Assembly (NCBI GenBank): GCA_963662405.2
Contig: CAXXKT010000003.1
Span: 160,001 to 224,000 of the forward strand
Length of the DNA stretch: 64,000 nucleotides
Direction: 5' to 3'
Source: Syntrophales bacterium
Lineage (GTDB): Bacteria > Desulfobacterota > Syntrophia > Syntrophales > UBA2210
The notes under the pieces were generated by a model. That model was not told where the DNA came from, searched no databases, and saw nothing but the letters and a program-made list of their open reading frames with translations. Made by a program: the position numbers and the translations under genes. Numbering within the stretch: position 1 is the first letter of the stretch; the number at the start of each line of letters is the position of its first letter. Shown here in pieces: positions 1-64,000 of the stretch.

Positions 1-78
1 GAGAATCCGTCTCAGATGCTGCGCTATATGGTTCCCGAGAAGGACCGGCGGGGGGGCGTGTCGGGGAAGGACTGGTAG
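1..78 (+). CDS. 3' end of upstream gene, probably BatC/BatB-like TPR protein (partial)
   Basis: Frame 1 reads ENPSQMLRYMVPEKDRRGGVSGKDW* and stops 1 nt before batD; a terminal KDW is typical of BatC-like proteins. Confidence 0.5.
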   Translation, partial: ENPSQMLRYMVPEKDRRGGVSGKDW

Positions 79-79
79 G

Positions 80-1831
80 ATGAAGAAGATCGCCGTGATA
101 ATCGTACTCATACTGTCCTGTCTCCTGCTCTCCGTGCCGGCCGCGGCGGAGATCGGCGTTGCGCTCAGACTGGATCGGGCCGAGGCGACCCCGGCGGACA
201 CCATTCGTATGCAGGTCAGCGTGTCCGGGACCCGCAGCCGGGACGGAGAGCCCGTCATCCGGGGGCTGGAATCGTTCCATGTCAGCCGGGGCGGCACGTC
301 CAGCCGTGTCCAGATCATCAACGGGGAGATGAACGCGGGGATCGAATACTCCTATTTCATCCAGCCGAAGAAAACGGGGGCCTTCACGATCGGACCGGCC
401 GAGATAGAGGTGGAGGGCAGGAAGCTGGAGAGCAAAACGGTCACGCTCGTGGTGAAGGAGGCGTCATCACAGTCCGGCGCGGACCGCGGCACCGTTTTCA
501 TCGAGGCATCGCTCTCTTCCGGAGACGTGTATGTCGAGGAACAGGCGATCTACACGGTCAAGCTGCTCTACCGGGTCGGCGTCGACAACCTCTCCCTCGG
601 TCTTCCGGAGATCGAGCATGTGACGTTCAAACAGCTCGGGCGGCCCGGTGAATATCAGACCTCCGTGGAGGGGAAGACATACGGTGTCGTGGAGATCCGG
701 TATGCCCTCGTGGCGTCACGAGCAGGAGAATATGTCATCGGCCCCACCACGATGAAGATGACCGTCCGGCAGCAGGGGGGGCGCTCACGGGTTGACGATT
801 TTTTCAGAGACCCCTTCGCCGGTTCGTCCGGCCGCCCGGTGACCGTGGGCAGCGACCCGATCGAACTGGTGGTACGTGATCTCCCTGCGGGAAAGCCCTC
901 TGACTTCAGCGGTCTGGTGGGAGATTTCGGGATGGAATCGACCCTGGAGCCGACCGATCTGAAGACAGGTGACTCGGCTACACTGACGATCCGGGTCAGC
1001 GGGGAGGGAAACGTTCAGCGGATACCCGATATTAGAATTCCCGAACTTGCCTTCGCACGGACGTACTGCGATCAGCCGGTCCTGGAAACCACGGAGGACG
1101 AGGACGGGATCGGCGGGGCCAAGACGATGAAATGGGCGCTGGTCCCCGAAAAGGCCGGCACGCTTAGCATTCCGCCCATTACCCTGAGCTTTTTCAACCC
1201 GGATGCGGAGCGATACACCACACTGAAGACGCCCGCGTATACCCTGTCCGTTTCACCCGGCGAAAAACCGGAGATGACACCGTTCCAGGCGACCCCGGGA
1301 GTTGGAAAGCCGGCCGAAGGTTCGGCCAAACAGGAGGTCCGGCAGGTCGGCACGGACATCCTGCCGATCCACACGCAGATCGGGAACCTGTCGGTCCCGT
1401 GGCGGTACCTGGCCACCGGCTGGCGCCTCTGGCTTGTCCTGTTTGGTCCCCTGCTTGTGTATCTGGCGCTCCTCGGCGGGGTGAAGGTCTATAACCGGTC
1501 CCCTGAGCACGTCTTGCAGTTCAGGTCCCGGAACGCCTATCGATTGTTGCAGAAGCGGTGCCGTCGCCTGCCCCCCGGCGATACCGATCTCATCGATGCC
1601 TTCACGGAATACCTGAACGACCGTTTCGGCCTCTCCATCGCTGTCCTGACGGCCGATGACGCCATGAGGGCATTGCGGGAACAAGGCGTCGGCGCCGATA
1701 CCGCAGAACGAATCCGTGTCATTATCCAGCGGCTCGAACAGGCCGTCTATGCGGGAGAAGACCCAGGGGATGCGGACGCGGCTGGGGATCTGGTGAAACT
1801 GGTCGAGAGGGTGGAAAAGGAGATCCGATGA
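80..1831 (+). CDS. batD: BatD family protein
   Basis: Signal peptide, SSRVQIING motif, repeated Ig-like BatD domains, C-terminal TM helix; followed by a BatE-like gene. Confidence 0.85.
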   Translation: MKKIAVIIVLILSCLLLSVPAAAEIGVALRLDRAEATPADTIRMQVSVSGTRSRDGEPVIRGLESFHVSRGGTSSRVQIINGEMNAGIEYSYFIQPKKTGAFTIGPAEIEVEGRKLESKTVTLVVKEASSQSGADRGTVFIEASLSSGDVYVEEQAIYTVKLLYRVGVDNLSLGLPEIEHVTFKQLGRPGEYQTSVEGKTYGVVEIRYALVASRAGEYVIGPTTMKMTVRQQGGRSRVDDFFRDPFAGSSGRPVTVGSDPIELVVRDLPAGKPSDFSGLVGDFGMESTLEPTDLKTGDSATLTIRVSGEGNVQRIPDIRIPELAFARTYCDQPVLETTEDEDGIGGAKTMKWALVPEKAGTLSIPPITLSFFNPDAERYTTLKTPAYTLSVSPGEKPEMTPFQATPGVGKPAEGSAKQEVRQVGTDILPIHTQIGNLSVPWRYLATGWRLWLVLFGPLLVYLALLGGVKVYNRSPEHVLQFRSRNAYRLLQKRCRRLPPGDTDLIDAFTEYLNDRFGLSIAVLTADDAMRALREQGVGADTAERIRVIIQRLEQAVYAGEDPGDADAAGDLVKLVERVEKEIR

Positions 1832-2604
1832 ACGCACGTCTCCATTGTATCATAGTACTGTTGATTGCATGCCTGCTGGTCCCGCTTACGGCGCAGGCGC
1901 AGACCGGCGGGTCGGCGGAAGGGGTCTTTTTCGAGGCCAACCGTGCCTATAACAACGGGGCCTTCCAGGATGCCGTCGACGGATATCGCCGGCTCATCGA
2001 AGACGACCGTGCAAGCGGCCATCTCTATTATAACCTCGGCAACGCCTGGTTCCATCTCGACCGTCTTGGGAAGGCGATCCTCGCGTACGAACGGGCGCGC
2101 CTCCTCATTCCCCGTGACAGCGATCTCGCTTTCAACCTTACCCAGGCCCGGGACCAGACGCGGGATGAGACCGGCGATACCGCCGCGGTTTCCTTCCTGG
2201 ATATCCTGGGGATCGAAAATATGAGCCGGTACGAGGCCTTCGCTGTTTTTGCCCTGCTCAATATCCTCTTTTTCGCCGTTCTGTGCCTGCGGATCTTCAG
2301 AAAGGCGGAGTGGACCTACTATCTGACGATCTTCCTGGCCATCTTCGTCGGCATCGGCGGATCTGTCAGCGCCTTGAAGTGGTATGAATCACTGACCGAT
2401 GATCGGGCGGTTGTCATCGCCGAAGAGGTCGAGGTCCTGGCTGGTCCCCATCCGGAAGACACCATCCTTTTCAAGATCCACGAAGGGACGGTGGTCCGTC
2501 ATGAACGATCCGAGGACGGGTGGGTGTTACTCCGGTTATCGGAAGGAAAACGGGGATGGGCGCAGGCCGATCAGGTGGAGCGGGTCGTGAGGCCGTCCGG
2601 ATAG
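1828..2604 (+). CDS. batE: BatE-like TPR + TM + bacterial SH3 protein
   Basis: TPR (YYNLGNAWFHLDRLGKAILAYERA), two TM helices, C-terminal SH3b (IHEGTVVRHERSEDGWVLLRLSEGKRGW); ATGA overlap with batD. Confidence 0.8.
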   Translation: MNARLHCIIVLLIACLLVPLTAQAQTGGSAEGVFFEANRAYNNGAFQDAVDGYRRLIEDDRASGHLYYNLGNAWFHLDRLGKAILAYERARLLIPRDSDLAFNLTQARDQTRDETGDTAAVSFLDILGIENMSRYEAFAVFALLNILFFAVLCLRIFRKAEWTYYLTIFLAIFVGIGGSVSALKWYESLTDDRAVVIAEEVEVLAGPHPEDTILFKIHEGTVVRHERSEDGWVLLRLSEGKRGWAQADQVERVVRPSG

Positions 2605-2798
2605 AGGAAAGCACAGGACGTGACCCATACCGTAAAAAAGGGTCTTCAGATCACGCGGCCGTCCCGATGACACCCGCGTGGTGACGTGGCTGGCTATGGT
2701 CTTTTCCATCATGCTCTTCGTCCGTTCCCTTCCTGTTCCTGCGTACCGCCGCCGTTTTTTTATTGACTTATCGAATCTGTTTTGTTTGAATCCATCTC

Positions 2799-2981
2799 GT
2801 TTCGGTGCCCGGAAGGGATTAAAAGGGAACTCCGTGTAAATCGGAGACGGGCCCGCCGCTGTTACTCTTCCCCATTCCACCGGGAGTGGGGAGTCTGATG
2901 GGCGTGAGGATGCCACTGTTGCTTTCCAGGGCAATGGGAAGGCGGTCCATCGGATGGAGAAGTCAGAAGACCTGCCGAAAC
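2799..2981 (+). promoter_or_regulatory. Cobalamin riboswitch 1
   Basis: P1 GTTTCGGT/GCCGAAAC; AAAAGGGAActccGTGTAAATCggagaCGGgCCCGCCGCTGT; GCCACTG...TGGGAAGGC; B12 box AAGTCAGAAGACCTGCC. Confidence 0.92.
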
Positions 2982-3046
2982 AAATAGCGGGTGAGCCGCG
3001 TGGACCACGGCACGCCTGAGAAGATAGATTCGTGGATAAAAATGGG

Positions 3047-3083
3047 AAATCCCGGATTGCGCAATGCGGTCCGGGATTTTTTT
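3047..3083 (+). terminator. Intrinsic terminator, probable expression platform of riboswitch 1
   Basis: AAATCCCGGATTGC...GCGGTCCGGGATTT followed by a T-run, between the aptamer and the ORF at 3142. Confidence 0.8.
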
Positions 3084-3141
3084 GTGCCGGGTATCCACGG
3101 GTGCTTTCTGCTGTTTTACGAGGAAAAATAGAGGGTTGGAA

Positions 3142-3474
3142 ATGGCGGATATGAATGAAGCATATGATGTTTCCAGCGTCGGGAGGGTGTATCGGAAAAG
3201 CCTCGAACTCTTCGCGCACCGTTACGAAAATGAAAACGGGATCGGGATAGACCTGGACGACCTTGGCGTGGGGCAGAAATTCTTTGTTGTTTTTCCCAGC
3301 GGAACCGGTTTTACCCGCACGTCGGCGGTGAAAATCGCGTAGAGAGGAGAAGACGATGGGCGAGTCACTGTTGGAAATCGATTTACAAAACCTGGATTTT
3401 TGAACCAGGTTTTCTCCTCAGCGGACCGGTTGATCCATCTGTACGAGGCGCATGATTCAGGGGGAAAGGGGTAA
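3142..3474 (+). pseudogene. Hypothetical ORF under riboswitch 1, interrupted by in-frame TAG (3340-3342)
   Basis: GAGGG SD, ATG 3142; 66 codons, TAG, then 43 more sense codons in the same frame to TAA 3472-3474. Confidence 0.45.
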
Positions 3475-3634
3475 ACAACCGCACCCGGGCGGAGGGATGG
3501 AACACCTGAAGGCGGGATGCGCATGACTGATAAGACACCGTTGAGAAATATGAGAATCAAGGAGAACCCGGCCATATCAACCGATATGCCGTCGGTATGT
3601 CTTTTTGCTCTTAAACAATAGAGTAAGAGAGCGT

Positions 3635-3771
3635 GATCAGGACACGGAAGACGGTGTAAATCCGTCGCGGACGCGCCACTGTAACTGACGAAAACCCATC
3701 ACAGTCACTGCCGTTTACCGGTGGGAAGACGGAGATATCTGAGGGGTCAGAAGCCAGGAGACGACCTGATC
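3635..3771 (+). promoter_or_regulatory. Cobalamin riboswitch 2 (metE leader)
   Basis: P1 GATCAGG/CCTGATC; CGGAAgacGGTGTAAATCCgtcgCGGacgCGCCACTGTAA; AGTCACTG...GGGAAGAC; AAGCCAGGAGAC; lies upstream of metE. Confidence 0.88.
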
Positions 3772-3884
3772 GGGTGGAGTACGACTGTCTCGCGAACAGG
3801 CAGGAATGCGATCGGGTGTCGCCCGGCAGCGGCTTTTTGCCATATGAATTGCTGTGCTTCGTGCCGCGCTTTGCCGGACATGTC

Positions 3885-3922
3885 GTTGCTCCTTCAACCA
3901 TTACTGTGATGAAAGGAGTAAC
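3885..3922 (+). promoter_or_regulatory. SD-sequestering hairpin of metE
   Basis: GTTGCTCCTT (3885-3894) pairs over 10 bp with AAGGAGTAAC (3913-3922), which contains the metE SD. Confidence 0.65.
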
Positions 3923-3925
3923 ACA

Positions 3926-6223
3926 ATGAAAACACACGTCTTAGGCTTCCCTCGTATCGGCGCCCGTCGCGAACTGAAAAGGGCCCTGGAAGATTACTGG
4001 TCAGGGGCCATTTCTCCCCGGCAGTTGATCGCGATCGGCAACTCACTGAAAGAAACCCACTGGAAGATTCAGCGTGATGCAGGGCTTTCCTACGTTACCA
4101 CGGGGGATTTTTCCCTGTATGACCATATGCTGGATACCTCTGTCATGCTGGGCGCTGTTCCTGCGCGTTTCGGGGCTTATACTCCGGACGCCCACTTCGA
4201 GATCTATTTCAAGATGGCCAGGGGCGACGCCTTTCATAATGCCGCCGCCATGGAGATGACCAAGTGGTTCAACACCAACTACCACTATATTGTTCCCGAG
4301 ATCACTGCTGACCTGACGCTTTCTCTCTCTTCGCGGTCTGTCCTGGACGATACCCGCCGGGCCATTCGACTGGGCTATTCCCCCAAGCCTGTGCTGGTCG
4401 GACCTGTAACCTATCTTTCTCTGGCAAAGGGAACCGGTGAAATCACCTCGTGGGACAGGCTCGAAGAGATCACGGATATCTATGCCGCGGTGATTGCCGA
4501 GTTGGGTGACCTGTGCGACTGGATCCAGGTCGATGAACCGATTCTGTGCTGTGACATGACCCCTGAGGCTCGACAGGCCATTCCGCGGGTCTATGCACGA
4601 CTCAACCAGGCGGTCGGGAAAGGGAAGATACTGCTGACGACCTATTTCGATTCGCTTGATGATAACCTTGATCTGGCCGTGTCTTCCGGGTGCGCCGGAC
4701 TGCACGTTGATCTGTCGGGTGGTGGGGATCAGAATCTTGACAGGATTCTTGGCTCCCTGCCCGGTGACATGGCCCTCTCCGTGGGGCTGGTGGCCGGCCG
4801 CAATGTCTGGAAAACGGATCTGAATGCCGCGCTGGCGACCCTCAGAAAGATTCAGTATCACATCGGCGAGGAACGGATGTTCATAGCCTCCGGATGCTCG
4901 CTGTTGCACTGTCCGGTTGACCTGGATCTGGAAACGCAGCTCGATCCCGAGATCAGAAACTGGATGGCCTTTGCCGTGCAGAAGTGTCGTGAGATCAGTC
5001 TTCTGGGCGATATCATGGCGGGGGAAAGGCGGTTCGATGAGCTCAAGGCCAATGTCTCCGCTATCCGTTCGCGTCGGGAAAGCCCCATGACGAGGAACGA
5101 ACGGATCAGGGATGCGTGCGGGGCCGTTGGACAGGAAATGCTTTGTCGCGGGCACGGGTATGCCGAACGGAAAAAGGCCCAGGCCCGGCTGGGGCTGCCG
5201 TTGTTTCCCACGACCACCATTGGTTCCTTCCCACAGACCCCTGAGATCCGCAGGAATCGTCTCCTGTTTAAGAACGGTGATCTTTCCCGTGAGGACTACG
5301 AGGTATTCCTCCGAGACGAGATCAAAAAAACCATTGAGATCCAGGAGGATTTAGGGATTGATGTGTTGGTCCACGGGGAACCGGAGCGAAACGATATGGT
5401 TGAATACTTCGGGGAACGTCTGGACGGCTTTTGTTTTACGGAGAACGGATGGGTCCAGAGTTACGGGAGCCGTTGCGTCAAACCTCCCATTATCTACGGG
5501 GATGTCTCCCGTCCGGCGCCGATGACTGTCGAGTGGTTTGCCTACGCCCAATCACTGACCCGAAAGCCGATGAAAGGAATGCTGACCGGTCCGGTGACGA
5601 TCCTGTGCTGGAGTTTCATCCGCGACGACCTCGACCGTTCGGAGGTCTGCCGACAGATCGCCCTTGCCCTCAGGGACGAGGTGCTCGGTCTGGAGGGGGC
5701 CGGGGCGCGGATCATCCAGATTGATGAACCGGCCTTTCGCGAGGGTCTTCCGTTAAAAGAACGGAATGGCGATGCGTACCTGCGCTGGGCGGTGGACGCC
5801 TTCCGACTGGCCTCTTCCGGGGTCTCCGATCAGACGCAGATCCACACGCACATGTGCTACAGCGAATTTAACGCCATTATCCGTTCCATCGCCGAGATGG
5901 ACGCCGACGTCATCAGCATCGAATCGAGCCGCAGTAAGATGGAGTTGCTCGACGCATTTCGAGCTTTCGATTATCCCAACGATATCGGTCCCGGCGTTTA
6001 TGATATTCACAGTCCGCGCGTTCCCACGACGGAAGAAATCATTGATCTGATTCAGCGGGCGCTCCGGCACATCCCCCTGGAGCGGCTCTGGATCAATCCC
6101 GACTGTGGTCTCAAGACGCGTGACTGGCCGGAGGTTCTGAGGTCTCTTGAGAATATGGTAACAGCCGCTACGACGATACGTGAGCTATGCGCCACCGGGG
6201 ATCATTCCGCCGTACCATCGTGA
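3926..6223 (+). CDS. metE: Cobalamin-independent methionine synthase
   Basis: LGFPRIG, MTKWFNTNYHYIVPE, PTTTIGSFPQT, HGEPERNDMVEYF, zinc ligands HMCYSE and NPDCGLKTR; AAGGAG SD. Confidence 0.97.
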   Translation: MKTHVLGFPRIGARRELKRALEDYWSGAISPRQLIAIGNSLKETHWKIQRDAGLSYVTTGDFSLYDHMLDTSVMLGAVPARFGAYTPDAHFEIYFKMARGDAFHNAAAMEMTKWFNTNYHYIVPEITADLTLSLSSRSVLDDTRRAIRLGYSPKPVLVGPVTYLSLAKGTGEITSWDRLEEITDIYAAVIAELGDLCDWIQVDEPILCCDMTPEARQAIPRVYARLNQAVGKGKILLTTYFDSLDDNLDLAVSSGCAGLHVDLSGGGDQNLDRILGSLPGDMALSVGLVAGRNVWKTDLNAALATLRKIQYHIGEERMFIASGCSLLHCPVDLDLETQLDPEIRNWMAFAVQKCREISLLGDIMAGERRFDELKANVSAIRSRRESPMTRNERIRDACGAVGQEMLCRGHGYAERKKAQARLGLPLFPTTTIGSFPQTPEIRRNRLLFKNGDLSREDYEVFLRDEIKKTIEIQEDLGIDVLVHGEPERNDMVEYFGERLDGFCFTENGWVQSYGSRCVKPPIIYGDVSRPAPMTVEWFAYAQSLTRKPMKGMLTGPVTILCWSFIRDDLDRSEVCRQIALALRDEVLGLEGAGARIIQIDEPAFREGLPLKERNGDAYLRWAVDAFRLASSGVSDQTQIHTHMCYSEFNAIIRSIAEMDADVISIESSRSKMELLDAFRAFDYPNDIGPGVYDIHSPRVPTTEEIIDLIQRALRHIPLERLWINPDCGLKTRDWPEVLRSLENMVTAATTIRELCATGDHSAVPS

Positions 6224-6372
6224 AAACGAGCATTCTGTGCAGGCATGCGCCGCGACGGTGAGGAAAGAGGAGAGATAACGAGAATACCGGTCAGTGATGT
6301 ACATGGAAATTGAAACACAAAGGAACAGAAGAGTTTCCTGTTATTTATTCGAGACGAGGAGGAAGTACAGGT

Positions 6373-7740
6373 ATGGAAGTAATTGATATGGTGCGTAGGG
6401 CGAGAGTTGCCCAGGAACAATTTGAAAAGGAGTTCAATCAGGAACAGGTGGACCGCATTGTCAAAGCCATGGCAAAGACCGTATATGATAACGCGGAGGA
6501 ACTGGCGCGGCTGGCTGTGGAAGAGACACAGATGGGCGTGTATGAAGACAAGGTGGCAAAATGCAGGAGTAAATCCATGGGGGTCTGGCTCGATCTGGCG
6601 GATAAGAAATCGATGGGCGTCATCGGTATGGATGAACGCACCAGGCTTATCGAGATCGCCAAACCGGTGGGTGTTGTCGCCGGCATAACCCCCATGACCA
6701 ATCCGGTCGTTACCCCCATGTCGAAGACCATGTTTGCGCTCAAGACGAAAAACGCCATCATTATTGCCCCGCACCCGAAGGCCGAGAGATGTTCTTCCCT
6801 GACCATGGAGATGATCCAGAAGGCAATCACCCCGTTTCATGTGCCTGACGGGTTGGTGCAGGTCATGAGAGGGACCTCCATTCAACGGACACAGGAACTC
6901 ATGGGGTTATGCGATGTCGTGGTCGCCACCGGTGGTATGCCCATGGTCAAGGCGGCTTACTCCTCAGGAAAGCCGTCGTTCGGTGTCGGAGCGGGAAACG
7001 CCCAGGTTATTCTGGATCGGGATATAGACTTCCGCGAGGCCGCGGAGAAGATTATCTTCGGCCGCGGCTTTGATAACGGGATCATCTGCTCGGGGGAACA
7101 GAGCTTCGTCTATCATGAGGACGACCGGGATGCGGTCATGCGTGCGTTTGAAAAAAACCGGGCCTACATCGTCAAAGACGAGGAGCGCGGCAGGATCCTG
7201 AACGCGATCTTTGAAAACGGGCATATGTCCCGCGATGTGGTCGGTCAATCCGCCACGTTCATCGCCAGCAAGGCGGGGATCACGATACCCGACGATACCC
7301 TGGTATTGATAGTGGAGGCCAAGGGAATCGGTGCGGACGATCCGATCAGCAAGGAGAAGATGTGTCCCGTTCTCGGCGCCTTCCAGTACAGGACCATTGA
7401 AGAAGCCATCCGGATCGCCAAGGCCAATCTGGCCTACGAAGGGAATGGTCACACCGCCGGCATCCATTCCAACGACCAGGAGAATATCCTGAAGGCCGGG
7501 AGCGGGCTTTCGGTATCGCGTTTTATCGTGAACGCGCCCTGTGCCACCACCGCGGGCGGATCCATTCAGGCGGGCCTGCCCTTTACCAATACGCTGGGAT
7601 GTGGCACGTGGGGAAACAACTCCATCTCCGAGAACTTTACCTACAAGCATTTACTCAACGTCACACGGATCGCTTCCGTGTCTCCCGCGATATCGGTCCC
7701 TTCCGCCGATGAGGTGTGGCGGGGGGCGGGTGCCCGATAG
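6373..7740 (+). CDS. CoA-acylating aldehyde dehydrogenase, most similar in motifs to clostridial SucD (succinyl-CoA reductase)
   Basis: EETQMGVYEDKVAKC, TPMTNPVVTPM, ATGG..VKAAYSSG, FDNGIICSGEQS, KEKMCPVL, TLGCGTWGNNSISEN. Confidence 0.85.
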   Translation: MEVIDMVRRARVAQEQFEKEFNQEQVDRIVKAMAKTVYDNAEELARLAVEETQMGVYEDKVAKCRSKSMGVWLDLADKKSMGVIGMDERTRLIEIAKPVGVVAGITPMTNPVVTPMSKTMFALKTKNAIIIAPHPKAERCSSLTMEMIQKAITPFHVPDGLVQVMRGTSIQRTQELMGLCDVVVATGGMPMVKAAYSSGKPSFGVGAGNAQVILDRDIDFREAAEKIIFGRGFDNGIICSGEQSFVYHEDDRDAVMRAFEKNRAYIVKDEERGRILNAIFENGHMSRDVVGQSATFIASKAGITIPDDTLVLIVEAKGIGADDPISKEKMCPVLGAFQYRTIEEAIRIAKANLAYEGNGHTAGIHSNDQENILKAGSGLSVSRFIVNAPCATTAGGSIQAGLPFTNTLGCGTWGNNSISENFTYKHLLNVTRIASVSPAISVPSADEVWRGAGAR

Positions 7741-7906
7741 ATGGATCTCCGGGCCGTTTCGAGGGTGACATCCGCAGGGGATTCGGCTATAGAGCCGATG
7801 AAACAGATGGAATGCCTGAGTCATCACCGATGCGGTCCGGACCGGGGGCTTATGACCCGCGGTAAGGCATTGCCGCCGAGAGATTCATAGTCAGGAGGAA
7901 AAAGCC

Positions 7907-8167
7907 ATGAAGAGGATAACCGGTTGCTCAAAGGCGGCGATTTGCCCCCTCTGCGGGAGGAAATTCCCCTGTGGTGTTTCCGGACGGAAGGATGTATGCT
8001 GGTGTTATTACTTTCCTGTTGTCGATGATCGTTCCTTAAAGGAACAAGGGCTTGCAACATGTGTGTGTCCTGTATGTTTGCGGCACATTGCACTTCAGCA
8101 GTACTACTCTGAGGAGCACCTTCCTCATATTGAGTTTACTGAGACCGAGTGGGTGATAGAGCTGTAA
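7907..8167 (+). CDS. Cysteine-rich CWC family small protein
   Basis: CPLCG..F.CG......CWC...CVCPVCL pattern; AGGAGG SD. Confidence 0.75.
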
Positions 8168-8375
8168 CGCTGTTCTTTGCAGGAACGCTGTTCAGGTAGC
8201 AACAGCGTGGTTGAGAATGCTTCGATATGGCTACCGTCCAGCCGCCGATGATGGCGTGCCGGTTATGGTCACCTTCTGGCGGTGGTGTCAGGCCAGATCC
8301 ATCTGCGGGCTTGCTTTTGCCCAAAAGGTGTGCGAAATATCCTTCGTTTTTGACAACAGCAGAAGGGACATGATC

Positions 8376-10070
8376 ATGACGAACACAGATACCGGTTCTC
8401 CCACCGATTTCATTCGTGAAATCATTGACAAAGATCTCAAGGACGGCAAAACCACCGGGCGGGTGGCGACGCGTTTTCCCCCCGAGCCGAACGGTTATAT
8501 CCACATCGGCCACGCCAAGTCGATCTGCCTCAATTTCGGAATCGCCGCGCAGTACGGCGGGACCTGTAACCTCCGGTTTGACGACACCGACCCGAGCGGC
8601 GAATCGCTCGAGTACGTGGAATCGATTATCGACAATATCCACTGGCTGGGATTCGACTGGGGAGACCGCCGGTTCTTCGCCTCGGACTACTTCGATCAAC
8701 TGCACGCATTCGCCGTTCAACTGATCAAGGCGGGGAAGGCCTACGTCTGCGACCTGAACGCCGACGAGATACGCGAGTACCGCGGGACCTTCACCGAACC
8801 GGGGCAGGACAGCCCCCACCGGGGCCGGACCGTCGAGGAGAACCTGGATCTCTTTGAAAGGATGCGAGCCGGCGAGTTCCCCGACGGTTCCCACGTCCTG
8901 CGCGCGAAGATCGACATGGCCTCCCCCAACATCGTCATGCGCGATCCCGTGATATACCGGATCAAGCGGGAGCCCCACTACCGGACGGGGAACTCATGGG
9001 TGATCTACCCCATGTACGATTTCGCTCACTGCCTCTCCGACGCCATCGAGAGGATCACCCACTCGATCTGCACCCTCGAATTCGAGAATAACCGGCCCCT
9101 GTACGACTGGATCCTGGATCAACTCCTGGAGGGGGACCGCCCCCGGCAGATCGAATTCGCCCGTCTCAACCTGAGTTATACCGTTCTCAGCAAACGGGTC
9201 CTGATCGAACTGGTTACTAAGGGGTATGTCGCGGGCTGGGACGACCCCCGGATGCCCACCGTCGCGGGGATGCGGCGGCGCGGTTTCCCGCCGGGGGCGA
9301 TCAGGGAGTTCTGCGCCCAGATCGGCGTCGCGAAGAACGACAACCTGATCGACGTCGCCCTCCTCGAACACTGCGTCCGCGAGGAGCTGAACGAGACGGC
9401 GCCGCGGGTGATGGGTGTCCTCCGTCCCCTGAAGGTCATCATCGACAACTATCCCGAGGAACAGGTCGAGGAATTCGAATGCGCCAACCATCCGCAGAAA
9501 CCGGAGATGGGGACGCGGACGCTCCCCTTCTCGCGGGAGCTCTACATCGAGCGGGACGATTTTCAGGAGGATCCCCCCGGCAAGTACAAGCGGCTCGCCC
9601 CGGGGCGGGAGGTCCGTCTGCGGAACGCCTATGTCATCAAATATGAGAGCATGGTGAAGGACGAGGCAACCGGGGAGGTCGTTGAGCTGCACTGCACCTA
9701 CGACCCCGAGACGCGGAACGCCCCACCCCCCGACGGGCGCAAGATCAAGGGGGTCATCCACTGGCTCTCCGCCCGGCACTCTATCCCCGCCGAGGTGCGC
9801 CTCTACGACCGTCTCTTCCAGGTCCCCAACCCCGCCGCCGGGGAGGAGGATTTTACCCACTATCTGAACCCCGCATCGCTGGAGACCCTGACCGACTGCC
9901 GGGTGGAACCGGCCCTCAAAGAAGCGGCGCCGGGGAGCCGGTACCAGTTCGAGCGCATCGGTTACTTCTGTATCGACGTGAAGGATTCGACCCTCGAAAG
10001 GCCGGTCTTCAGCCGCGTCGTGGCGCTCCGGGACGCGTGGGGGAAGATCGCGGAAAAGGGTGGAAAATAA
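8376..10070 (+). CDS. glnS: Glutamine--tRNA ligase
   Basis: [58 protein letters not shown]; start 8370 or 8376. Confidence 0.96.
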
Positions 10071-10185
10071 CAGCCTCGCGGTATGCTGCGGGGGAATGTC
10101 ATGATGTGTTATTTCGCCACGACTGGCGAAGTAGCGACAGCGAAACAAACAAAACTGATTCTGGTAATAAAATCAAAACGTACAG

Positions 10186-10218
10186 AAAAAGGGTTGCAAC
10201 TTCCAGTTGCAACCCTTT
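10186..10218. terminator. Probable bidirectional intrinsic terminator between convergent glnS and tRNA-Gln
   Basis: AAAGGGTTGCAACT-TCC-AGTTGCAACCCTTT perfect inverted repeat flanked by A/T runs. Confidence 0.8.
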
Positions 10219-10227
10219 GATATGTCA

Positions 10228-10301
10228 TGGCTGGGGGACAAGGATTCGAACCTTGATTGACGGAGTCAGAGTCCGCTGTCCTACCATTGAACGATCCCCC
10301 A
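10228..10301 (-). tRNA. tRNA-Gln(CTG)
   Basis: Reverse complement TGGGGGATCGTTCAATGGTAGGACAGCGGACTCTGACTCCGTCAATCAAGGTTCGAATCCTTGTCCCCCAGCCA; anticodon CTG, encoded CCA. Confidence 0.96.
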
Positions 10302-10476
10302 GTAAAACGGATCGAATGATCTTCACGCCGCAGCATGATTGACGAACCTATATAGTTGCCCCGGCCTTTTTTGTCAATACCTTTTCTTTCTCTTTTCTTT
10401 TCTGGGTCAGACAAAAGCAACCGAACGTCACCGATAGGGTGATTGAGGCCTTCTCACGCTCCTGATCAGAGAATCC

Positions 10477-10505
10477 TTGACATATATGTTCAATATTCTT
10501 ATAAC
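10477..10505 (+). promoter_or_regulatory. Sigma70-type promoter of the large surface protein gene
   Basis: TTGACA-N17-TATAAC about 100 nt upstream of ATG 10606. Confidence 0.6.
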
Positions 10506-10605
10506 TGTCAGCTAGAAGTAGGACCTGCTCTATTCAATGCGAGGGATTGAACTGTAAACGTTCCAAAGTTTCCGCTGGCTGTTTCGGCCGAAGGGGGGTA
10601 CGCCG

Positions 10606-13600
10606 ATGGATCGTTTAGCGAGCGTGCAGGACGGCTTCAGGTTGTTCCAAAGAAAATCGGAACTATCCCTGCCGATAATAATACTTACCATTGTCGTATC
10701 CCTTATGATTTTTTTCGGTAGTGCAGCCTGCGGGGGCGTGCATCCACCCATCTCACCCGTGGTGACAACGGACAAGGGTGACTATCAGCCCGGTCAGACC
10801 GCGATCATAACGGGTTCCGGCTTTCATCCGAGAGAACCAGTAAGACTTCAGGTCGTACATACCAATCCGGTCGAAAAGCCGGGCGCCGGTCATGAATTGT
10901 GGCATGTCGCTGCAGATACATCCGGTCGTTTTTCAAGTAGATGGTTTGTCAACCCTGACGATTCCCTGGGTGCCAGCTTCCTGTTGACGGTGGTTGGCGT
11001 CACCTCGGGTTTGTCCACGTCGACCACCTTTACCGATGCGGCGGGACCGCTGACCATCGCAGTCGGTTCCCAGCAGACCCTGTGGGTTGACGCCAACATG
11101 TGCAGCGGTGAGGGCCCACGCGGTGCCTGGCTCTCTTTCATCATTACCAATACCGGCACCGATCCCGCTACGGATGTTACCGTGACCTTTGCGGATTTTA
11201 CCGGAACGAACGCGTCATATTTTTCAGCCCCGGACGATCTGACACGGACCTTCAGCTCCATCGCGGCGGGAGCCGAAGAACCGGTCTATTTCTATGTCGA
11301 CTACTCGGAGGTCTGTACCCATTCCCAGGGGGGCGGGTCACCCTATGCCGGCTTTACGGCCGACTACACGGTCACCGCAACGGCAACGGGGCTCGTGCCT
11401 GTCGTGTACAACGGAACGGTGATTACCGATCAACTCCTCAACGCCAAGGCCGCCGGGCTGTCACTCAGCACGGTTCTGGGCTCGGGGTTTTATGTGGGCC
11501 AGTTATTGACCCAGACGGTTGCCTACCAGTTTGGAAACAACACCGATCTCTTCTTTCAACCGGCTGGTGAGGCGGGATTCGATGCTGGTTGTATCCGGCT
11601 GGTGGGGTCGGAGATCACCGGTGTCTCCGGGACCGTGTCGCCGACCCTCATCGGGTTGAAAGATCGGTTGTGGTTTCCCACGGTCAGTGTGCCGGGGGGC
11701 GGTGGGAACATCTACGTGACCTATACGTGGGAGATCCTCTGTGTCAACAGGGTCCAGACCCTGCACCCGTGGGCTGCGGCAAAGAGCGGAGCCAGGTACA
11801 AATATTCGGGATTTCAGTCATCGACGATCTTACCCGCCTCCGCTCAGGCCCTGACGGCGGATAAGTCGGTTTCCCCTTTATCGCTCGTCGACGATTCCGG
11901 GGGGGCGGTCACCTGGACCGTGACCTACTCGAACCCGGCGCCGGTGCCGTTACGTCTCTCGAAGATCACCGATGTGCTTCCCCCGTGCATGTCGATCAAT
12001 GATCCGGACGCGCCCGGGAGCGATGTAACGGCGGCAAATTCATCCGGCATACCCGCTGTCGACGCAACCGGCACTGTCGACTGGATCGGCAATGATCTGG
12101 GAGACAGCCCGAGCAGCACGTACCTGGTGCCGGCAGGGGGGACAACTGTCCTGAAATACACGACCAACATTCTCGGGTGTGCCTCCCCCGCCTCCTATAC
12201 AAACTCCGCGACGGGAACGGTCGGCGAAACGACCGTCGGCCCGGCCGCCGCTACGCTTGAAATCGGAAGCCAGCCGGCAATCACGCTGAGCAAGGATGCA
12301 AGTCCTCGGCTATACGGTACTCTCGGTGAGACGATCACCTATACCTATACGATTGTCAACAGCGGGAACGTGACGCTGGATGGGCCGTTCACGGTAAACG
12401 ACAGCAGACTGGGAACGATTTCCCTGTGTGGAAGCGGACCGATTCTCCCCGGAGCATCGACCTCGTGCACGGCCCCGTATCTCATAACACAGGCGGACCT
12501 TGATGCCGGGTCCGTCGTGAACACGGCAACGGCGTCCACGTTGTACAACGGTCAGACCGTCACATCCAATCAGGCCTTGGTGACTGCGGGGATGCTGAGG
12601 AGCGTCAAGAGTGTGACCGACGAGAACGGCGGGAATCTGGAGCCGGGGGACAGTCTTTTGTACACGGTGGTGCTGCAGAACCGGAGCGGTTATGCGGTGG
12701 ACGATCTGGAGCTGACGGACGTGATCCCGGCGGACACGACCTACATTGCGTCGAGCGTGACCCATCCCGGTGGGAGCACGGTGGTGAGCGAGACGCCGGT
12801 CTTGCACATTGAGGGTATCGATGTTCCGGCGCACGGACAGGTGACGGTGACCTTCCGCGTTGTGGTGGACAATCCGCTCCCGGCTGGAGTGACGCAGATC
12901 ACGAACCAGGGGACGGTATTTTACGACAGTGACGGGGACGGTACGAACGACTCGACGCAGCAGACGGACGGCGACACGGCGCAGCCGGGGGAGCAGTCGA
13001 CGGACATCCCGGTGACGGCGGGAGCGAACTTCGATGAGACGACGAAGGGAGTGGTGCTGCAGACGGATGCGGACGCCAACGGAGCGGTGACGCCGGGGGA
13101 CACGCTGCGGTACACGGTGGTGATTCCGAACACGGGTGATCAGGACGCGACGGGCGTGACCTTCAGCGATCCGGTTCCGGCGAACACGACGTACATCGCA
13201 TTGAGCGTGACGGCAACGGCGGGGACGCCGACCTACAATGCCGGACTGGACCGTATCGAATGGGCGGGAGACATAACCGCCGGTACGAGCGTGACGATCA
13301 CCTTCGACGTGACGGTGGACAGCGGTATTGTGGTGGGGACGGTACTCTCGAACCAGGGGACGGTGACCTACGATTCGAGTACACAACTGACGGACGGGGA
13401 TGTGACGGAACCGGGGCGGCAGCCCACGGACGTGACGGTAGGGGGGATGCCCGAGGGCGTGGCGATCAAGGGCGTGACCGACGAGAACGGCGGGAATCTG
13501 GAGCCGGGGGACAGTCTTTTGTACACGGTGGTGCTGCAGAACCGGAGCGGTTATGCGGTGGACGATCTGGAGCTGACGGACGTGATCCCGGCGGACACGA

Positions 13601-16600
13601 CCTACATTGCATCGAGCGTGACCCATCCCGGTGGGAGCACGGTGGTGAGCGAGACGCCGGTCTTGCACATTGAGGGTATCGATGTTCCGGCGCACGGACA
13701 GGTGACGGTGACCTTCCGCGTTGTGGTGGACAATCCGCTCCCGGCTGGAGTGACGCAGATCACGAACCAGGGGACGGTATTTTACGACAGTGACGGGGAC
13801 GGTACGAACGACTCGACGCAGCAGACGGACGGTGACACCGCGCAGCCGGGGGAGCAGTCGACGGACATCCCGGTGACGGCGGGAGCGAACTTCGATGAGA
13901 CGACGAAGGGAGTGGTGCTGCAGACGGATGCGGACGCCAACGGAGCGGTGACGCCGGGGGACACGCTGCGGTACACGGTGGTGATTCCGAACACGGGTGA
14001 TCAGGACGCGACGGGCGTGACCTTCAGCGATCCGATCCCGGCTAACACGACATACATTGCATTGAGCGTGACGGCGACGGCGGGGACGGCGACCTATAAC
14101 GCCGGTCTGGACCGGATCGACTGGACGGGGGACATAACGGCCGGTACGAGCGTGACGATCACCTTCGACGTGACGGTGGACAGCGGTATTGTGGTGGGGA
14201 CGGTACTCTCGAACCAGGGGACGGTGACCTACGATTCGAGTACACAACTGACGGACGGGGATGTGACGGAACCGGGGCGGCAGCCCACGGACGTGACGGT
14301 AGGGGGGATGCCCGAGGGCGTGGCGATCAAGGGCGTGACCGACGAGAACGGCGGGAATCTGGAGCCGGGGGACAGTCTTTTGTACACGGTGGTGCTGCAG
14401 AACCGGAGCGGTTTTGCCGTGGACGATCTGGGGCTGACGGACGCGATCCCGGCGGACACGACCTACATTGCGTCGAGCGTGACCCATCCCGGTGGGAGCA
14501 CGGTGGTGAGCGAGACGCCGGTCTTGCACATTGAGGGTATCGATGTTCCGGCGCACGGACAGGTGACGGTGACCTTCCGCGTTGTGGTGGACAATCCGCT
14601 CCCGGCTGGAGTGACGCAGATCACGAACCAGGGGACGGTATTTTACGACAGTGACGGGGACGGTACGAACGACTCGACGCAGCAGACGGACGGCGACACG
14701 GCGCAGCCGGGGGAGCAGTCGACGGATATCCCGGTGACGGCGGGAGCGAACTTCGATGAGACGACGAAGGGAGTGGTGCTGCAGACGGATGCGGACGCCA
14801 ACGGAGCGGTGACGCCGGGGGACACGCTGCGGTACACGGTGGTGATTCCGAACACGGGTGATCAGGACGCGACGGGCGTGACCTTCAGCGATCCGGTTCC
14901 GGCGAACACGACGTACATCGCATTGAGCGTGACGGCAACGGCGGGGACGCCGACCTACAATGCCGGACTGGACCGTATCGAATGGGCGGGAGACATAACC
15001 ACCGGTACGAGCGTGACGATCACCTTCGACGTGACGGTGGACAGCGGTATTGTGGTGGGGACGGTACTCTCGAACCAGGGGACGGTGACCTACGATTCGA
15101 GTACACAACTGACGGACGGGGATGTGACGGAACCGGGGCGGCAGCCCACGGACGTGACGGTAGGGGGGATGCCCGAGGGCGTGGCGATCAAGGGCGTGAC
15201 CGACGAGAACGGCGGGAATCTGGAGCCGGGGGATACGCTGTTGTACACGGTAGTGCTGCAGAACCGGAGCGGTTTTGCCGTGGACGATCTGGGGCTGACG
15301 GACGCGATCCCGGCGGACACGACCTACATTGCGTCGAGCGTGACCCATCCCGGTGGGAGCACGGTGGTGAGCGAGACGCCGGTCTTGCACATTGAGGGTA
15401 TCGATGTCCCGGCCCACGGGCAGGTGACGGTGACCTTCCGCGTTGTGGTGGACAATCCGCTCCCGGCGGGGGTGACGCAGATCACGAACCAGGGGACGGT
15501 CTTTTACGACAGCGACGGGGACGGGACGAACGACTCGACGCAGCAGACGGACGGTGACACATCCCAGCCGGGCGAACAGTCGACGGACATCCCGGTGACG
15601 GCGGGAGCGAACTTCGATGAGACGACGAAGGGCGTGGCGCTCCAGACGGACGCGGATGCCGACGGAGCGGTAACGCCGGGCGACACGCTGCGGTATACGG
15701 TGGTGCTGCACAACACGGGGAACGCCGACAGCGGTGTGGCAACGGTTTTTGCGGATCCGGTTCCATTCAATACGACCTATGTAACCGGGAGTGTAACGGC
15801 GACGGCGGGGACGCCCACCTACAATGCGGGATTGAACCAAATTGAGTGGACGGGTGATGTGTACGCGGGTGGTGCAGTAACGATCACCTTCGACGTGACG
15901 GTGGACAGCGGTATTGTGGTGGAACGGTGCTCTCGAACCAAGGGGCGATATACTACGACAGCAACAATGACGGGACGAACGACAGCACCCAGGAGACGGA
16001 CGGCGATGTGACCGAGCCGGGGAGGCAGCCCACGGACGTGACGGTAGGAGGGATGCCCGAGGGCGTGGCGATCAAGAGTGTGACCGACGAGAACGGCGGG
16101 AACCTGGAGCCGGGGGATACTCTGTTGTACACGGTGGTGCTGCAGAACCGGAGCGGTTATGCGGTGGCGGGTATCGAGCTGACGGACGTGATCCCGGCGG
16201 ACACGACCTACATTGCGTCGAGCGTTACCCATCCCGGTGGGAGCACGGTGGTGAGCGAGACGCCGGTGCTGCACATTGAGGGTATCGATGTCCCGGCCCA
16301 CGGGCAGGTGACGGTGACCTTCCGCGTCGTCGTGGACGATCCGCTTCCGGCGGGGGTGACACAGATCACGAACCAGGGGACGGTCTTTTACGACAGCGAC
16401 GGGGACGGGACGAACGACTCGACGCAGCAGACGGACGGCGACACCGCGCAGCCGGGGGAGCAGTCGACGGACATCCCGGTGACGGCGGGAGCGAACTTCG
16501 ATGAGACGACGAAGGGCGTGGCGCTCCAGACGGATGCGGACACGAACGGAGCGGTGACGCCGGGCGACACGCTGCGTTACACGGTGGTGATTCCGAACAC

Positions 16601-17459
16601 GGGTGATCAGGACGCGACGGGTGTGACCTTCAGCGATCCGATCCCCTTTAACACGACGTACGTCGCATTGAGCGTGACGGCAACGGCGGGGACGGCGACC
16701 TATAACGCCGGTCTGGACCGGATCGACTGGACGGGGGACATAACGGCCGGTACGAGCGTGGCGATCACCTTTGACGTGACGGTGGACAGCGGTATCACGG
16801 TAGGGACGGTGCTCTCGAACCAGGGGACGGTGACCTATGCTTCCGGGACACAGTTGACGGACGGAGATGTGACGAAGCCGGGGCGGCAGCCCACGGACGT
16901 GACGGTAGGGGGGATGCCCGAGGGCGTGGCGATCAAGAGTGTGACCGACGAGAACGGGGGGAACCTGGAGCCGGGCGACAGCCTCTTGTACACGGTGGTT
17001 TTGCAGAACCGGGGCGGTTTTGCGGTGGAGGGTATCGAGCTGACGGACGTGATCCCTGCGGACACGACCTACATTGCGTCGAGCGTGACCCATCCCGGTG
17101 GGAGCACGGTGGTGAGCGAGACGCCGGTGCTGAACATCACGGGCATCGATGTCCCTGCCCACGGGCAGGTGACGGTGACCTTCCGTGTTGTGGTGGACAA
17201 TCCGCTTCCGGCGGGGGTGACGCAGATCACGAACCAGGGGACGGTCTTTTACGACAGCGACGGGGACGGGACGAACGATAGTACGCAGCAGACGGACGGT
17301 GACACCGCGCAGCCGGGGGAGCAGTCGACGGACATCCCGGTGACGGTGTCGATGACTCTGATCCCGACATTGAGCGCATGGGGAGTGCTGCTCCTGGGAA
17401 TATTCTTGGTTCTGGCCGGGGTTGCGGCATTGGTTGTCAGGCGAGTTGATCAGGTATAA
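10606..17459 (+). CDS. Large repetitive cell-surface protein (DUF11/Ig-like repeats, IPTL-CTERM sorting signal), split by a 1-nt deletion near 15921
   Basis: N-terminal hydrophobic segment; repeats PGD(S/T)L(L/R)YTVV..N; C-terminal [28 protein letters not shown]; ORFs 10606-16011 and 15927-17459 join if one G is restored. Confidence 0.85.
12613..17346 (+). repeat. Intragenic tandem repeat, ~5.5 units of 861 bp (287 aa, two domains per unit)
   Basis: GTGACCGACGAGAACGG recurs at 12613, 13474, 14335, 15196, 16080, 16941 (spacings 861, 861, 861, 884, 861). Confidence 0.95.
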
Positions 17460-17502
17460 ATTTCAGTGTTTCACCACCGGCAGGTAAGACCGAGGGATAC
17501 TC

Positions 17503-18321
17503 TTATCCAGACGGTTTGAGAGTTGCCGGGAGGGCGCGGACGCCCGCACCGTAGAACGCGCTCGCGAGGCGATTGAAAGTCTCGAGGGGACCGGTCGAGT
17601 AAAAGATCTGTCTCCCCTCACGGGAGATTCTCCCTTCCACCTCCGGGTGTCTCCTCAGGTAATCCTCCAATTTGCCGGCGATGATCGGTCCCTGGCCGAG
17701 GAGACCGACATGACAGGGGGTGTGTTCCCTGAACAAATTGTACAGTAGCGGGTAGTGGGTGCATGACAGGAGGACCGTGTCGATCCCGTCGTCCTGGGCG
17801 AGAAGGTCGGTCAGGTATCCCGAGACGACCCGGTCACACCGGTCACCTCCCTGCTCACCGGCCTCTATGATCGGAACCAGGAGAGGGCAGGGCTGATAGA
17901 ATATCTCGATCGGTGGGTCGAGCTCTTCGAGTTCCTCCGTATAGATCCGCGAGTCGACCACCCCCTGGGTGGCGAGGATCCCCACCTTCCGGCATTTCCT
18001 GTCTATCAGTTCCTCGGCTGATGGCCTGATCACGCCGAGAACACGCCGGTCCGGATACCTCCCCGGGAGAAACTCTTGCTGGATCCGTCGCAGGGCCCGG
18101 GACGAGACGGTGTTGCAGGCGATGATGACCAGGAAACACCCCTTCTTGAAGAGAAACTCGATGGCCTGGAGGGTGAATTCGTACACCGTTTCCTGTGGCC
18201 GTTCCCCGTAGGGGACCCGCGCGTTGTCGCCGAGGTACAGGTAGTCATACGGGGGGAGTCTTTGGACAATGCTTTTCAAGACCGTTAGCCCGCCGAAACC
18301 CGAATCAAAGACACCAATCAT
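17503..18321 (-). CDS. murI: Glutamate racemase
   Basis: IGVFDSGFGGLTV, GDNARVPYG, IACNT, LSCTHYP. Confidence 0.95.
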   Translation of the reverse strand: MIGVFDSGFGGLTVLKSIVQRLPPYDYLYLGDNARVPYGERPQETVYEFTLQAIEFLFKKGCFLVIIACNTVSSRALRRIQQEFLPGRYPDRRVLGVIRPSAEELIDRKCRKVGILATQGVVDSRIYTEELEELDPPIEIFYQPCPLLVPIIEAGEQGGDRCDRVVSGYLTDLLAQDDGIDTVLLSCTHYPLLYNLFREHTPCHVGLLGQGPIIAGKLEDYLRRHPEVEGRISREGRQIFYSTGPLETFNRLASAFYGAGVRALPATLKPSG

Positions 18322-18796
18322 CTCAAACTCCTTTGCGGGCGGATTCTAACAACATCTCTCCGGGAATGACAACAGAAAACCGGTGATCGACTGTTTTCTC
18401 CGGTCATCGAGAGATAGCGGCGACCGCGTGCCTCCCGGTTTTTCTCCGGCGCACGGGTCGGTTCTGGCGGCTTCTTGCAGCGGCTCTCCTCTTCTTGGAA
18501 CGTGTATCTTCGGAACGGCATACGAACACCGGAAAGCAGCAAGAAGACAGCACAAAAAACCAGTATCTTTTCTGCCGGCATCGTCGAATCATTGGCAACC
18601 GGTTTTCCCCGGATGAGTCGTTCCGCGGGTCCCTCTCAATCTTCATTCTTCCGCGAACGGTGTCGATCGCGTCCATTGTCCCACACCGTCTCGTCCGTCG
18701 CTGCAGAGACCGCAATCAGGGACCGGAACGCGCGTTACGGAACGTGAGAAGGGGGTATAAGCAGCTATTATTTTTCATGTATTGGCGCACTATTTC

Positions 18797-18940
18797 TTGA
18801 CATATGGGGGAAAAGAAGATAAGGGATCTATGAAATCTTTATAATTCGATGTGTTTAACCGGCTGTAACCAAAGGGGGGATTATGGCCTGACCATGCAAA
18901 GCCTTATTTTCTCGGGATAGGAGAGATAGGGCTTTTTTTG
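18797..18940 (+). promoter_or_regulatory. Conserved leader element copy A (promoter, hairpin with SD and mini-ORF ATG-GCC-TGA, intrinsic terminator)
   Basis: TTGACA 18797, N17, TAAGGG; GGCTGTAACCAAAGGGGGGATTATGGCCTGACCATGCAAAGCC; terminator 18898-18939; homologous to 52043-52193 (-). Confidence 0.65.
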
Positions 18941-19001
18941 TTTTGCCTGCCTGATTCATCGCCCGCCGTTACCGCTTAATTCGGAGAGAGAGGAACACGC
19001 T

Positions 19002-19580
19002 ATGAATGCATTTGACCTTGCATATGAGCATGATTCTGCGCTCCATGTCGTTCGTGAATGGATCGAAGCAACGCTGGACGAATACCGGAGCCAGGCCGTT
19101 CCCGTCAGTGATTTCGACTTTCCTCGGCTGCAGAAGGTGCTCCCCCCCGATCTTCTCAGCAGGGTAAAGGTGGTGGTTGTCCCGGGGGACGTTCCGCTGC
19201 CGCCATTGGACAGTATGGGCTTTCCTGAATTTACCCGTATGGGAAGCAGGGCCGCGGCAGGCGTAACGTATGAAGATACGTTCTTTGTCAACAACCGTTG
19301 CCGGACCGAGAGTCTCTGCTTTCACGAGCTGATCCATGTCCTCCAATGGGCCCGGCTCGGGACCGATCATTTCCTGGTTGCGTATGGTACCGGCCTGATC
19401 CAGCTCGGATACCGGAATTGCCCCCTGGAACGGATGGCATTTTCCCTCCAGGCCAAATTGAGCCTGAAGACACTCCCCGAAGATGTTGTCAGTTGGGTTT
19501 ATGAGAAGACCGATGCCGTCTGGGACCGCGTGACCTCGTTCCTGAACGAGGGGTCTCGGCAAAGAGCGGTGATCGGCTAA
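19002..19580 (+). CDS. Hypothetical HExxH zincin-like protein (DUF4157-like)
   Basis: GVTYEDTFFV...FHELIHVLQW...PLERMA; GAGG SD. Confidence 0.7.
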   Translation: MNAFDLAYEHDSALHVVREWIEATLDEYRSQAVPVSDFDFPRLQKVLPPDLLSRVKVVVVPGDVPLPPLDSMGFPEFTRMGSRAAAGVTYEDTFFVNNRCRTESLCFHELIHVLQWARLGTDHFLVAYGTGLIQLGYRNCPLERMAFSLQAKLSLKTLPEDVVSWVYEKTDAVWDRVTSFLNEGSRQRAVIG

Positions 19581-19805
19581 TTGCCGGTTTTCGGCGGGAA
19601 AGAGATGAGGGAAGTGCCCCTCGTTTTCCAGCCTCCCTTCAGGGCAATAGAATATGGGTGCAGACGCCACCGGTTAACTATGAGGCGAGGGTGTGCCCTT
19701 TTCTTTTCCCCGTGCCTGTCGCGCTCGCTTCCGATCTGAACCAATCTTCGCGGCGCATTTTATCAGAGATTGTGGTATTTCACTCCTGATTACCGAGAGA
19801 GGGCG

Positions 19806-21347
19806 ATGGGCATGGGATATAGAGATCTGTCATTGAATCTGCCCCCCGACTACGGGGAGGGGGATCTGCGGGAGGCGATCGAAAAGGAGTTGGGGATCGG
19901 ATCGTTTTCCTGGCAGATCGTTCGGAAGGGGCTCGATGCCCGAAAAAAAACCAATATCCACTGGCAGGTGCAGGTGTTGGCCCTGTCGGATGAGCTTGCG
20001 GGAGGGGAGATGCCCGTTTTGCCGACCCTCGTTGTCCCATCGTGTGCACGGGATCAGCGGGTAGTCGTTGTCGGGAGTGGTCCTGCGGGATTCTTCGCCG
20101 CCCTGGTGTTGCGGAAGGCGGGGTTTCAGACAACCCTGATTGAGCGGGGGGGAAAAGTGGATGAACGGGCTCGGAGGATCGGCATCTTTGAGGCGACCGG
20201 TTGTTTCGACCCGGTGAACAATTACGCCTTCGGGGAGGGGGGAGCGGGGACCTTTTCGGACGGAAAACTGACGTCGCGGTCCAAGCACATATCGAAGGAA
20301 AGAAGCTTCATTGTACAGAGCTACATACGGGCTGGGGCGCCCGAAGAGATACGATATCTTGCCCATCCGCATCTGGGGAGCGACAACCTGAAGATGATTG
20401 TTGCAAACCTGAGGGAGGAGTTTCTGGAGCTGGGGGGGAGCTATCTCTTCGAGACGCAGCTGCAGGATATCAGGGTCGACGGGGGGAGGGTTGTCGAGGC
20501 GGTGACCTCCGCCGGGATCATCGAGACCGATTGCTGTATCATTGCGCCCGGTCACTCGGCTTATGAGACGTACCGCATGCTGATCCGACGGGGTGTCAAA
20601 TTCCGTACCAAGCCGTTCGCCCTTGGCTCACGGGTGGAACATCCCCAGGGGTTGATCAATCGTGCCCAGTGGGGGCGGGAAGAGCTGCCCGGGGTCAGGG
20701 CCGCCGAATATCGCCTGACCTCGCGAGCGGGTGTTCTCCCGGTCTACACCTTCTGCATGTGCCCGGGCGGGGTGATCGTCCCTGCCGCCGCTTATGCGCA
20801 TATCAATGTCGTCAACGGGATGAGTCACTACCGGCGGGACGGGAGATTCGCCAACGCGGCCTGCGTCGCGGCGGTGGTCCCGGAGGCCCTGACGGGGAGG
20901 GAGGTGACCGCTCTGGAGGTCCTCGACTGGCTGGAAGGGTTGGAGGAGCGATTCTTCCGGTACGCGGAGGGGTTCGCGGCGCCGTGCTGTCCGATCGAGG
21001 ACTTTCTACTGGAACGGGACTCGGGAAGGACCTGTACATCGAGCTATCCGCTGGGGGTGAAACCGGCCCCTCTGTGGGAGCTGCTCCCCCCGCCGGTGAG
21101 CGATGCCCTTCGGCAGGGGCTCAGGGATTTCGGCAAAAAGATACGGGGATTCGGGACCGGTTCGATCATGGGACTTGAAAGCAAGACCTCGGCGCCGGTC
21201 CAGGTAGTGCGGGAGAAGAGCGGTCTGTGCGCCGGTTTTGAGAATCTCTATCTGGTGGGGGAAGGGAGCGGCTGGGCCGGGGGGATCATCTCGAGCGGTG
21301 CGGACGGTATACGGGCCGCTATGCATATTGCAGAGGCGACGCCCTGA
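19806..21347 (+). CDS. FAD-dependent oxidoreductase
   Basis: VVVGSGPAG, FGEGGAGTFSDGKL, PHLGSD, YTFCMCPGG, GEGSGWAGGIISSGADG. Confidence 0.85.
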   Translation: MGMGYRDLSLNLPPDYGEGDLREAIEKELGIGSFSWQIVRKGLDARKKTNIHWQVQVLALSDELAGGEMPVLPTLVVPSCARDQRVVVVGSGPAGFFAALVLRKAGFQTTLIERGGKVDERARRIGIFEATGCFDPVNNYAFGEGGAGTFSDGKLTSRSKHISKERSFIVQSYIRAGAPEEIRYLAHPHLGSDNLKMIVANLREEFLELGGSYLFETQLQDIRVDGGRVVEAVTSAGIIETDCCIIAPGHSAYETYRMLIRRGVKFRTKPFALGSRVEHPQGLINRAQWGREELPGVRAAEYRLTSRAGVLPVYTFCMCPGGVIVPAAAYAHINVVNGMSHYRRDGRFANAACVAAVVPEALTGREVTALEVLDWLEGLEERFFRYAEGFAAPCCPIEDFLLERDSGRTCTSSYPLGVKPAPLWELLPPPVSDALRQGLRDFGKKIRGFGTGSIMGLESKTSAPVQVVREKSGLCAGFENLYLVGEGSGWAGGIISSGADGIRAAMHIAEATP

Positions 21348-21399
21348 AGATCCCGATGGCCAAGGAATAGGCGGGGAGAGAAACAGCCGTCCGGGGAAA

Positions 21400-22149
21400 T
21401 CAATCCAGTCGGTTGATCATGCCGGCGAGGTATCCGGCCCCGAAGCCGTTGTCGATATTCACGACCGCCGTCCCGCTTGCGCAGCTGTTCAGCATGGCCA
21501 GGAGGGCGGACAGGCCCCCGAAGCTCGCCCCGTAGCCGACACTGGTGGGGACGGCGATGACGGGTTTGTCGACCATCCCCCCGATAACGCTTGCCAGGGC
21601 TCCCTCCATCCCGGCAACGGCGACCACCACCCGCGCCCCCGTGATGATATCGCGATGGGCGAGGAGTCGATGAATGCCCGCGACACCTACGTCAAAGACC
21701 CGCTCCACCCGGTTCCCCAGCATCTCCGCCGTGATCGCCGCCTCTTCCGCCACCGGGATATCGGACGTCCCCGCCGTCACGACGGCGATATAGGTATCCG
21801 TGAGGATGGGATCCTTTTTTCTGATCGTGATAATACCGGGAAGATCGTGATATTTTGCCTCCGGGCAGACCTCTCTGACCGCTTCATACGTTCCTCGTGC
21901 GGCCTTGGTCCCCAGGATGTTGTTCCCCCTCTTCAGCATCTCGGCGATGATGGCGGTCACCTGTTCATTCGTCTTTCCCGCGCAGTAGATAACCTCGGGG
22001 TAGCCGGTCCTGAGTTCACGGTGGTTGTCTATCTTCGCGAAGCCCAGGTCCGTGAAGGGGAGATCCTTGAGGATCTCCGCCGCGGCGTCGACGGGCAGCC
22101 GGTTCTCTTTCACATCTTCCAGCAATTTTTTGATCGCTTCTCCGTCCAC
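21400..22149 (-). CDS. larB: Nickel-pincer cofactor biosynthesis protein LarB
   Basis: AGTSDIPVAEEA, FDVGVAGIHRL, AGMEGALASV, VPTSVGYGA, VVNIDNGFGA. Confidence 0.92.
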   Translation of the reverse strand: MDGEAIKKLLEDVKENRLPVDAAAEILKDLPFTDLGFAKIDNHRELRTGYPEVIYCAGKTNEQVTAIIAEMLKRGNNILGTKAARGTYEAVREVCPEAKYHDLPGIITIRKKDPILTDTYIAVVTAGTSDIPVAEEAAITAEMLGNRVERVFDVGVAGIHRLLAHRDIITGARVVVAVAGMEGALASVIGGMVDKPVIAVPTSVGYGASFGGLSALLAMLNSCASGTAVVNIDNGFGAGYLAGMINRLD

Positions 22150-23010
22150 TTACAACCCCTCGTCCAGGCTTCCCGTCCGGTACCCCGGCAGATCCAGCGT
22201 CGCGTAGGCAAAATCAAAGTCTCCCATCTTTTCCGCGACGGCGTCCAGCATCTCCGTGTCGAAGAATCTCTCACGCTCTTCGGGGGAGACCTCTATTCGC
22301 GCCACGTTCCCGTGGAGCCTTACCCGTACGGTCTTGAATCCCAGGCCCAGCAGGTATACCTCGGCCTGTTCTATCTTCCTCAGGTCCTGTTCCGTTACCT
22401 CCTGGCCGTAGGGGATGCGGGAGAGGAGGCAGGCAGAGGCCGATTTGCCCCAAATGGTAAGACCGATCTCCCGTGAGATGACCCGTATGCCCCTCTTCGT
22501 CACACCGGTCTCCAGGAGGGGGCTTCGTATGCCGAGTTCCTGCAGCGCCTGCATCCCCGGCCGGTACTCCGCCCTGTCATCCGCGTTTGTCCCGTCGGCC
22601 ACATGCCGGAACCCCTCTCTCTCGGCGAATCTCACCATTTCCGCGAAGAGGGCCTTTTTACAGAGGTAACATCGATCGGGGGGATTCTGCCGTATTGCCG
22701 GCGGGATGGTGTCTTCTTGGACGAGGATCTGTCGCACCCCTATCCGCTCCGCCAGTTCCGCCGCTTCCCGGATCTCCCATTGGATGTGATAGGGGGCCGC
22801 CACGGTATAGGCCGCCACCCGGTCGCCGAGGGCGTCCTTCGCCGCCTTGAGCAGGAAGGTGCTGTCCGTCCCGCCCGAGAAGGCGATGACCAGACTGCCC
22901 ATGGATCGGAGGTGATCGATCAGTGTGGTGTATGTGCCTTGTATCTGCAGCGGATTATCCTTTTCACGTGTTTTGCTTCTACTCGGAACCGGCGCGACCG
23001 GTGCGGTCAT
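22150..23010 (-). CDS. larE: ATP-dependent sulfur transferase LarE
   Basis: PP-loop AFSGGTDS, RCYLCKK, DGTNADD..YRPG, ACLLSRIPYG, GYRTGSL; start uncertain. Confidence 0.9.
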   Translation of the reverse strand: MTAPVAPVPSRSKTREKDNPLQIQGTYTTLIDHLRSMGSLVIAFSGGTDSTFLLKAAKDALGDRVAAYTVAAPYHIQWEIREAAELAERIGVRQILVQEDTIPPAIRQNPPDRCYLCKKALFAEMVRFAEREGFRHVADGTNADDRAEYRPGMQALQELGIRSPLLETGVTKRGIRVISREIGLTIWGKSASACLLSRIPYGQEVTEQDLRKIEQAEVYLLGLGFKTVRVRLHGNVARIEVSPEERERFFDTEMLDAVAEKMGDFDFAYATLDLPGYRTGSLDEGL

Positions 23011-24184
23011 ACGCCTCCCGAACCATCTCGTAGATGCGGGTGAGGGGCAGCCCGTGCTCCACCGCCAGCCGGGCGCACTGATCGTATTCCGGCTTGAATT
23101 TCAGAACTGTATCCCGATACATCCCCACCTTGACGTCAACCGGCCCGTACGGGGTCCGCACGCTCACCACCTGCCGGTCGAGCATGGTTCGCTGGACGCG
23201 GTATTCTCGGACCCCGAGGGTGGTTGTCTCTTCAAAGAGGATATCCGCCATCCTGCCCGCATCTTCCTCACCGCAGAGGACGCTCATCCGGACGGCGGGC
23301 CTGCTTTTTTTCATGATGATCGGGGTCAGGGAGGCATCCATCGCGCCGTTTGTGAGGAGCCTGTCTATGAGGTGCTCGTACAGTTCGGGGTTCATGTCGT
23401 CCATGTTGGTCTCGATGACGACCGCAGTTCCTTTGGTCTCACGGCAGTACTCATCATCCGTTTCCCCGAGGAAGACCCTGAGGAGATTGGGGATGTCCGT
23501 GTCCCGCTCGCCGACGCCGTAGGCCGTCTTCAGGATTGTGAAATTCTTTTTGACCGTAAACTCGTCGGTGAAGGTTACCGCGATGGCCGCCCCCGTGGGG
23601 GTCGTGAGTTCACAGGGGGTGCCGTCCGACCTGATGGGGATGTTCTGCAGGATTTCAGCCGTTGCGGGCGCGGGGACCGGCAACCGGCCGTGGGCGCAGT
23701 CGACGAAGCCGCTTCCGACCTCGATCGGCGAACAGAGGACCCTATCCACGTCCAGCCTGTCCCTGCATATGGCTGCCCCGACGATATCCACGATGGAATC
23801 GACGGCCCCTACCTCATGGAAATGTACATCGTCTATGTCTTCCCCGTGTACCTTCGCCTCCGCCTGCGCCACTTCTCCGAATATCTCCATGCTCCACCGT
23901 TTGACCCGGTCGCCCAGATCGCTCCCCTCGATGATCTGCCGTATATCGGAGAGGCTCCTGTGGCCATGACGGTCGTGGGGTTCATCCGGCAGCACATCGA
24001 CCTTCGTCCCGGTGATTCCCTTCCGTTCGGCCCGGCGTATGGCGAGCCGGTAGCCGCCCAGGTCGATTTTCCCCAGTTCCGCCTTGAGATACCCGGCATC
24101 TACCCCCAGATCGATCATTGCACCGAGGTGCATGTCGCCGCTGATCCCCGAAAAACAATCATAATACAGTATCTTTTGTGTCAC
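22979..24184 (-). CDS. larC: Nickel insertion protein LarC
   Basis: DCFSGISGDM, His-rich HDRHGHR, VHFHEVGAVDSIVDI, ELTTPTGAA, ETNMDDMNPE, KPEYD. Confidence 0.93.
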   Translation of the reverse strand: MTQKILYYDCFSGISGDMHLGAMIDLGVDAGYLKAELGKIDLGGYRLAIRRAERKGITGTKVDVLPDEPHDRHGHRSLSDIRQIIEGSDLGDRVKRWSMEIFGEVAQAEAKVHGEDIDDVHFHEVGAVDSIVDIVGAAICRDRLDVDRVLCSPIEVGSGFVDCAHGRLPVPAPATAEILQNIPIRSDGTPCELTTPTGAAIAVTFTDEFTVKKNFTILKTAYGVGERDTDIPNLLRVFLGETDDEYCRETKGTAVVIETNMDDMNPELYEHLIDRLLTNGAMDASLTPIIMKKSRPAVRMSVLCGEEDAGRMADILFEETTTLGVREYRVQRTMLDRQVVSVRTPYGPVDVKVGMYRDTVLKFKPEYDQCARLAVEHGLPLTRIYEMVREAYDRTGRAGSE

Positions 24185-24361
24185 AACGGTTTGCGCCCCT
24201 TTTGATCTATTTGTCTCAGGATCGTGCCGCCTCCCCTGCGGTCGGAAGATCTACAAGCAGGGTAGTTTTGTTTAGCTTTCCGCTAGGTTGTAACGTCAAA
24301 CTCCCGGTGAGTCAAGGCATTTCGGCTGCTCCGGGGGAGGGGGGAGCAACACCGTCGGTTA

Positions 24362-25159
24362 TCAGGATTTCGCGAAACCGGGAAGAAACAGCTCCGGCAG
24401 TGAGCCTGGCGCCCTGAGGATATCCCCATCGTAGATGACCTGTTCCAGGAAGAGCCCTGAGGGGGGTGCGGTGACACGGGCCGGCAGATCGGAGGGATGG
24501 GTGAGCATACCCTCCACATCACCCGGGGTTAGGGTCCCCCGTCCCACCTCCACGAGGACCCCCACGATACGCCGGACCATCTTCCAGAGGAAGTGCGAAC
24601 CGGCGATCCGGAAGACGATCAGATCGCCCGCCTCGATCAGTTCCACCCGGTCTATCAGGACCTTGGTCGAGGTCTCCTTTCCACTCCTCTTATCGGCGAA
24701 GGAGAAGAAGTCGTGAAAACCCACGAAGAGTTGCCCCGCCTCCGCCATCGCCAAAAGATCAAGGCGGTCTTTGATCCACCAGACGTATCGTTTGCCGAGG
24801 GCCGTCCGGCGCCGTGAGATCAGATAAATGTAGCTCCGGGTCTTCGCGTGATGGCGGGCGTGAAACCGGGGGGCGGCCTTTTCGACTTTGGTTATGTTGA
24901 TACCGGTGGGGAGGAGGCCGTTGAGTCCTCCCATGAGGTTGCGGGGTTCTATCTGTTTCCCCGTCTCCAGGTGCGCGACCTGGGCCAGGGCGTGGACCCC
25001 GGCGTCCGTTCTCCCCGCCCCCTGGATATCCACCGTGGCACCGGTCAGCCGGGTCGCAGCCTGCAGGAGGGTTTCCTGGATGCTTCGTGCGTTCTTCTGG
25101 GCCTGCCACCCGTGATATCCGGTTCCGTCGTATTCAAGGGTGATCTTGTATCGGTGCAT
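24362..25159 (-). CDS. truA: tRNA pseudouridine(38-40) synthase
   Basis: EYDGTGYHGWQ, GAGRTDAGVHALAQVAH, FLWKMVRRIVG; AAGGAG SD before ATG 25159. Confidence 0.93.
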   Translation of the reverse strand: MHRYKITLEYDGTGYHGWQAQKNARSIQETLLQAATRLTGATVDIQGAGRTDAGVHALAQVAHLETGKQIEPRNLMGGLNGLLPTGINITKVEKAAPRFHARHHAKTRSYIYLISRRRTALGKRYVWWIKDRLDLLAMAEAGQLFVGFHDFFSFADKRSGKETSTKVLIDRVELIEAGDLIVFRIAGSHFLWKMVRRIVGVLVEVGRGTLTPGDVEGMLTHPSDLPARVTAPPSGLFLEQVIYDGDILRAPGSLPELFLPGFAKS

Positions 25160-25298
25160 GGAATCTCCTTGCTCTGGGTGCGTCAGTATCGTTCGATCGG
25201 CGGACAAATAGCAACCATTTTTAACGTAGTCCAATTTTTTGTTGACAACGGTGTCGATCCGTATTATCAACACATCTCGTTTTTTTGAGAGGATACCG

Positions 25299-25385
25299 AT
25301 GCTGTCGAGAAACCTTATTACCACCATCATAATTAGCGGGCTCCTTATTGGGAGGACGCATATGTGTGACTTGATGATGGAGTAG
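25299..25385 (+). CDS. Attenuator leader peptide of the cimA-leu operon (MLSRNLITTIIISGLLIGRTHMCDLMME)
   Basis: GAGAGG SD, 28 codons with clustered LITTIII and LLI, immediately followed by a terminator. Confidence 0.8.
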   Translation: MLSRNLITTIIISGLLIGRTHMCDLMME

Positions 25386-25409
25386 GTTTCCCGCAAAAGA
25401 AAGAAATTG

Positions 25410-25446
25410 AAAATCCGTTATCAGGTCCGCTGATAACGGATTTTTT
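25410..25446 (+). terminator. Attenuator terminator upstream of cimA
   Basis: AAAATCCGTTATCAG-GTCCG-CTGATAACGGATTTTTT. Confidence 0.88.
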
Positions 25447-25467
25447 GTTTTCGGGGAGGTGGATTCC

Positions 25468-27069
25468 ATGACACGAGCGGATATATTGATCTACGACACG
25501 ACACTACGGGATGGGACACAGGGACACCGGATAAGCTTTTCGGCGGAGGATAAGCTGCGGATTGCCGTTCGGCTGGATGACATCGGCTTTCACTATATCG
25601 AGGGGGGGTGGCCGGGATCAAACCCCCGCGACATGCGGTTTTTCAAGATGGCACGGAACGTGTCCTTCAAAAACGCTCGCCTGACGGCCTTCGGCAGCAC
25701 AAGACGATCCGATTTGTCGGTCGAGGCCTGTCCGAATATTCAGGCCCTCATCGCGGCGGATACCCCGGCGGTGGCCATTTTCGGGAAGAGCTGGGACCTC
25801 CATGCCACGGAGATCCTGGGGGTCTCACTGGACGAGAATCTTTGCCTGATCGACGATTCCGTCCGCTACCTGAAAGCGGAGGGAAAAGAGGTCATCTACG
25901 ATGCGGAGCATTTCTTCGACGGATATAAACACAACCCCGCTTATGCCCTCAGGACCGTGCAGACCGCGGTGGAGGCGGGGGCCGATACGATCGTCCTCTG
26001 CGATACCAACGGGGGGACGCTCACCTGGGAAGTAACGGAGATCTTTAAGGAGACGGCGGCGGCGATAGCCCCGGCCTGCATGGGGATTCATGCCCATGAT
26101 GATTGTGGCCTGGCTGTCGCCAACTCACTTGCCGCCGTCGTTTCGGGAGGTGTTATGATCCAGGGGACGGTGAACGGGTACGGTGAGCGGTGCGGGAATG
26201 CCGACCTCCTCTCCCTCATCGGCAATCTGGAACTCAAGATGGCCCGGCGGTGTCTCCCCGAAGGGGCACTTCGGCATCTGACGGGCCTCTCGCGGTATGT
26301 GAGTGATGTGGCCAATACCCCGCCCGCTCATTCAAAACCCTATGTGGGGAGCAACGCCTTCGCCCACAAGGGGGGGGTGCATGTGAGTGCCATCCAGAAA
26401 AACCCGGTGGCATACGAACACACCGATCCTGAGTTCGTCGGGAATCGGCGCGGGGTGATCGTCTCGGACCTCTCGGGGAGGAGCAATATTGAGCACAAGG
26501 CACAGGAACTGGGGATCGATCTTGGAACCGGAACCGATGTGAGTAAGAGAATTGTCCGCGACATCAAGAAGATGGAGGATGAGGGATATCAGTTCGATAC
26601 GGCCAACGGTTCTCTTTCTCTCCTGATGCGGAAGGCGATCGGTACCTTTGACGAGCCGTTTTTCCTTGAGTCGTTTCGCGTGATTGATGAAAAGACAAAA
26701 CGGAACGTGTCCCATTCCCAGGCCACGATCAAGATCTCGGTAGGCGATGAACACGAGATCACGGCGGCAGAGGGGAAGGGACCCGTCAATGCGCTGGATA
26801 ACGCCCTGAGGAAGGCGCTCAAAAAGTTCTACCCACGGATCAGCGAGATGCACCTGGTGGACTTTAAGGTGAGGATCCTGGAGGAGACCGACGGGACGGC
26901 GGCAAAGGTCCGCGTCCTTCTGGAGTCGCGCGATGACACCGATGTGTGGACCACGACCGGCGTATCGGAAAATATCATCGAGGCAAGCTGGTACGCGCTG
27001 GTCGATAGCATGCAGTATAAACTCAGCAAGGATAACGGCTCTCATCATGCCGTCCAAGGAGGGGAATAG
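25468..27069 (+). CDS. cimA: (R)-citramalate synthase
   Basis: YDTTLRDGTQG, YIEGGWPGSNP, GKSWDLH, YDAEHFFDG, FAHKGGVHVSA, VSDLSGRSN. Confidence 0.92.
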   Translation: MTRADILIYDTTLRDGTQGHRISFSAEDKLRIAVRLDDIGFHYIEGGWPGSNPRDMRFFKMARNVSFKNARLTAFGSTRRSDLSVEACPNIQALIAADTPAVAIFGKSWDLHATEILGVSLDENLCLIDDSVRYLKAEGKEVIYDAEHFFDGYKHNPAYALRTVQTAVEAGADTIVLCDTNGGTLTWEVTEIFKETAAAIAPACMGIHAHDDCGLAVANSLAAVVSGGVMIQGTVNGYGERCGNADLLSLIGNLELKMARRCLPEGALRHLTGLSRYVSDVANTPPAHSKPYVGSNAFAHKGGVHVSAIQKNPVAYEHTDPEFVGNRRGVIVSDLSGRSNIEHKAQELGIDLGTGTDVSKRIVRDIKKMEDEGYQFDTANGSLSLLMRKAIGTFDEPFFLESFRVIDEKTKRNVSHSQATIKISVGDEHEITAAEGKGPVNALDNALRKALKKFYPRISEMHLVDFKVRILEETDGTAAKVRVLLESRDDTDVWTTTGVSENIIEASWYALVDSMQYKLSKDNGSHHAVQGGE

Positions 27070-28626
27070 ATGAAAGAAGACAAAGGGAGGGTATTCATAT
27101 TCGACACCACGCTGCGCGACGGGGAACAGGCCCCGGGTTTCAGTATGAACCCCGGCGAAAAGATCCGGTTCGCCAAGCAATTGGAACGGCTCGGTGTCGA
27201 TATCATAGAGGCGGGGTTTCCCATCGCGTCCGATGGGGATTTCGAATCGGTTCGGCAGATCGCCGGGGTGATCAAAAAATCCCAAGTTGCCGGCCTGTGC
27301 CGTACCAGTCTGGGGGATATCGACCGGGCGTGGGATGCGATCAAAGAAGCCCCCCTGCCACGGATACATACCTTTATCTCGACCTCCGACATCCATCTCG
27401 ATCACATGCTGCGGATGACGCGGGCGCAGGTCCTTGTGGAAGCGCGCGCGGCGGTGAAACACGCCCGCAGCCTCACCGAGAATGTGGAATTCTCCGCCCA
27501 GGATGCCACGCGGACCGACCGGGCCTATCTGGCGGAGATCGTGGAGGCCGTTATCGACGCGGGGGCGACCACTGTCAATGTCCCCGACACCGTGGGGTAT
27601 GCCATGCCGGACGAGTACGGTGAAATGATCGCGTATCTCTTCGATACGGTCAGGAACATAGACGGGGCGATCCTCTCGGTTCACACCCACGATGACCTCG
27701 GTGTTGCCGTCGCCACCTCCCTCGCCGGTCTGAAGGCGGGTGCCCGGCAGGTGGAGTGCGCGGTGAACGGAATCGGAGAACGGGCGGGGAACGCCTCCCT
27801 TGAGGAGGTCGTGATGGCCCTCGAAACGCGCAAGGATATCATGAAACTCCATACGCGGATCAAGACCAAGCACATCTATCCCACGTCGCGACTCCTGGCC
27901 GAGATCACGGGTGTGGAGGTCCAGCCGAACAAGGCGATCGTCGGGGTGAATGCCTTTGCCCATGAATCCGGGATCCATCAGGACGGCCTGATCAAGGAGA
28001 AGATTACCTACGAGATCATGACACCGGCGACGGTGGGGGTGTCGGACACGAATATCGTTCTGGGTAAGCACTCGGGACGGGCCGCTATCAGGGATCGTCT
28101 CAAGAAGATGGGATTCGATCTTGCCAAGGAAGAGGTCGATACGGTATTCAAACGGTTCAAGGAGCTGGCGGACATCAAGAAAGAGATGTTCGACGAGGAC
28201 CTGGAGGCGATCATTGCCGAGGATGTCTTCCGGCGTCCCGAAAAATACAAACTCCTGTACCTCAGCGTGGTAAGCGGGAACGTGGCCATTCCCACCGCGA
28301 CCGTCCAGATGGAAATCGACGGCGAGGTCGTGCGGGAGGCCTATTTCGGGGTAGGACCGGTTGACGCCACCTTCGCCACTATCAGGAAAATGACGGGAAC
28401 AAACCACCGGCTGGTCAAGTACCAGGTACATGCCGTGACGGAGGGGACCGATGCCCAGGGGGTGGTGACCGTTCAACTCCGCCACAGGAAACGGATCATC
28501 TCGGGGCGCGGGTCCGACCCCGATGTGTTGGTCGCCTCGGCGAAGGCGTATATCAACGCCCTCAACAGGGTCCAGTCGTTTCAGATGCTCAACAACGCCT
28601 CGTCGGATACTGTCCGCCCGGTGTAA
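27070..28626 (+). CDS. leuA: 2-isopropylmalate synthase
   Basis: [48 protein letters not shown]-terminal regulatory domain. Confidence 0.94.
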
Positions 28627-28659
28627 ACTCATGCAGATAACAGACAGGAGATACAGACA

Positions 28660-29919
28660 ATGCCGATGACCATTACGGAGAAGATCCTGGCCGCTCATGC
28701 CGGGAAGGACCGGGTTTTGCCCGGAGACCTGATCGAGGTACGGGTTGATGTGGCCCTTGCGAACGATATCACGGCTCCCCTCGCCATCAAGGTGTTCGAT
28801 GAGATCGGGGTGGAGGCGGTGTTCGACGCCGACAAGGTGGTCCTGGTAGCCGACCACTTTGTTCCTAATAAGGATATCGCCTCGGCGCAGCAGGTCAAGC
28901 TGGTGCGTGAATTTGCCACGAGGCAGAAACTCGCACATTACTACGAGGGAGGCGATTCGGGGGTGGAACATGTGATCCTCCCCGAGAAAGGGATCGTGCT
29001 TCCCGGACAGGTTGCCATCGGTGCCGACAGCCACACCTGTACGTACGGTGCCCTGGGGGCCTTTTCCACGGGGGTGGGGAGCACCGACCTCGGGGCGGTG
29101 ATGGCCACCGGCGAGATTTGGCTCAAGGTCCCCCCGACCATCCTTTTGAACTATGTCGGGGAACTGCGTCCCCACGTGGGGGGCAAGGACCTGATCCTCC
29201 ACACGATCGGTCTTCTCGGGGTGGAAGGCGCCCTGTACTGCGCCATGGAGTATGCCGGTCCCGTCATCAGATCGCTCCCCATGCACCAGCGGTTCACCAT
29301 GTCGAACATGGCGATCGAGGCCGGGGGGAAAAACGGGATAATCGAACCGGACGAGACGACCCTTGCCTACCTGGCGGAGCGAACCTCCGAGCGATTCGAA
29401 CTCTTCACCAGTGATCCCGATGCCGCCTATGACCGGGTGATCGATATCGACGTGAGCGGGATCGAGCCGCAGGTCGCCTTCCCGCATCTCCCCTCGAACG
29501 TGCGTCCCGTTTCCCGGGCGGGGGATGTCCCGATCGATCAGGTGGTGATCGGGTCCTGCACGAACGGGTGGCTGGACGACCTGCGCGATGCGGCGCGGGT
29601 CCTGAAGGGGCGAAGGGCCGCGAAAGGGGTGCGGCTCATTATCATGCCCGGTTCTCCATTGATCTATACCATGGCTCTCAAGGAGGGGCTCCTGGAGACC
29701 TTTCTTGCGGCGGGGGGTGTGATCGGTCCTCCCTGCTGCGGGCCCTGCCTGGGAGGACACATGGGGATCCTCGCGTCAGGAGAGCGAGCCGTGGCCACTA
29801 CGAACCGTAACTTTATCGGACGGATGGGACATCCCGAGAGTGAGGTCTACCTCGCCAATCCCACTGTTGCCGCTGTGTCCGCGGTCCTGGGGAGGATCGG
29901 TGGACCCGATGACCTGTAG
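28660..29919 (+). CDS. leuC: 3-isopropylmalate dehydratase large subunit (short type-2/HacA-like)
   Basis: GADSHTCTYGALG, IGSCTNG, CGPCLGGHMG, TTNRNFIGRMG. Confidence 0.93.
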   Translation: MPMTITEKILAAHAGKDRVLPGDLIEVRVDVALANDITAPLAIKVFDEIGVEAVFDADKVVLVADHFVPNKDIASAQQVKLVREFATRQKLAHYYEGGDSGVEHVILPEKGIVLPGQVAIGADSHTCTYGALGAFSTGVGSTDLGAVMATGEIWLKVPPTILLNYVGELRPHVGGKDLILHTIGLLGVEGALYCAMEYAGPVIRSLPMHQRFTMSNMAIEAGGKNGIIEPDETTLAYLAERTSERFELFTSDPDAAYDRVIDIDVSGIEPQVAFPHLPSNVRPVSRAGDVPIDQVVIGSCTNGWLDDLRDAARVLKGRRAAKGVRLIIMPGSPLIYTMALKEGLLETFLAAGGVIGPPCCGPCLGGHMGILASGERAVATTNRNFIGRMGHPESEVYLANPTVAAVSAVLGRIGGPDDL

Positions 29920-29938
29920 AGGGGAGGATTTATCAGAA

Positions 29939-30439
29939 ATGGAGAAGATGAACATAGAAGGACGAGTATGGACATTCGGTGATGACATCGACACGGATGT
30001 CATTATCCCCGCACGGTACCTGAATGTCTCGGCGGAGGACGAGCTGGCGAAGAACTGTTTTGCGGATATCAGGCCGGAATTCGCGACGGAGGCCGCGGAA
30101 GGTGATATCATCGTCGCCGGGAAGAACTTCGGATGCGGATCGTCGCGCGAACACGCCCCCCTGGCGATCAAGGCCGCGGGAGTCCGAGTGGTGATTGCCG
30201 AAAGCTTTGCCCGGATCTTTTACCGGAATGCCTTCAATATCGGTCTCCCCCTCCTCGAATCGGCGGAGGCGTCGAAGGGGCTCTCCGATGGTGAGCGGGC
30301 CGTTGTCGATCTCGCTACCGGAACAATCAGGGGAGAGGGCGGCATCTTTCAATCCAAGCCGATCCCCGCGTTTATGGCGCAGTTGATCGCTGCCGGGGGA
30401 TTGGTGGAGTATGTCAGGAAGGTAAAAATCGGGAGATAA
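29939..30439 (+). CDS. leuD: 3-isopropylmalate dehydratase small subunit
   Basis: GDDIDTDVIIPARYL, NFGCGSSREHAP, SFARIFYRNAFNIG; start 29939 or 29948. Confidence 0.93.
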   Translation: MEKMNIEGRVWTFGDDIDTDVIIPARYLNVSAEDELAKNCFADIRPEFATEAAEGDIIVAGKNFGCGSSREHAPLAIKAAGVRVVIAESFARIFYRNAFNIGLPLLESAEASKGLSDGERAVVDLATGTIRGEGGIFQSKPIPAFMAQLIAAGGLVEYVRKVKIGR

Positions 30440-30498
30440 GGGGGAAAACAGGAGGAGGGCGAAGCAGTCTCGCCCTCCCCACGCACCCCCCCCCCTGC

Positions 30499-30533
30499 AC
30501 GCCGGGTCCGGTGCGAGGACCCGGCGTTTTTTT
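30499..30533 (+). terminator. Intrinsic terminator of the cimA-leu operon
   Basis: ACGCCGGGTCC...GGACCCGGCGT plus T-run. Confidence 0.75.
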
Positions 30534-30536
30534 GTT

Positions 30537-31622
<1,086 letters not shown>

Positions 31623-31807
31623 TCACCTATCCCTTTCCTTGTGAATTATTATTCCCCCGATGCTCCCTCTCATGAAACGTACATCTATTCACAAGAGCCG
31701 AATTATTGCAATAGCTTTTGCGCCATGCATGGTATTTTCTGTTGACTTAGAGGGGGCGAAATGATAGTGACGTTCCCTCTTTAAAGGATTTCAAGGAAAG
31801 TCGCGCT

Positions 31808-33085
31808 ATGCTGGATATACGATTCGTACGTGAGAATATCGATCTTGTCAGGATGAAGCTTGAGGAGCGGGGTGACGCCGTTGATCTGGATCGATTCGTT
31901 GCAATGGATAAAACCCGGCGGGATATCCTCCAGGAGGTGGAGTCACTCAGGAGTGAGAGGAACACCGTCTCAAAAGAGATCGGGGTGCGGAAGAAGAACG
32001 GCCAGGATGCCTCCGATATTATTGCACGAATGGGAACGGTCTCTTTACGAATCAAGGAGCTGGACGAATCCCTCAAGGAGACCGAGACTGAACTGGGTGC
32101 CCTGACGATGACGATCCCGAACATCCCGCACGAGTCGGTTGTCTGCGGGACGGGTGAAGAAGACAATCCCGTGATGAGGCAGTGGGGAGAGACGCCGCAC
32201 TTCGCTTTTGAGCCGAAACCCCACTGGGATATCGGCGAGGACCTCAATATCCTGGACTTCGCCGCCGGGGCCAAGATTACCGGCGCGCGTTTTACACTGT
32301 ACCGGGGGGCGGGCGCCCTCCTGGAACGGGCCCTGACCAACTTCATGCTTGATCTCCACACGACGAAGCACGGGTACACCGAGGTCTTCACCCCCTTCAT
32401 GGTGAACAGCGACAGCATGACGGGGACGGGGCAGCTTCCCAAGTTCGAAGAAGACCTCTTCAAGGTGCGGGGAACGGACTACTTCCTCATCCCCACGGCG
32501 GAGGTCCCCGTTACCAATATCCACCGGGACGATATCCTGGAGGAGAAGGATCTCCCCCTTTTCTATGTCGCCTATTCGGCCTGTTTCCGCGCGGAGGCGG
32601 GTTCGTACGGGAAAGACACGCGGGGGTTGATCAGGCAGCACCAGTTCAACAAGGTGGAGATGGTGAAATTTGCCCGGCCGGAGGAGTCCTACGAAGAGTT
32701 GGAAAAGCTGACCGACAATGCGGAAGAGATATTGCGGAAACTCGGGATCCCCTTCCGGACCGTCTGCCTGTGCACGGGAGATCTGGGGTTTTCGTCCGCC
32801 AAGACGTACGACGTCGAGGCGTGGATGCCCGGTCAGGATGCATACCGGGAGATTTCTTCCTGCAGTAATTTCGAGTCGTTCCAGGCACGGAGGGCGGGGA
32901 TCCGATTCCGCCGTGGAGAGAGCGGAAAGGTCGAATACGTTCACACCCTTAACGGCTCGGGGCTCGCCGTGGGGCGGACCGTGGTCGCGGTCCTGGAGAA
33001 CTACCAGCAGGAGGACGGGAGCGTTATCGTCCCCGAAGCGCTCAAACCCTACATGAATGGGGTTGACAGGATCGTACGAAAATAA
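31808..33085 (+). CDS. serS: Serine--tRNA ligase
   Basis: [49 protein letters not shown]. Confidence 0.97.
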
Positions 33086-33111
33086 GTACAGTACCGTTGT
33101 TGTACGGAACC

Positions 33112-33197
33112 GGAGGGATGGCCGAGTGGTCGAAGGCGGCGGTCTTGAAAACCGTTAACCGAAAGGTTCGCGGGTTCGAATCCTGCTCCCTCCGCCA
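33112..33197 (+). tRNA. tRNA-Ser(TGA)
   Basis: GGAGGGATGGCCGAGTGG...GGTCTTGAAAACC, long variable arm, GTTCGAATCC, ends GCCA. Confidence 0.95.
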
Positions 33198-33264
33198 TAT
33201 ACTGTGACCATCGCGCCACAGGTTGGTTCTTAAACAGTAGTATCTGATATGGCGGCACAAAAGC

Positions 33265-33358
<94 letters not shown>

Positions 33359-33370
33359 TTCAAATCATGT

Positions 33371-33447
33371 GCGCCCATGGCTCAGCTGGATAGAGCGTCG
33401 GACTACGAATCCGAAGGTCCTAGGTTCGAATCCTAGTGGGCGTACCA
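33371..33447 (+). tRNA. tRNA-Arg(ACG); integration site of the island
   Basis: GCGCCCATGGCTCAGCTGGATAGAGCG-TCGGA-CTACGAA-TCCGA...GTTCGAATCC...ACCA. Confidence 0.95.
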
Positions 33448-33461
33448 GTAAAACCGAGGGG

Positions 33462-33753
33462 TTAGCCGCTTTGGCTAGCCCCTTTTTTTGCCCCAAAATC
33501 GGCAGCTGTAACTGTTTTGTAACTGTCCTGCTCGTTGAGATACATTTCCTGCTTGCTAGCAGCCAATTTCAGGTCATCGGCACTCACGATGTTGTATCTC
33601 TCGAATACCGATCTCGATTTGTGTCCTGAAATCATCATCGCAACGCGCTCCGGGATACCCGCTCTGACCATATTCCTGACTGCTGTCCTTCGCAAATCGT
33701 GAAACAACCGATCGCCTGTTTTTGCTTTCTTGCAAGCAGTACCCCAAGATTTT
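33462..33753 (-). pseudogene. Tyrosine recombinase/integrase, C-terminal fragment only
   Basis: [53 protein letters not shown] (HxxR, H, Y catalytic motifs); N-terminal part absent. Confidence 0.88.
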
Positions 33754-34173
33754 GATAAAATTATGATTGAAGCAATTGTAGAAGATTGCTTTCAGAAATC
33801 TTTAGCGGTTTAATCACAGATCCGGTGAATTTTCAGGTTGGGTGGATCCACAAAGCCAATTGATGAACTCCGGCGTTATTCTATAGACCGGTAAGTTTTT
33901 GGGGTGACTCCATCAATGTCTAGCTGCACCTTAATGAAGTAGTCACTTTTTGTACGTCGCGGTATCATACGTCCGGGCCATCTCTCTGTCTCCTTTCCCA
34001 AGTGTTTTCCAAACACTTTTTTAGATGATATCGATGGCCTCTGACAATACCTCAAATTGCAACTTGCTTTTACAATATCACCACCTGTAGACGCTTGACA
34101 AAAATTAATAGTGTGTTATTGCTAAACACAATATGTTATCAGTGACTGAGAGGAACGATTGGGAGCACAAGTC

Positions 34174-35070
34174 ATGGAAAATATTAGTACATGCGTAGTC
34201 TATAAAGATATCAAGGAAGAAAATCCTGAACGACAACTAGAAATTATGAATACAATTCTTGACTCCTTGAGAGCCTATGTCTTCGTTAAGGATGTTACAA
34301 ATAGATATCAGATGGTTAACAAACCATTTGCCGAAATCTTAGGCCTAAGCCCTGAAAAAATCAAGGGAAGGTCATTGATAGAATGTTTCCCTGCTTTTGG
34401 AAGTAGAAGAGCAAGGTCTTGTCACAATGACGACATGGAAGTGTTAAGAACAAAAAGGCCCAAAAAAGGAATTATCGCAACTTTTCCTTCTGTGAATGGT
34501 ATCCGCTGGGTCATGAAAGACAAAATACCGTATCTGAATAAAGAAGGAAAATTGGTGGGTATTATTGGTCTTTTTATTGATGTTACCGACCTCAAAGCCT
34601 CGCAAGATAAATTAAAAAATCAAAAAAGCGAGCTTGTAAAGAAAACCAATAAATTACAAGAGCTCAATATTGCTCTCAAGGTGCTGTTGGACCAAAGAGA
34701 GAATGAAAAAAAAGAATCAGAGCGAAAGGTATTGTCTATTGTCCGGAACATCATACTTCCCTACATTGACTCTCTAAAAAAAACTCATTTACGGAAAGAC
34801 CAAGCATTTTACGTAGAAAGCATTGAAGAAAATCTCAAAAATCTCATGGTAAGCAATATTGATAACCTTTCAGTGGGTGACCTTGGTCTGACGCCTAAAG
34901 AAATACAGATTGTTAAACTTGTCAAAACTGGAGCGATAACAAAAGAAATTGCAGATGTTATGAATGTTTCGACAAAGACTATCGACTATCATCGCAATAA
35001 TATTAGAAAGAAATTAGGCCTTAAAAATAAAGGACAAAATCTCCAAAGTTATTTAGTATCTCGCCCATAA
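34174..35070 (+). CDS. PAS-domain LuxR-family transcriptional regulator
   Basis: PAS/PAC (VFVKD...[10 protein letters not shown]), coiled coil, [38 protein letters not shown]. Confidence 0.88.
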
Positions 35071-35294
35071 TACCGGTAGCCTCCCAATATTTTCTCGGTA
35101 TTTTTCCCGTATTGATGAAAGCAAGTTCATCACATATATCACACCTATGAACATCTTGAGATGTTACCTTCTGCAATTCTGTTGGGGTATTGTTACCTCA
35201 AAGCAATTGTTGGATAGACTAGAAAAAATGTTTTGAGTGTATATTAAGTTGCTGCTGTATCGAACGCAAAAAATTTAGGAAGAGAGGTTTTACA

Positions 35295-36605
35295 ATGAAG
35301 AGAGTTATGGTGTTGTTTTCTATGGTGTCAATCATGGTAATCTTTTCTTTTGGGAGTTCTTTTGCCGAACAAAAGGAAGTCAAGGTAGGTGTCTTGTATT
35401 CGATTACTGGGGCTTTTTCTCCTGCTGGAGGCAGACCAGGCTTCAATGGAACAATGATTGCGGTTGACATGATCAATGACAGGGGGGGGATCAATGGAAA
35501 AGTCAAATTGGTTCCTGTTGTTGCGGATACTCAAAGTAATCCGGATGTTGCCATCAGGGAAGTTGAACGACTTATATCAGTTGAAAAAGTACCTGCGATA
35601 ACCGGTGTCTTTGTGAGTTCAATTTCTCAGCCAGTTGCGCCAATATGCGAAAAGAACAAAACAATATTTTGGATTACTATCTCAATTGCAGATACGATTC
35701 TGGAAGATCGACATCAACAATATATCTTTCGCGTTCAGCCGCGTGCAACTGATTGGGGGCGGACTACAGCGCGGTTTGCTCGAGACAATTACAAGCGCTT
35801 TGGCTATGAAAGCCCCAAACAGATACGTGTAGCAATACTTCACGAAGATAGCTCTTACGGTGTTGCCTGTAACAAAGGAGCCACAGAAATTTGTGAACAA
35901 GAGAATATGAATGTGGTGTTTCGTGAGGCATATTCCCATAGTATTAATGACATGTCATCGATTATCTTGAAGATTAAAAAGGCACGCCCTGATGTTATCC
36001 TCCATACAGCTTACTTCCCGGATCTCGTACTGTTTATGCGACAGGCAAGAGAGTTAGGACTAAGGTGGAAGCTTGATATCGGTCATGGTGCGGGACATGC
36101 GAATTTCTCCGAACTTGAAAAATCTCTTGGCAGTGATATGGTTAATTACTTATGCAATGTTGATCCAAAGCCAGCTCAGAAATTCCCCGAACATACATCT
36201 AATCCTGATATGGATGTCCTCCGTAAAGAGTTTTTAGACAGGTACGAAAAGAAACATGGTACCAGAGATCCTGAAACGCATGCAACACAGGGATTTGCAC
36301 ATGCATGGGTTTTGTTTAACAATGTCATGCCGGTTGCACTTGAGAAGTACGGTGAAATTACTGCCGATACAATCAGAAAGGTAGCGAAAGATCTCAAAAT
36401 ACCAGATGGTAAAACACCTGCTGGATATGGTGTCGAGTTTGCTCCTCCCGAACATAACATGGCTGGGCAGAATCTGGTTTCCTATCCTGTGGTAACACAA
36501 TGGATTAATGGCATAACTGAGGTTAGCTGGCCTGATGCGCAAAGAACAGCTGAACCTGACCTGCCTAATCCTCCCGGCAGTGTTTATGGAAAGAAGAAGA
36601 AATAA
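35295..36605 (+). CDS. LIV/HAAT-type ABC transporter substrate-binding protein
   Basis: Signal peptide, VKVGVLYSITG, INDRGGING, ADTQSNP; adjacent liv-type genes. Confidence 0.88.
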   Translation: MKRVMVLFSMVSIMVIFSFGSSFAEQKEVKVGVLYSITGAFSPAGGRPGFNGTMIAVDMINDRGGINGKVKLVPVVADTQSNPDVAIREVERLISVEKVPAITGVFVSSISQPVAPICEKNKTIFWITISIADTILEDRHQQYIFRVQPRATDWGRTTARFARDNYKRFGYESPKQIRVAILHEDSSYGVACNKGATEICEQENMNVVFREAYSHSINDMSSIILKIKKARPDVILHTAYFPDLVLFMRQARELGLRWKLDIGHGAGHANFSELEKSLGSDMVNYLCNVDPKPAQKFPEHTSNPDMDVLRKEFLDRYEKKHGTRDPETHATQGFAHAWVLFNNVMPVALEKYGEITADTIRKVAKDLKIPDGKTPAGYGVEFAPPEHNMAGQNLVSYPVVTQWINGITEVSWPDAQRTAEPDLPNPPGSVYGKKKK

Positions 36606-36687
36606 CATTTAAGCACGTCACGCGTTAAGAAGAGGGGGAGGATATTTTCATTGTCCCCCTTTCTTCTTACAATTCTGGAGAAAGTAA

Positions 36688-37422
36688 ATGCTCGAAATAA
36701 ATAATATAAGCAAGCAGTTTGGTGGAGTAAAGGCTCTTCACGACGTTTCGTTTGCTCTACGTGAGGGAGAGTTTTTAGGTCTTATTGGACCAAATGGGTC
36801 AGGGAAAACCACTCTTTTTAATGTGATATCGGGAATGTACAAGCCAAATTCGGGAACCATAACATTCGACGGTCATACAATTTCCGGGCTGATGGCAAGC
36901 AAAATTTGTCACGCAGGTATCGCTCGAACATTCCAAATTCCCAAACCAATTATGGATATTAGTGTGCTCGAAAATGTGATGCTTGGTTCGATTTTTGGTA
37001 AAGAAAAAAATAGTGCCCACTATCATTGCTCTCTCAAAGAAGCTCAAGATGCGGCATTGAAACTTATCGAATTTGTTGGTCTTAATGTTGATCCTTATTC
37101 GTATCCCAAAGAACTAACGGCTGGTGATCTTAGAAGGCTTGAATTAGTAAGAGCTCTAGCAACGCAGCCCAAAATTCTATTAGCTGATGAAGTATTGAGT
37201 GGCTTAAATCACGAAGAGCTGGATGACGCAGCAAAAGTCCTTCAAAGAGTACGTGATGAGATGAAGATTACGATCATATGGGTTGAGCATATCATGGGTG
37301 TTCTGATGAACCTTGTTGATAGAGTGGTTGTCTTGAGTTATGGCAAAATGATTGCAGACGGGACGCCTCAAGAAATATCAACAAATCAAGAAGTCATTGA
37401 CGCATACTTAGGTGAGGACTAA
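36688..37422 (+). CDS. ABC transporter ATPase (LivG-like)
   Basis: GPNGSGKTT, GIARTFQ, LADE, VEHIM. Confidence 0.9.
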   Translation: MLEINNISKQFGGVKALHDVSFALREGEFLGLIGPNGSGKTTLFNVISGMYKPNSGTITFDGHTISGLMASKICHAGIARTFQIPKPIMDISVLENVMLGSIFGKEKNSAHYHCSLKEAQDAALKLIEFVGLNVDPYSYPKELTAGDLRRLELVRALATQPKILLADEVLSGLNHEELDDAAKVLQRVRDEMKITIIWVEHIMGVLMNLVDRVVVLSYGKMIADGTPQEISTNQEVIDAYLGED

Positions 37423-37439
37423 CAGAGGGGAAAGCCATT

Positions 37440-38144
37440 ATGATTCGAGTTGAGAATATAAATTCATATTACGGCGAATTTCAAGCCTTATATGATATTT
37501 CGTTAGAAGTGAAACCGGCTCAAACAGTTATTATTGTAGGTTCTAATGGATCAGGGAAAACAACACTTTTAAAATCAATATGCGGTTTAGTACATCCTCG
37601 TTCAGGCTCTATATATTTCGAAAATAGACGTATCGATCATGATCAGGCGAATGCTATTGTCGATTTAGGAATTGTAATGGTCCCTGAAGGAGGACGGTTA
37701 TTCCCAAATATATCCGTTTATGATAATTTGAAAGTCGGAGCCTATAATAAAAATGCGAGGCTTCATTTTCAACAATCATTGGAAAAAGTCTATAAACTTT
37801 TCCCCATCTTAAAAGAGAGAAAAAAGCAACCGGCAGGCCTTCTTAGCGGAGGAGAACGGCAAATGGTTGCTATTGCAAGGAGTCTGATGGCGCGGCCCAA
37901 AGTTATCATGCTGGATGAGCCGTCATTAGGGTTGGCGCCCAAAATTGTTGGTAACGTTTTTGAATTTGTCCGGACATTAAAAGATAGTGGGTATTCGGTA
38001 CTTCTTGTCGAGCAAAATGCTAAAAAAGCGCTCGAGCTTGCTGATTATGGATATCTTCTTGAATCAGGCAGGCTGGTATTTGAAGGTGGAAAAGAGGATT
38101 TTGATAAAAATTCATTTATAAAAAAAGCGTATCTAGGCTTATAG
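37440..38144 (+). CDS. ABC transporter ATPase (LivF-like)
   Basis: GSNGSGKTT, LSGGERQM, LDEPSLGLAP, VEQN. Confidence 0.9.
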   Translation: MIRVENINSYYGEFQALYDISLEVKPAQTVIIVGSNGSGKTTLLKSICGLVHPRSGSIYFENRRIDHDQANAIVDLGIVMVPEGGRLFPNISVYDNLKVGAYNKNARLHFQQSLEKVYKLFPILKERKKQPAGLLSGGERQMVAIARSLMARPKVIMLDEPSLGLAPKIVGNVFEFVRTLKDSGYSVLLVEQNAKKALELADYGYLLESGRLVFEGGKEDFDKNSFIKKAYLGL

Positions 38145-38155
38145 GGAGTATATCT

Positions 38156-39016
38156 ATGACTGAACTAGTTCTAATGTCTTTACTTAATGGGATATTGTTG
38201 GGGGGCGTATTAGCGCTCCTTGGCTTTGGTATGAACCTTATGTTTGGTGTTGTAAAGATAATACACATGGCATACGGGCAATTTGTCATGTTCGGATTCT
38301 ATTTAATTTTTACTTTGTATGAGTTTCTTCATTTTCCATTGCTACTCGCTTGCGTGACAACCATCTTGATAATGGCCTTAATGGGATTGATTACTCAAAA
38401 GCTTATAGTGAATCCTCTCCTTAGTGCACCTCGACTCAATCAATTGCTTGCACTTGCAGCCCTCATTATTGTTATTGAAAATTTTTCATTACTTGTATGG
38501 GGAGCTAATTATAGGGGAATACGTCTTCATCTTCCTGTCATACAATTAGGAGATATTTTTGTGCGAACCTCCTATCTCTTAGGATTCGTCGGAGCCTTGG
38601 TGTTTTTGGGAGGGTTATACATTTTTCTTAAGAAAACATACTTGGGGCTTGCTATCAGGGCAACGTCACAAGATTCTGAAATGGCGAGATTAATGGGAAT
38701 AAAGTCATCCTATGTATTTTATATAACTTTTGCAGTAGGCACTGCATTAACAGGAGTTGTGGCAAGCTTTTTTGTTCCAATTTATGCTGTTTACCCACAA
38801 TTCGGCGGAGGTTTTACCGTTATGGCTTTTATGATCGTTGTCCTAGGTGGGATGGGAAACATGATGGGAGGATTTATCAGCGCTTTTATTATTGGAATTG
38901 TCACTTCTGTTGTAGCGGTCCTGACATCAGCTGAGATAGCTCAGATAGCCGTATTAATTATCTTCATCGCAATTATGATTGTTCGTCCTCAAGGACTTCT
39001 GGGGGAGGTAGCTTAG
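38156..39016 (+). CDS. ABC transporter permease (LivH-like)
   Basis: Multi-TM; GLAIRATSQD, VVLGGMGN, RPQGLLG. Confidence 0.88.
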   Translation: MTELVLMSLLNGILLGGVLALLGFGMNLMFGVVKIIHMAYGQFVMFGFYLIFTLYEFLHFPLLLACVTTILIMALMGLITQKLIVNPLLSAPRLNQLLALAALIIVIENFSLLVWGANYRGIRLHLPVIQLGDIFVRTSYLLGFVGALVFLGGLYIFLKKTYLGLAIRATSQDSEMARLMGIKSSYVFYITFAVGTALTGVVASFFVPIYAVYPQFGGGFTVMAFMIVVLGGMGNMMGGFISAFIIGIVTSVVAVLTSAEIAQIAVLIIFIAIMIVRPQGLLGEVA

Positions 39017-39018
39017 AA

Positions 39019-39981
39019 ATGAAAAATTGGTATAGATCAAAATCGCTGATTTTCGTAGGCATTACGGTTATTGTAATACTTATATTTCCTATAGTTGTGA
39101 AGTCTCAGTATATAATTCATATTTCAACGCTAATATTTCTATGGGGATTAATAGCATCTGCGTGGTCCTACATGGGACGATTTGGTTTGGTTTCTCTTGG
39201 AAACGGCGCTTTTATGGGTATTGGTGCCTATATATCCGTGCTGCTATTTAACAATCTTCATATATCACCTTGGGTTGGTATGGTAGTCGGTGGAGTAGCT
39301 GCAGTTCTCATTGCAGGGATTCTTGGGTTTGCATGTTTCCGATCAGGTGTTGTTGGCGATTATTTTGGTCTTGTAACTCTAGCTCTTGCAGAGATTACGG
39401 CTCTTGCAATTGTTGCATTAAGAACATGGACTGAAGGTGAACTTGGCACCTCTGTAAAATCAATTGGTGCAGCATCAATCTGGTATCTTCAGTCGGACCA
39501 AAAAATCTTTTTTTACTATCTATCTTTTTTCTTTATGATTATTGGCCTCTACATATGGAAAAAAATTGATAATAGCAATATGAAACGAGCTCTTGCCGCA
39601 ATAAGTGAAGATGAAACTGCAGCTGCTTCTTTAGGAATTGATGTTGTAAGGTATAAAATGCAGATTACGATGATAAGTGCATTTGTTACAGCAATAGGCG
39701 GTTCTCTTTATGCTCAATATATTACCTATATTAACCCCCATACCGTCTCAGGGGTTGGCATATCGTTGTCGATTCCTTTCAAAGCCATAATCGGAGGAAT
39801 GTTTACAATGCTCGGACCAGCCATCGGTTCGGCAATTATCGTATCGCTTGAGGAATTTTTCAGGATTGTTGTTGGTGCAAAATTTGTAGCCATGTCTCAA
39901 ATAATTTTTGGTCTAGCTCTGATTTTTCTGATCATCTTTTTGCCCAAAGGTTTGTATGGAACCTTAAAGCGCAAGATGTAA
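39019..39981 (+). CDS. ABC transporter permease (LivM-like)
   Basis: Multi-TM; GLVSLGNGAFMGIGAY, AISEDETAAASLGID, LPKGLYG. Confidence 0.88.
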   Translation: MKNWYRSKSLIFVGITVIVILIFPIVVKSQYIIHISTLIFLWGLIASAWSYMGRFGLVSLGNGAFMGIGAYISVLLFNNLHISPWVGMVVGGVAAVLIAGILGFACFRSGVVGDYFGLVTLALAEITALAIVALRTWTEGELGTSVKSIGAASIWYLQSDQKIFFYYLSFFFMIIGLYIWKKIDNSNMKRALAAISEDETAAASLGIDVVRYKMQITMISAFVTAIGGSLYAQYITYINPHTVSGVGISLSIPFKAIIGGMFTMLGPAIGSAIIVSLEEFFRIVVGAKFVAMSQIIFGLALIFLIIFLPKGLYGTLKRKM

Positions 39982-40720
39982 GTGTTGAGTTTCGGGACAT
40001 CGATAACGGAAAGATGTACCCGCAAATAGCCAAGTCATGTTCTCTGACAATCGAATAGCTATCACGTAATACTGTGAACATCACAATAGGTACGGAGGTG
40101 CTCACGAAAAGGAAAAACGAGCAGAAACGGATCTTGACCGTGGAGCGATTTCTAGGCGGTTAACGTTCCAAAATCAATAAGCACGTTCCTGGACCGGTCA
40201 AAGTCTGATTGAAGGGGTGGGGCGAGTGGCATAGCGAGGAAAATACCTCATGGTACGATAATCGTTCTTGATGCCCCTGTTAATACATAAATGGTTCGTC
40301 TCACTAGGGTCAAGATCTGTTCTGCGGTGCTCAAGCGATCTCATGGGAGATGTCAGACATTTGCGTGAAGCCGTTGCCATCGGTGAGAATCATGAACCGG
40401 ATTCTTGCCAGAAATGAACTAACACATCAAGGACCCGACAAATATGGATCCAAGGTAACGGTCTATCCTGTTATGCTACCGTCAACATTGCCGAACCAAA
40501 CCCATCAGGCTGATCTTGTTAGCACGTGTTAACTGAATGGGCCAATTTTTTCTATAGTCTGAATATAGTTAATACGGGAATGGTCCGGTGTGGATTGAAT
40601 TCTTTCCTTGGAGAAATGAAATCACCGAAAACTTCAATGATCAGAGAGCTGGTCGGGCAAATTTGGACAGGTGCATAAGTGGGAAAGTTGCTCTATAGTG
40701 GACGTAAGGAGGAAAGAGAT

Positions 40721-41023
40721 ATGAGCAAGAGACCGCGGAGGAACCATGCACCGTCCTTCAAGGCGAAGGTGGCATTGGAGGCACTGAAAGGGGACCAGAC
40801 GATCGTTGAGCTTGCCGAGCGGTATCAGGTACACCCGAACCAGATCACCACATGGAAGAAGCAGTTGATGGATCACGCATCGGACGTATTTGGCAAGGGT
40901 CATAAGGACAACCAGGGTCCGGATGTAAAAGAACTTCACGCCAAGATCGGACAGTTATCGATGGAGAATGATTTTTTATCACATGCGCTCGGTCGCATCA
41001 ACGGAACGAGCGCAAAGCGATGA
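40721..41023 (+). CDS. IS3 transposase OrfA
   Basis: HTH FKAKVALEALKG...VHPNQITTWKKQL; AAGGAGG SD. Confidence 0.9.
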   Translation: MSKRPRRNHAPSFKAKVALEALKGDQTIVELAERYQVHPNQITTWKKQLMDHASDVFGKGHKDNQGPDVKELHAKIGQLSMENDFLSHALGRINGTSAKR

Positions 41024-41850
41024 TCAAGAGAGAAAAGAGTGTGCCCATAACCCGTCAATGCGAACTCTTGGAGCTGTCCCGATCGAGTGTTTATTACTCT
41101 CCGGTTCCGGTCAGCGCGAAGGATCTGGAGCTGATGCGTCAGATTGATGAGATTCATCTTCAGTATCCCTTCTATGGGAGTCGGAAGATTCGCAATGAGC
41201 TGTGGCAGAGAGGGTATGATATCGGACGTGATAAGGTACGTCGGTTGATGCGTCGCATGGGGATCGAGGCGTTGCACATCAAGCCGAGATTATCGATAAA
41301 GCATCCCCAGCACCCGATATATCCGTATCTGTTACGGGGACTTGATATCATCCGTCCCAACCACGTATGGTCTGCCGATATCACGTATATTCCCATGGAA
41401 CGAGGGTTCTGTTATCTGGTAGCCGTTATGGACTGGGCGAGTCGGATGGTCCTCTCCTGGCGGTTGTCGAATACGTTGGACAGTGCGTTTTGTGTGGATG
41501 CGCTTGAAGAAGCACTCACCACGTATGGGCGCCCGGCTATCTTCAATACCGATCAGGGCAGTCAGTTTACCTCACAGGCATTCATCGATGTCCTTCGCTC
41601 TCATGATATCTCTATCAGCATGGACGGTCAGGGGCGATGGATGGACAATGTCTTCATCGAACGGCTCTGGAAGAGCGTCAAGTACGAAGATATCTATCTG
41701 AAGGCATACGGTTCAATGAAAGAGTTGAAGAAGGGGCTTACCGACTATTTTCAGTTCTACAACGAGAAACGGTGGCACAATACTTTTGACAGAAAGACAC
41801 CGGCTATGGTTTATTTTGAATCACTACCACAGGGACAGGCTGCGGCATGA
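41020..41850 (+). CDS. IS3 transposase OrfB (DDE integrase core)
   Basis: WSADITYI, FNTDQGSQFTS, DNVFIERLWKSVKYE; ATGA overlap with orfA. Confidence 0.92.
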   Translation: MIKREKSVPITRQCELLELSRSSVYYSPVPVSAKDLELMRQIDEIHLQYPFYGSRKIRNELWQRGYDIGRDKVRRLMRRMGIEALHIKPRLSIKHPQHPIYPYLLRGLDIIRPNHVWSADITYIPMERGFCYLVAVMDWASRMVLSWRLSNTLDSAFCVDALEEALTTYGRPAIFNTDQGSQFTSQAFIDVLRSHDISISMDGQGRWMDNVFIERLWKSVKYEDIYLKAYGSMKELKKGLTDYFQFYNEKRWHNTFDRKTPAMVYFESLPQGQAAA

Positions 41851-43121
41851 ACACAAACCCAGGGCAACTTCCCACTTATAAATCCCTGTTACCTGTCCAA
41901 AGAAACCGGACCACCTCTCAGTATCGATAGAGATCTATCAGAAAAGTTCGTATGACGTCCATAGGGGATTTGCAATTGAGCAGCTTCACAACAGCGGGTA
42001 TCGCCATAACAAATTAAATGGTGATAAACCACTGAGAGCTTTTGCCGCCTCGAATGTCAAGTTAAGGCTTCCAGGATGGAATAGTCTCCCAAACATCGAA
42101 TGAAGAAACCGGAGATTGGCCAATATCACGTTGTGTGTCCCATTTGTAGCAACCTACAATTAAACATCTTCTGAGAAGTTTCTCGATCCCACCAGAGACC
42201 ATGCTTGAATACGTGGTGGCTACTATCGATGTTAAAGAGCAGAAGCTAAAACTCTTCCTGGACAAAAAACAGGTAGAGGAATTCAATTATAAACTTCGGT
42301 AAAACTGTCGAGTGTTAGCGATGTTATGGCACAAGAAATCGTTATCGATATCCTGATACTCGACATGTAAAAAATGAAACTCACATCTATGGTGCATGAT
42401 ATTCAAAGGATAATAGTGTGAGTATGGAATGATGTTCAGCATTATCTTTTGATGATGCTTTTTGTAAGGAAACACCAAAATGATTAAAGAAAAATGGATA
42501 TCGATGCCAAGGAAAAAACACAAAGAATCCTACTTTTCCATAATCAATCTAGTGAGGAAGGGCATGCCGTAGGCACTCTTACTGGAATAAAATCCTTCCA
42601 GAAATAGAGATTTGAGGGATATGAAAGTTGCCAACTTATCCCAGGTCATTTTCACTATGAGGCGAAGTCAGGTGCTAAGGAGAAAAGAGATATAGCTTCC
42701 GCAGGAGTGTACTGCTGTGGTGCCGTTAGGGATATCGATTGTCTGGGATTTGAAAGGGTTTCTACGAGTTTTAAACTAGACGATGTGTTCAGGTTAGAGA
42801 AAAGGTTGGAATTGACAAAGAATTTCCAAATAAGAAGATGAAGTAGGAAAGATGAAGAAGCCGTTGAGGGCATCATTTCGAAAGAAGTGCAAGTGTGACT
42901 GGTAAGGCCGCATATATTGCTATTCTTATATTGAATTGTAACTGATTTCGTATCTGTACGATTCGTGGCTGGATCATTGTGTAAGCGATAAGATAGTAGA
43001 TTTTATTATACAAAGACGAGGAAATCTATGTTTCGAGTTGATAATCCGATGGCCAAGTTGGTTATATTAATAGGCAAGAAAATCCTGATGGATAAGTATC
43101 AGATTTATTGGAGGTAATTTT

Positions 43122-44066
43122 ATGAAAACGTCAAAGGTCATGACAGCGCAGGAAGCCGTTTCAAGATTCGTGGCAGATGGTATGACGGTGGCAGTAGGTG
43201 GTTTCGTTCACGCAATTTCATATGCACTCACACATGAAATTATCAGGCAACAGAAACGCCATTTAACAATCTGTCAGCCCAGCTTCAATGAACCTGGAGA
43301 CCAGATGATCGGCGCGGGGTGTGTTGATAGAATTATATCTTCATATGTTGGGATGGAAACCTTTGGACCAACGCATTGCTTCAAAAGGGCGATAGAAAAA
43401 AGTATTCCCCACAAGGTCGAGATAGAAGATTATACAAACTTTTCCGTGATGGTGAAGTATCTTGCTGGGGCACTGGGAATTCCCTACATTCCCATAAATT
43501 CGATGAAGGGGAGCGATCTGATGAATTATTCTGCATGGATGGGTAAGAATAAGGTTAAACTTGTTCAAGATCCATTTCAGCTTGGGAAAGAATATGCTGC
43601 GGTAAAAGCGTTGACGCCGGATATCGGTTATTTCCATGTACAGCGCGCCGACGAGCATGGGAACTGCCAGATGTGGGGTATCACGGGAGATTCTCCATGG
43701 AGCATGAGAGCATGCAAACAGGTAATTGTTTCTTGTGAGGAAATCGTGGATCATGATGTTATCGGGAGAGATCCCAACAGAACAATACTTCATGGCTACA
43801 AGGTTGTCGCTGTTGTGGAAGCTCCTTTTGGCGCCCATCCCAAGCATACCCAAGGATATTACAACTTAGATAGGGATTTCATTTTCAAATATGTGCATGA
43901 ATCACAGGATCTGGAAGAATGGCGGAAATTCATGGATGAATGGGTCTATGGTGTCTCAGACAGAAGTGATTATCTGAAAAAGTATATCAATGTCTATGGG
44001 ATGAATAAATTTCTTGGTCTGAAAGCAAAAGATATCAGCTCAAGCTCAGTGAATTACGGATTTTAG
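43122..44066 (+). CDS. Family I CoA-transferase subunit A (glutaconate CoA-transferase-like)
   Basis: VADGMTVAVGG, AGALGIPYIP, HVQRADEHGN, VVEAPFGAHP. Confidence 0.85.
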   Translation: MKTSKVMTAQEAVSRFVADGMTVAVGGFVHAISYALTHEIIRQQKRHLTICQPSFNEPGDQMIGAGCVDRIISSYVGMETFGPTHCFKRAIEKSIPHKVEIEDYTNFSVMVKYLAGALGIPYIPINSMKGSDLMNYSAWMGKNKVKLVQDPFQLGKEYAAVKALTPDIGYFHVQRADEHGNCQMWGITGDSPWSMRACKQVIVSCEEIVDHDVIGRDPNRTILHGYKVVAVVEAPFGAHPKHTQGYYNLDRDFIFKYVHESQDLEEWRKFMDEWVYGVSDRSDYLKKYINVYGMNKFLGLKAKDISSSSVNYGF

Positions 44067-44076
44067 GAGGTTTATC

Positions 44077-44853
44077 GTGACTGCTAAATATACAGATTTT
44101 ACACCCGAGGAACTCATGGCTGTCGCGGCAGCGCGTGAGTTAAAAGATGGTGAAATAGCAATTATCGGAACAGGAATTCCTCTTATTGCCGCTTTGCTTG
44201 CCCAGAGAACTCATGCCCCTCACATGGTTGCACTTTACGAATCAGGCGCTATTGACTGTAAACCCTCGATTATCCCTTTAACTGTGGCTGAATCCGTTCT
44301 TGTGCCCGGTTCAACAATGCAAGGAGGCTTGGTAGAAGGTCTCGGTATGGTCCATGCCGGTGATGTGGATGTGGGATTCTTAAGTGGTGCACAGATTGAT
44401 CGGTACGGAAATATCAACACCAATGTGATCGGTGATTATCGTAATCCAAAGGTGCGTTTCCCCGGAAGTGGTGGATCAAATGACATTGGTGTAGGATGCA
44501 AGCGAACAATCGTGATGATGCTTCATCAGAAGCGTCGGTTTCCTGAGAAAGTCGATTTTGTCACAACGCCAGGATACTTCAACGGTGGTGATGAAAGAAG
44601 TAAAATGGGTTTTCCCGGTGGTGGCCCGAGTGTAGTTGTGTCGACATTGGGTATTTTAAAATTTCATCCCGAGACAAAGGAAATGTACCTGGTATCGTAT
44701 CACCCTGGTGTGAAGATCGAAGCCATCAAGGAAAATACGGGATGGGATTTGACAGTTTCCAAAGAGGTGAAGGAAACTGAACCACCAACGCCAGCATTAA
44801 TCAAGCTTTTGAGAGAATTGGATCCTACTGGCATCTTTCTTAAAAAGAATTAA
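44077..44853 (+). CDS. Family I CoA-transferase subunit B
   Basis: GTGIP, LYESG (catalytic Glu), GAQIDRYGNIN, FPGSGGSND; GTG start. Confidence 0.85.
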   Translation: MTAKYTDFTPEELMAVAAARELKDGEIAIIGTGIPLIAALLAQRTHAPHMVALYESGAIDCKPSIIPLTVAESVLVPGSTMQGGLVEGLGMVHAGDVDVGFLSGAQIDRYGNINTNVIGDYRNPKVRFPGSGGSNDIGVGCKRTIVMMLHQKRRFPEKVDFVTTPGYFNGGDERSKMGFPGGGPSVVVSTLGILKFHPETKEMYLVSYHPGVKIEAIKENTGWDLTVSKEVKETEPPTPALIKLLRELDPTGIFLKKN

Positions 44854-45247
44854 CCAGAAGGGTGGTGAGGTGCTGTGTAAGATCTTATTATGTCTTAGGA
44901 GAAAAGATTTGTAAAGGTAACTTTAACCTCACTCGTGCAGAGGCACTTGAAATCCGCGAAATGTGGAAGTCAATTTCATGGAATTTTCGGACAATTGTAT
45001 GAGCGGCAAGAGCAAAATCGTTATTGCTAAGATTGCTCTACACAGGCGATTGTACCGTTAACAAGATCGGCCCCTTCCTAGACAAATACATCATGCGCAA
45101 TCCCGATATATTGGCAGAGCACCAGGGAACCGATATACAGCGGAGACAGGGGCGTATGGCAACGCGTCTTTCAGGTGATCCGAAGGTTACAACAAGAGGT
45201 TGAGGGACCTCAAAAAATATAAGAAAAATGAAACTTAGGAGGAACAT

Positions 45248-46387
45248 ATGGATTTCTATCTGACGGAAGAACAAGCGATGTTTCGGGAGACGGCGAGGAA
45301 ATTTGCGGAAACGGAGATTGCGCCTCTCATCGATACGATGGAAGAGACAAAGCGGACCCCGCGTGATCTGATCAAGAAGATGCGCGATCTGAGCTTTTAC
45401 GGCATCCAATATCCCACCGAATACGGCGGCGTGGGAAGCACATATCTCGAGTATGTGATAGTCCTTGAAGAGTTATCACGCGTCTACTGCTCGATCGGTG
45501 GTCACATCTCGGTCAACTGCCTCTGTGCCGGTTCACTCGAAGAATTCGGAACAGAGGAACAGAAGAAGAAATACCTCCCCGACGTGCTCCAGGGTGATGC
45601 CGTCGGCAGCTTCGCTTTCACGGAACCATCGACAGGTTCCGACCCGGGAGCGGTCAAGACAACCTGCGTCCGTGAAGGAGACGAGTGGGTCATCAATGGA
45701 GAAAAGATCTTCATTACGAACTCTTCGATCCCCGGTTATATCATCCTTTTCTGCAAGGATGTGGAGTTGGACGGTAAGATCACCGCAATCATCGTTCCCA
45801 AAGACACGAAAGGATACGCCACCCCCAAATTGGTGGAGAAGATGGGGATGAACGGCATGGAAGTCGCCGACGTCGTGTTGCAGGATGTCCGTGTTCCGTA
45901 TGAAAACACGCTCGGTGGCGAGGCGTTCCGGGGAAAGGCCTTCAAGACCCTGACGACGGAGATTGCCGTCGGAAAACTGGGGATTTCCGCAGAAGCTACC
46001 GGGCTGGCCCAGGGTGCTTTTGATACGGCCCTCCAGTATGCCAAGGAACGGGTTCAGCGAGGGAAACCGATTACCAAATTTCAGACGATTCAATGGTTGC
46101 TCGGTGAGATGGCGTCTGATATAGAGGCGATGCGCTATTCCACCTATGCAACGGCATTCAAGAAATCGCAGGGAGAAGATATCCTCTTTCAATCGGCCCG
46201 GACGCGTCTGTTCGTCTCCCAGGCATGTCATCGCGTAGTCAGCAACGCCATGCAGATCATGGGCGCTTTTTCTTACTCGAAAGAGTTCCCCATTGAAAGG
46301 ATGTTCCGTGATATGAAGCTCACGGAGATCTACGAGGGTGTAAATGAGATCCAGAGGGTAATGTCAGCAGCGGAATTTTTGCGCTAA
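45248..46387 (+). CDS. Acyl-CoA dehydrogenase
   Basis: FAFTEPSTGSD, WVINGEKIFITN, YAKERVQ, IYEGVNEIQR. Confidence 0.92.
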   Translation: MDFYLTEEQAMFRETARKFAETEIAPLIDTMEETKRTPRDLIKKMRDLSFYGIQYPTEYGGVGSTYLEYVIVLEELSRVYCSIGGHISVNCLCAGSLEEFGTEEQKKKYLPDVLQGDAVGSFAFTEPSTGSDPGAVKTTCVREGDEWVINGEKIFITNSSIPGYIILFCKDVELDGKITAIIVPKDTKGYATPKLVEKMGMNGMEVADVVLQDVRVPYENTLGGEAFRGKAFKTLTTEIAVGKLGISAEATGLAQGAFDTALQYAKERVQRGKPITKFQTIQWLLGEMASDIEAMRYSTYATAFKKSQGEDILFQSARTRLFVSQACHRVVSNAMQIMGAFSYSKEFPIERMFRDMKLTEIYEGVNEIQRVMSAAEFLR

Positions 46388-46417
46388 AAAAACAAAGAAA
46401 CGGGATAAGGAGGCGTT

Positions 46418-47194
46418 ATGGAATTGAAATACTTGTTGCTCTCGGTTGAAGACAAGGTGGCGACGGTGACTATTCACCGTCCGGATAAGGGAAATTCACT
46501 GGCTCCCGAGGTCCTTGAGGAAATCGAGACACTCTTTACCGAAATCAGCAAACGCCAGGATGTCAATGTGGTCGTCCTGACGGGAGGTGAAAAATACTTT
46601 TCAGCCGGATTCGATCTGACCATTATCCGCAAGCTGGAAAAGGTATCCAACGAAGATTACACCGCCCTCTTCCACCGGGCATACCGAGCGATCCTGTACT
46701 GCGATCAGCCCGTTATCTGCGCGGTCGGCGGGGCTGCTATTGCCGGGGGATTCGATCTGACCCTTATGTGTGATATCCGTTATGCGTCGGAACGGGCCAA
46801 GTTCGGACAGCGCGAGATCGTTCTCTCACTGACACCGATCATGGATCCCCTGTGGCGAATCATCGGCCTGGGGCGTGCCAAGGAAGTCGCTCTCACCGGT
46901 CGCATCTACGATGCCTATGAAGCGGAAAAGATGGGGTATGTATCCCAGGTGTTCCCGGAAGGAAAATTGATCGAGTCCGTTATGGCCATTGCCAAAGAGA
47001 TGGCAACCTACGACAGGATGTGTCTGAAAGAGACCAAGCAGCTTTCCAACCACGTTCTGGGTCAGGACCTCGACAGCGCAATGAGAGTGGAAGAATGGCT
47101 CTTCAGAACCTTTATCGGGTCTGAGGACAATCATCAGCGAATTGATGCCCTGCAAGAGAAACTTGCGGCGGCACGAGCAAAGAAGAATAAGTAA
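46418..47194 (+). CDS. Enoyl-CoA hydratase/isomerase family protein
   Basis: FSAGFDL, AIAGGFDLTLMCDIR, AKFGQRE. Confidence 0.88.
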   Translation: MELKYLLLSVEDKVATVTIHRPDKGNSLAPEVLEEIETLFTEISKRQDVNVVVLTGGEKYFSAGFDLTIIRKLEKVSNEDYTALFHRAYRAILYCDQPVICAVGGAAIAGGFDLTLMCDIRYASERAKFGQREIVLSLTPIMDPLWRIIGLGRAKEVALTGRIYDAYEAEKMGYVSQVFPEGKLIESVMAIAKEMATYDRMCLKETKQLSNHVLGQDLDSAMRVEEWLFRTFIGSEDNHQRIDALQEKLAAARAKKNK

Positions 47195-47437
47195 ACAAAG
47201 GCTCCCTCACGCTTGACACGTCTGGGATAAACCACACCAACGGTGACGGTGAGAAAACTCGAACCGCACGGGGCTCGAATTCGCGGGCAGGACATCAGAT
47301 CCTGCCCGCGACCAATCGAAAACCCGCCATTCAGGGATACGAGATTATACACCACGCATTATCTCTTAAAACATTGAGCGCCCCACACGGGCGAGGGGGA
47401 TGTCGTACCGATAATTCAAAAAGGAGGAATTAGAGAT

Positions 47438-47550
47438 ATGGAAGAGGTTGTCATTGTATCCGCGTGTCGAACGGCGATCAGTAAATTCCTGGGGAGTCTG
47501 AAGGACGTACCGGCGCGAGATCTTGCCGTCACGGCCGGAAAGGAAGCGGT
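47438..47550 (+). pseudogene. Thiolase, N-terminal fragment
   Basis: [46 protein letters not shown], then similarity stops abruptly. Confidence 0.85.
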
Positions 47551-48522
47551 AAATCAGTTAAAAGCATCTGCGAAGTTGATCCAACAACTTCAATACTATT
47601 TCTTGAATCGGGGTTTAGCCTTGGCGCAGGATCTACACCACCAATTATGATGATGCCGTCGAGGTCTATCGGCTAAACAAAAAGCTGCCCCGGAATGATT
47701 ACGCCGTGTCTGAGCCGGTACCGAATAAATTGCCACACGGCGCAGTTGTTCGCCTGCACGGGAGCATAAGGCAGGTTACACCCGAGAATGTCCGCACTAG
47801 CTTGGTTCTTTGCGAGGTGTCCTACGTCAATCAGTATGTTGTACGCTCACCTTGGTACGATCAATCCCAGCGCGATCTGACGTTAGCGAGCGCCTTGTAC
47901 ATTGTCGGGTACAGCCTTGCTGACTACCACATTGCGGGTCTCCTCCTCAAAGACCCAGAGCTCGCAAAGCGGACACTCTTTGTTCAAGGGCCGGACCATG
48001 GCGATGTTTTTCTGCGACGGACAAAACCTTATGGCCGTACCCTGTTCATCGGCATGAAAGGCTTCGCGGATGCCTTGAAGAAGGCACCCAGACCCGATAC
48101 GACGTCTGATCTGTCCCGACTCAAGTCGTTCAGGTCGTTGAACCCGGTGCGGGGTAGCAAGTCCATCATTTCAAACCTACCAGATTGATACGCAGGCGTT
48201 TCGGATTGCATTGTTGTTGGCGATCTCCGAAAAGCCAGGTGGCACGATCACGCACATCGATGATGTTTTGACCGGGTTGGAGCGCATTGATGGCATGCTG
48301 ACTGATGACAGCCATCGTGCTTATGCCGTAAAGGTGCTCGCTAACATTCCGCAATTTGTATCAGCTAGACAAAATCATAGCGAAGCGATCGCCATACATT
48401 ATTGGTTGCTCAAAATCGGCGATTCGCTCTCAGGCCTTCCTCGTGACTTTAAAAAAGTATCAGGGTCGGAACTGATCCGAACACGCATGATGAAATCGGC
48501 TGACCTGTTTCTCGAAACTTAG
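47551..48522 (+). pseudogene. Fragmented SIR2-like domain gene
   Basis: [12 protein letters not shown] (frame from 47551), [27 protein letters not shown] (frame from 47619); 48211-48522 may be a C-terminal piece. Confidence 0.7.
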
Positions 48523-48682
48523 ATTGATAAGAGCTTGCTTTCCTGTGGCAGAAGGATATCCTGCGCTCTCGTAGCCGCAGCAAGACCTTACATTGGTTCC
48601 AATACAGGGCAACAAGTCACACTCACAGAGCACGATAAAACGATGCTCGAAATAAAAGGTCTGAAGGAATGATGTTCTAACC

Positions 48683-49901
48683 TAGTGTCATGTCACTCAT
48701 CGAGTGTCGGGTAGAGGCGTGACAGTTTTATCCGGGCATCATTGGCAGTAAACTGCCAATTCACCTTGGCGTCTTTGTTATTTCTGAATTCCTGCCATGC
48801 CCGGACTTCTTTTCTAACAATATCGATATCGGCGATCCGTCTATTCAAACATTGACCGGTTAGCACATTTAATTCTATCTCCGCCATATTCAACCAACTT
48901 CCATGCTTCGGGGTATACACAAATTCGAAACGATCCCATAATGCTTTTGCCGTCTCCGGAGGAAAAGTCTCATACAGTGCTCCGGGCTCATGGGTATTCA
49001 GATTATCCATCACCAACGTGATTTTCTCGGCATCTTTGTAATAACCGGCAATTTCCTCCAAAAAAAGTGCCCAATCATGTTTTGTTCTTCTTTCAGAGAT
49101 GGTCACCATACGTTTCCCCGCCAGTGGTTCACAGGCAAGAAAAATGGTACACACGCCCCGGCGGCAATACTCATAATCATATCGTGTCGGCCGTCCCGGT
49201 GACGCAGGAATGGGACACCTTGTTTCACCGATCAGTTGCTTCGGCGATTCATCCATGCATACGACAGGACGAAACGGATCATAAGGACGCTTGTAGACAT
49301 CAAGAACCTTTTCCATATGGGCAACAAAGCTGCCATTATGCTCCGGTGGAATCACCCATCCTTTATGCCTCCATGGCTTGAGCTCGTTTTTTTTAAAATG
49401 CGTCGAACCGCTTCATGGGAAATACTGTCAATATAGTTCAGCTCGACCGCCTTGTCCGCCAATAATCGTAACGACCACCGGGGAAAACCTTCCGGTGGGT
49501 CACTGCAGCTTAATGCAACCAAATGGGCCTCAAAATCACCATCCGCCTTCTTCGTATACACCCGATTCGCTTTTCTTTTATCGAAGGCGTAATCAAACCC
49601 TTCTTCAACAAACCGTTTCTTGACCCGGTCAATCTTTTTCATGCTTATGTTCAAAACCCGCGCAATTTCTTCGTTGGTTGAACGGCTTGTCTGATATTCT
49701 CCCGAATCACAATCAAGTAGAATCAACGCATTGAGAACCTTCTGTGTCCTATGTTTCCCCTTTGTCACAACACTCATGAGATATTCACGCTCATTCTTGC
49801 TCAGTGTCACTCTGTATCTCTTCATAACCAAGCCTCCTTGGGTGATTATGAAGATCACTATACTTCATTTATTACGACATATCAGGGTTGACGTGACACT
49901 A
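48683..49901 (-). mobile_element. IS630-family insertion sequence
   Basis: IRs TAGTGTCATGTCA / TAGTGTCACGTCA in CTAG context at both ends; two-ORF transposase. Confidence 0.9.
48693..49825 (-). CDS. IS630 transposase (programmed -1 frameshift at A8, 49387-49394)
   Basis: OrfA RWSLRLLADK..ISHEAVRRILKK; OrfB VCMDE, VMDNLNTH, TPKHGSWLNMAEIE. Confidence 0.9.
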
Positions 49902-49902
49902 G

Positions 49903-50068
49903 TAAGCAGAGTGCCCCATTGTGCCTGAATGGACCGAACCGAACCCAAAATGACCGCAAGCACATTAAGTCGAATGAGCGTGAGAATCGAAATGTCGAAA
50001 ACGCGACTGGCTGTGTCTCCTTCTTTAGCTACTTCCACTATCTCCCATGTCCGTTTCCGGATATTCAT
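49903..50068 (-). pseudogene. Ion transporter (K+ channel-like) 5' fragment truncated by IS630
   Basis: RKRTWEIVEVAKEGDTASRVFDISILTLIRLNVLAVILGSV; ATGA overlap with the DUF4236 gene; no continuation beyond the IS. Confidence 0.6.
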
Positions 50069-51246
50069 GCTGCGTTGCTCTCCTTTTCCCCATGGATCAG
50101 TAGGTCAATCACGCGTCCGATGTAGATGGGAGTGTCGATCTTCAATATGATTGGCTTGCCTGATCCAACTTTAGTTATCTCGATTGTTCCCTCATCAATA
50201 TCAACATTCAGATCGCCAATATCCGAGAGCCGTATATTGGTAGTGCCATTACCCACGACGAACACTCGTTTGTTTGTCAGGATCAGAGTTCCGTCGCGTC
50301 GTATTGTGTATTCGTATCCAGTCAGGGAGTTTTTCGATTTCCGTTTTGAGAGAACCTGAACTTGGCATTGATAGAAAGCGTTTTCGCTCTTCTGTATTGG
50401 CTCTGAAAGATCACAACGTGGTATGGTCTCAAGGGGTAGTCGTAGAGCCTGCGTGTCCATGATTTCCTGTACGATGTCAAGCTCACGTTGAACTTCGGTT
50501 TGGGGAATTGCCAATCCAACCATGAGGTTAATAAGTTTGTTGAGTTCTTCCTGTGTAATTTTACGATCTTGAATAGCTTCAATATAGGCGGCTGAGAATA
50601 TTTCTTTCTTTGCCCGTAGTCGTGTGTTTGGGTCAATCCCTAAAGTCTTTTCAACTGTGGCGATCGTCGCCGCTTCTTCCTTTGTGATGAATCCGTCGTC
50701 GAGAACCTTGTCAAGGAAAGCTTGATAGACATCAGCCTCTATCTTTTCGACAGATCGCTTGCTTGCTTGGGTCTTCGGTAATTCCTGTTGCTGTTGCTTC
50801 AGGCTGGCAAGCACCCCGGCAGATGGCGGTGATTGTGCGGTAACGAACGCTGAATCAAGAAATTGCTTGTAGACAGTGACAATCTTCTGCTGGCGAAGCT
50901 GGATGTGCCAGTAGATAACAGGAATGCCGATTGCTGCAACGATGAAAAGGATAAGAACAGTCGGGTTCTTCACCAACCATCGAAATAGCCATACTCCGAG
51001 TACAATCGCAATAGCAACGAACAATATCGTGACCCCCTTGCCATCTGAACTCGATTGGGTACGTGTATGGCCGGATGAAAGGTGTTTCCGGTAATAAAGG
51101 CCGTGCCGGCCTGCATGAACGTATGTTCCCCGAGGACCAACGCCAAGGCGCGCCCCTTTTACGCCGCCAGAGAGGCCGAGGCCACTTTTCGATAGGTTGA
51201 AACGAACCGGCCCAGCGCGGAAGCTTTTTCTCAGGTAAAGGCCCAT
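50065..51246 (-). CDS. DUF4236 domain membrane protein
   Basis: N-terminus MGLYLRKSFRAGPVRFNLSKSGLGLSGGVKGARL..GLYYRK; two TM helices; C-terminal GTLILTNKRVFVVG (PH-like); AAGGAGG SD. Confidence 0.8.
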   Translation of the reverse strand: MGLYLRKSFRAGPVRFNLSKSGLGLSGGVKGARLGVGPRGTYVHAGRHGLYYRKHLSSGHTRTQSSSDGKGVTILFVAIAIVLGVWLFRWLVKNPTVLILFIVAAIGIPVIYWHIQLRQQKIVTVYKQFLDSAFVTAQSPPSAGVLASLKQQQQELPKTQASKRSVEKIEADVYQAFLDKVLDDGFITKEEAATIATVEKTLGIDPNTRLRAKKEIFSAAYIEAIQDRKITQEELNKLINLMVGLAIPQTEVQRELDIVQEIMDTQALRLPLETIPRCDLSEPIQKSENAFYQCQVQVLSKRKSKNSLTGYEYTIRRDGTLILTNKRVFVVGNGTTNIRLSDIGDLNVDIDEGTIEITKVGSGKPIILKIDTPIYIGRVIDLLIHGEKESNAA

Positions 51247-51306
51247 ATTGCTCTATTCCTCCTTGTTATTAAACATGCCTGCTTGGTACCTTGTATAAAA
51301 AAACAA

Positions 51307-52042
51307 GGGTCTTGACTAGAACAGCACACGGAAATATGTTAAGAGTCTAGTCATGTCAATAAGTAACAAGTATGTAAAAAATTCCAAAATTTCAGAGGCA
51401 AAATTTAGAGAGATCGTGAAGTATTTTGCCTTCGATTTGGATGCTCAAACCATCGCTCTTTTAACAAAACTCAATAGAAATACGGTGAATCGATATCTGT
51501 CTTTGATTCGTCAACGTATAGCTGATCTGTGCGAAGAAGAATCACCATTTCAGGGTGAAATCGAGGTTGACGAATCATATTTCGGTGCAAAACGTATCAA
51601 AGGGAAACGAGGCCGTGGGGCCGGGAGAAAAACCCCTGTATTCGGTATCCTGCAACGAAAAGGCAGTGTCTATACCGAAATCGTTCCCGATTGCGCCAGG
51701 AAGACTCTCCAGGCCATTATCAGGGGCAAAGTTGAACCGAATAGTGTCATACATTCAGATAGTTGGAGAGGCTATGATGGTTTGGTTGACTTGGGATACA
51801 AAAAGCATTACCGTGTTCATCACGGAGCCAATGAATTTGCCAGGGGGAAAAGCCACATCAATGGCATTGAATCCTTCTGGTCATTCGCAAAACGGAGGCT
51901 GATGAAGTTCCATGGTATTCCACAATCAACCTTTTACCTGCATCTCAAGGAATGTGAGTTCCGGTTCAACAACCGTAACACCGATATCTATAAATTGTTG
52001 TTAAAGAACTTCAAAAATAAACCGCTGTTCTAGTCAAGACCC
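51307..52042 (+). mobile_element. IS1595-family IS, copy 1 (736 bp)
   Basis: 19-bp IR GGGTCTTGACTAGAACAGC; 8-bp TSD AAAAACAA (51299-51306, 52043-52050). Confidence 0.95.
51353..52033 (+). CDS. IS1595-family transposase
   Basis: IEVDESYFG, HSDSWRGY, HINGIESFWS, KECEFRFN. Confidence 0.93.
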   Translation: MSISNKYVKNSKISEAKFREIVKYFAFDLDAQTIALLTKLNRNTVNRYLSLIRQRIADLCEEESPFQGEIEVDESYFGAKRIKGKRGRGAGRKTPVFGILQRKGSVYTEIVPDCARKTLQAIIRGKVEPNSVIHSDSWRGYDGLVDLGYKKHYRVHHGANEFARGKSHINGIESFWSFAKRRLMKFHGIPQSTFYLHLKECEFRFNNRNTDIYKLLLKNFKNKPLF

Positions 52043-52193
52043 AAAAACAAAAGCCCCATCTCTCATTTTGAGAAACAGGGCTTTGATGATCAGACCATAA
52101 TCCTCCTTGGTTACAGCTGTTCATAAGCAGATATAATACAGATATTTCAATGAAACATGTTGACCCTTTAACTCCATGTTGGTGTCATGTCAA
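52043..52193 (-). promoter_or_regulatory. Conserved leader element copy B (promoter, hairpin with SD and mini-ORF ATG-GTC-TGA, intrinsic terminator)
   Basis: Minus strand: TTGACA (52193-52188), N17, TAAAGG; AGCTGTAACCAAGGAGGATTATGGTCTGATCATCAAAGCCCTGTTTCTC-AAAAT-GAGAGATGGGGCTTTTGTTTTT. Confidence 0.65.
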
Positions 52194-52520
52194 GCGATTT
52201 TCCGATGAGACTTACAATCAGTATTAATCGATTTTTTTTCTAGAATTATTCTGAGCAGTAGGTAGGTGAATACAATACACTTGATCAATTATTTATAAGG
52301 TTACACAAGAGAAAGGAGTGGGTAACGGAACAATAACACGCGGACTGATACTTTTCGAACCACAGGGATAAATTTGTGCTAGACAAGATGGCAAAACAAG
52401 GGAACAGATAGAATTGAAGGCGATAGATGGAACAGGAAATTTTGTCTCTCTTCAATAATTGTGGGAAATCAGACCATGGATTAAGGGGTTAACTTTAAGT
52501 ATTTATTGACTTTTTGCCAG

Positions 52521-52565
52521 CTACGAATCCGAAGGTCCTAGGTTCGAATCCTAGTGGGCGTACCA
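52521..52565 (+). repeat. attR: duplicated 3' 45 bp of tRNA-Arg(ACG)
   Basis: CTACGAATCCGAAGGTCCTAGGTTCGAATCCTAGTGGGCGTACCA identical to 33403-33447; begins at the anticodon loop. Confidence 0.95.
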
Positions 52566-52739
52566 TTTTACAAACAAGGGGTTACGAGTCTTAGAAACGG
52601 CTTGTGCCCCTTGTTTTTTTGTAAAGGGTATTGCTGTCGCTTATTCAGCCTTGACATTGATATGAATGAGCACGATTGATTGTATTCTTGTAATGCATTT
52701 GCCTTATAGAAATATTTCATATATTATCCGTCGAAAAAG

Positions 52740-53840
52740 ATGAAGAAAGGGATGCTTACCTTGAAAAAGTTCTTTGTTTCTAGTTTGTTGTGTGCTTTTT
52801 GCGTGTTCTTTATGTCGATTCCCTCTTTGGCCAACAGCGGAAAGACGTTAACAGTTGTATATACTGGTGATCTGTCAGGAGACATTGCCACCATCCGTTG
52901 TTGCGGGGGGAGACATTCGGGAGGACTTGCGCGAACTGCGACTGTTGTCAAGGCGATACGGAGCAATGAGGATCGAGTGGTCTTCTTGGATTACGGTAAC
53001 TTGCTTCCCCCCATCGGTCGATTCGGTCTTTCCGGCCCTCGGATTGTCGCTGACCTCGGTCTGAAGGCGATGAACAAGATGGGGTATACCGCCATGAATC
53101 TGGGAGAAGACGATTTCTCTCTCGGCGCCGCGTTCCTCAAGAAGGCGGTGTCCACAGCCGATTTCCCCGTGATCACCTCAAATCTTATATATCGAGACAG
53201 CCTGCTCCCCTTTGGGGAAAAGTATGTTGTCAGGGATGTTGGTGGAATCCGCGTTGGTATCATCGGCATCATGCCGACGGACTCGTTTGCGAAAATGATG
53301 GACCAGCAAGCTGTATCGAATCTGGAGATCATTCCTCCGTCGGATGCCCTCAAAGATTTACTGCCTGAAGTCAGGGAAAAAGCCGATCTTGTCATTCTCC
53401 TTTCCCAATGCGGCCTTGAGGTTACTTCTCTCTTGGTAAGTAATACGATCAGTAAACTGGATGGAATTGATCTGGTAATATCCAGCACGGGGGGGAGATC
53501 GCATCTTACTGCTGGCACTGCCGGAACACCTGTTGTAACCATTGGGCGTCGGGGCAAACAGCTTGGTGTTGTCAAATTGCGGGTCGCTGATACCGGCGCT
53601 GTTGAGGTAAAGAAACGCGAGCTGATTAACCTGAACGAATCTGTTGCCCTTGACGGCGAGATCGTTGCGATAACCGGTAACGATAACCGTGAAACAATCG
53701 GCGAGAGAAAGAAGGTGCTTGCTGAAACAGAACGTAAAAGAATGGAGCGTGAAATAGAGGAACTTCAGAAATTAAGTCCCCAGGAATATGTGGAAATGCT
53801 GAAACGGAAAAACTCTTCCACATCGGAAAATACACCGTGA
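52740..53840 (+). CDS. Secreted 5'-nucleotidase/UshA-like metallophosphoesterase N-terminal domain protein
   Basis: Signal peptide; VVYTGDLSG, GGLARTAT, FLDYGN, MNLGEDDF, VILLSQ, IDLVIS; lacks the C-terminal nucleotidase domain. Confidence 0.75.
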   Translation: MKKGMLTLKKFFVSSLLCAFCVFFMSIPSLANSGKTLTVVYTGDLSGDIATIRCCGGRHSGGLARTATVVKAIRSNEDRVVFLDYGNLLPPIGRFGLSGPRIVADLGLKAMNKMGYTAMNLGEDDFSLGAAFLKKAVSTADFPVITSNLIYRDSLLPFGEKYVVRDVGGIRVGIIGIMPTDSFAKMMDQQAVSNLEIIPPSDALKDLLPEVREKADLVILLSQCGLEVTSLLVSNTISKLDGIDLVISSTGGRSHLTAGTAGTPVVTIGRRGKQLGVVKLRVADTGAVEVKKRELINLNESVALDGEIVAITGNDNRETIGERKKVLAETERKRMEREIEELQKLSPQEYVEMLKRKNSSTSENTP

Positions 53841-54295
53841 CTCGGTATCAAACGGTGGAGGATTTGATCAATAAGAAAGATATGCGTTTTGTGTATTGAT
53901 CATCATATAGGCCGGTTTCAGCGTTGAGATCTTTGCCGGGCAGGAGTTAAAGGGTCTGTCCCTTTCGGATCATCCCTTTTGCGACAACGCGAGGGGTACT
54001 CTGCGAAATTCATCCAGGACAAATCAGGGACCGATCAAAGAAATATCCCTATGATCCTATGGTCATTCGCCTCGTGAGCGTGGAATCACTTTCAGCCCCG
54101 GAGATAAAGAGAATAGGGGGTCGTTGTGAGTATGCGGCAAAGGGCATAACACCTCCAGCTATCGGGATATCCCCTTGATATATAACATCTTAAAATGAAA
54201 GCCGAATATGCGGTAGGGCACGGACCCGTTTCGAGGCGCCGTTGCGTGCTTTTTCCCTGTAAGAGAAAATTAGGAGATAGGAGGATCAAAAACTC

Positions 54296-54323
54296 TCAAG
54301 TTTATCGTCGAAAGTGCCGATGA
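54296..54323 (+). promoter_or_regulatory. Candidate sigma28 (FliA) promoter
   Basis: TCAA-N16-GCCGATGA upstream of the HDOD gene. Confidence 0.5.
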
Positions 54324-54383
54324 AACCAAACAAGTGACGTTCTCACGTTTCGTATTCATGGGTTCATACAGCTTAAAAGGAGG

Positions 54384-55661
54384 ATGTTCCGGACGACTAT
54401 GGGTCTTGTTAATATCAATCAGATATGCCCCGGGATGGTACTGGCCGATGATTTGAGAGATTCAATGGGTCGTTTTCTGCTCCCCGGCGGGATCGATTTG
54501 ACCGAAAAGCACATCAGAATCCTGAAGATGTGGGGGGTTGTCGAGGCCAAGATTACAGACACTGATGCGGATGATGATATTGCTCTGGATGAGATCGATC
54601 CCGCGCTGGTGGAGATGGCCGAGCAGGAAACCCGTAAGCGATTTGTCTATTCCGGAGTCGATCATCCGGTGACCCGGGAACTGTTTCGATTTTCTACTCT
54701 TCGGAACGTGGAGGAGATGAACACCGACCAATACGAGAGGCAAATCATCCCCCAAGAATGCGATGAAGGAGAGATGGATATAGGCGTTGGGGCCATCCCG
54801 CCAGGGACGACGATCGATTTCCACACGTTAATACGACGTCATATCATGGAGCTTCCGACGCTGCCGAGAATCTTTTTGAAAATGAACGAAATCATAGCTA
54901 TGCCCAACAGCTCGGCCAATGATATCGCCGGAGTGATCAGTAAGGATACCAGCCTTTCTGCGCGGATTCTCAGGATCGTCAATAGTGCGTTCTACGGTTT
55001 TCCATCCCGGATCGACAGCGTGTCACGTGCGGTGGCCATCATCGGGACACGGCAGCTCGGTACCCTGGCCTCCGGGGTTACCATCGTCAATATGTTCAGT
55101 GGGATTCCTTCCACGATTGTCGACATGAAATCTTTCTGGAAGCACAGTATCGCCTGTGGGGTCCATGCGAGGATTATCGCGGGGTACCACGGGATACAAA
55201 ATACCGAGCGCCTCTTCCTTTCCGGTCTCCTGCACGATATCGGGCGCCTGATCTTATATAATTATACGCCGGGTCATGCCGCACATGCCCTGGCCGCGGC
55301 ACGTCGCGACCAAAGGATGCTCCGGGATATAGAAGATGAAGCATTGGATTTCGATCATGCCGAAATCGGAGGTTTGCTCTTGGAAAAATGGAGACTTCCC
55401 ACCCTGATAGAACATGCCGTCCGGTACCACCATAGTCCCCGGGAATCCCAATATCCTCTGGAACCATCTATCGTGCACCTGGCGGATATCATGGCGAACG
55501 CTGTGGGTGCCGGATCAAGTGGAGAACGCTTTGTGCCGCCGCTGGACTTGTATGCCTGGGATTCTATCGGACTTTCGGCGAACGCCCTGGATGTAATCAT
55601 GAAACAGGCGAATCGTCATATCGAGGAACTCGTTTCATTTTTCTATGCCGATGAAAGCTAA
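54384..55661 (+). CDS. HDOD domain signalling protein
   Basis: LPTLP, LSARILRIVNSAFYG, FWKHSIACG, GLLHDIGRL, HAEIGGLLLEKWRLP; start 54384 or 54399. Confidence 0.9.
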   Translation: MFRTTMGLVNINQICPGMVLADDLRDSMGRFLLPGGIDLTEKHIRILKMWGVVEAKITDTDADDDIALDEIDPALVEMAEQETRKRFVYSGVDHPVTRELFRFSTLRNVEEMNTDQYERQIIPQECDEGEMDIGVGAIPPGTTIDFHTLIRRHIMELPTLPRIFLKMNEIIAMPNSSANDIAGVISKDTSLSARILRIVNSAFYGFPSRIDSVSRAVAIIGTRQLGTLASGVTIVNMFSGIPSTIVDMKSFWKHSIACGVHARIIAGYHGIQNTERLFLSGLLHDIGRLILYNYTPGHAAHALAAARRDQRMLRDIEDEALDFDHAEIGGLLLEKWRLPTLIEHAVRYHHSPRESQYPLEPSIVHLADIMANAVGAGSSGERFVPPLDLYAWDSIGLSANALDVIMKQANRHIEELVSFFYADES

Positions 55662-57759
55662 CAATATGATGAGCAAAGACGCCTCATACCTTGAAGATCG
55701 TGTCCAGTATCTGGAAGATATCAATCGATTCACCATGGATGCGCTGGAGATTGCCGCCTCCCTGGGAAACTTCCAGCCCAGTATCAGAAAGCTCGATGAT
55801 GCCTCGGTCATCCTGGCGGAAACACGATCGCGGATACGCAGTCTGATCCCGCTTCGTGCGATGGCGTTCTACCTCGTGAATGAGGAGAATCAGGAGTTTA
55901 TCCTTTCCATGGTAGATCCTCCGGATCGTTCGTCATATATCGATAAAGAGGTCGGTTTTTTTATTGAAGACGGCATATTCGCCTGGGCCCTGCGAGAGAA
56001 ACGACCGGTGATCGTCTCATCCCGCCGGCACGAACGGCGTTTTATCCTCCATGTAATGACTACCAGCTCACGGATACGGGGCATGTTTGTCGGGGTATTG
56101 GGAGAGGACGGCGACACAATTCCGGATGTTTCCCTCTCAATGCTGTCCATCATTCTCCTGAACAGTGCGAACGCACTGGAGAGTCACGAATTATACACCA
56201 TGATCCGTGAGATCAATGAAAACATTCACAAGAAAAAGACCTATAAGATCTTATTTGAAGCGGCTCCCGACGGTGTGGAGGTCCTCGATGCGCGGGGGGT
56301 TATTGTGGATTGTAACCGGGCGCAGGAAGCGTTGCTCGGGTATGGCCACGAAGAGATAATTGGAAATCACACGACACGATTTTTCGAGAAGGCTCATACC
56401 GCTCTCTTCGAAGAGAGGCTCCGCGACCTGAGAGAACGGGGATATTCCGAAGGCGAGGTAGACCTCATAACGAAGACCGGGTCCGCTGTTCCCGTGTGGA
56501 GAAAGGGAAGCGCCATCAAAGATGAGAAGGGGAAGTTCGTTGGGTATATGGTATACAACCGCGATCTTTCTCATCGTAAACAGGCGGAAGAGGAGAAAGA
56601 GAGACTCGAATCGGAACTCAAGCAGGCTCAGAAGATGGAAGCAATCGGTACCCTTGCGGGTGGGGTTGCCCATGACCTGAACAATGTCCTGGGGGGGCTT
56701 GTCAGTTACCCTGATCTCTTGCTGATGCAACTCCCGGCTGATAGCCCCCTGAAGAAGCCGATCGAGACCATCCAGCAATCGGGGAAAAAGGCGGCGGCGA
56801 TCGTACATGATCTCCTGACCTTGGCACGAAGGGGCGTTGCCGTTTCCGAAGTAGTAAACCTGAACGATATCATTTCCGATTACTTCAAGACGCCCGAGCA
56901 GCAAAAAATTCAGGCGATTCATCCGCATATACGTTTCAATGCCGATCTTGAGGAGGATCTGCCGAATATCGTAGGATCACCGGTGCACCTCTCCAAGACG
57001 ATCATGAATTTGTTGTCGAACGCCTCGGAGGCGATGTCCGATCAGGGCACGATTACGGCATCGACGGAAAGGAGGTGTCTCGATCGTCCTATAACCGGGT
57101 ATGAAACAATCAAAGAGGGTGAGTATGTCACCCTGACCGTTTCAGACGAAGGGACCGGGATGTCCGAAGAGGACCTGAAACGGGTCTTTGAACCTTTCTA
57201 CACGAAGAAGGTGATGGGAAGGAGCGGTACTGGTCTGGGGATGGCGGTTGTGTGGGGTACCGTCAAGGATCATAAGGGATATATCGATATTCAAAGTATT
57301 GAGGGGAAAGGGACAACGATTGTAATATATTTCCCTGTGACCGAGAGGGTGCATAAGGAACGGGTCGTTATCCCCATTGAACGGTACCGCGGAAGAGGGG
57401 AGACGGTTCTCGTTGTCGATGACATGCGCGAACAAAGAGAGATCGTTTCCAGTATGCTCAGCACTCTCGGGTACGGTGTGTCGGCGGTCGACAGTGGAGA
57501 AAAGGCGGTTGCGTATCTGAAAGACAATCCGGTCGATCTCCTGCTTCTCGATATGATCATGGATCCCGGCATGGATGGTCTGGAGACATACAAACAGGTC
57601 CTCCATATCAATCCCGCGCAGAAGGCCCTTATCGCCAGTGGGTTTTCCGAAACAAAACGGGTCAAAGAGGCGCAGGGCCTCGGTGTCGGCCCATATATCA
57701 GGAAACCCTTTGTCCTGGAGCAGATCGGACAGGCGGTCAGGAACGAATTGGACCGATAA
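55645..57759 (+). CDS. Hybrid sensor histidine kinase/response regulator (PAS-HisKA-HATPase-REC)
   Basis: KMEAIGTLAGGVAHDLNN, FEPFYT, GTGLGM, LLLLDMIM; start uncertain (55645-55669). Confidence 0.9.
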   Translation: MPMKANNMMSKDASYLEDRVQYLEDINRFTMDALEIAASLGNFQPSIRKLDDASVILAETRSRIRSLIPLRAMAFYLVNEENQEFILSMVDPPDRSSYIDKEVGFFIEDGIFAWALREKRPVIVSSRRHERRFILHVMTTSSRIRGMFVGVLGEDGDTIPDVSLSMLSIILLNSANALESHELYTMIREINENIHKKKTYKILFEAAPDGVEVLDARGVIVDCNRAQEALLGYGHEEIIGNHTTRFFEKAHTALFEERLRDLRERGYSEGEVDLITKTGSAVPVWRKGSAIKDEKGKFVGYMVYNRDLSHRKQAEEEKERLESELKQAQKMEAIGTLAGGVAHDLNNVLGGLVSYPDLLLMQLPADSPLKKPIETIQQSGKKAAAIVHDLLTLARRGVAVSEVVNLNDIISDYFKTPEQQKIQAIHPHIRFNADLEEDLPNIVGSPVHLSKTIMNLLSNASEAMSDQGTITASTERRCLDRPITGYETIKEGEYVTLTVSDEGTGMSEEDLKRVFEPFYTKKVMGRSGTGLGMAVVWGTVKDHKGYIDIQSIEGKGTTIVIYFPVTERVHKERVVIPIERYRGRGETVLVVDDMREQREIVSSMLSTLGYGVSAVDSGEKAVAYLKDNPVDLLLLDMIMDPGMDGLETYKQVLHINPAQKALIASGFSETKRVKEAQGLGVGPYIRKPFVLEQIGQAVRNELDR

Positions 57760-57871
57760 ACGAACGACACGCAGCCCCCCCCTGTTTTCGTTGCGGAGCC
57801 GTTACGTCGCGGTATGCGTTTCTCTCCGGGAGAAGCCGGTCCCGCACAGGAGTCCACCTCCTTGACACCCC

Positions 57872-60151
57872 TTAGTCATCTATCAGTTCCCGGAGCTTCT
57901 GGGAGATCTTTTCTATACTGAAGGGCTTCTGGATAAAGCCGTCGCATCCTCGTTCCATGATTTCCCGTGCCTGGCCGTTGATACTGTAACCGCTCGACAG
58001 GAGGACCTTAATGGAAGGATTGATCTTTTTCAGGGCATCGTACGTCTCTGAGCCTCCCATATCGGGCATAATCATGTCCAGGATGACCAGGTCGATTTGG
58101 CTCCCTTTTTTCTCGTAGATCTCGACAGCCTCTTGCCCGCTCCGTGCAAGGTGTACCGTATAACCGAGAAAGTTCAGGATCTCGCCGCCGACATCGATGA
58201 TCAAATCCTCATCGTCGACCAGGAGGATTGTTTCATCCCCCATCAGCGGTTTTTCCTTCTTCCTTGCCGGCGGTCGATTGCCGACACTCTCATCAAGTGC
58301 GGGGAGGTATATGTTGAAGGTGGTGCCGATTTCCTCCTCGCTGTACACGGTGATGATCCCGTTGTGGTTTTTAATGATGCCATAGGCGGATGCCATCCCG
58401 AGGCCGGTCCCCCGACCCATCTCTTTGGTGGTGAAGAAGGGATCAAATACCCGCTTGACGGTTTCTTCATTCATTCCCGTTCCGGTATCCGTCACGGATA
58501 TCTTGACATAATTCCCGGGCGTGAGGTTATGGGGCATGACATAGGTATCGTCAAGGGTGATGTTTTCCGTCTGGAGGTATATCTCCCCGCCGCCGGGCAT
58601 AGCCTGCCAGGCGTTGACGTAGATGTTGAGAAGCGTCTGCTCGATCTGTCCCTGATCCGCCTCCACCATCCAGATGTCTTGCTGGAACTTTTTGTGTATC
58701 TTGATCTCCTTTTTCGTTCGGCCGAACATTCCGGAGCTCTTCTTGACCAGCATGTTCAGGTCGGTCGGTTTGACCTCGTACTTGCCGCCCCTGGCGAACC
58801 CCAAGAGTTGCCCGGTGAGTTCCGCTCCGTCGCGAACGTACTGTTCGATATTCCTGAGCTTTTCATAGTGAGGGTGCGAGGAGTCCATATCCAGGAGCAG
58901 GAGAGAGGCATTTCCCTGGATCCCCATCAGGAGATTGTTGAAGTCATGGGCGATTCCTCCCGCCAGGGTACCGATGGCCTTCATCTTCTGTGCCTGTTGA
59001 AGCTGATTCTCGAGATTTTTCTGTTGTGCCTCGGACTGTTTGCGGCCGGTGACATCCACCGTCGTGATGATGGCTCCCTCGGAGAAGGGTGCTATCTTGA
59101 TGTCAAGAAAAGTCTCTTCATACTCCGTTTCCAGGAACTCCTTGGATTGCCCCGATCTGATGCACTCTTTCAATTCATCGAGCATGTTGAGCGTGTGCTT
59201 CGATGCATAATCTTTATACATGACGTCCTGATTAACGGCAGGCAACCTGCTGCCGGACAGCTTTTTCGCGAGGTTATATCCCGTCACCCGTGCTTCGCGG
59301 TCCACGATAATCGTCTCGATCGGATTGTGGTCGAACAGGGCGCGGTACCGCTCCTCGCTTTTTCGGAGGGCGATCTCGGATTGTTTGCTCTCGGTTATAT
59401 CCACCAGTGAGCAAACTCTTTTCCTTGTTCCGGGAATCATGCCGACTGTTATCAAGATATCCTTGATATGTCCCTTCTTGTGGACAGAAAGGATTTCGTA
59501 TTCTCGGGGGATATCGTGTGCGCCGTCGCTCCTTTTCCTGTGGTACTCTTTGACCTTGTCGACATCGTGCGGGAGCAGAAAGGCCGTTGCGGGCAGCAGG
59601 CCTTCCACCTCCTCCTTTGAATATCCGGTCAGCTTTTCGAAGGTGGTATTGACCATGGAGATGGTCATGTCCTCTTCAACGATCATGGTGGCCGTTGAAC
59701 CTTCAAAAACGCTCCGGTACCGAGCCTCACTTTCCCGAAGCGCCCGTTCCGATTCGCGGAGCGCCCGTTCTGCGTTTCGCTTGTCGCAGGCCCTGCGGAT
59801 AACCATGAGAAGCGATTCCATCTCATAGGATTTCAATACGTAACTGTACGCCCCCAGATTAACCGCTTCGATGGCGGTCTCCTGGGTCGCGTGAGCGGTG
59901 AGGATGATACACTCGGTATCGGGTGAGATCTCTCTGATTTCCTTCATCACTTCGAGGCCTGAAGCAGCGCCGAGCCTGAGATCGATCAGCGCCACGGCGA
60001 TATCGGATCCCTCCTTCTGAACGATGATATCTGTCGCCTCCGGTCCGGTTGCGGCCGTAACGGCTTCATATCCGCTCATGCGCAAGATATTGGAAAGGAG
60101 CTTTCTGATCTTGGAGTCATCGTCCACGACAAGAATCTGATTCGCTTGCAT
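57872..60151 (-). CDS. Hybrid kinase (REC-PAS-PAS-HisKA-HATPase-REC)
   Basis: N-terminal ILVVDDD receiver, GGIAHDFNN, FDPFFTTK, C-terminal receiver; GAGGTG SD before ATG 60151. Confidence 0.9.
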   Translation of the reverse strand: MQANQILVVDDDSKIRKLLSNILRMSGYEAVTAATGPEATDIIVQKEGSDIAVALIDLRLGAASGLEVMKEIREISPDTECIILTAHATQETAIEAVNLGAYSYVLKSYEMESLLMVIRRACDKRNAERALRESERALRESEARYRSVFEGSTATMIVEEDMTISMVNTTFEKLTGYSKEEVEGLLPATAFLLPHDVDKVKEYHRKRSDGAHDIPREYEILSVHKKGHIKDILITVGMIPGTRKRVCSLVDITESKQSEIALRKSEERYRALFDHNPIETIIVDREARVTGYNLAKKLSGSRLPAVNQDVMYKDYASKHTLNMLDELKECIRSGQSKEFLETEYEETFLDIKIAPFSEGAIITTVDVTGRKQSEAQQKNLENQLQQAQKMKAIGTLAGGIAHDFNNLLMGIQGNASLLLLDMDSSHPHYEKLRNIEQYVRDGAELTGQLLGFARGGKYEVKPTDLNMLVKKSSGMFGRTKKEIKIHKKFQQDIWMVEADQGQIEQTLLNIYVNAWQAMPGGGEIYLQTENITLDDTYVMPHNLTPGNYVKISVTDTGTGMNEETVKRVFDPFFTTKEMGRGTGLGMASAYGIIKNHNGIITVYSEEEIGTTFNIYLPALDESVGNRPPARKKEKPLMGDETILLVDDEDLIIDVGGEILNFLGYTVHLARSGQEAVEIYEKKGSQIDLVILDMIMPDMGGSETYDALKKINPSIKVLLSSGYSINGQAREIMERGCDGFIQKPFSIEKISQKLRELIDD

Positions 60152-60777
60152 CTCACCTCTCCCTTCCCTGTGCGTTGTCGAAGGCACTACGGTCCCGAAC
60201 GAAACAAACCGTCGCTTACGGTTCATGCCTCTTTCCCCCGGAGGTGATACCCACCGGCTTGACACCCACCGCAGGGATGATGTCAAAGCGATGAACGGTT
60301 CCATGCCCCATCGCCTCTAAGCTTCGATCATATATATCAGTAATGCGGAGCAGTCAACCGCACCGAGAGAATTTTCACGGCGGACCGGGCTCTGTCATCG
60401 CCTGATTATGATATGGGGTGACCCGGGCACTCGGGGTTTTTGTTTCCGCCCGGATTCCTTCCGATAGCATCCCATCCCGCTCGGTGTGTGAATCCATTAA
60501 ATAAGTGTGCCGACGGGAACTGTTTTTCCCGCGTGCTGAAGACACGTCACGGATCATGGCACATTCTATGCTTTTCCTATCACCGAACGCCGCCGGGATC
60601 CGGACGGATAAGGCTGTATGACCCCGGGGTCGATTGAACACGGGGAGACAAACCGGAGTGAAATAACTTCTTAACTCCGTATTATCGAGATGATAGGTCA
60701 GCTCCCCGGCGTGGGTGACCTTCGATTGGTCGCGGTGATGCGGTGGAAACCGCACACGATGGTATGGAAAAGAATCC

Positions 60778-60805
60778 TCAATAAAGACGCAATCCCTGCC
60801 GATAG
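60778..60805 (+). promoter_or_regulatory. Candidate sigma28 (FliA) promoter
   Basis: TCAA-N16-GCCGATAG upstream of the 60886 gene; same spacing as the site at 54296. Confidence 0.45.
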
Positions 60806-60885
60806 GGGGGAAAAGTTTTCCCCGCTTCAACGGGTAAAAGAAGGGATGCCGGGAGTGCCGAGGATATCGGAAAGGATGGGATGAT

Positions 60886-61338
60886 ATGAAGATAGCGCCG
60901 CAGATGATTTCAACGGGGACCGAGCAGGAAAAGACAACGACGGGGCAAAAGGCAACGGGAACGGAGTTTAACGACATTCTTCAGGAGACGATGACAACAT
61001 CATCGGGGACGGAGGGGAGCGCCATGACTCTGCCGCCGGTACAGAACATACCGACCATATTGTTTGATCAGATTCAGAGTAGCGATACGATACAGACTAT
61101 AGAACGGGTGGATACGTTTGTCGGCCTTCTCGAAGCGTATCAGGACAAGCTGGGAGATGCCGATTCTAGCCTGAAGGATGTTTCTTCTCTCCTGTCGAGC
61201 ATGGGGGAAGAGACGGAAAAGATCCTGCCCCTTCTGGATTCATTGTCCGACGGTGACGCACTGAAGGATATCCTCAACCGGGCGGTCGTCACTGCGACGG
61301 TTGAAACGATCAAGTACAACCGGGGCGACTATCTCTAA
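60886..61338 (+). CDS. Hypothetical protein, possibly flagellar-regulon associated
   Basis: Clean 150-aa ORF, low-complexity N-terminus with EFNDIL, C-terminal ETIKYNRGDYL; candidate sigma28 promoter. Confidence 0.7.
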   Translation: MKIAPQMISTGTEQEKTTTGQKATGTEFNDILQETMTTSSGTEGSAMTLPPVQNIPTILFDQIQSSDTIQTIERVDTFVGLLEAYQDKLGDADSSLKDVSSLLSSMGEETEKILPLLDSLSDGDALKDILNRAVVTATVETIKYNRGDYL

Positions 61339-61489
61339 GAGGACATTCGAACGGCTGCGGTTTCTTGAGCGTGGCGCATCGGCCGACATTCACCGTCAAT
61401 GATATGACGGATCATTGCTTTCATAGCTTCTCCCTCGCAGGCTCGTGCCGGGGTCCGCATCTCTCTTCTTTTCGTGCATAAATTTATTA

Positions 61490-62225
61490 GGGTCTTGACT
61501 AGAACAGCACACGGAAATATGTTAAGAGTCTAGTCATGTCAATAAGTAACAAGTATGTAAAAAATTCCAAAATTTCAGAGGCAAAATTTAGAGAGATCGT
61601 GAAGTATTTTGCCTTCGATTTGGATGCTCAAACCATCGCTCTTTTAACAAAACTCAATAGAAATACGGTGAATCGATATCTGTCTTTGATTCGTCAACGT
61701 ATAGCTGATCTGTGCGAAGAAGAATCACCATTTCAGGGTGAAATCGAGGTTGACGAATCATATTTCGGTGCAAAACGTATCAAAGGGAAACGAGGCCGTG
61801 GGGCCGGGAGAAAAACCCCTGTATTCGGTATCCTGCAACGAAAAGGCAGTGTCTATACCGAAATCGTTCCCGATTGCGCCAGGAAGACTCTCCAGGCCAT
61901 TATCAGGGGCAAAGTTGAACCGAATAGTGTCATACATTCAGATAGTTGGAGAGGCTATGATGGTTTGGTTGACTTGGGATACAAAAAGCATTACCGTGTT
62001 CATCACGGAGCCAATGAATTTGCCAGGGGGAAAAGCCACATCAATGGCATTGAATCCTTCTGGTCATTCGCAAAACGGAGGCTGATGAAGTTCCATGGTA
62101 TTCCACAATCAACCTTTTACCTGCATCTCAAGGAATGTGAGTTCCGGTTCAACAACCGTAACACCGATATCTATAAATTGTTGTTAAAGAACTTCAAAAA
62201 TAAACCGCTGTTCTAGTCAAGACCC
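61490..62225 (+). mobile_element. IS1595-family IS, copy 2 (736 bp)
   Basis: Same IRs as copy 1; 8-bp TSD ATTTATTA (61482-61489, 62226-62233). Confidence 0.95.
61536..62216 (+). CDS. IS1595-family transposase
   Basis: Protein identical to 51353-52033. Confidence 0.93.
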   Translation: MSISNKYVKNSKISEAKFREIVKYFAFDLDAQTIALLTKLNRNTVNRYLSLIRQRIADLCEEESPFQGEIEVDESYFGAKRIKGKRGRGAGRKTPVFGILQRKGSVYTEIVPDCARKTLQAIIRGKVEPNSVIHSDSWRGYDGLVDLGYKKHYRVHHGANEFARGKSHINGIESFWSFAKRRLMKFHGIPQSTFYLHLKECEFRFNNRNTDIYKLLLKNFKNKPLF

Positions 62226-62363
62226 ATTTATTATTACGGATAGTTCCCGTTTCCCTGCGGTGGGAGAGGGGGGGCTATCTGCCGGGCATGCCTCTTGCTT
62301 TTTGATGGTTGTATCGGAACGCAACTCACCGGCAAGGGACGGATTGAAGGTGGTTACCTGGCT

Positions 62364-63593
62364 ATGGATCTGGCAATTCCCGACATATGTTTTCTGACCT
62401 CATCTACGCGATTGGCCTTTGACGCGGACGGCTGTACGATATTTCTGGAACCCCTTTCATCCTCCCCGAGCGATGCCGATCACATCCTCGTTATGCCGCG
62501 GTTCCGGGCGCAGCAGTATCGTATGACCGATGTCCCTTCCGTATCTCTCTTTGACGCTATTCCGGTACCCGACGGTTGGGCTGTGCCGGAGATCTATGAC
62601 GGGACGCAGGATCTTCACGCCAAAAGGGTCCTGATCCTCATGTTGAACGACTGGGGGGATATGATTCCCCTTGAGCCGGTGATACGTGCATTATATAACA
62701 TGACTGCCTCGACGGGACGACCGCCGCGGATCACACTGGGGTGCAACGGGATCGGGGATTTCCCCTATCGCGACACGGGGTACGTCGAGGACGTGATCCC
62801 CGACATGATGACCCTATCGCGGTTTTGTTCCTTCGATATCGTTGTCAATCTGCTGCCGGTCAATCATCAGCGGGCCACTACTCGTTCCATGCGGGACCCC
62901 TGCCTCGATATACCCCATCTCGATTCCGAATCGGGAGGGAGCGATACGCCTTCCATACACCCCGATCCCGGGCGGGTCTCGAGAATAAGGCCGATTTTTG
63001 ATCGAATCCGACGAACAACCGGAAAAGAGTTGCTCTGTGTCAACTGGCGGTCGCGGTTTCCCCACACGAGTGCACCGGTATCCCTCTTCTCCCGCATTGC
63101 GGGTGCGCTGCGCCATACTCACCAGGCCCTCCTCTTAAAGGATGAGACCGCAGACGAGATCATGCAGGGGGAAATCAATGCCCTGCGTGCGCCGATCATG
63201 AACCTTTCCCGCCTGATTCGCGATCATCATGACACGATAGCGGCCCTGTCGCTGGTGGACGCCTTCGTGTCGGTCGATACGGGGGTCGTGCTCGCGGCGG
63301 GGGCCCTGGGGATACCCGGGGTGGCACTTTTCGGGCCCTCCCCACCGGAGACGCGCGTTGTCGACTATCCCTCCGTCATCCCCCTCGAGGCCGATTTCCG
63401 GGAGGCGCACCGGGGGTGTGCCGAGATCGTCTCTGTCTCTCATCTCCTCAGCCCCTATTCCGAGGCGATCGATCCCGGTAACGTTCTGTCGGCCCTTGAA
63501 GTGGCGATTGGTCTCCGGGCCGGAGATTCATTCACGAACCGCTGTTTCTCTCGGGGAGCGTCCGGACGGGATGCATACGAAACCGGTCTCTAA
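62364..63593 (+). CDS. Glycosyltransferase family 9-like protein
   Basis: LNDWGDMI, C-terminal DAFVSVDTGVVLAAGALGIPGVALFGPS; start uncertain. Confidence 0.7.
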   Translation: MDLAIPDICFLTSSTRLAFDADGCTIFLEPLSSSPSDADHILVMPRFRAQQYRMTDVPSVSLFDAIPVPDGWAVPEIYDGTQDLHAKRVLILMLNDWGDMIPLEPVIRALYNMTASTGRPPRITLGCNGIGDFPYRDTGYVEDVIPDMMTLSRFCSFDIVVNLLPVNHQRATTRSMRDPCLDIPHLDSESGGSDTPSIHPDPGRVSRIRPIFDRIRRTTGKELLCVNWRSRFPHTSAPVSLFSRIAGALRHTHQALLLKDETADEIMQGEINALRAPIMNLSRLIRDHHDTIAALSLVDAFVSVDTGVVLAAGALGIPGVALFGPSPPETRVVDYPSVIPLEADFREAHRGCAEIVSVSHLLSPYSEAIDPGNVLSALEVAIGLRAGDSFTNRCFSRGASGRDAYETGL

Positions 63594-64000
63594 TCCCCAT
63601 GATTGAGCAATCCCGCCTTCCCTGACTGTGAAGGACGGGAGGAGTGTGCTTCGCGCCTTCACCCGTCCTGTCGGAATCGAGACCCGGCGGCGGGACCCAC
63701 CGTATGCCGGGGGGGCGTGCGTCAAATTTCCGACGATGCGATCTCCCGAGAGATATCCGTATATACACAGCCATAATCCGATTAAAACAATGGACCGATG
63801 TCTCCCGTGCACCCCCCCCCCGGTGCGCTGTTCCACACCAGCGCAGATCCGGCGTGGTGTGGCCCTTCCGGCAGGTCTTCTCCTTGAAGGGAACAACCCG
63901 ACTGCTGTGTCCTCCCGAAAACGGAACGGCCGTTGCAGGATCTCGGCCCTGTGACGCCGGGCCTGCACGTCCATCCGTTTTTTATACATCGTCCTCAAGT

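Follow-up and report, generated by a model that had tools for sequence, protein, structure and literature searches.

Introduction

The described systems that come closest to the leader studied here are tR2, pyrBI and ampC, in which the end of a translated frame is separated from the leader terminator by only a few bases and a ribosome at the stop codon blocks the folding of the stem, an arrangement that the Syntrophales unit would share. The ampC attenuator of E. coli reportedly contains a start-stop frame. It was presented by Jaurin et al. (1981) and is cited with a short description in PMC3660660. According to PMC4824070, moving the stop codon of E. coli tR2 from 28 to 5 bp upstream of the terminator lowered termination from about 90% to less than 10%, this effect was lost once translation had been uncoupled, and the pyrBI leader is cited there as a case of ribosome occlusion. 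In these systems, read-through needs coupled translation and no antiterminator, which for the Syntrophales unit is predicted from its sequence. The unit differs from all three in that its frame has only two codons and a start buried in a conserved hairpin, and in that it has a promoter-like box of its own and stands before unrelated genes in about 50 copies per genome.

As far as the available descriptions go, the leaders of ABC-F genes in Firmicutes, such as vmlR, are similar in that a very short uORF with an SD is found upstream of an intrinsic terminator and that ribosomes stalled on or close to the start codon are believed to favour read-through. They have alternative hairpins, are single-copy and belong to one gene class, whereas the Syntrophales unit has no detectable alternative pairing, is highly multi-copy and precedes diverse genes. 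The lmo0919 leader, which Dar et al. are said to have described in 2016, is reportedly an antibiotic-responsive short-uORF attenuator before an ABC-F gene, and the toiL system is said to be Rho-based and single-copy with a longer uORF. For vmlR, a three-codon uORF was predicted before the leader terminator (PMC9226507). The toiL uORF, which is located in the leader of the E. coli topAI-yjhQ toxin-antitoxin transcript, responds to translation stress and thereby controls an accessory operon of the toxin type, much as the Syntrophales unit may do (PMC12121999).

Clusters of premature terminators before non-homologous genes, each restricted to one or a few related species, were reported by Naville and Gautheret in 2010 (PMC2965389). 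These "mobile attenuators" come from Enterobacteria and bacilli and mostly derive, according to that paper, from BIMEs or from 3' or 5' terminators belonging to insertion sequences (IS); the words "Syntrophus" and "Deltaproteobacteria" do not occur in it. The Syntrophales unit differs from them in that it is not an IS end, in its promoter-like box, its conserved mini-ORF and its order-wide distribution. Our literature search, which was limited and covered few subscription journals, found no earlier description of the element.

Two copies of the leader and their promoter-like box

The window, that is, the whole stretch of 64,000 nucleotides that was analysed, contains copy A of the leader at 18797-18940 (+) and copy B at 52043-52193 (-), which have a mean column identity of 74% over the 260 columns of their alignment. 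A sequence-only reading of the window had considered them to be homologous and had quoted the motif strings that they share. The strings are present, and the similarity is far above chance. An iterated nhmmer search of the same genome recovered 49 copies at E<1e-8 and 64 at E<=1e-3. The following features were assigned to the two copies:

18797..18825, plus strand: promoter-like box of copy A as read from the sequence (TTGACA 18797-18802, 17-nt spacer, TAAGGG 18820-18825)
18849..18895, plus strand: hairpin H1 of copy A in its MFE fold
18861-18870, plus strand: 5' arm of copy A H1, GGCUGUAACC
18871-18879, plus strand: purine SD-like run of copy A, AAAGGGGGG, part of which lies in the H1 loop
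within 18849..18895, plus strand: 3' arm of copy A H1, GGAUUAUGGCC.., which holds the start codon
18883..18891, plus strand: mini-ORF of copy A, ATG GCC TGA (Met-Ala-stop)
18898..18939, plus strand: intrinsic terminator of copy A, AAAGCCUUAUUUUCUC / GAGAGAUAGGGCUUU followed by a U-run, -17.2 kcal/mol
52165..52193, minus strand: promoter-like box of copy B (TTGACA 52193-52188, 17-nt spacer, TAAAGG 52170-52165)
52086..52124, minus strand: hairpin H1 of copy B in its MFE fold, AUGAACAGCUGUAACC / GGAUUAUGGUCUGAUCAU, with AAGGA in the loop
52090..52098, minus strand: mini-ORF of copy B, ATG GTC TGA (Met-Val-stop)
52043..52084, minus strand: intrinsic terminator of copy B (16 pairs; 52084-52050) with its U-tract
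52050-52043, minus strand: last 8 bases of copy B, TTGTTTTT, which are one copy of an IS target-site duplication

The whole unit is about 220 nt long and consists of TTGACA-N17-TA, a U-rich stretch of about 45 nt, the imperfect hairpin H1 and the terminator. Its consensus and information profile peak at CTTGACA, GGATTATGG, CTGA and the terminator; among the upstream columns of 36 copies, CTTGACA and a TA at N17 spacing were the most conserved, and the same CTTGACA/TA box recurs in other genera. The TTGACA-N17-TAARGG motif that had been read in both copies is indeed there, but it was not called by a simple sigma-70 scan because its second hexamer matches only at the TA. The -10 element, in which TA alone is conserved, is weak by the E. 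coli rules on which such a scan is built. A TGAAAT box, also noted earlier in both copies, is not a family-wide feature and the family consensus at that place is TTTGATCTTGA.

Family distribution and novelty

The leader is a family that is absent from Rfam. At the gathering threshold, Rfam 15 matched only two cobalamin riboswitches and four tRNAs in the whole window and left the leader unmatched, which agrees with the earlier impression that it does not belong to a named family. Relaxing the search for copy A to E<=10 yielded only BsrC, with 18.6 bits against a threshold of 38 and on the opposite strand, and SNORD75. When 20 units were searched at E<=1, NsiR1 was hit in four of them by the terminator hairpin only (21.9-28.2 bits against a threshold of 39) and SNORD56 in one; no family exceeded its threshold. 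The expectation that further homologues should exist was borne out by the 49 copies of this genome and by the spread of the family across the order Syntrophales, where it is multi-copy in 50 of 101 related genomes. Among sequencing runs, the stretch was located in two of unrecorded type from a single study and in no RNA run. A search of a plasmid collection gave no match to the unit. It was found on two short viral contigs, where the ORFs beside it have no Pfam family.

Hairpin H1 and the two-codon frame

The pairing of GCTGTAACC with GGATTATGG that had been proposed to bury the start codon exists and forms part of the longer hairpin H1, which carries a strong SD run in its loop and AUG-NNN-UGA in its 3' arm. 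H1 is present in the MFE structures of most of the 39 copies that were folded, and 86-92% of its cells are paired (86-88% in the 39 copies of this genome and 87-92% in 45 distinct relatives). A small hairpin, GAUUAU/AUCAUC, which is mutually exclusive with H1, was considered as well; it reached only 76.5% pairing compared to 86-88%, and H1 was preferred. In an alignment that was fitted to the model, the 45 distinct relatives had a double change, in one sequence or more, in 9 of the 15 pairs of H1 by one count and in 11 by that of the shuffle test; the shuffles gave 4.2 +/- 1.5 and none of the 500 reached 11. Applied to the 39 copies of this genome, RNAalifold predicted the terminator alone because these copies are too alike for covariation; copies that share a genome are also not independent of each other.

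The frame ATG-NNN-TGA is present in 38 of the 49 copies and encodes MV in 23, MA in eight, MI in five and MD in two. Hardly any variation occurs in its ATG and TGA columns, in contrast to the first two positions of the second codon; where a copy has lost the UGA, another in-frame UGA, located in the terminator loop, closes the frame. The consensus GGAGG-GGAUU-AUG places the SD 5 nt from the start. Moreover, divergent families of Syntrophales with other sequences have kept an SD followed by AUG or GUG, one to five codons and a stop that abuts the terminator (MV*, MD*, ME*, VE*, MGRL*, MSGF*, MCRL* and MEGYK*), together with an arm further upstream that is able to pair with either the SD or the start codon. 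A fixed frame definition was satisfied by 16 of 26 divergent members compared to a mean of 0.74 and a maximum of five in 2000 shuffles, where the 26 had been picked by a model that itself contains the motif. The conservation that had been anticipated for the frame was thus observed, both in the 38 own copies and as the SD, start, short frame and stop of divergent relatives. From these features, the mini-ORF behaves as an ORF and its translation is predicted. Part of the conservation of ATG...TGA could reflect RNA pairing or factor recognition rather than decoding because the same bases also sit in the 3' arm of H1.

The two arms of H1 evolve differently: the 3' arm is invariant and the 5' arm drifts via wobble pairs, which indicates an additional constraint on the 3' arm. 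This constraint could come from a dedicated factor, such as a specialised NusG paralogue (RfaH/LoaP type), a small RNA or an RNA-binding antiterminator protein, that would read H1 or the invariant GGAUUAUGGUCUGAUCAUC in place of the ribosome. The near-invariance of the 3' arm beyond the needs of pairing fits such a factor, as does the use of a common leader before many horizontally acquired operons, which resembles the ops/JUMPStart logic of RfaH. NusG NGN domains had two matches in most genomes, with or without the leader, and one or two in a leader-free genus (0 of 6 genomes). As the divergent subfamilies have preserved the ORF-like features and not an invariant sequence, we consider recognition by a dedicated factor improbable.

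Terminator occlusion as the proposed mechanism

The terminator of the family is a GC-rich stem of 15 bp that is 95.7% paired and is followed by a U-tract. Pairing is kept where the stems of copies A and B differ, as had been pointed out before; the terminator of copy A was missed by a simple scan because its loop is long. The stem of copy A begins 6 nt past the stop codon, and across the family all but one of the 38 two-codon copies (37) keep it within 3-8 nt; the exception has a degenerate terminator. Such a span matches the requirement of occlusion-type attenuators, for which the experimental benchmark is 5 bp. When the ribosome footprint was masked in 34 copies, the mean MFE rose from -33.4 to -15.1 kcal/mol and only a truncated hairpin, displaced from the U-tract, was left.

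The possible antiterminator that had been suggested, formed by the SD run and the TTTCTC of the terminator 5' arm, was not supported and was rejected. The SD run pairs at -6.2 kcal/mol compared to -5.7 kcal/mol for a shuffled run, and the terminator arms pair with each other at -19.4 kcal/mol compared to -6.2 kcal/mol for the SD run and the terminator 5' arm. H1 lies next to the terminator without overlapping it, and the two are therefore not mutually exclusive hairpins of the trp/erm type. The switch would rest on sterics alone because there is no terminator/antiterminator alternative, and no alternative structure would be needed because the ribosome itself would occlude the base of the terminator.

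We propose, with moderate confidence and from sequence features, that the unit is a dispersed promoter-plus-leader that acts as a ribosome-gated transcription attenuator for the downstream gene via terminator occlusion; the attenuator interpretation offered by the sequence-only reading is in this way partly supported. Transcription would start a few bases past the TA box and by default go no further than the terminator, so that a leader RNA of about 120-140 nt is made and the gene stays off, and ribosome loading would stay low while H1 hides the start codon. If a ribosome loaded on the SD and traversed the two-codon frame while the polymerase was still on the terminator, then with UGA in its A site its footprint on the mRNA would extend to about +19 to +21, counted from the AUG, and so take in the spacer and the AAAGC(CC) base of the terminator 5' arm. 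The polymerase would then read through into the gene because the residual hairpin would be short, G-U-rich and several bases away from the U-tract. Transcription of about 50 accessory operons might in this way depend on how readily ribosomes load on a start-stop frame or how long they dwell there. Possible inputs are ribosome availability, the speed of release or recycling at the UGA, or the trapping of ribosomes at start codons by drugs and toxins. Against the attenuator stand the weak -10 element, the 11 of 49 copies that have no two-codon frame, and the timing, since a ribosome would have to load within about 1 s of the synthesis of the SD and on a start buried in H1, and no pause site was identified.

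The same elements could form a portable promoter with a built-in leaky terminator that gives acquired genes low fixed expression or insulation and senses nothing, with ATG-NNN-TGA kept as the 3' arm of H1. It would agree with the pairing of the mini-ORF bases with the H1 5' arm, with the absence of an antiterminator alternative and with the 11 of 49 copies that lack the two-codon frame and still have the terminator; conserved terminator clusters before unrelated genes are also known as "mobile attenuators" or attenuator regulons (PMC2965389). However, divergent members keep the SD, start, short frame and stop despite changed nucleotides and hairpin partners, the H1 3' arm is invariant while its partner drifts, and the stop-to-stem spacing is held at 3-8 nt, and a leaky promoter cassette is therefore unlikely in our view.

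If the occlusion attenuator is real, it would constitute a compact promoter-bearing module of about 220 nt that makes the transcription of dozens of unrelated genes of horizontal origin depend on the translational state of the cell, and in which a two-codon start-stop frame can be the sole sensor. It would also show the spread of a regulatory leader as a portable cassette, provide a defined and mutable element for the study of terminator occlusion by ribosomes outside E. coli, and help to annotate about 50 intergenic regions in each Syntrophales genome.

Position relative to genes

None of the units lies inside a called ORF, and for 42 of the 49 the first ORF downstream has the same orientation as the unit. 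A co-oriented ORF starts within 300 nt downstream of 38 of the 49 units compared to a mean of 3.7 and a maximum of ten for random windows. The orientation to downstream genes, which the earlier reading had left to be checked, is therefore strongly non-random. The arrangement is that of a leader attenuator, namely a terminator in the 5' leader, co-oriented and upstream of a gene.

This bias also bears on the idea that the actual product is the terminated leader (about 120-140 nt), as an abundant, multi-copy trans-acting sRNA, which would work for example through its GGAGG-rich loop or the invariant 3' arm, with the genes as bystanders or secondary. The presence in the unit of a promoter-like box, a strong terminator and a long U-tract speaks for this idea, the 49 near-identical loci would yield a large RNA pool, and trans-acting terminated attenuator leaders such as rnTrpL have been reported. 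Nevertheless, the bias in orientation and distance is unexpected for free-standing sRNA genes and no target complementarity was found within the unit itself. A trans-acting role thus seems quite unlikely, and a purely stand-alone sRNA, raised earlier as the alternative to a switch, is not supported because the unit is co-oriented with and close to downstream genes; an sRNA function could coexist with attenuation in cis.

The proteins encoded downstream are mostly unrelated to each other, and no ABC-F gene was found among the 98 that were scanned. Defence genes are enriched downstream of the units, including GajA, ThsB and PD-Lambda-5, and the operons behind the units include Gabija, Thoeris-type TIR, PD-Lambda-5, OLD/HNH/Mrr nucleases, kinases and cyclic-di-GMP enzymes. 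It is conceivable, though we regard it as doubtful, that one portable start-stop attenuator joins about 50 accessory operons per genome across Syntrophales into a "ribosome-status" regulon, which would be released when loading or dwell changes, e.g., when a phage or toxin perturbs translation, and would serve as an innate-immunity alarm read by the ribosome. If the occlusion attenuator is real, the gene set under its control is enriched for anti-phage systems, and defence islands could have one common regulatory input without a dedicated regulator gene.

The gene behind copy A is the following:

19002..19580, plus strand: gene for a 192-aa protein with a HELIH (HExxH) motif and no Pfam family

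It is co-oriented with copy A, which ends 61 nt before it. Among 100 relatives, one homologue was found (39% identity, E 7e-24) and, because this homologue has an open frame, 19002-19580 is taken as a real, sporadic gene. An antisense shadow ORF, which a crude ORF-based gene set had given as the neighbour of copy A, was overruled by the homology of the plus-strand frame. The leader model had no match at E<=1 near the homologue. The portability of the unit, as assumed in the earlier reading, is supported by this lone homologue lacking an upstream leader match and by the unrelated genes found downstream of the units.

Insertion sequences beside the unit

The surroundings of copy B have been altered by an insertion, as is seen from these features:

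50065..51246, minus strand: DUF4236 gene (PF14020, E 4.9e-16), whose start lies 52 nt beyond the IS duplication
51307..52042, plus strand: IS1595-family element of 736 bp in the U-tract of copy B, with terminal inverted repeats GGGTCTTGACTAGAACAGC
51353-52033, plus strand: DDE_Tnp_IS1595 transposase of 226 aa inside the IS1595-family element
51299-51306 and 52043-52050: 8-bp target-site duplication TTGTTTTT flanking the IS1595-family element

Copy B is now cut off from the DUF4236 gene by this element, and the gene was most likely the one served by copy B before the insertion. A spacing of about 55-60 nt between each copy and its gene had been reported; it stands for copy A (61 nt), but for copy B it holds only after the IS is subtracted because 736 bp intervene before the DUF4236 start.

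As a last explanation, the unit might be no more than a repeat that is selfish or was amplified passively, either MITE/REP-like or the remnant end of an IS, without a selected function. Its high copy number, the 75-85% identity between copies, their clustering in islands and the insertion of two IS families in or beside it are what such a repeat would show. On the other hand, neither terminal inverted repeats nor variable target duplications were seen, the unit does not belong to the IS110-family element, its orientation bias is strict and it persists in multiple copies across the families of one order with its ORF-like features kept, which makes a passive repeat very improbable. An origin as the terminator of an IS or prophage end, as in "mobile attenuators", was rejected, the IS1595 element being an insertion with a target duplication. 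Integron attC sites were also considered, and the arms of the unit misfit the RYYYAAC/GTTRRRY cores when compared by eye. Likewise, the boundaries of the IS110-family element rule against the unit being its 3' end or bridge-RNA region. That element ends about 95 nt before TTGACA, four of its five copies lie at that place and one has no unit core after it, while at least 45 units occur without an IS. The IS1595-family element is present in eight near-identical copies in the genome.

Results

The repeated leader that the sequence-only reading had described from two copies (copy A, 18797-18940, + strand; copy B, 52043-52193, - strand) agrees with the sequence, and the coordinates of its promoter-like box, mini-ORF and terminator were verified. 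The two copies have a mean column identity of 74% across 260 alignment columns. The repeat is real, but a count of two was too low: it belongs to a large family in the same genome (three contigs, 3.8 Mb, GC 0.52-0.54), in which BLAST with copies A and B as queries matched 49 places and iterated nhmmer gave 48, then 56, then 64 matches at E<=1e-3, with 49 at E<1e-8. The features around the two copies are:

18883-18891, + strand: mini-ORF of copy A
19002-19580, + strand: gene for a 192-aa HExxH protein, the true neighbour of copy A
52098-52090, - strand: mini-ORF of copy B
52084-52050, - strand: terminator of copy B, 16 pairs, called by a simple scan
51307-52042: IS1595-family element (736 bp, PF12762 transposase) in the U-tract of copy B
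50065-51246, - strand: DUF4236 gene, starting 52 nt beyond the 8-bp duplication of the IS1595-family element

The simple scan did not call the terminator of copy A, which has a longer loop, nor did it call the TTGACA-N17-TA box of either copy against the E. coli consensus, because the second hexamer agrees with that consensus at TA only. When the 36 best copies were aligned together with their flanks, a unit of about 220 nt emerged, with the following layout:

Part 1: 5' part, moderately conserved, ...CACCTAC..CAGGAGAAAATCGATTATTAC..TTGAAAGTCTC..GTAAAAT
Part 2: CTTGACA, near-invariant
Part 3: TA, conserved, 17 nt after CTTGACA
Part 4: TTTGATCTTGA
Part 5: GCTTGTGAACAGCTGTAACC
Part 6: purine run (A)AGGAGGGG
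Part 7: ATTATGGTCTGATCATC
Part 8: terminator AAAGCCCTGTTTCTC-loop-GAGAGATGGGGCTTTT, then GTTTTTTGTG

Outside the terminator, conservation was highest in the CTTGACA, GGATTATGG and CTGA columns, and the first two bases of codon 2 of the mini-ORF were variable. As had been supposed, the leader is not a known Rfam 15 family. The copy A region gave two noise matches only at E<=10, and twenty units searched at E<=1 gave only sub-threshold matches to NsiR1 (4/20) and one snoRNA match; those to NsiR1 fell on the terminator hairpin and reached at most 28.2 bits against a threshold of 39. At gathering thresholds, the whole window contained only two cobalamin riboswitches, which lie close together (2786-2993 and 3621-3784, + strand), and four tRNAs, three of them clustered at 33112-33444 (+ strand) and the other at 10231-10301 (- strand).

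A search with R1, the covariance model of the family, found further homologues in 50 of the 101 genomes sampled around the window's own genome, itself included. Within the same family, the own genome excluded, 29 of 37 genomes were positive; by genus, the counts were 7/7 in g1, 12/14 in g10 and 0/6 in g4. Other families of the order also carried the leader (f20 3/3, f7 4/4, f6 2/4, f15 2/3, f17 2/2, f21 2/3 and f22 2/2), usually in several copies, with a maximum of 26 scored matches in one genome of the 101. In a phylum-wide sample, 5 of 151 genomes had a match at E<=1e-6, two being the own genome and a congener and three, outside the order, having one weak match each. An exact-pattern scan of species-representative genomes returned 23 loci, the record titles of which were Syntrophales or Syntrophaceae MAGs, together with two entitled "Deltaproteobacteria bacterium", one "Candidatus Theseobacter exili" and one "uncultured archaeon" bin. 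No match to the leader unit was found in plasmid records. Two short IMG/VR contigs classed as viral (L181 and L182) carry a full-scoring unit (95.4 bits), which precedes an ORF of 225 aa to which no Pfam family was assigned.

On comparative grounds, the mini-ORF is conserved as an ORF, the decisive observation being the divergent members from other families. In the own genome, ATG-NNN-TGA was present in 38 of 49 copies (23 Met-Val, 8 Met-Ala, 5 Met-Ile and 2 Met-Asp), and the stop lay 3-8 nt before the terminator stem in 37 of these 38, the remaining copy having a degenerate terminator. Four copies have lost the UGA or start with GTG, and their frames run on; three of these frames reach a UGA within the terminator loop after 11 codons and one ends after 5 codons, just 5' of the stem. 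The frame runs off the examined stretch in three copies, and the SD-plus-start is absent from four. The divergent copies, from genome G043 and genus g29, read:

G043: ..AACCCUUUAAC..GAGGGU..AUG GUC/GAC/GAG UGA.., then terminator
g29: ..CCCUUUU..AAAGAGGGAAUC AUG GGC AGA UUA UAA
g29, second group: CACGGU-loop(AACAGGAGGGA)-ACC GUG GAG UGA

The upstream arm of the G043 copies pairs with the SD, not with the start codon. The g29 peptides are MGRL, MCRL, MGRS, MSGF and MEGYK, each followed by a stop; the MEGYK copy lacks one base, which shifts its frame, and it meets a new UAA three codons further on. Divergent members were scored for an SD word 4-13 nt 5' of ATG or GTG and a frame of at most 8 codons whose stop ended no more than 4 nt into the stem and no more than 12 nt short of it. 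This arrangement was found in 16 of 26, against a mean of 0.74 and a maximum of 5 when the same 50-nt stretches were shuffled 2000 times, where the 26 rows include paralogues and were selected by a model built from motif-containing sequences. The conservation of the start and stop that the sequence-only reading had made a test of its proposal is seen in both sets. In the divergent subfamilies (G043: L155, L158, L164, L169, L174, L178; g29: L161-L180), the SD is sequestered by an upstream CCCUU(U) arm and the frames have 2-5 codons; MGRL, MCRL and LKRL (TTG start) share an Arg-Leu-stop ending.

RNAalifold on 39 own copies predicted the terminator as the sole helix (95.7% paired over 15 pairs). 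Upstream of it, single-sequence folds gave one long imperfect hairpin, H1, with the arms UGUGAACAGCUGUAACC and GGAUUAUGGUCUGAUCA(UC), the SD-like purines in or beside its loop, and AUG, codon 2 and UGA in its 3' arm; the GCUGUAACC:GGAUUAUGG pairing proposed earlier proved to be the top of H1. In the own-genome alignment, H1 was 86-88% paired, with an invariant 3' arm and a 5' arm that varies by wobble-compatible changes (at two pairs, 7 to 17 copies have A-U in place of G-U). Over 45 distinct relatives' sequences, pairing of the complete structure reached 93.2%, with 11 double-change pairs, nine of them in H1, against 4.2 +/- 1.5 in shuffles (0/500 reached 11), although this alignment was fitted to the model and therefore leans towards the structure.

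Using a crude non-overlapping ORF set of the own genome, none of the 49 units lay inside an ORF; the nearest downstream ORF was co-oriented in 42 (median distance about 100 nt) and the nearest upstream ORF in 31. A co-oriented ORF started within 300 nt of 38 of 49 units, against a mean of 3.7 and a maximum of 10 for random 200-nt windows, which shows that the orientation to downstream genes is non-random. Two of the seven downstream exceptions are explained, namely copy A, with the HExxH gene on the + strand, and copy B, with the IS behind it. The HExxH protein has no Pfam family, and its homologue was found in 1 of 100 related genomes (G079, 39% identity), at a locus where the leader model had no match at E<=1. 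The earlier spacing between copy B and the DUF4236 gene does not hold today, with the IS1595-family element in between; it is the state before the insertion, since the gene starts 52 nt past the duplication.

By a simpler count, which took co-oriented ORFs of 90 aa or more with a start no further than 500 nt away, 47 of 49 units had one. The 47 proteins are mostly unrelated: BLASTP among them yielded no more than 11 pairwise alignments, and in nearly every one both partners were HD-GYP or GGDEF signalling proteins. Eighteen of the first 40 had a Pfam family, among them AAA_15 with OLD TOPRIM, TIR_2, Mrr_cat, HNH, DUF5677, DUF2971, patatin, Pkinase, three HD-GYP, GGDEF, Lcl_C, beta-helix and periplasmic binding proteins. 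PADLOC models were matched by 12 of 40 at E<=1e-5, three being generic HD-domain matches, against 2 of 40 random long ORFs of the same genome at the same threshold. Full-length matches were GajA (745 bits), ThsB (370 bits) and PD-Lambda-5_A (442 bits); the others were PDC-S31, PDC-M14A, a mad6/PD-T4-6-type kinase, an HNH enzyme, an Mrr-type enzyme and a Ppl-like ATPase. Among 58 ORFs that follow leaders in relatives, a Pfam scan identified KAP NTPase, Shedu SduA_C, UvrD helicase, DUF4062, DUF6602, N6_N4 methylase, reverse transcriptase and HEPN_AbiV. Remote G043-type leaders lie upstream of metabolic genes, e.g., formamidase and CoA-transferase III. Some divergent leaders of the G043 and g29 sets also precede FAD-binding oxidoreductases.

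Discussion

The observation made by the sequence-only reading stands and was understated, and its attenuator interpretation is the best supported one; on a basis that is wholly comparative, we consider it moderately probable. Its antiterminator, a pairing of the SD run with TTTCTC, was rejected: it scored -6.2 kcal/mol, about the same as a shuffled SD run (-5.7), while the terminator arms reach -19.4 kcal/mol.

In the proposed attenuation, the OFF state would be the default, in which the terminator fires. A ribosome would initiate on the strong SD (consensus GGAGG, 5 nt 5' of AUG), make fMet-X and wait at the UGA. When codon 2 occupies the P site, the ribosome shields the mRNA as far as about +19 to +21, counted from the AUG; this footprint would take in the 5-6-nt spacer and the basal AAAGC(CC) of the terminator 5' arm. 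Folding with this footprint masked left a G-U-rich hairpin of 9-11 bp, the 3' end of which lies apart from the U-run. In E. coli, according to one study, a terminator 5 bp past a stop codon gave less than 10% termination compared with about 90% at 28 bp, and this repression required coupled translation (PMC4824070). H1 would hold initiation at a low frequency. The unit would in that case react to any condition under which ribosomes load more often on the start-stop frame or stay on it longer. Candidate signals are the free-ribosome level, release or recycling kinetics at the UGA, start-codon-trapping inhibitors, temperature acting on H1 and an H1-opening factor. Growth-rate logic, i.e., the free-ribosome level, was proposed for ampC. 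Start-codon-trapping inhibitors were proposed as the input for vmlR (PMC9226507).

By its putative mechanism, the unit can be grouped with terminator-occlusion, ribosome-dependent attenuators. Tested as a classical two-hairpin attenuator, it did not qualify; H1 lies next to the terminator, and the two are not in competition. It is similar to the "mobile attenuators" or attenuator regulons of Naville and Gautheret (PMC2965389), but it is not IS-derived. The unit is unlike all of these in its two-codon frame, start-sequestering hairpin, built-in promoter-like box, copy number, order-wide spread and bias to defence and other accessory genes. A limited literature search, with most subscription journals outside its scope, found no prior description of this element.

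Two insertion sequences are associated with the units:

61489-62226 (window): further IS1595-family copy
G000:C1:441243-441979 (own genome): further IS1595-family copy, immediately behind another unit's terminator (C1:441980)
G000:C1:158565-159530, C1:1415797-1416762, C1:305373-306338, C2:343293-344258 and C1:164049-165014 (outside the window): IS110-family copies

The IS1595-family element (736-738 bp) has eight near-identical copies in the genome and is flanked in copy B by the 8-bp duplication TTGTTTTT; because both the copy B U-tract and the C1:441980 terminator were hit, the data suggest a preference for the T-rich tails of units. The IS110-family element of the own genome has a 322-aa transposase, about 240 nt of 5' non-coding region and five copies, four of which lie upstream of a unit in one orientation and at one site (CACCT|AC-like, in the unit 5' part); one of the four units consists of the promoter part only, and the fifth copy is nested in the left end of another. 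That the unit is a part of this element was rejected, given its insertion at a fixed site in the unit 5' part. The same site and orientation thus make the unit an IS target, and the element seems to be guided to the repeat by sequence.

Five divergent copies at G000:C1:433087-442042 (- strand) share one orientation and lie 1.3-4.7 kb apart in an array-like layout; the genes after them are unrelated and encode an NAD-dependent epimerase (Pfam), small predicted membrane proteins or lipoproteins and a putative multi-pass membrane protein, the latter judged by eye from sequence. Right after the terminator U-tract of many units (UUUUGUUUUUUGUGAAC...), the motif GUGAACAG(C), identical to the beginning of the H1 5' arm, recurs (e.g., G000:C1:1831014-1831139, C3:390438-390562, L156 and L157), and a TTAGAAAATAT-like motif after it is further common to some copies.
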